From the NCBI GenBank assembly GCA_044507735.1, contig JBIQJB010000033.1:1-20534 (forward strand): 20,534 nt of DNA, written 5' to 3'. This stretch comes from Nitrosopumilales archaeon (lineage in GTDB: Archaea; Thermoproteota; Nitrososphaeria; Nitrososphaerales; Nitrososphaeraceae). The notes beneath the pieces are model-generated. The model was not told the DNA's origin. It saw only the letters and a program-made list of their open reading frames with translations, and did not search any database. The position numbers were made by a program, and so were the translations under genes. Below are positions 1-20,534 of the stretch, piece after piece (within the stretch, counting starts at the first letter, position 1; each line of letters begins with the position of its first letter).

Positions 1-54
1 AGATGAGTGATCCCGTCCCTTAGGGGTTCGTGGGTTCAAATCCCACCCCCTCCA
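1..54 (+). tRNA. tRNA-Leu, 3' part (5' end outside window), probably with a 37/38 intron
   Basis: T arm GTGGG-TTCAAAT-CCCAC (30-46), long variable arm CCCTTAGGGG, 3' acceptor strand CCCCTCC plus discriminator A54, no encoded CCA. Long variable arm with A73 indicates Leu. Bases 1-9 do not form a Leu anticodon loop, consistent with an intron end. Confidence 0.85.
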
Positions 55-118
55 CTAACCCTTTGTTATTCCTCTGGCTGAGGTTTGGCACAAGGTTCAA
101 ATTGTTTTCAACGGCAGC

Positions 119-628
119 ATGGTCTTGTACAACAAGATGGCGCGCAAGTCAGCGGTGCTCATCCCCGTCATTGCCGCTTCTGTCATCATAGGTATTCTAG
201 GCATTATGTTCATACCTCCGGAGATCAAGAACAGGGACACGGGCTTTCCAAAGGGGACTGTGAAGATTGACGACGACGTGATAACTGTAGAGATCGCTGA
301 AACTGGTCCAGAAAGACAAAGGTGGATGACATTCAGGCAGGATAGGCTTCCGCTTGACACTGCAATGCTGATAAAACATGACAGATCCGACCTACACGAA
401 GTATGGATGATGAATATCGAGTACAACCTTGATCTTATTTGGTTTGATGAGGACGGGAACGTCGTATATCTAATAAGAGACGCACCTCCATGCGGAAACG
501 TAATCGAGACTGTCAGCTGCACCTACAAGACTACGAAATATGCGCTCTATGTGATGGCAGGTACTTCGGGATTTATTGACGAGCACAATATAACAATAGG
601 ATCAAAGATGACCATCATCTCTGTCTAG
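119..628 (+). CDS. DUF192 family membrane-anchored protein
   Basis: N-terminal hydrophobic helix; DUF192-like pattern VEIAET..ER...M.FR..L....AML, WMMN....LDLIW, PPC. Confidence 0.85.
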   Translation: MVLYNKMARKSAVLIPVIAASVIIGILGIMFIPPEIKNRDTGFPKGTVKIDDDVITVEIAETGPERQRWMTFRQDRLPLDTAMLIKHDRSDLHEVWMMNIEYNLDLIWFDEDGNVVYLIRDAPPCGNVIETVSCTYKTTKYALYVMAGTSGFIDEHNITIGSKMTIISV

Positions 629-661
629 CTTTATTACAATGTAGTATCAGTACTATTTTTA

Positions 662-1117
662 GTGTTGAAGCTCATTCTTGCAGATCCTCACGCAAGACCA
701 CTTTCCAAGACAGAAGTAGCGAGATTGCTTTCACGACCAAACCTCCTCAGGCTCGCATACCTCGACGAGGATGGAAAAAGACCCATCGTCCACCCTGTAT
801 GGTATTATTATAGTAAGGGCAAGTTCTTTATTGCAAGCGACATCAACAGCGCGAAAGCAAAGATTCTTCGCAAAAACCACGATGTGTACTTTCTTGTGGA
901 TGAAAGTCCAAAAGGTGGACCAACGCAGGGTGTCAGGGGTAGAGGCACCGCGAAAGTGATTGACGATACGAACTATGGCACAAGGGTGACCCGACGTAAC
1001 GTAAAGAAGTACATGGGTAGCCTGACCAGCAAATCCGCGAAAAGAGTGCTCAAGATGGGCCCAGAATCCTGTGTAATAGAGATAACACCGTCTTACATGG
1101 CCACTTGGAAGTTCTAA
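662..1117 (+). CDS. Pyridoxamine 5'-phosphate oxidase-like (FMN/F420-binding split-barrel) protein
   Basis: RLA..D.DG..P.V.PVWY, S.K...LRKN..V...VD, GV..RG.A pattern; TATA-like TTTATTA about 27 nt upstream of the GTG. Confidence 0.85.
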   Translation: MLKLILADPHARPLSKTEVARLLSRPNLLRLAYLDEDGKRPIVHPVWYYYSKGKFFIASDINSAKAKILRKNHDVYFLVDESPKGGPTQGVRGRGTAKVIDDTNYGTRVTRRNVKKYMGSLTSKSAKRVLKMGPESCVIEITPSYMATWKF

Positions 1118-3057
1118 AAGCTAACCATTTTTTTCAAGTCATCATAAGCCTGCTTTACTTCTTCGATGGCAGCCCCGTCTTCGAGCGTCGTGATGTCGCC
1201 TATCTTGTCTCCGCATGCTATTGACTTGAGCAGACGACGCATGATCTTGCCGCTGCGTGTCTTGGGAAGCTTGCTTACGAAATACACTTCGTCTGGCGTA
1301 GCTATGGGGCCGAGGGTGCTCCTAATGTGCGACACTATCTCGGTTCGCAGACCATCAGATTTCATGCCCTCTTTTGGTACGAGAAACGCGATAATGCATT
1401 CACCCTTTGTGCTATCTGGCTTGCCAGTCACCGCAGCCTCGGCTATGGCCTTGTGCGAGACAAAGGCGCTTTCAAGCTCCATTGTGCCAAGGCGGTGTCC
1501 TGCCACCTTAAGAACATCATCCGCTCTGCCTAGGAGCCACATGTATCCATCGTGGTCGACAAGGGCATAATCGCCTGGATAATAATACATACCTTCGAAC
1601 CTGCTCCAATACGTCTGCCTGTATTTTTCATCATCGCCCCAGAGCGAAAGAAGCATCCCTGGCCATGGCTTTCTCACAACGATGTAGCCCTTTGTGCCGG
1701 GTGGGACAGGCTTTCCGCTCTCATCCACTACAACAGCTTCAACTCCGGGCACCGGGAATGTGGCCGAGCCGGGCTTCATAGGGATCGTCTCAATGCCCGT
1801 GCACATGCTTAACATTATTCCGCCTGTCTCTGTCTGCCACCATGTGTCAACTATCGGACAGGCCTCTTTGCCTATTGTCTTAAAGTACCACATCCACACT
1901 TCGGGGTTTATGGGTTCGCCGACGGTGCCAAGGAGACGGAGCGACGAAAGATCAAAAGAGTTCGGTATGGCATCGCCGTACTTCATGTACATCCTGAGTG
2001 CAGTCGGGGTCGTATACAGTATGGTGGCGCCGTACTTCTCAACTATGGCCCAGTATCTGTCGGGCTTTGGAAAGTCTGGTGCACCTTCGTACATTATCTC
2101 GGTGACTCCGTGCATGAGTGGCGCATAGACCACGTAACTATGGCCTGTCACCCAGCCAATGTCTGCAGTACAGAAGAAAATGTCCTGCTTGTTGAAATCA
2201 AAAACCCATCTTGCAGTTGAATAAAGATGAGTGAGGTAGCCCCCTGTTCCATGCATCACGCCTTTTGGCTTGCCTGTCGTGCCGGAAGTATAGAGAATGT
2301 AGAGGGGGTGCGTACTTTCTACCTGCTCTGGTTCGCAATAAGTTCTCGCCCCTTCCATGAGGTCGTGCCACCAAAGATCCTTTGGACCCATCTTGACCTG
2401 GTTCGCAGCTCTTTTCAGCACTACCACGTGCTCTACAGAAGGTGTTGATGGAAGTGCTTCGTCAACTACTTTTTTCAACTCGATTAGTTTGCCCTTTCTA
2501 AATCCGCCGTCCGCAGTAACGATCACTTTTGATTGGGCGTCATTGACACGATCTACCAGTGCCTGTGACGAAAAACCAGAAAACACGACGGAATGGATCG
2601 CGCCCAACCTGGCGCAGGCAAGCATTGAAACGGGCAGCTCAGGTACCATAGGCATGTATATCGTCACCCTGTCGCCTTTTGTTACGCCAAGTCCTTTGAG
2701 GACATCGGCGAACTTGTTCACCTGACGGTATAACTGGAAATAAGAAAGTGTCCGGGTCTCTCCGCTTTCGCCCTCCCATATTATGGCGGCCTTGTTCTTG
2801 ATGTCGGTCGTGATGTGTCTGTCAAGGCAGTTCACTGATGCATTTAACCTGCCTCCTGCAAACCATCTTGCAAATGGCGGCTTCCAGTCAAGAACCTTCT
2901 CCCACTCTCTTGACCATATAAGGTTGCGCGCCTCCTCTGCCCAGAACCCTTCCGGGTCCTTCGCGGCCTCTTTTGCAGCTCTTTCAAGCCTGCTTCCGGG
3001 CTTGATACTGACCTTTATCTTGCCGCTCTCTTCGTACAACTTTGAAGGGGTAGACAA
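1114..3057 (-). CDS. acs: AMP-forming acetyl-CoA synthetase
   Basis: YTSGTTGKPKG, TADIGWVTGHSY, DTWWQTETG and PKTRSGKIMRR motifs; 647 aa; TTG start with TTTAAA at 3084-3089. Confidence 0.95.
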   Translation of the reverse strand: MSTPSKLYEESGKIKVSIKPGSRLERAAKEAAKDPEGFWAEEARNLIWSREWEKVLDWKPPFARWFAGGRLNASVNCLDRHITTDIKNKAAIIWEGESGETRTLSYFQLYRQVNKFADVLKGLGVTKGDRVTIYMPMVPELPVSMLACARLGAIHSVVFSGFSSQALVDRVNDAQSKVIVTADGGFRKGKLIELKKVVDEALPSTPSVEHVVVLKRAANQVKMGPKDLWWHDLMEGARTYCEPEQVESTHPLYILYTSGTTGKPKGVMHGTGGYLTHLYSTARWVFDFNKQDIFFCTADIGWVTGHSYVVYAPLMHGVTEIMYEGAPDFPKPDRYWAIVEKYGATILYTTPTALRMYMKYGDAIPNSFDLSSLRLLGTVGEPINPEVWMWYFKTIGKEACPIVDTWWQTETGGIMLSMCTGIETIPMKPGSATFPVPGVEAVVVDESGKPVPPGTKGYIVVRKPWPGMLLSLWGDDEKYRQTYWSRFEGMYYYPGDYALVDHDGYMWLLGRADDVLKVAGHRLGTMELESAFVSHKAIAEAAVTGKPDSTKGECIIAFLVPKEGMKSDGLRTEIVSHIRSTLGPIATPDEVYFVSKLPKTRSGKIMRRLLKSIACGDKIGDITTLEDGAAIEEVKQAYDDLKKMVSF

Positions 3058-3201
3058 ACGATATAAGAAAATGGAAACTGGCCTTTAAATCATTTGTTTG
3101 ATTCTTCGCTATGCACGAAAAACCGAAAGTGAATTCATAAGTTTGTTACTAAAAAGTCTGTCGATATATTAAAAATCGAGAAAAATCACTGCTATCATAG
3201 T

Positions 3202-3465
3202 TTGAAGTACAGAAGCAGAACAGAAATAGTTGCAATGATCCTAGAGGCTGCAAACGGCGGAGCCACAAAGACGAAAATTATGTACAAAGCTTTCCTGAGC
3301 TATGCACAGCTGAGGGAATACCTGACAGTGCTGATCGAAAACGGCCTGCTTGAATACATGGAAGGGACGCAAACATACAAGACCACTGCAAAGGGCCTGA
3401 ACTTCCTAAAGATGCACAGCGAGATAGGCGAGCTGCTGCAGACTAGTACGGCCCGAGAACGCTGA
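3202..3465 (+). CDS. Small winged-helix transcriptional regulator (HTH_45/COG3432-like)
   Basis: RSRTEIVAMILEAA...TKTKIMYKAFLSY.QL..YL..L...GLL...Y.TT.KG pattern; TATATTAA upstream; T-tract after the stop. Confidence 0.9.
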   Translation: MKYRSRTEIVAMILEAANGGATKTKIMYKAFLSYAQLREYLTVLIENGLLEYMEGTQTYKTTAKGLNFLKMHSEIGELLQTSTARER

Positions 3466-3486
3466 CCCCTCTTAATTTTTTGAAGC

Positions 3487-3532
3487 AGAAAAAGAAAAAG
3501 TTCAGAATGACCGGACTTCTAGAGTCCAGTCA
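3487..3532 (-). terminator. Hairpin plus U-tract downstream of cdvA
   Basis: Minus strand TGACTGGACT-CTAGA-AGTCCGGTCA (3532-3508, 10 bp with one G-U) followed by TTTTTCTTTTTCT; a second T-tract lies right after the stop. Confidence 0.6.
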
Positions 3533-3541
3533 GTAAAAAAT

Positions 3542-4357
3542 CTATTTTGTGATTACCTGGTTCAGCCAGCTCGTCTCTTGCTCTGAGCCACCGTTGGCCG
3601 ACACTGGCACTGGCTTCTCTCCCTCATCTTCGGACGGTGTTGCTGATACTTCTTGCGCCGGAGCTACATCCTCATCTCCAAGATGGCTTGTTGAGTCAGC
3701 GACAGGCGTCTCTGTTGCAGGAGCTGCTACAGTTGCCGTTGGCGCAGCTGATTCGGTTGTAATGTTTTCAAGTGTGTTTGCTGCCATCTTTGCTCTGACA
3801 TTGCCGATTTCGGTCCTCTCGTTGTTGATGTGCTCTAGTAGCTCATCCGTCTGCACTTTGATCTGTTGGTAGGTTTCTTCCCTCATTTCGTTGCTCCTAA
3901 ACTGCAGCTTGGCGTCAAATAGGACGGCCTTGATGTTTCTGGCTTCAGCGTCAAGCTCGGACAGACGCGCGTTCAGCGTGTCGTTGACCTGCTTTTCGCT
4001 TGCTTCAAGCTCCGAGAGCTTTTTCTCATATTTTATGTAGACCAACTCTGCATCGTCCTTCATGCCGTCGTTCTCAGCGACAATGTCCTGCAACGCCTTT
4101 ATCCTCTTTAGCGTCAGTGACTTTTGCCTCAGCAGCCTTTGTGCATCCAGCCTCCATTTCGGAATAAAGAAGACATAGTCTCCTTGGATGACGAGCTGCT
4201 CGTACGGCAGTTGCTTCAGTCCGCCAGAGCCTGTGTCGACCCCGACAGTCTCGATCTCACCGTCAATCTCGGTTATTATGCCGACTACCTTTCCGATGTA
4301 AGTACCATAGATGTCTTTGACTTGCTTGCCTACGAATCCGAGCTTTTCTTCGCTCAT
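3542..4357 (-). CDS. cdvA: Cell division protein CdvA
   Basis: N-terminal PRC-barrel-like GKQVKDIYG..IGKVV, IPKWR hinge, long coiled coil, acidic P/A/T/E tail ending in SWLNQVITK. Confidence 0.88.
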   Translation of the reverse strand: MSEEKLGFVGKQVKDIYGTYIGKVVGIITEIDGEIETVGVDTGSGGLKQLPYEQLVIQGDYVFFIPKWRLDAQRLLRQKSLTLKRIKALQDIVAENDGMKDDAELVYIKYEKKLSELEASEKQVNDTLNARLSELDAEARNIKAVLFDAKLQFRSNEMREETYQQIKVQTDELLEHINNERTEIGNVRAKMAANTLENITTESAAPTATVAAPATETPVADSTSHLGDEDVAPAQEVSATPSEDEGEKPVPVSANGGSEQETSWLNQVITK

Positions 4358-4383
4358 GCGAATCGTTGAGCAATATGGTATAA

Positions 4384-4397
4384 TGACAACGGTGTCA
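4384..4397. promoter_or_regulatory. Inverted repeat TGACA-N4-TGTCA next to the putative cdvA TATA box
   Basis: Perfect 5-bp arms immediately upstream (minus strand) of TTATA at 4383-4379, about 25 nt from the cdvA ATG. Confidence 0.45.
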
Positions 4398-4482
4398 AAA
4401 TTTGTGCATTATTTAGTAAGAGCATTTTTTGCCTTTTCTTGTTGCGCAGCTTTTTATTTGACGTTGTACCCCGCTATTCATA

Positions 4483-6129
4483 TTGGTGTTTGATAGCGCG
4501 GTCTTTCTGGACAGATTTACTGAAGAAGAGAAAGCTGTGCTTAAGGACCACTTCTCGAATGCTGATAGGGCAGTTTTTGCGATAACAACTCCAAGACAAG
4601 TGGACAGAGGAGCACTCATGTCGCGCTATTCTAGGACAGACAAGACTATGCGGAGAGTGTTTCTGGACGAATTTGCCAAGAATCCAAACAGAGGAGAAGA
4701 GTTCTACAAACGCGTCCTCCTCGAATACGGAGACGACTCCGTAGCGGAGCTGGGCGAAGCGCAGGTGGCAGTAGAGGGAATCTCGAACATTGCCGCCAAA
4801 AAGATAGAGGATCGGAGGATCGGTCTCTCATTCCTTGAAAAGTCATCTCGCTATGTTGCATTTGACCAGAAGGTTGACGGACACTACCGTTATGTCAGAG
4901 AGGCGGGAATCATGCAGTCCTCTCACGCCGACAGGTACATCGAGGCATGCGATTTGTCTTTTGATACCTACAGCAAGGGGATACAGCCTCTTCAGTCGTT
5001 CTTGAAGGAAAGGGAGCCAATAGAGCGGTTCAAATTCCTTGATTCCAGCCTGCAGAAGGATGTGCCCTTTGGACAGCTGAAGGAAGAAATCGACATAAGG
5101 GCCGCAGAGCGGGTATACAACGTCACTATTAGGGCAAAGGCCTTTGACCTCTTGCGCGGGCTCTTGCCTGCATCCACGATGACAAATGTTGGAATCACTG
5201 GTAACGGCAGGGCCTTTGAATACCTGTTGACGCTCATGTTCGGCTCAAGACTAGGAGAGATTAGGTCAATTGCAGACCAGCTGTTTTGCGAGCTGAATGC
5301 AGTTATTCCATCCTTTATCAGGCGTGCAAACGATAGGTACGGACATGCACTGCAGGAATATGTTGCAAAGACTGCGGGTGCGATTAACAGACTTGCGGAG
5401 AGTCATCTGTCTGGAGTACCAATAGAAAAAGAACCAGAGCGTGTAAGGCTGGTCGACTTTGAAGACAATTTTCAAGCAGAAGTCAAAGTTGCTTCTGCAA
5501 TACTCTACGAACATGCGTATGGTCAGTCGCTCAACACGATAAGAAACTATGTCAAGTCTATGACGGGGGAAGAGAGACACAAAATTATTAGAACATATAC
5601 CGAATTTAGGGCGAACAGACGACACCGACCCGGCAGGGCGTTTGAAATGGTCGATTACACGTTTGAACTGTTCACTAACTTTGGCATATTCCGAGACCTG
5701 CACAGGCACAGGGTGCTCACATTGGAACGCCAGCTGCTGTCGACGCGTCACGGTTATGACTTGCCCCAAGAACTGGTTGATGCAGGGCTGGACAAGGATT
5801 TCAAGGATTGCATGTATACCACAAAACAGGCATATGAGGCGATTGCAAGGAGGATGCCTGAAGAAGCACAGTATGTCGTAAACTTCGCCTACCGCTACCC
5901 ATATTTTGTAAAGATGAACCTGAGAGAAGCATGCCATCTGATAGAGTTACGCACAGCGCCGCAAGGCCATCCGGACTACCGCATCGCCTGCCAAAAAATG
6001 TATGGCGAAATAAGGCGAGTTCACCCGGTGCTGGCAGAAGGCATAAGGTTTGCCGACATGAACACCTATGAACTCGAAAGACTCGATGCCGAAAAAAAGA
6101 CGGAGAAGAAGAGACAGCAGATAAGTTAG
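4483..6129 (+). CDS. thyX: FAD-dependent thymidylate synthase ThyX, tandem two-domain type
   Basis: [23 protein letters not shown] and R.LLP in domain 1; RDLHRHR and NLRE...IELR in domain 2; 548 aa. Confidence 0.92.
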
Positions 6130-6620
6130 TCAAATTGACATTGAAAAGAGGATCAGCATGGTAGCACGAAACGGGGGTTGTTGTGCATAACGTGTCTCTA
6201 GCAGCTTCTTGTCCCCGGCCAACCAAAGCATGATTGATGCAATGCAGGGTCTCTTTTCTGCCGTTCTGCATACCCTGTCTTCAAATCATCTACGTTTTGG
6301 CATCATCACGAGATCTCGACCTTAGTCAGATGTGATGCCACATCGTCAAACTTGAATGCCGCTCAGAATAAGGATTGTTGATCGGCCTGCCCCTATACAT
6401 GACTGACAGGTCGATTGCCATCCATAGCGACACGCTTCTGCCTGGAAGTGGAATCCGAAAATCGGCTGAGACTGTCATGATTATTTCTGCAATTGAAAGA
6501 ACTCCCTTTCGCGAAACACAATCCCCATACTGTCTGGTCACTGCCAGCGCCGCCTCTATCGGCTTTTTTAGGTGCGGACGGGATTTCTTTGCTTCTCGAG
6601 AGCAGCTGGCAGAAAAACCA

Positions 6621-6726
6621 TACAGCCATTTGTTGGTGATTATAACCAATGAATGGTGATACACGGCGTTATTGACCAATCTTTATATATTACCATTGAT
6701 TACCATTAGATGGTAATTAAAATGGT
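6621..6726 (+). promoter_or_regulatory. Promoter (TTTATATA 6682-6689) with repeated RCCA-N5-TGGT operator-like sites
   Basis: Sites at 6625-6637, 6645-6657 and 6702-6714, plus half-sites at 6617, 6675, 6692 and 6723. Confidence 0.65.
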
Positions 6727-7180
6727 CGACAAGACTAACCCTACAACAAGAGACGAATCAAAGACAAGTGACATATATGATACATTGAGGGACAACCTCA
6801 TCAGGACAGTAGATGAATTTGCAAAGGTCCAGCCCCAGTATTCACAATCCATCTCCAACCTCCAACTGGACTACATCCAGACTACAAAGAACATGATCCA
6901 GACGGCGTTCGCTGCTCAAAAGCAGTTTGCAAGTTCGATAAACGTCCCCGCAGTTCCATATGCTGACCTGCTAACAAGGCAGTCAAACGAAATGACAAAC
7001 AATGCAATTAGGTCCGTTGGTATCAACAACCAGCTGACAATCAACGCGCTGGACGCTGCAAGAGAAAACCTAAAGATCTACAATCGTACAGTCGATGCTG
7101 TGACCGACTTTTCCACCAATGTGGCAAAGGCATGGACAACCTTCTTTGCCCAACAGACTCAACAATTTACAAGGCAGTAA
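6710..7180 (+). CDS. Q/N/T-rich helical protein, phasin (PhaP)-like; start at 6710 or 6722
   Basis: About 150 aa, amphipathic helical periodicity, no Cys, aromatic C-terminal AWTTFF, strong TATA and own pyrimidine-rich terminator. CDS is well supported; the phasin function is inference. Confidence 0.6.
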   Translation: MVIKMVDKTNPTTRDESKTSDIYDTLRDNLIRTVDEFAKVQPQYSQSISNLQLDYIQTTKNMIQTAFAAQKQFASSINVPAVPYADLLTRQSNEMTNNAIRSVGINNQLTINALDAARENLKIYNRTVDAVTDFSTNVAKAWTTFFAQQTQQFTRQ

Positions 7181-7189
7181 GAACCCTCG

Positions 7190-7214
7190 TCTTCTCTTCT
7201 TTTCTTACTTTTTT
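7190..7214 (+). terminator. Oligo-pyrimidine/T-tract terminator
   Basis: TCTTCTCTTCTTTTCTTACTTTTTT shortly after the stop at 7180. Confidence 0.6.
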
Positions 7215-7249
7215 GGCATAGTTAATAAGTAAGTTGGGAGCCATTATAA

Positions 7250-7885
<636 letters not shown>

Positions 7886-7923
7886 ACAATCAGTTAATAT
7901 TGCACATTACTTGATTATCGGCG

Positions 7924-8397
7924 TTGGCCAAATTCTCTGTAGTGGCCACGGGCGGCACATTTGACGAAATCCATATCGGTCATATCGCACTCTTGTCAAA
8001 AGCATTTCAGACAGGGGATAGGGTGATAATTGGAGTTTCAAGCGACGAGTTTGCAGCGAGGAGGGGCAAGAGACTCAACCACAGCTACGCTCAGCGCGTT
8101 GAAAACCTAAGGAAGATGATAAGAAAAGAGTTTGGCAATGTTGATTATGAAATTTCAATGCTCAATGGAGACTTTGGCCCTGCGGTGACAACCGGTGACG
8201 TCGAGGCACTGGTAACGAGTAGTGAGACGCAGATCAAGGGCAAGTTTCTCAACGAGATGCGAACTAGGAATGGCCTAAAGCCTGTGGAAGTAATTACAGT
8301 CGAGCTGGTCAAGGCGGAAGACGGCATGCCAATATCATCTACTCGTATCAGAGCTGGTGAAATTGACAACAAGGGCAGGTTGTTAAAACACAGGTAA
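7924..8397 (+). CDS. coaD: Archaeal phosphopantetheine adenylyltransferase
   Basis: GGTFD.IH.GH, FGPA, S.ET, N..R...GL.P and ISSTRIR.GEID motifs. Confidence 0.92.
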   Translation: MAKFSVVATGGTFDEIHIGHIALLSKAFQTGDRVIIGVSSDEFAARRGKRLNHSYAQRVENLRKMIRKEFGNVDYEISMLNGDFGPAVTTGDVEALVTSSETQIKGKFLNEMRTRNGLKPVEVITVELVKAEDGMPISSTRIRAGEIDNKGRLLKHR

Positions 8398-8445
8398 ACA
8401 ATCTTTGATTATCTGGATTTTATTCGGATCTATCTGCCACACAGT

Positions 8446-8784
8446 GTGTATCCGGAAACACCGATTGATTATGCTTCGGGAAAAATACTGTCAGGAGTCA
8501 AAAACCTGCGAGATGGTCTCGACCCTGACATCCTAGCATACTGGTACAAGCGAATAGAAGACCGGTCGAGAGAAGTTGTGCCTTCGCATCTCAAAGACAA
8601 GATCCACTTTGAGCAGGACAGAATATTGTGGATGAAGTTCAAAATGGACGTCTCAAAGAGGGCGGTGCCGTACGTCATGCAGGTGATAGAGGAATACATC
8701 CCTATGATGCCCTATTCAACCGGCCTATATTTCAGAAAGGTTCAGGAAATACTAACCGACGAGATGAACAAGGAGCTGCGCTAG
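8446..8784 (+). CDS. Hypothetical protein
   Basis: 112-aa ORF filling the gap, protein-like composition, TTTTATT about 27 nt upstream of the GTG. Confidence 0.75.
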   Translation: MYPETPIDYASGKILSGVKNLRDGLDPDILAYWYKRIEDRSREVVPSHLKDKIHFEQDRILWMKFKMDVSKRAVPYVMQVIEEYIPMMPYSTGLYFRKVQEILTDEMNKELR

Positions 8785-9065
8785 TCAAGCACTATTTCTG
8801 CAACCGGGCCAGAAAAGTCGCTTGACCGGATCTTTTCCTTGCCCGTTACCACGTCTAGCAAGAGCGACCTGAGTCTGTCGACATTCTCCTTATCTTTCAA
8901 CAAGACCGCATGCGACGATTTATCCTTTAGCTTTATCACTATTTCATTGCCAACCACTGCGGCAACGCCGTCTACATATACAGTTTCATCTTTCTGTACA
9001 GATACAAGGCCTGCCAGCTTTTCCGCTTCGTAGCGGTCTTCGCATTCAAATTTGATGGACTTCAT
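8781..9065 (-). CDS. Hypothetical protein translationally coupled to trpS
   Basis: ATGA overlap with the trpS stop; globular-looking 94 aa. Confidence 0.8.
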   Translation of the reverse strand: MKSIKFECEDRYEAEKLAGLVSVQKDETVYVDGVAAVVGNEIVIKLKDKSSHAVLLKDKENVDRLRSLLLDVVTGKEKIRSSDFSGPVAEIVLD

Positions 9066-10222
9066 TTCGAAAATGGCTTTTCGTCGTACATGAACCTGTC
9101 AACCACATTTCTTGCCTGTTCGCGCCGCTTCTTGAATTCTACTACAAACGGCTTTGCTCCTTTTGCCAAGTCCGCCTTACATTCTCCGCACAAGAGGTTG
9201 CCGCTCTTGCATTTCAACATGCGCTCATCAGACTGCTTCTCGGTATCAAAAAAGTAGCGCAGATACCAAAATACTGGGCAACCAAGGGCATTGGCTCCAA
9301 GCTGGCGCTGGAGTGCTACAGTCGGCTGGCCTCCAGTGAAGGCAGTGGATACCTTCTTGTCTATCACTTCCGGGTCGTCAGTGGTGAAAATGGCAGTCTC
9401 TGGCTTTGACGAGGACATCTTGCCCAGCATGCCTAAGCCCGGCAGGAACTTGCTGTGTATTTGGGCAGGCTTGTAGTAGCCCATCCTGTCTGCTACGTCC
9501 CTCGTCATCCTCCAATACGGGTCTTGATCTATTGCGGCTGGTATCAACACGGGCGTAGGCTTACCCTCAATGACAGAAGGAAGAAAGCAAGGAGCCGCCT
9601 GAATCGGAGGAAAGCCGATCATACCAATGTTGGTCGAATTTGAAAACCCAAAGACTGCCCTTGCAGTGGAAAATGTTATCCTCTTTGCCACCTCTGTAGC
9701 AATTGGGTAAAGGTATTGGATGTGTTTTGTATCGACAATTATCTTTGTTTTTTTAGGGTTGAACCCAATCGCAATGATGTCAAGTATGTTCTCGTAGGTG
9801 TAACGCTCTATCTCTTCTCTTGTCCTGTCCTGCCCATAAAGGAACTTCTCGTCATCAGTCAGCTGGAACAGTAGTTTGGCGTCAAACTTGTCCTGTAGGT
9901 ATTTTGTGAACATCCACGGCATTATGTGGCCCATGTGGACCATGCCTGAGGGCCCTCTTCCAGTGTAAAGATAAAAGTTCTCGCCCTTCTTCTTCTTATC
10001 TAATATCCAATCAAAATCGCGGTGTGAGAAAAAGTAACCCAGCTTCAGCATTGGGTGGGTTTCGCCTGTCATCTCCTTAATCTGTTGTAAGAGCTGGGTG
10101 GTGATGGGCTGCGTTCCAAACTTTTCGATCAGCTTGCCATAGTCGACTTCGCCTTCCACTTCCCAAGGCGTGACCTTAAAGTCATTATCGCCACTGGCAT
10201 TGGCATGATCGTTTGGATCCAT
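9062..10222 (-). CDS. trpS: Tryptophanyl-tRNA synthetase
   Basis: VTPWEV, YTGRGPS..HMGH, AIDQDPYWR, KMSSS and CGECK motifs. Confidence 0.97.
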   Translation of the reverse strand: MDPNDHANASGDNDFKVTPWEVEGEVDYGKLIEKFGTQPITTQLLQQIKEMTGETHPMLKLGYFFSHRDFDWILDKKKKGENFYLYTGRGPSGMVHMGHIMPWMFTKYLQDKFDAKLLFQLTDDEKFLYGQDRTREEIERYTYENILDIIAIGFNPKKTKIIVDTKHIQYLYPIATEVAKRITFSTARAVFGFSNSTNIGMIGFPPIQAAPCFLPSVIEGKPTPVLIPAAIDQDPYWRMTRDVADRMGYYKPAQIHSKFLPGLGMLGKMSSSKPETAIFTTDDPEVIDKKVSTAFTGGQPTVALQRQLGANALGCPVFWYLRYFFDTEKQSDERMLKCKSGNLLCGECKADLAKGAKPFVVEFKKRREQARNVVDRFMYDEKPFSK

Positions 10223-10242
10223 GTAGGTGCAGCAGCTTGATG

Positions 10243-10257
10243 TTAAACGTTTAAAAA
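10243..10257. promoter_or_regulatory. Bidirectional TATA region between trpS and pheS
   Basis: Palindrome TTAAACGTTTAA (10243-10254); TTTAAA (10250-10255) is about 30 nt from both divergent ATGs. Confidence 0.6.
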
Positions 10258-10283
10258 GTCTTCCACTTTCAGAACTTTAACCA

Positions 10284-11768
10284 ATGAGTGGTAGCGCCCC
10301 GGCACTGCACCCGATCGAAAGATCGATACTCAAGGCTCTTGCCAGCACCAACTATTCGAGGACTGAGCAACTTGCTGCAGCCACAGGGCTTTCAATAGAT
10401 CAGATGCGGCGTGGTATAGAATGGCTCAAGTTCAAGAACCTTGTTTCAATAAATGAGTCTTCTCGCTCCACTGTGCGGCTGGCGTCAGAGGGAAAGGCTG
10501 CCGCTGAACATGGGCTACCTGAACGACGGCTAGTAGATGCAGTAAAAGAAGGGAAGACCATGATTAGCGAAGTACTTGCAGCCGGCGCCATAAGAAATGA
10601 AGAAGTAAATGCCGCCATCGCAGGTGCAAGGCGCAACCAATGGATACGGATAGAGGAAGGCAGGATGTTTGTAACGGCAGATGCAGAGAAAAAATCTGCG
10701 GAAGAGCTCTTGCTTGCAAAACTCGAAAGCGCCGTCGATGTTTCTCAATTAAATCCTGAAGAAAGAAAAGCTCTTGATCAGATCAAGAAGAGGCCAAACT
10801 ATGTGGAAGTCAGGGAAGAAAAAGAATTTGCAATATCGCTCACAGAGACTGGCAGGATGCTTATTCCATCACTTGACGAAGAGCAGGCAGAGCGCCGGCT
10901 TACGCCTGAGATGATTACGTCAGGCAAATGGAGACAGGCTAGGTTTTCCGCGCTTGATGTCGAAGCTCCTGCGCCAGCTGTCTACCCTGGCAGGCGTCAC
11001 CCCCTTGTCGATATTATTGAAGAGGTAAAGGAGATTTTTGTTGGTCTCGGCTTTTCAGAAATTGATGGCCCAATGGTGCAGTCGGGGTTCTGGAACTTTG
11101 ATGCACTGTTTACCCCCCAAGATCATCCTGCAAGAGAAATGCAGGACACCTTCTACCTTTCAGGTAGGAGACAGCCAATACCTGCAAGCAAGGATCAGAT
11201 CGCCCGGATTGCAGGAGTTCATGAGAAAGGCTGGAATAGCAGATGGGATGAAAGTGAAGCAGAGCGTGTTGTCCTGCGGACTCACACCACACCAGTTACA
11301 TTACAACACTTGGCAAAGTTCAAACCTGAAATTGGCCGATACTTTTCAGTCGGCAGGGTTTTCAGAAATGAAAAAGTCTCCTACAAGCATCTTGTCGAGT
11401 TTCATCAAGTCGAAGGAGTAGCCACGGCCCCTAAGGCGTCACTTCGAGACTTGATGGGCTTGCAGAAAGAGTTCTATGCCAAGATGGGGATAAAGAAAGT
11501 AAAATTCTGGCCAACATTCTTTCCATACACCGAGCCCTCGCTTCAGAGCATGGTCTACAATGAAACATTGGGAAAGTGGGTCGAGCTTTTTGGGATGGGG
11601 ATCTTTAGGCCAGAGGTTACCCGGCCACTTGGAATAAGAAATCCTGTGCTTGCATGGGGTGGAGGTCTTGAGAGGATTGCAATGCTCCGTTTTGGCCTGA
11701 ACGACGTTCGCGACCTTTACGGCAACAAACTCTCGTGGCTCAGGAGCGTGCCAAAATGCCCGTTGTAA
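10284..11768 (+). CDS. pheS: Phenylalanyl-tRNA synthetase alpha subunit
   Basis: WNFDALF.PQDHPAREMQDTFY, LRTHTT, FHQVEG, FPYTEPS and GLERIAM motifs. Confidence 0.97.
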   Translation: MSGSAPALHPIERSILKALASTNYSRTEQLAAATGLSIDQMRRGIEWLKFKNLVSINESSRSTVRLASEGKAAAEHGLPERRLVDAVKEGKTMISEVLAAGAIRNEEVNAAIAGARRNQWIRIEEGRMFVTADAEKKSAEELLLAKLESAVDVSQLNPEERKALDQIKKRPNYVEVREEKEFAISLTETGRMLIPSLDEEQAERRLTPEMITSGKWRQARFSALDVEAPAPAVYPGRRHPLVDIIEEVKEIFVGLGFSEIDGPMVQSGFWNFDALFTPQDHPAREMQDTFYLSGRRQPIPASKDQIARIAGVHEKGWNSRWDESEAERVVLRTHTTPVTLQHLAKFKPEIGRYFSVGRVFRNEKVSYKHLVEFHQVEGVATAPKASLRDLMGLQKEFYAKMGIKKVKFWPTFFPYTEPSLQSMVYNETLGKWVELFGMGIFRPEVTRPLGIRNPVLAWGGGLERIAMLRFGLNDVRDLYGNKLSWLRSVPKCPL

Positions 11769-13438
11769 ACGTAGCTCTTGACAGGCTAAAAAAACTCATC
11801 CCTGGCGTAAACGTTAACAAGGCACTTGACATACTGCCGTTCGTTGGACTTGACATTGAAGGCATCGACGATAATGTGATCAGGGTCGAGTACAACCCTA
11901 ACAGGCCTGACTTTTCTTCAGACTATGGTATTGCGAGAGCGCTCCGCGGCCTGCTGGAGATCGAGACTGGCATCCCGAAATTCAGGATAGCGGGAAAAAG
12001 CGGACTCACAGTAAAGGTTGATCCGTCAGTGAAAGAGGCAAGGCCATACATTGTGGCGCTTGTGGCAAGAAACGGCAGGCTTGATGACGCAACAATCAAG
12101 CAATTGATTGCAATGCAAGAAGACCTCCATAATGGTATTGGCAGGAGGCGTAAGAAAGCATCCATCGGGATCCACAACCTTGATGCGATCAGGTTCCCTG
12201 TGACATACAAGACCATCAGAGGAGACTATGCATTCGAGCCTCTTGGCGAAACATCAAGCCTGTCAATTGACCAGATCCTGAAAGAATCTGAAATTGGTAG
12301 ACAGTACGGCCACATTCTGTCAGGACTTGACAGGTATCCAATCATCGTTGACAATGATGGTACGGTTCTCTCTTTTCCACCAATAATTAATGGCAGCACC
12401 ACAAAGTTGGACGAGAAATGCCAAAACCTCTTTGTCGAAGTCACCGCGACTGATCAAAAGGCCGCCGAGGATACACTTGCTATAATCGCAGTCACACTCT
12501 ACGATGCGGGCTTTGAGATAAGGACAGTCGCCATAAACTCTGGTAAGAAGGTGAAGGTTGATACGCCGCAGATGAAACAAAAGATCATAGTCGCAGATAT
12601 CGATTATATCAACAACATCCTGGGGTTGGCGCTAGATGCAAAGCATGTGATCAAGAGCCTGAGAAAGAGCCGGATCGACGCAAAATCAGTTGGTAAAAAG
12701 ATCAGTTGCACCGTTCCTCGTTACAGAACAGACATCCACCATGCGATAGACATCGCAGAAGAAGTTGCGATAGGTTACGGCATATTCAACATGACACCTG
12801 TATTTCCACCGTCACCCACTGCGGGACAAAAAAATTCACTTTCGATATACTTTGCAGCGATAAGGGAGTCGCTTACAGGACTTGGCATGCTCGAATCACT
12901 CAACTTTTCCCTGACAAGCAGAGGAGTACAGTATGATGCGTTTGGCATCCATGGCCAGAACTTGCTGTCCGTCGATGGATCTAAGAGCATTGAACACGAA
13001 ATTCTTCGAGACTCGCTGATCCCTTCGCTTCTTCAATCTCTCTCCCGCAACGTGCACGAAGAATACCCGCAAAAGTTGTTCGAAATAGGCAAGACTTTCC
13101 AAGATGACTGCGAGGAAACAAGCGAGGGCATGAAGGTAGGTGTAGGAATAAGAGAGAACTGGAAGGTGGCTGCAGTAATAGCTCACTCAGATGCCGACTA
13201 CACGGAAATAAAGTCGGCAGTACAGGCACTAGCAAGATCCTGCTTTGGCAAGGAGGTCGAGACAAAGGCGGCATCAAACCCAATGTTCCTTGATGGTAGG
13301 TGCGGAGACGTTATTATTGATGGAAAGGTGGTAGGCACTGTAGGTGAAATCACTCCTCTTGCCCTCGAGAATTTCAAGCTAAGGGTGCCTGTGACTGCAT
13401 TTGAGATTGACCTCTCGGGCATCATAAAAGACAAATAG
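11756..13438 (+). CDS. pheT: Phenylalanyl-tRNA synthetase beta subunit (likely start ATG 11756, MPVV)
   Basis: NRPD, QEDLH..IGR.R.KASIGIH, SFPPIING, DIAEEVAIGYG and LRDSLIPSLL motifs; overlaps the pheS end. Confidence 0.97.
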   Translation: MPVVNVALDRLKKLIPGVNVNKALDILPFVGLDIEGIDDNVIRVEYNPNRPDFSSDYGIARALRGLLEIETGIPKFRIAGKSGLTVKVDPSVKEARPYIVALVARNGRLDDATIKQLIAMQEDLHNGIGRRRKKASIGIHNLDAIRFPVTYKTIRGDYAFEPLGETSSLSIDQILKESEIGRQYGHILSGLDRYPIIVDNDGTVLSFPPIINGSTTKLDEKCQNLFVEVTATDQKAAEDTLAIIAVTLYDAGFEIRTVAINSGKKVKVDTPQMKQKIIVADIDYINNILGLALDAKHVIKSLRKSRIDAKSVGKKISCTVPRYRTDIHHAIDIAEEVAIGYGIFNMTPVFPPSPTAGQKNSLSIYFAAIRESLTGLGMLESLNFSLTSRGVQYDAFGIHGQNLLSVDGSKSIEHEILRDSLIPSLLQSLSRNVHEEYPQKLFEIGKTFQDDCEETSEGMKVGVGIRENWKVAAVIAHSDADYTEIKSAVQALARSCFGKEVETKAASNPMFLDGRCGDVIIDGKVVGTVGEITPLALENFKLRVPVTAFEIDLSGIIKDK

Positions 13439-13460
13439 CATGAAAACACAGATAATGTAA

Positions 13461-13537
13461 CCCCGTTAAAGAGCACGCAGAGGACACAACTTGTGGCTAA
13501 CCTGTGACAGCGTGTGAGTCAGAGGCGGGGCACACAT
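13461..13537 (+). ncRNA. Candidate single-hairpin box H/ACA pseudouridylation guide RNA
   Basis: Lower stem CCCCG/CGGGG, internal loop TTAAAGA / GAGTCAGAGG, upper stem GCACGC/GCGTGT, K-turn-like GA-GG..CC-TGT-GA, ACA at 13532-13534, then a T-tract. Confidence 0.65.
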
Positions 13538-13578
13538 ATCATTTTTATAGCCAATGACACGCAAGAACGCCATTAACG

Positions 13579-14616
13579 ATGTCGCAGCAAGATAGTGAGA
13601 AGGGATCGTCTGAGAAAAAACCAAAGGCGATTGCATTGTTGTCAGGTGGCCTTGATAGCAGCCTGGCAGTAAGAATGATGTTGGAGCAAGGAGTTGATGT
13701 CGAGGCAGTAGCGATCAAGACCCCGTTCTGCGACTTTGACTGTGGCAAAGGTTGCGGCCATAGAGTAAAAGAGGTTGCCGACGAACTCGGAATAAAACTA
13801 AAGACTGTGTATTTCGGCGAGGACTATCTCCGTATGTTAAAGAACCCAAAGCACGGCTATGGCTCAGGAATGAACCCTTGCATTGACTGCCGAGGAATGA
13901 TGTACAATGCTGCAAAAGAACATATGGAAAGGACTGGTGCAGACTTTGTTATTACAGGTGAAGTGTTGTTCCAGCGGCCTATGAGCCAGAACAACCGTGC
14001 ACTGAATATCATTGAAAAGGAAGCAGGGATGGAAGGAAAGGTTCTGCGTCCTTTATCTGCAAAACACCTTCCTCCAACAGATGCTGAAAAAGCGGGGCTG
14101 ATAAAACGCGAAAACTTGGGCGACATCAAGGGTAGATCCAGAAAGGGACAGCTTGCACTTGCAAAGCATTTTGGCATAGCCGAACCTCCAAATGCAGCCG
14201 GAGGATGCTTGCTAACAGACCCTGCCTTTTCCAAGCGGGTAGAAGATATTATGGAACACTCTGCAGACATCCCCACGCTTAACGATATCGAATTGTTGAA
14301 AGTGGGAAGGCACTTTAGGTTGACGCCTGACGCCAAGCTGGTTGTGGGCAGAAACAAGGACGAAAATGAGGTGATAAAGGCGTTGGTTGTGGAGGGCGAT
14401 GCTGTCATTGAGACCAAAGATCACGTTGGGCCAACCTGCATACTGCGCGGCAAACATGACGACGACCTGGTGGCAAGGGCAGCCGCCATTGCATTGCGGT
14501 ACTCCGATGCTCCTAAGGACGTGAAATCAATAGTCAGAATAATCATCGATAACAACGAAAGAGAAATCAGTACAATGCCAGCTGATGTCGCTGTAACCGA
14601 CTCTATGCGTATATAG
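13579..14616 (+). CDS. PP-loop tRNA sulfurtransferase-like protein (ThiI/MnmA-related) with C-terminal DUF814-like domain
   Basis: SGGLDS, NPCIDCR, TGEVL.QRPMSQ, GGCLLTD, GRHFR and VGRN..EN motifs; no THUMP domain; TTTTTATA at 13542-13549. Confidence 0.85.
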   Translation: MSQQDSEKGSSEKKPKAIALLSGGLDSSLAVRMMLEQGVDVEAVAIKTPFCDFDCGKGCGHRVKEVADELGIKLKTVYFGEDYLRMLKNPKHGYGSGMNPCIDCRGMMYNAAKEHMERTGADFVITGEVLFQRPMSQNNRALNIIEKEAGMEGKVLRPLSAKHLPPTDAEKAGLIKRENLGDIKGRSRKGQLALAKHFGIAEPPNAAGGCLLTDPAFSKRVEDIMEHSADIPTLNDIELLKVGRHFRLTPDAKLVVGRNKDENEVIKALVVEGDAVIETKDHVGPTCILRGKHDDDLVARAAAIALRYSDAPKDVKSIVRIIIDNNEREISTMPADVAVTDSMRI

Positions 14617-14728
14617 GCTATCCCTTAACGGCGATTGACATTCACTGCCGATACTATCGAGCTAAAATCAACAATTCGGTGAACGAGATTTGACCAGCAC
14701 AACTATTGACTACGCTTGACAATCTCAG

Positions 14729-15022
14729 ATGCAATTTAGTCAGATGCAGACACAAAAAACACCAGTTTACCTCAAGGCTCTTACGCTGCGCGATATCAGC
14801 GACATAACCGCGATCAAGGAAGATATCAAAAAGCACATGATTCTTATCCTGAGGGTGACTCCGCTTGCGCAAAAGGACGTTGAGGAGCTACGCAAGGTCG
14901 TCGAGGAACTATATTCATATGCCCAGTCGGTGGGTGGAGACATTGCAAGACTCGGAGAAGAGCGCATCGTAATTACCCCTCCGGGCGTCAAGATCTGGCG
15001 TGGAGCGTACGACCTAAAGTAA
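14729..15022 (+). CDS. sepF: Archaeal cell division protein SepF (start 14729 or 14744)
   Basis: ILIL.VTPL, GGDIARLGE.RIVITP.GVKI signature. Confidence 0.88.
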   Translation: MQFSQMQTQKTPVYLKALTLRDISDITAIKEDIKKHMILILRVTPLAQKDVEELRKVVEELYSYAQSVGGDIARLGEERIVITPPGVKIWRGAYDLK

Positions 15023-16894
15023 TTTTACCGCTTCCTGCACGAGCGGGTGCTGCGTCTGTATTCTGAACTGCTTGTTTATCATGCTTGCAAGGTTCTGAGC
15101 TTTTGCGCGCTCGCCGTGGTTTACTAGAACGCGGCGGAGCTTTGGTCTGAGCCTGCTTACATACGCCATTAGCTGGTTGTAGTCGCTGTGGCTTGCAAAT
15201 CCATCTATCTTTTCAATTTGGCACTGGAGGCCTATCATCTCTCCCTTGACCATGATCTGCCTCGCGCCATCCTGAATGGCCCTTCCAGGCGTATCCAGTG
15301 CCTGATAGGATGTTAGAATTAATCGGCTGCGCTGGTCGGCTGCTATCTGCTTTAGGTAGTTCACCGATGGCCCGTCGACAAGCATTGAAGAAGGAGCCAA
15401 GATTACCGCCGGCTCGTCGCTCTTGAGTGTGTCAGAATCTGCGATCAAGAACTGCGACCCGAACGGGCTTGTTTCTGATTCAAGGACGCGCTGGCGAATC
15501 TCTTTTGAAAGGAACTCTGGGTAGGCTTCATAAACTGCTGTTGCTTCTGAAATCGACCTTTCAACGAGCACCTTTGCATCAACGCCCTTCATGAACTGCT
15601 CAAGCACAAGGATGAGCTCCTGCGAAATGCCTACTACAGGAACTGGCAAAAGCACATGGCCGCCTGCCGAAACTGTCTTGCTGACTGCACTAGCAAGGCG
15701 GGCTTCTGCTTCTTCTCGCGGGCACATGATGTCCTCCTTACCACCAAAAGTGCTTTCTATTATCATTGTCTCAACGCGTGGAAAGTTCCATGAAGCATTT
15801 TCGAGGGCAATCGTCTTGCCAAATTTCATGTCGCCTGTGTATACTAGGTTATGGTCACCGTTTCCTATGTGCAGATGTATGGAGGTAGAACCAAGAATGT
15901 GACCAGAATTTGACAGCACCAACTTGATGTCGGGAGAAATATCTGTTACAATTCCGTGTGTAAGCGTTATTGTGTGTGCTGCCGCATTTTCGATGTCCTT
16001 TTCAGAATAAAGAGCCATATTTCCTGAGCGCTTGACATAGTCCCTCTGAATGAGGCCCATAAGCAAAAGCGTGGGCTCGGTGCAATACACTGGACCTCGG
16101 TAGCCATACTTGAAGAGGGCAGGCAGAAACCCGGCATGATCAAGATGTGCATGGGTGAGGACAACTGCATCAATGTCTTCCATTGCAACACCTGCCACAT
16201 CAAATCGGGGCATTCTGGCAAGCGAATCTCTGGCAGATGGGTTCAATCCACAATCAAGCAGTACTTTGCTCTCCGATGTCGATAGGAGCATGCATGATCT
16301 GCCAACTTCCGCAAATCCTCCAAGAGTCATCAGGCTTGCCTCTGCCTGACTGCTCAACTTATCTCTGAATATTTTGTCCCCAACCTCGCGGTAGAACTTT
16401 GTTCGCTCTGCCACTGTTTCGGCCAGAATCTTGTACAATGCAACAATGGGTGCCATGTCATGGGGCGCCTTTCTGATGCGCACCTTCCATCCGGTCTTTT
16501 CCGCAAGCTCGATATTATCAAAATCCTCGCCGACCTGTGCCAGCATCCATGGCTTTCTTGCAAAGAGCACCGCCTCGCCTAACACCGCGTCAAAGAAAGT
16601 TCCTGCGACGCCGACTTCCTTCGGTATCGTTTTTGAAATTATCTTGGTCGACTCCTCTTCTGGTTGTCTTATGGATTCGTCTGTGCGTATGACAATCCTT
16701 TTCTTTATGGTGTTGACCATGTTTGATACAAGCTGGCTGTTTTGCATCAGGTAGCTGGGGTTCTTCGAATACAACGCGATCCGTGGACCTTCATATTCTA
16801 TCTTAGTCAGGCCAGACTCCTGCGGCAGACTCTGCAGTATTACTGCCATGATGTTCTGGCTTGTAGATTCAGGGTAAGACGATTTACGCTGCAT
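15014..16894 (-). CDS. aCPSF1/FttA-type KH-MBL-beta-CASP ribonuclease (divergent)
   Basis: KIEYEGPRIALY N-terminus, LGGF.EVGRS, HAHLDH, GHILGS, YTGD, HSD and HGE motifs. Confidence 0.92.
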   Translation of the reverse strand: MQRKSSYPESTSQNIMAVILQSLPQESGLTKIEYEGPRIALYSKNPSYLMQNSQLVSNMVNTIKKRIVIRTDESIRQPEEESTKIISKTIPKEVGVAGTFFDAVLGEAVLFARKPWMLAQVGEDFDNIELAEKTGWKVRIRKAPHDMAPIVALYKILAETVAERTKFYREVGDKIFRDKLSSQAEASLMTLGGFAEVGRSCMLLSTSESKVLLDCGLNPSARDSLARMPRFDVAGVAMEDIDAVVLTHAHLDHAGFLPALFKYGYRGPVYCTEPTLLLMGLIQRDYVKRSGNMALYSEKDIENAAAHTITLTHGIVTDISPDIKLVLSNSGHILGSTSIHLHIGNGDHNLVYTGDMKFGKTIALENASWNFPRVETMIIESTFGGKEDIMCPREEAEARLASAVSKTVSAGGHVLLPVPVVGISQELILVLEQFMKGVDAKVLVERSISEATAVYEAYPEFLSKEIRQRVLESETSPFGSQFLIADSDTLKSDEPAVILAPSSMLVDGPSVNYLKQIAADQRSRLILTSYQALDTPGRAIQDGARQIMVKGEMIGLQCQIEKIDGFASHSDYNQLMAYVSRLRPKLRRVLVNHGERAKAQNLASMINKQFRIQTQHPLVQEAVKLL

Positions 16895-17045
16895 GAATGC
16901 AATCCTTGTTGAAGTACCAAACTAGCGGCGCAAGCCGAGTTTTAGACTTCCTTCGACATATGCCAGTATTAAATATTTGGCTCGTCCTTTGAACAGGAAA
17001 CAAAGTTGAAATACTTACCCAGTTCTAGTATATGAGGCGATTCGT

Positions 17046-17429
17046 TTGGAGGACGATTTGAGTTCAGGTGCCAGCGACTACGGCAGAAGTTCTGGTAGTA
17101 ATGGAGGTAGAACGTTTGGTGGAAGCAGATTCAGCGGTCCAAGGCCATTCAGGCCGTCGCCTGTACGAGTAGGCGACGAATACGATGTAAAGATCGAATC
17201 GCTGAGCAAGAGGGGAGATAGTGGAGTCGCTAGGGTACAGGGTCTTGTGATCTTTGTGGCCGGCACCAATGTAGGTGACAATCTCAAGATAAGAATAACA
17301 AAAGTGGGGCGTGGATATGCTACTGCAGATGTTGTGGACGGGGCGGTCGCAACAGCTGCCGAAGGTGCTACGGCTGAAGCATCGATAGCGGGGACCGGAG
17401 ATATCAGCGATACGGATCCGGGCGCATAG
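17046..17429 (+). CDS. Stand-alone TRAM-domain RNA-binding protein with low-complexity tails
   Basis: PV.VGDEYDVKIE....GDSGVARVQGLVIFV.GT.VGD...IRITKV....A.A core. Confidence 0.92.
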   Translation: MEDDLSSGASDYGRSSGSNGGRTFGGSRFSGPRPFRPSPVRVGDEYDVKIESLSKRGDSGVARVQGLVIFVAGTNVGDNLKIRITKVGRGYATADVVDGAVATAAEGATAEASIAGTGDISDTDPGA

Positions 17430-17493
17430 GAATAAGTAAACAAGGCGCGGCTGTACAAGATTTATTATTTCCTACTGTGCAGGTCTCTTTTGA

Positions 17494-18555
17494 TTGGATT
17501 CTGCACCAACGCATCTGATGGAATTGCCAAGGAAGATACTCATAGGAGAGGGCGTTGTTTCTCAGGTTGGTTCTCTTATCAGATCGCTTGATGCAGGAGC
17601 AACCAAGGTGGCAATTATAACTGGTGAGGTTGTCAAGGCAAGGGCAGGTGGCGAGTGCATCGTGTCGCTTAACAACGCGGGGCTCAAGAGTTCATGGTAT
17701 GTCGTTAGCAATGCTTCGATGGATACGGTGGCACGACTGCAGGACAAGATAAGTGACACGCCCGATGTCGTCGTCGGGTTTGGCGGCGGCCGCTCGGTGG
17801 ATGTTGCAAAAATGACTGCGTTCAAGATAGGCCGGCCATTTCTGAGCGTTCCAACATCAGCGTCTCATGACGGGATCTCAAGCCCATTTGTATCGATCAG
17901 AGGTACCGACAAGCCACACTCCGTAAAGGCAAATACGCCGATAGGCGTTGTTGCAGACACACATCTTATGTCTCAAGCCCCGCCGAGACTGCTTGCAGGT
18001 GGTTGTGGAGATCTGGTAGCAAAGATAACAGCGGTCAAGGATTGGGAGCTTGCCCGTGATGAAAAGGGTGAATACTTTGGAAGCTATGCTGCAAACCTTG
18101 CATACATGAGCGCCAAGATTATCCTCGACGAATCTGAGAAACTGAAACGTAAGAATCAGTTTAGCATCCGGACAATAGTGGAAGCTCTAATCAGCGCAGG
18201 CGTTGCTGCATGCATTGCTGGCAGCAGCAGACCGTGTTCTGGCGCAGAGCACCTGTTCAGTCACGCAATAGAATACGTTGCCGGCTCCAATTTTGGCCTG
18301 CATGGAGAGCGCGTCGGCATAGGGACTATTATGATGGCCAAACTACATGGATTGGACTGGGAAAAGATTGCAGAGACTCTCGAAAATGTCGGCGCTCCAA
18401 CCAAGGCAAAACAGATCAAGTTGAGTGAGGAACACGTTGTAAAGGCACTGGTGGCTGCACAGTCGCTCAGGCCAGATAGGTATACTATCTTGAGCAAGAT
18501 CAAGATGGATGCAAAGACTGCGCGCAGGCTAGCCCGGTCTGTTGGAGTGATCTAG
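17494..18555 (+). CDS. egsA: sn-glycerol-1-phosphate dehydrogenase
   Basis: GGGRSVDVAK, PTSASHDGISSP, SRPCSGAEHLFSHA, HGERVG and RYTIL motifs. Confidence 0.96.
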   Translation: MDSAPTHLMELPRKILIGEGVVSQVGSLIRSLDAGATKVAIITGEVVKARAGGECIVSLNNAGLKSSWYVVSNASMDTVARLQDKISDTPDVVVGFGGGRSVDVAKMTAFKIGRPFLSVPTSASHDGISSPFVSIRGTDKPHSVKANTPIGVVADTHLMSQAPPRLLAGGCGDLVAKITAVKDWELARDEKGEYFGSYAANLAYMSAKIILDESEKLKRKNQFSIRTIVEALISAGVAACIAGSSRPCSGAEHLFSHAIEYVAGSNFGLHGERVGIGTIMMAKLHGLDWEKIAETLENVGAPTKAKQIKLSEEHVVKALVAAQSLRPDRYTILSKIKMDAKTARRLARSVGVI

Positions 18556-18999
18556 TTGGCCTTCTAATGCCTTTTTCGTGGCCTGCTCCCTATGTGCAAA
18601 AATCTTTTCGAGCTGCGAATGGACATATCCTTCGAACAGCCTTCCAATCCGTCCATAGTGCAGCTCAAAGTCGATTTTGTCCATGACTTCTGTCTTGTCA
18701 TCATCTAGCTTGCGGAACCCGTGCACATGCTTCCATACTCTGAATCTACCCGTAAGCATTTCATCGATGTATTCGTATGGTGCGAGTTTGGTGATTTTGG
18801 AATGCCACCTGCTTCTAGTCAAGAGTATTCCCGTCAGCCATACTTCAGAGCCCTCATCAAGCTGATGGTGAGTACACCTGACAATCTCAATCTGCATATG
18901 CGGAGGCGAAATTACCTGCAAATGGCCTATGTCAGTGTAAAACTCCCACACGGTGTCAATGTCTGCATTAACAGTAAAGCTGTGGTGGAAATTGCGCAC
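18529..18999 (-). CDS. SRPBCC (START/polyketide-cyclase-like) family protein
   Basis: V.A....VWEF.....L..I.PP, W...IT, DEM..G.F..W.H.H.F and IF.HR motifs. Confidence 0.88.
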   Translation of the reverse strand: MRNFHHSFTVNADIDTVWEFYTDIGHLQVISPPHMQIEIVRCTHHQLDEGSEVWLTGILLTRSRWHSKITKLAPYEYIDEMLTGRFRVWKHVHGFRKLDDDKTEVMDKIDFELHYGRIGRLFEGYVHSQLEKIFAHREQATKKALEGQLDHSNRPG

Positions 19000-19368
19000 A
19001 TGATTACTGCGCGATGCCGAGAGATATGTGTCTGTCGTCCAGAAATTTGAACGTGGGGAAAGGATGCATCCCTATGGGCTGATATTTAGGGAACGCAGGA
19101 TGTCACTCTATAATATCCGACTCTCAATTTTTGATTCATCTATCAGGCGAGCATGGTCAAGTGCTGGCGTCTTCTCCTGACATACTATATGCCAAATTCG
19201 GTTGAAACGATGAAACTCCGGAGAAAAATATCAGCCTTCAATTGAGCATTGTACAGGACTTCATGTCATTGTTAACGCCGTCTTTTTCTGCGAGTTCTGC
19301 AGAGCGAGCGACCCTTCTCGCTCCAAGAACGGAATTCAACACTGTTAAGAAGAATTTACCCTACATCA

Positions 19369-20319
19369 TTACTTGGTTCTGAGAATACATCTGAACCCTA
19401 TATGGGTCATCCCTGTATCGATCATCTGTGGTTGTCGAGCCGCAGGGCGATATCGCAAACAATAATTCGGAGCGCATATGTGGGAACCGCCTTTCACTAC
19501 TTTCCTTGGGATCCTGAACTGTGGTAGCCTGGGATCAAAACTCAATTTTGGCGATGTTACCCTTGGATTGACAGAAGCTGTGCAGCAGGTTTTGACCTGA
19601 TTGGCAGACTCATCTAGATGCGGGACATACCAGTCGGATGTCCACTCCCAAACATTGCCTGCCATATCAAATAGGCCATAGCCGTTCGGATCAAATGAAC
19701 CAACCGGAGAAGTGCCTTCATATTTATCTATTAACAGATTCTGGTAAGGGAATTCTCCCTGCCAAGTATTGGCCTTTGGTCGGGTAAGCTGCGTGTCCTT
19801 ATCTCCCCAGGTAAAATCCATTCCATCTAATCCGCCTCTAGCAGCAAACTCCCATTCTGCTTCCGTGGGCAATTCTTTTCCCGCCCATTTCGCGTAGGCT
19901 TCGGCGTCCTCATATGCGATGTGAACTACAGGATGGTCATCCAATCCGATGACGTTGCTGCCGGGTCCCTGAGGATGCTTCCAGCTGGCGCCCTTTATCC
20001 ATTTCCACCAGTTGGCATAGTTTTTCAAATCAACAGGTTCATCTCGTTTTACAAAGACCATGGAACCTGGAACAAGATCCTCTTCCGGGATACCGGGGAA
20101 ATCGGCGGCACTCACTGGTCTTTCTGCAACCGTCACATAATTTGTTTCAGATACAAAATCACTAAAAGTTCTATTAGTCACCAAATATCTATCGATCCAG
20201 AAGCCGTCCACTGTAGCTCTATGTACCGGCTTTTCTTCAGGGTAGAATTTTTCTGAACCCATCATGAAAGTGCCGCCATCGATAAACACCATGTTTTGTT
20301 GCTGGTCAGGCATTCCCAT
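19369..20319 (-). CDS. Formylglycine-generating enzyme (sulfatase-modifying factor); likely start 20313
   Basis: F.MGS, HPVVH, LPTEAEWEFAARGG, NGYGLFDMAGNVWEW and intact catalytic KGGSHICAPNYCLRYRPAAR; SD-like AAGGTGA 7 nt before ATG 20313. Confidence 0.95.
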   Translation of the reverse strand: MGMPDQQQNMVFIDGGTFMMGSEKFYPEEKPVHRATVDGFWIDRYLVTNRTFSDFVSETNYVTVAERPVSAADFPGIPEEDLVPGSMVFVKRDEPVDLKNYANWWKWIKGASWKHPQGPGSNVIGLDDHPVVHIAYEDAEAYAKWAGKELPTEAEWEFAARGGLDGMDFTWGDKDTQLTRPKANTWQGEFPYQNLLIDKYEGTSPVGSFDPNGYGLFDMAGNVWEWTSDWYVPHLDESANQVKTCCTASVNPRVTSPKLSFDPRLPQFRIPRKVVKGGSHICAPNYCLRYRPAARQPQMIDTGMTHIGFRCILRTK

Positions 20320-20363
20320 CTCACCTTTGGAAATTTCTTATGTATCCAACATGCTGTTCTTTT

Positions 20364-20495
20364 CTAGGTGCTAGCTGCGGCGGATGCTGACATTTTCGCT
20401 ATTGCATCGTTCACCGTGAACGTATTTGGCTTCTGAATTGCTGGGAATTCCTTGAAGGTTTCGGCAAACTTTTTGGCCGCAGCGGCGCTGTTAAC
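20364..20495 (-). pseudogene. C-terminal remnant of an arylsulfatase
   Basis: Hand translation gives VNSAAAAKKFAETFKEFPAIQKPNTFTVNDAIAKMSASAAAST*, resembling the F..TFKEFP..Q....FT...A..KM tail of FGE-linked arylsulfatases; in-frame TAA at 20498-20496 precedes it. Confidence 0.7.
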
Positions 20496-20534
20496 TTAGC
20501 CTCCATCCCTAGCCAGAAATAATGTGAACCGCAT

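What the first reader, a model, noticed from the sequence alone, without database searches (positions are those of the whole stretch)
13461..13537. Candidate H/ACA guide RNA aimed at LSU rRNA helix 69, possibly dual-target
Seen: the 140-nt pheT-sulfurtransferase gap folds as lower stem CCCCG(13461-65)/CGGGG(13526-30), pocket strands TTAAAGA and GAGTCAGAGG, upper stem GCACGC/GCGTGT, a K-turn-like GA-GG...CC-UGU-GA, then ACA (13532-34) and a T-tract. Known: Cbf5-L7Ae guides have this shape with 14-16 nt from target U to ACA. Inference: if this organism's H69 reads AACUCUGACUCUCUUAAGG (recalled crenarchaeal/eukaryote-like form, not in the window), GUCAGAG + AAGA pairing exposes the U of GACU at 14 nt from ACA, and GAGUCAGAG + UUAA pairing exposes the U two nucleotides downstream at 16 nt. 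These correspond to yeast 25S psi2264 and psi2266. Caveat: the K-turn is oriented opposite to the usual arrangement.
Basis: partly seen in the sequence, partly recalled or inferred. Interest (0 to 1): 0.8.

Follow-up and report, generated by a model that had tools for sequence, protein, structure and literature searches.

The report
Archaeal H/ACA guide RNA for helix 69
This 75-base stretch after the pheT gene is very probably a small guide RNA that directs the conversion of one uridine, perhaps two, to pseudouridine in helix 69 of the large ribosomal RNA, and it is kept in nearly all relatives of this archaeon.

Summary
Window 13461-13534 (+) has a lower stem, a two-stranded pocket, an upper stem, a K-turn and an ACA box.

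One sequence proves little. The fold z-score is -1.25. Of 300 shuffled guide pairs, 50 match rRNA as well. Comparison settles it.
- A covariance model finds one full-length copy in 139 of 151 genomes of the order and in 118 of 151 of the class.
- All four helices covary: 92.5% of cells paired, 168 double changes against 52 in shuffles.
- Cbf5, Nop10, Gar1 and L7Ae are encoded.

The conserved core GUCAGAG lies a fixed 14 nt from the box and pairs with CUCUGAC. This exposes 23S U2000 (E. coli 1921 equivalent). In one family where the RNA was not found, that U is C.

A second target two bases downstream (U2002) stays open. One family has a separate paralogue aimed at it. Verdict: a new family of a known kind, not in Rfam. 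Expression and the modification itself are untested.

The parts
13461..13465 (+). Lower stem P1, 5' strand (CCCCG)
   Evidence: It pairs with 13526-30. Of its 5 pairs, 4 are invariant and 1 shows a double change (CG to GC in 2 sequences), with 100% of cells paired over 85 distinct sequences.
13466..13472 (+). 5' pocket strand (UUAAAGA), the 5' guide. AGA pairs with UCU and UUA with UAA of helix 69. A13469 is a variable nucleotide that I read as bulged.
   Evidence: Position 13469 varies (A, T or G) while its flanks are conserved in the genus. Other families carry UUAAGA without the extra base.
13473..13478 (+). Upper stem P2, 5' strand (GCACGC)
   Evidence: It pairs with 13510-15. Five of its 6 pairs show double changes across the order.
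13479..13483 (+). K-turn, non-bulged strand: A (3n), G-A (sheared pairs), G-G (start of the canonical stem)
   Evidence: GAGG is invariant in the genus. The C-stem pair 42/128 covaries: GC 47, AU 7, UA 4, UG 4, GU 4, CG 2.
13484..13500 (+). Apical part with a small helix 13488-90/13496-98 (A-U, A.C, C-G here; AGC/GCU in relatives) and the conserved GGCUAA
   Evidence: Helix 4 has 3 of 3 pairs with double changes and 93.5% of cells paired.
13501..13509 (+). K-turn, bulged strand: CC (canonical stem), UGU (3-nt bulge), GA (sheared pairs), CA (one non-standard layer plus one bulged base)
   Evidence: CC-NRU-GA is conserved. The same kind of bulge next to the GA pairs is described for Pyrobaculum guides (passages of PMC4652768).
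13510..13515 (+). Upper stem P2, 3' strand (GCGUGU)
   Evidence: The bottom pair is G-U in 50 sequences, so the RNA is read from the + strand.
13516..13525 (+). 3' pocket strand (GAGUCAGAGG), the 3' guide. G13518-G13524 pair with CUCUGAC of 23S 1993-1999. G13516 and A13517 could extend the pairing to U2000 and C2001.
   Evidence: GUCAGA is invariant in the genus. The G of GUCAG lies 14 nt before the ANA box in 85 of 87 order sequences. CUCUGAC occurs once in 23S and never in 16S.
13526..13530 (+). Lower stem P1, 3' strand (CGGGG)
13531..13536 (+). Spacer C and the ACA box (13532-34; overlapping second ACA 13534-36)
   Evidence: The box is ACA in 81 and AUA in 6 of 87 order sequences. ANA variants are accepted for this class (passages of PMC2377435 and PMC7991803).
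13542..13549 (+). TTTTTATA: a possible oligo-T terminator for the small RNA and/or a TATA box for the downstream gene (ATG at 13579). It is not a conserved part of the RNA.
   Evidence: A run of 4 or more T starts within 16 nt after the box in 28 of 87 loci, against 168 of 1740 random positions. The role is inferred.

Best explanation
Window 13461-13534 (+) encodes a single-hairpin archaeal box H/ACA guide RNA of about 75 nt.

Inferred mechanism, from the established H/ACA model:
- L7Ae binds the K-turn on top of the upper stem.
- Cbf5-Nop10-Gar1 bind the 5-bp lower stem and the ACA box.
- The two pocket strands pair with the 3' strand of helix 69 of 23S rRNA. The 3' strand G13518-G13524 pairs with CUCUGAC (23S 1993-1999). 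The 5' strand A13470-A13472 pairs with UCU (2002-2004), and U13466-A13468 pairs with UAA, leaving A13469 bulged.
- This leaves U2000 and C2001 unpaired, 14 nt from the ACA box, so Cbf5 converts U2000 to pseudouridine. U2000 corresponds to E. coli position 1921 and, from recall, to yeast 25S psi2264.

Shown here: the structure, its conservation and covariation, the complementarity, the constant spacing and the presence of the proteins. Inferred: transcription, RNP assembly and the modification itself.

My odds are about 0.9 that it is an H/ACA guide and about 0.75 that U2000 is a target.
For: 1. Anatomy at the stated coordinates.

2. Conservation.
- The element is 80-93% identical in the genus, while the whole 351-nt query including coding flanks is 70-85% identical. 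Several matches break exactly at its edges.
- Model R1 finds one full-length match per genome in 94 of 151 order genomes.
- The refined model R3 finds it in 139 of 151 (98 of 103 high-quality genomes) and in 118 of 151 genomes of the class, including four other-order families at 28 of 29.

3. Covariation on 85 distinct sequences.
- 92.5% of cells are paired, against 79.1% in shuffles and 39-56% when the partners are slid.
- 168 cells carry double changes, against 52 in shuffles and 17-56 when slid.
- 10 of 16 pairs show double changes.
- Frequent G-U pairs fix the strand as +.

4. Target.
- The genome's own helix 69 carries the complementary string.
- 23S U2000 is the best-scoring site in 16S+23S for 14 of 16 family representatives.
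- The G that pairs next to the target lies 14 nt from the box in 85 of 87 sequences.
- 76 of 86 orthologues can form this register.
- The variable base 13469 fits a bulge.

5. Guide and target go together.
- 8 of 8 genomes with the RNA whose 23S piece I read have U at the target.
- In family f26 the RNA was not found in 0 of 17 genomes. Both 23S pieces recovered there have C at the target and G at its pairing partner.

6. Cbf5 (373 bits), Nop10, Gar1 (at the cut-off) and L7Ae are encoded.

7. The published rules are met: an ANA box, 14-16 nt to the pocket, a K-turn 5-6 bp above the pocket, and a dominant 3' guide (passages of PMC2377435, PMC7991803 and PMC4652768).
Against: - There is no sign of the fold in thermodynamics alone.
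- In single sequences the complementarity is not significant. Shuffled guides do as well in 14 of 100 runs for this genome and in up to 52 of 100 for other families.
- In this genome two guide bases (G13516, A13517) stay unpaired next to the upper stem in the U2000 register. Only 6 of 86 orthologues form it with no unpaired guide base at the stem.
- The lower stem has 5 bp, against 7-9 in the Pyrococcus type.
- The stack from the pocket to the second G-A pair has 9 pairs plus one bulged base. The 10 layers that PMC4652768 calls necessary are not clearly met.
- One genome of genus g12 has the target U but no detectable RNA.
- In Sulfolobus islandicus the mapped helix 69 pseudouridines are the equivalents of E. 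coli 1917 and yeast 2266. The position proposed here is not among the sites in the part of its Table 1 that I read.
- No transcript ends, protein binding or modification data exist for this organism.
Confidence: 0.72

Rival explanations
1. It is the same H/ACA guide RNA, but one hairpin serves two uridines two bases apart. These are U2000 in the 14-nt register and U2002 in the 16-nt register (E. coli 1923, yeast psi2266). In the second register G13516 and A13517 also pair, giving 9 bp, and U2002-C2003 are left unpaired.
For: - The 9+4 bp pairing exists.
- The two extra bases are G then a purine in five families (f1, f4, f6, f9, f13). 38 of 86 orthologues can form at least 7 bp plus at least 2 bp in this register.
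- In family f29 two genomes each carry a second paralogue. Its 3' strand, G(A/G)GUCAGG, puts U2002 at 14 nt with 8+3 bp. So that position seems to be a real target in this class.
- In S. islandicus the equivalent U2066 is modified by a guide using only a 6-bp 3' duplex (Table 1 and section 19 of PMC11077068).
- Archaeal motifs can guide up to three sites (section 31 of PMC2377435).
Against: - 16 nt is the upper limit for archaea, and 14-15 nt is the rule in P. abyssi.
- Three bases of the 5' strand (AGA) would stay unpaired next to the stem, or would compete for U2002 itself.
- The two extra bases are missing or cannot pair in many families: f2, f7, f8, f10, f11, f12, f15, f17, f19, f21, f25.
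- Family f26 keeps U at 2002 but the RNA was not found there.
Confidence: 0.3
2. It is the same RNA, but in this genus the only target is U2002 (16-nt register), the target having shifted from the ancestral U2000.
For: The longest uninterrupted duplex in this genome is the 9-bp one ending at C2001. Sulfolobus modifies the equivalent of U2002 and not of U2000.
Against: AGA next to the stem is conserved and complementary to 2002-2004. The constant 14-nt spacing of the core is kept in this genus too.
Confidence: 0.08
3. It is a K-turn hairpin without guide function. It could be an L7Ae- or Cbf5-binding structural or regulatory element in the 3' end of the pheT transcript, comparable to the non-guide K-turn hairpin sR666 of S. 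islandicus.
For: It lies downstream of pheT on the same strand in 76 of 87 loci. A Cbf5-bound hairpin without guide strands is known (PMC11077068, passage).
Against: The unpaired pocket strands are the best-conserved part, which a non-guide element does not need. They match an invariant rRNA site at the canonical spacing. The RNA was not found where the target U is gone.
Confidence: 0.05

Closest known systems
Classic archaeal single-hairpin H/ACA sRNAs (Pyrococcus Pab21, Pab91, Pf9; S. islandicus sR115, sR435)
   Same: They share the lower stem, pocket, upper stem, apical K-turn or K-loop and 3' ANA box. They also share bipartite pairing that leaves U-N unpaired 14-16 nt from the box (passages of PMC2377435, PMC3726423 and PMC11077068).
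   Different: The lower stem has 5 bp rather than 7-9. The 3' pocket strand has 10 nt, giving 16 nt to the closing pair. A bulged base sits next to the G-A pairs. No Rfam family matches.
Pyrobaculum sR201/sR202 and the Pyrobaculum guides with a bulge beside the G-A pairs
   Same: The lower stem is short (5-6 bp). One bulged base lies one pair away from the two G-A pairs on the 3' side (passages of PMC4652768).
   Different: They come from a different phylum-level lineage and have different guide sequences. I compared descriptions only, not sequences.
S. islandicus sR148 (atypical H/ACA-like RNA)
   Same: It is aimed at helix 69 of 23S. It guides two nearby uridines, U2060 and U2066, the latter equal to yeast psi2266 and so to U2002 here (Table 1 of PMC11077068).
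   Different: [quoted passage not shown] Its sites are the equivalents of E. coli 1917 and 1923, not 1921. The pairing drawing is in a figure I could not see.
Haloferax volcanii sR-h45 and the P. abyssi guide for 23S psi2016
   Same: Both are Cbf5-dependent, RNA-guided pseudouridylations in stem-loop 69 (abstracts listed; section 26 of PMC2377435).
   Different: Those sites are the universally conserved loop positions. Their equivalence to E. coli 1915/1917 is from recall for Haloferax. The site here lies in the 3' strand of the stem.
Yeast snR3 (psi2264) and snR84 (psi2266)
   Same: They address the same two positions of helix 69, which has the same local sequence (recalled, not tested here). 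The equivalence of psi2266 is stated in PMC11077068.
   Different: They are eukaryotic two-hairpin snoRNAs without a K-turn. No sequence relationship was tested.

Membership tests
Archaeal box H/ACA guide sRNA | Lower stem directly followed by a single-stranded ANA (mostly ACA) box | tested here: met
   The stem is 5 bp (13461-65/13526-30), then C, then ACA 13532-34. The box is ACA in 81 and AUA in 6 of 87 sequences. The stem is shorter than the 7-9 bp of Pyrococcus but within the 5-6 bp of Pyrobaculum sR201/202.
Archaeal box H/ACA guide sRNA | Internal loop (pseudouridylation pocket) with two strands of about 5-11 nt | tested here: met
   The strands are 7 nt and 10 nt. The descriptor limits are from PMC2377435.
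Archaeal box H/ACA guide sRNA | Upper stem topped by a K-turn or K-loop with tandem sheared G-A pairs, 5-6 bp above the pocket | tested here: met
   There are six pairs, then A.C with a bulged A, then G-A/A-G, a 3-nt bulge UGU and a GG/CC stem. These are conserved and the C-stem covaries. The rule is from passages of PMC7991803.
Archaeal box H/ACA guide sRNA | Ten stacked layers from the pocket-closing pair to the second G-A pair (Toffano-Nioche model) | tested here: inconclusive
   I count 9 layers on the 5' strand and 10 bases on the 3' strand, including one bulged base. The rule is from passages of PMC4652768. Its supplementary descriptors were not seen.
Archaeal box H/ACA guide sRNA | 14-16 nt between the box and the target position | tested here: met
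   It is 14 nt for U2000 and 16 nt for U2002 or the closing pair.
Archaeal box H/ACA guide sRNA | Bipartite complementarity to a stable RNA that leaves U and its 3' neighbour unpaired | tested here: met
   The pairing is 7+4 bp, all Watson-Crick, at 23S U2000. This is the top site for 14 of 16 family representatives. It is not significant in a single sequence (14 of 100 shuffles).
Archaeal box H/ACA guide sRNA | The genome encodes Cbf5, Nop10, Gar1 and L7Ae | tested here: met
   373 bits; 69 bits; 29.1 bits, at the cut-off; 97.9 bits.
Archaeal box H/ACA guide sRNA | Expressed as a discrete small RNA bound by Cbf5 and L7Ae | not testable with these tools
   Only assembled contigs of relatives were available, from two soil RNA libraries of one study, and they cannot show transcript ends.
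Archaeal box H/ACA guide sRNA | Pseudouridine present at the predicted target and dependent on the RNA | not testable with these tools
   No modification data are available.
Any curated Rfam family (release 15) | Score at or above the family's gathering threshold | tested here: not met
   There was no match for the window at gathering thresholds, and none relevant at E up to 10 for 13300-13700. There was none for orthologues either, apart from an unrelated tRNA.

The most novel reading that the evidence does not exclude
In this genus a single pocket modifies two uridines two bases apart in the helix 69 stem by sliding between a 14-nt and a 16-nt register. It would thus merge the jobs that two separate paralogous hairpins do in family f29 and that two snoRNAs do in yeast. 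That would give these archaea a eukaryote-like pair of helix 69 stem pseudouridines.
Probability: 0.3. Interest if true: 0.65.

Novelty: new member of a known kind. Interest (0 to 1): 0.55.

Why it matters
H/ACA guides are known from few archaea. I found no report for this class in the library searched (the hits were unrelated). The RNA matches no Rfam family.

If the reading is right:
- It supplies an H/ACA guide family, not in Rfam, that is found in most genomes of a whole archaeal class.
- It predicts a pseudouridine in the stem of helix 69. In what I read, that region is documented as modified in eukaryotes, and at the neighbouring position in Sulfolobus.
- It offers natural test cases: a family where target and guide are both gone, a family with two paralogues for adjacent sites, and a change from a two-hairpin to a one-hairpin RNA.

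For a specialist this is useful and tidy rather than very surprising, since the protein machinery is present.

Tried and rejected
- **Thermodynamic folding as evidence.** Neither strand differs from shuffles, and the minimum-energy fold closes the pocket.
- **Rfam.** It gave nothing for the window or for orthologues.
- **Target statistics on single sequences.** They are not significant, so I relied on comparison.
- **Expression.** One search for runs found two soil RNA libraries of one study and one run of unknown kind, each holding small shares of the words. Laying them gave short contigs of relatives over 13420-13555 and 13490-13555. These cannot show ends, strand or transcription, so I draw no conclusion from them.
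- **Minus-strand RNA.** Rejected, because the many G-U pairs would be A.C on the other strand.
- **Leader of the downstream PP-loop gene.** Rejected, because that gene is adjacent in only 8 of 87 loci, whereas pheT is upstream in 76 of 87.
- **Mechanical ORFs on the minus strand (13198-13476, 13466-13636).** Not pursued, because the conservation pattern is that of paired RNA.
- **Extension of the upper stem by tandem sheared pairs G13471.A13517 and A13472.G13516.** Rejected, because the 3' partners are not conserved.
- **A copy in this genome of the upstream hairpin seen in other families.** A regex gave only chance-like hits, and model R2 gave none at E up to 10.
- **A weak second R3 match in G141 (27.5 bits).** It lacks the CCCCG stem and I did not follow it.
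- **Literature searches.** Those that used the phrase 'H ACA' returned nothing. They probably cannot match the printed 'H/ACA', so they are uninformative.
- **Supplementary files.** I did not open them. The descriptors of PMC4652768, the figures of PMC11077068 (sR148 pairing, helix 69 sequence) and the figures of PMC2377435 could bear on the 10-layer rule and on site equivalences.

**Unpublished genomes.**
- G022 and G009 appear in the tally and in the listings. They were left out of alignments A1-A3 and of all later counts.
- G132 is counted as a hit in the tallies.
- G277 is counted as a hit, and its locus L140 was not used.
- No conclusion rests on them.

Full report
**What is there.** The 140-nt gap lies between pheT and the next gene.
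- pheT is the ORF 11735-13438. Its Pfam hits are tRNA_synthFbeta, B5 and B3_4.
- The next gene is 13579-14616, with a ThiI/MnmA-type PP-loop domain plus NFACT-R_2.

The precise positions are:
- P1: 13461-65 with 13526-30.
- 5' pocket strand: 13466-72.
- P2: 13473-78 with 13510-15.
- K-turn: A13479, G13480-A13481, G13482-G13483 on the 5' side; C13501-C13502, U13503-U13505, G13506-A13507, C13508-A13509 on the 3' side.
- 3' pocket strand: 13516-25.
- Box: C13531, then ACA 13532-34.

**One sequence alone says little.** The minimum-energy fold of either strand is no better than shuffles (z -1.25 and -0.92), and it does not keep the pocket open. Rfam release 15 has no match. A scan of the genome's own 16S and 23S with the canonical H/ACA pairing rule puts 23S U2000 first (7+4 Watson-Crick pairs). 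But 50 of 300 shuffled guide pairs reach the same total somewhere.

**Relatives decide the matter.**
- By BLAST the element is 80-93% identical in 22 of 24 other genomes of the genus. The whole 351-nt query, coding flanks included, is 70-85% identical. Several matches begin or end exactly at the element's edges.
- Model R1, built from 13 genus sequences with my structure, found one full-length match per genome in 94 of 151 genomes of the order.
- I fetched 87 of these loci, realigned them and built model R3. R3 finds the RNA in 139 of 151 genomes of the order (98 of 103 high-quality ones).
- R3 also finds it in 118 of 151 genomes of the class. In other orders the counts are f21 9/9, f24 9/10, f25 8/8, f29 2/2 and f22 4/14. 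It was not found in f26 (0/17), f27 (0/2), f28 (0/1) or f23 (0/1).

**Covariation on 85 distinct sequences.**
- The four helices are paired in 92.5% of cells. Column shuffles give 79.1%, and sliding the partners gives 39-56%.
- 168 cells carry changes on both sides, against 52 in shuffles and 17-56 when slid.
- 10 of 16 pairs show such changes.
- This alignment was fitted to the model's structure, which favours it somewhat. The slid controls and the variety of pair types argue that the signal is real.
- G-U pairs are frequent, so the RNA is read from the + strand.

**K-turn.** The two sheared G-A pairs abut the upper stem, the G-C stem is apical and the 3-nt bulge is on the 3' strand. The reviews describe the archaeal motif as a K-turn or K-loop on top of P2, with the G-A pairs retained when the canonical stem is replaced by a loop (passages of PMC7991803 and PMC3726423). 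With the G-A pairs on the P2 side, the geometry of a K-turn puts the bulge on the descending strand. This is my inference, since I could not see a drawn example.

The 5-bp lower stem and the bulged base beside the G-A pairs both have precedents in Pyrobaculum guides (passages of PMC4652768). The same paper's rule of ten stacked layers is only nearly met here, with nine pairs plus one bulged base.

**Proteins.** Cbf5 (373 bits), Nop10 (69 bits), Gar1 (29.1 bits, at the cut-off) and L7Ae (97.9 bits) are all encoded.

**Target.** The same string is present in seven other genomes with the RNA whose 23S piece I read: G041, G113, G083, G033, G188, G206 and G177.

Across the order and class the best-conserved part of the RNA is not a stem. 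It is the 3' pocket strand core GUCAGAG, followed by CGGGG, one base and the box. Its first G lies 14 nt before the ANA box in 85 of 87 order sequences. The script counted 83, and two more were miscounted because of an overlapping GUCAGUCAG. One sequence has 15 nt and one has CUCAG. The core is complementary to CUCUGAC, which occurs once in 23S and not in 16S.

The 5' strand is less conserved, but it nearly always ends in AGA or a close variant, complementary to UCU two bases further on. In the genus it reads UUA-N-AGA, with N the only freely varying base. In several other families it is UUAAGA with no extra base, which pairs with all six of UCUUAA. So N (A13469) is best read as a bulge.

This register leaves U2000 and C2001 unpaired, 14 nt from the box, which is the archaeal rule (14 or 15 nt in P. 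abyssi, 14-16 nt generally).
- It is available in 76 of 86 parsed orthologues, though with no unpaired guide base next to the stem in only 6.
- It is the top site in 16S+23S for 14 of 16 family representatives.
- By alignment to the E. coli sequence, which I recalled, U2000 corresponds to position 1921, in the 3' strand of the helix 69 stem.
- Its equivalence to yeast psi2264 is also from recall.
- The neighbouring equivalence (U2002 = yeast psi2266) follows from Table 1 of PMC11077068, if Sulfolobus has the same local sequence.

**A natural experiment.** In family f26 the RNA was not found in any of 17 genomes. The two 23S pieces I could recover there read GGGGGUAACUCUGACCCUCUUAAGG. The target U is C, and its pairing partner across the stem has changed from A to G, while the U two bases downstream is kept. 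Guide and target U seem to have gone together.

This is one evolutionary event, not a statistic. There is also a counter-example. One genome of genus g12, where R3 found nothing in 5 genomes, still has the U. That may reflect divergence beyond the model, loss of the modification, or an incomplete assembly.

**One target or two.** In this genome the 3' strand has two more bases (G13516, A13517) between the core and the upper stem. They can pair with U2000 and C2001, giving a 9-bp duplex that exposes U2002 at 16 nt.

In favour of a second target:
- The two extra bases are G then a purine in families f1, f4, f6, f9 and f13.
- 38 of 86 orthologues can form this register.
- Two genomes of family f29 each carry, besides the ordinary hairpin (GUCAGAGG, 7+6 pairs on U2000), a second paralogue. 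Its 3' strand, G(A/G)GUCAGG, puts U2002 at exactly 14 nt.
- In S. islandicus the equivalent uridine is modified by a guide with only a short 3' duplex.

Against it:
- The extra bases are absent or non-complementary in many families.
- 16 nt is at the limit of the allowed spacing.
- AGA would be left unpaired or would compete for U2002.
- Family f26, where the RNA was not found, keeps that U.

I put the dual reading at about 0.3.

**Setting.** The RNA lies downstream of pheT on the same strand in 76 of 87 loci, and in 59 of these the gap is at most 260 nt. In 64 of 87 loci that gap holds another H/ACA-type hairpin directly 5' of this one (model R2). So the ancestral gene was probably a two-hairpin RNA. 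In family f1 only one locus (L106) has it, and none was found anywhere in this genome.

Here only 22 nt separate the pheT stop from the hairpin, so the RNA may be cut from a pheT read-through transcript. I found no clear promoter, and this remains open.

The TTTTTATA after the box may be a terminator, the TATA box of the downstream gene, or both. T-runs follow the box in 28 of 87 loci, against about 10% of random positions.

**Expression.** Only assembled contigs of relatives from two soil RNA libraries of one study cover the element. They prove nothing about transcripts.

**Verdict.** This is a real, strongly conserved RNA gene of the archaeal box H/ACA class and a family not in Rfam. It is aimed at the 3' strand of helix 69, with U2000 as the best-supported target and U2002 as a possible second one. 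Transcription, RNP binding and the modification itself remain to be shown.

Noticed in passing
L070:1420-1491, L053:1436-1494, L044:1435-1493 and 61 further loci (none in the window): A second H/ACA-type hairpin lies directly 5' of this one in 64 of 87 orthologous loci. It has a P1 like GCACG/CGUGC, the conserved pocket motifs GACGG and ACCCAG, a K-loop or K-turn with UGA...UGA, and an ACA box. In family f1 only L106 has it. Model R2 finds none in this genome at E up to 10. Its target is unclear; the best rough fit is 16S U1316 with 6+4 bp.
   Followed up: partly
L145/L146 and L159/L160 (genomes G244 and G230, family f29): Two paralogous hairpins occur per genome. One has the 3' strand GUCAGAGG, putting the helix 69 U equivalent to 23S 2000 at 14 nt. 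The other has G(A/G)GUCAGG, putting the U two bases downstream at 14 nt. Both genomes are incomplete (68% and 86%).
   Followed up: partly
L167 and L168 (23S of G212 and G204, family f26): The helix 69 stem reads GGGGG...GACCCUC instead of GGGAG...GACUCUC. An A-U pair has been replaced by G-C at the predicted target, in the family where the RNA was not found in 0 of 17 genomes.
   Followed up: partly
L075, L103, L108, L110, L111, L119 (family f15, genus g35); L151, L157 (family f21): The box is AUA instead of ACA in these lineages. This accounts for 6 of the 87 order sequences and 2 of the 20 from other orders.
   Followed up: no
window 13579-14616 (+): The downstream gene fuses a ThiI/MnmA-type PP-loop domain (residues about 16-159) with a C-terminal NFACT-R_2 RNA-binding domain (243-334), so it is probably a tRNA thiolation-type enzyme. 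TTTTTATA at 13542-49 lies about 30 nt before its ATG, which would suit a leaderless transcript.
   Followed up: no
G000:C24:71536-71799: There is a second, weak match to the Cbf5 model (31 bits, profile positions 222-309, a 167-aa frame). It is presumably a separate PUA-domain protein.
   Followed up: no
L174:101-166 (-) (G141:C4:333568-333633): A weak second match to model R3 (27.5 bits, E 0.008) occurs in a genome of the same family. It is AT-rich, contains AAGUCAG and lacks the CCCCG stem.
   Followed up: partly
L044:1778-1847 (-): A tRNA gene lies about 200 nt downstream of the orthologous RNA in G067 (Rfam tRNA, 35.6 bits).
   Followed up: no
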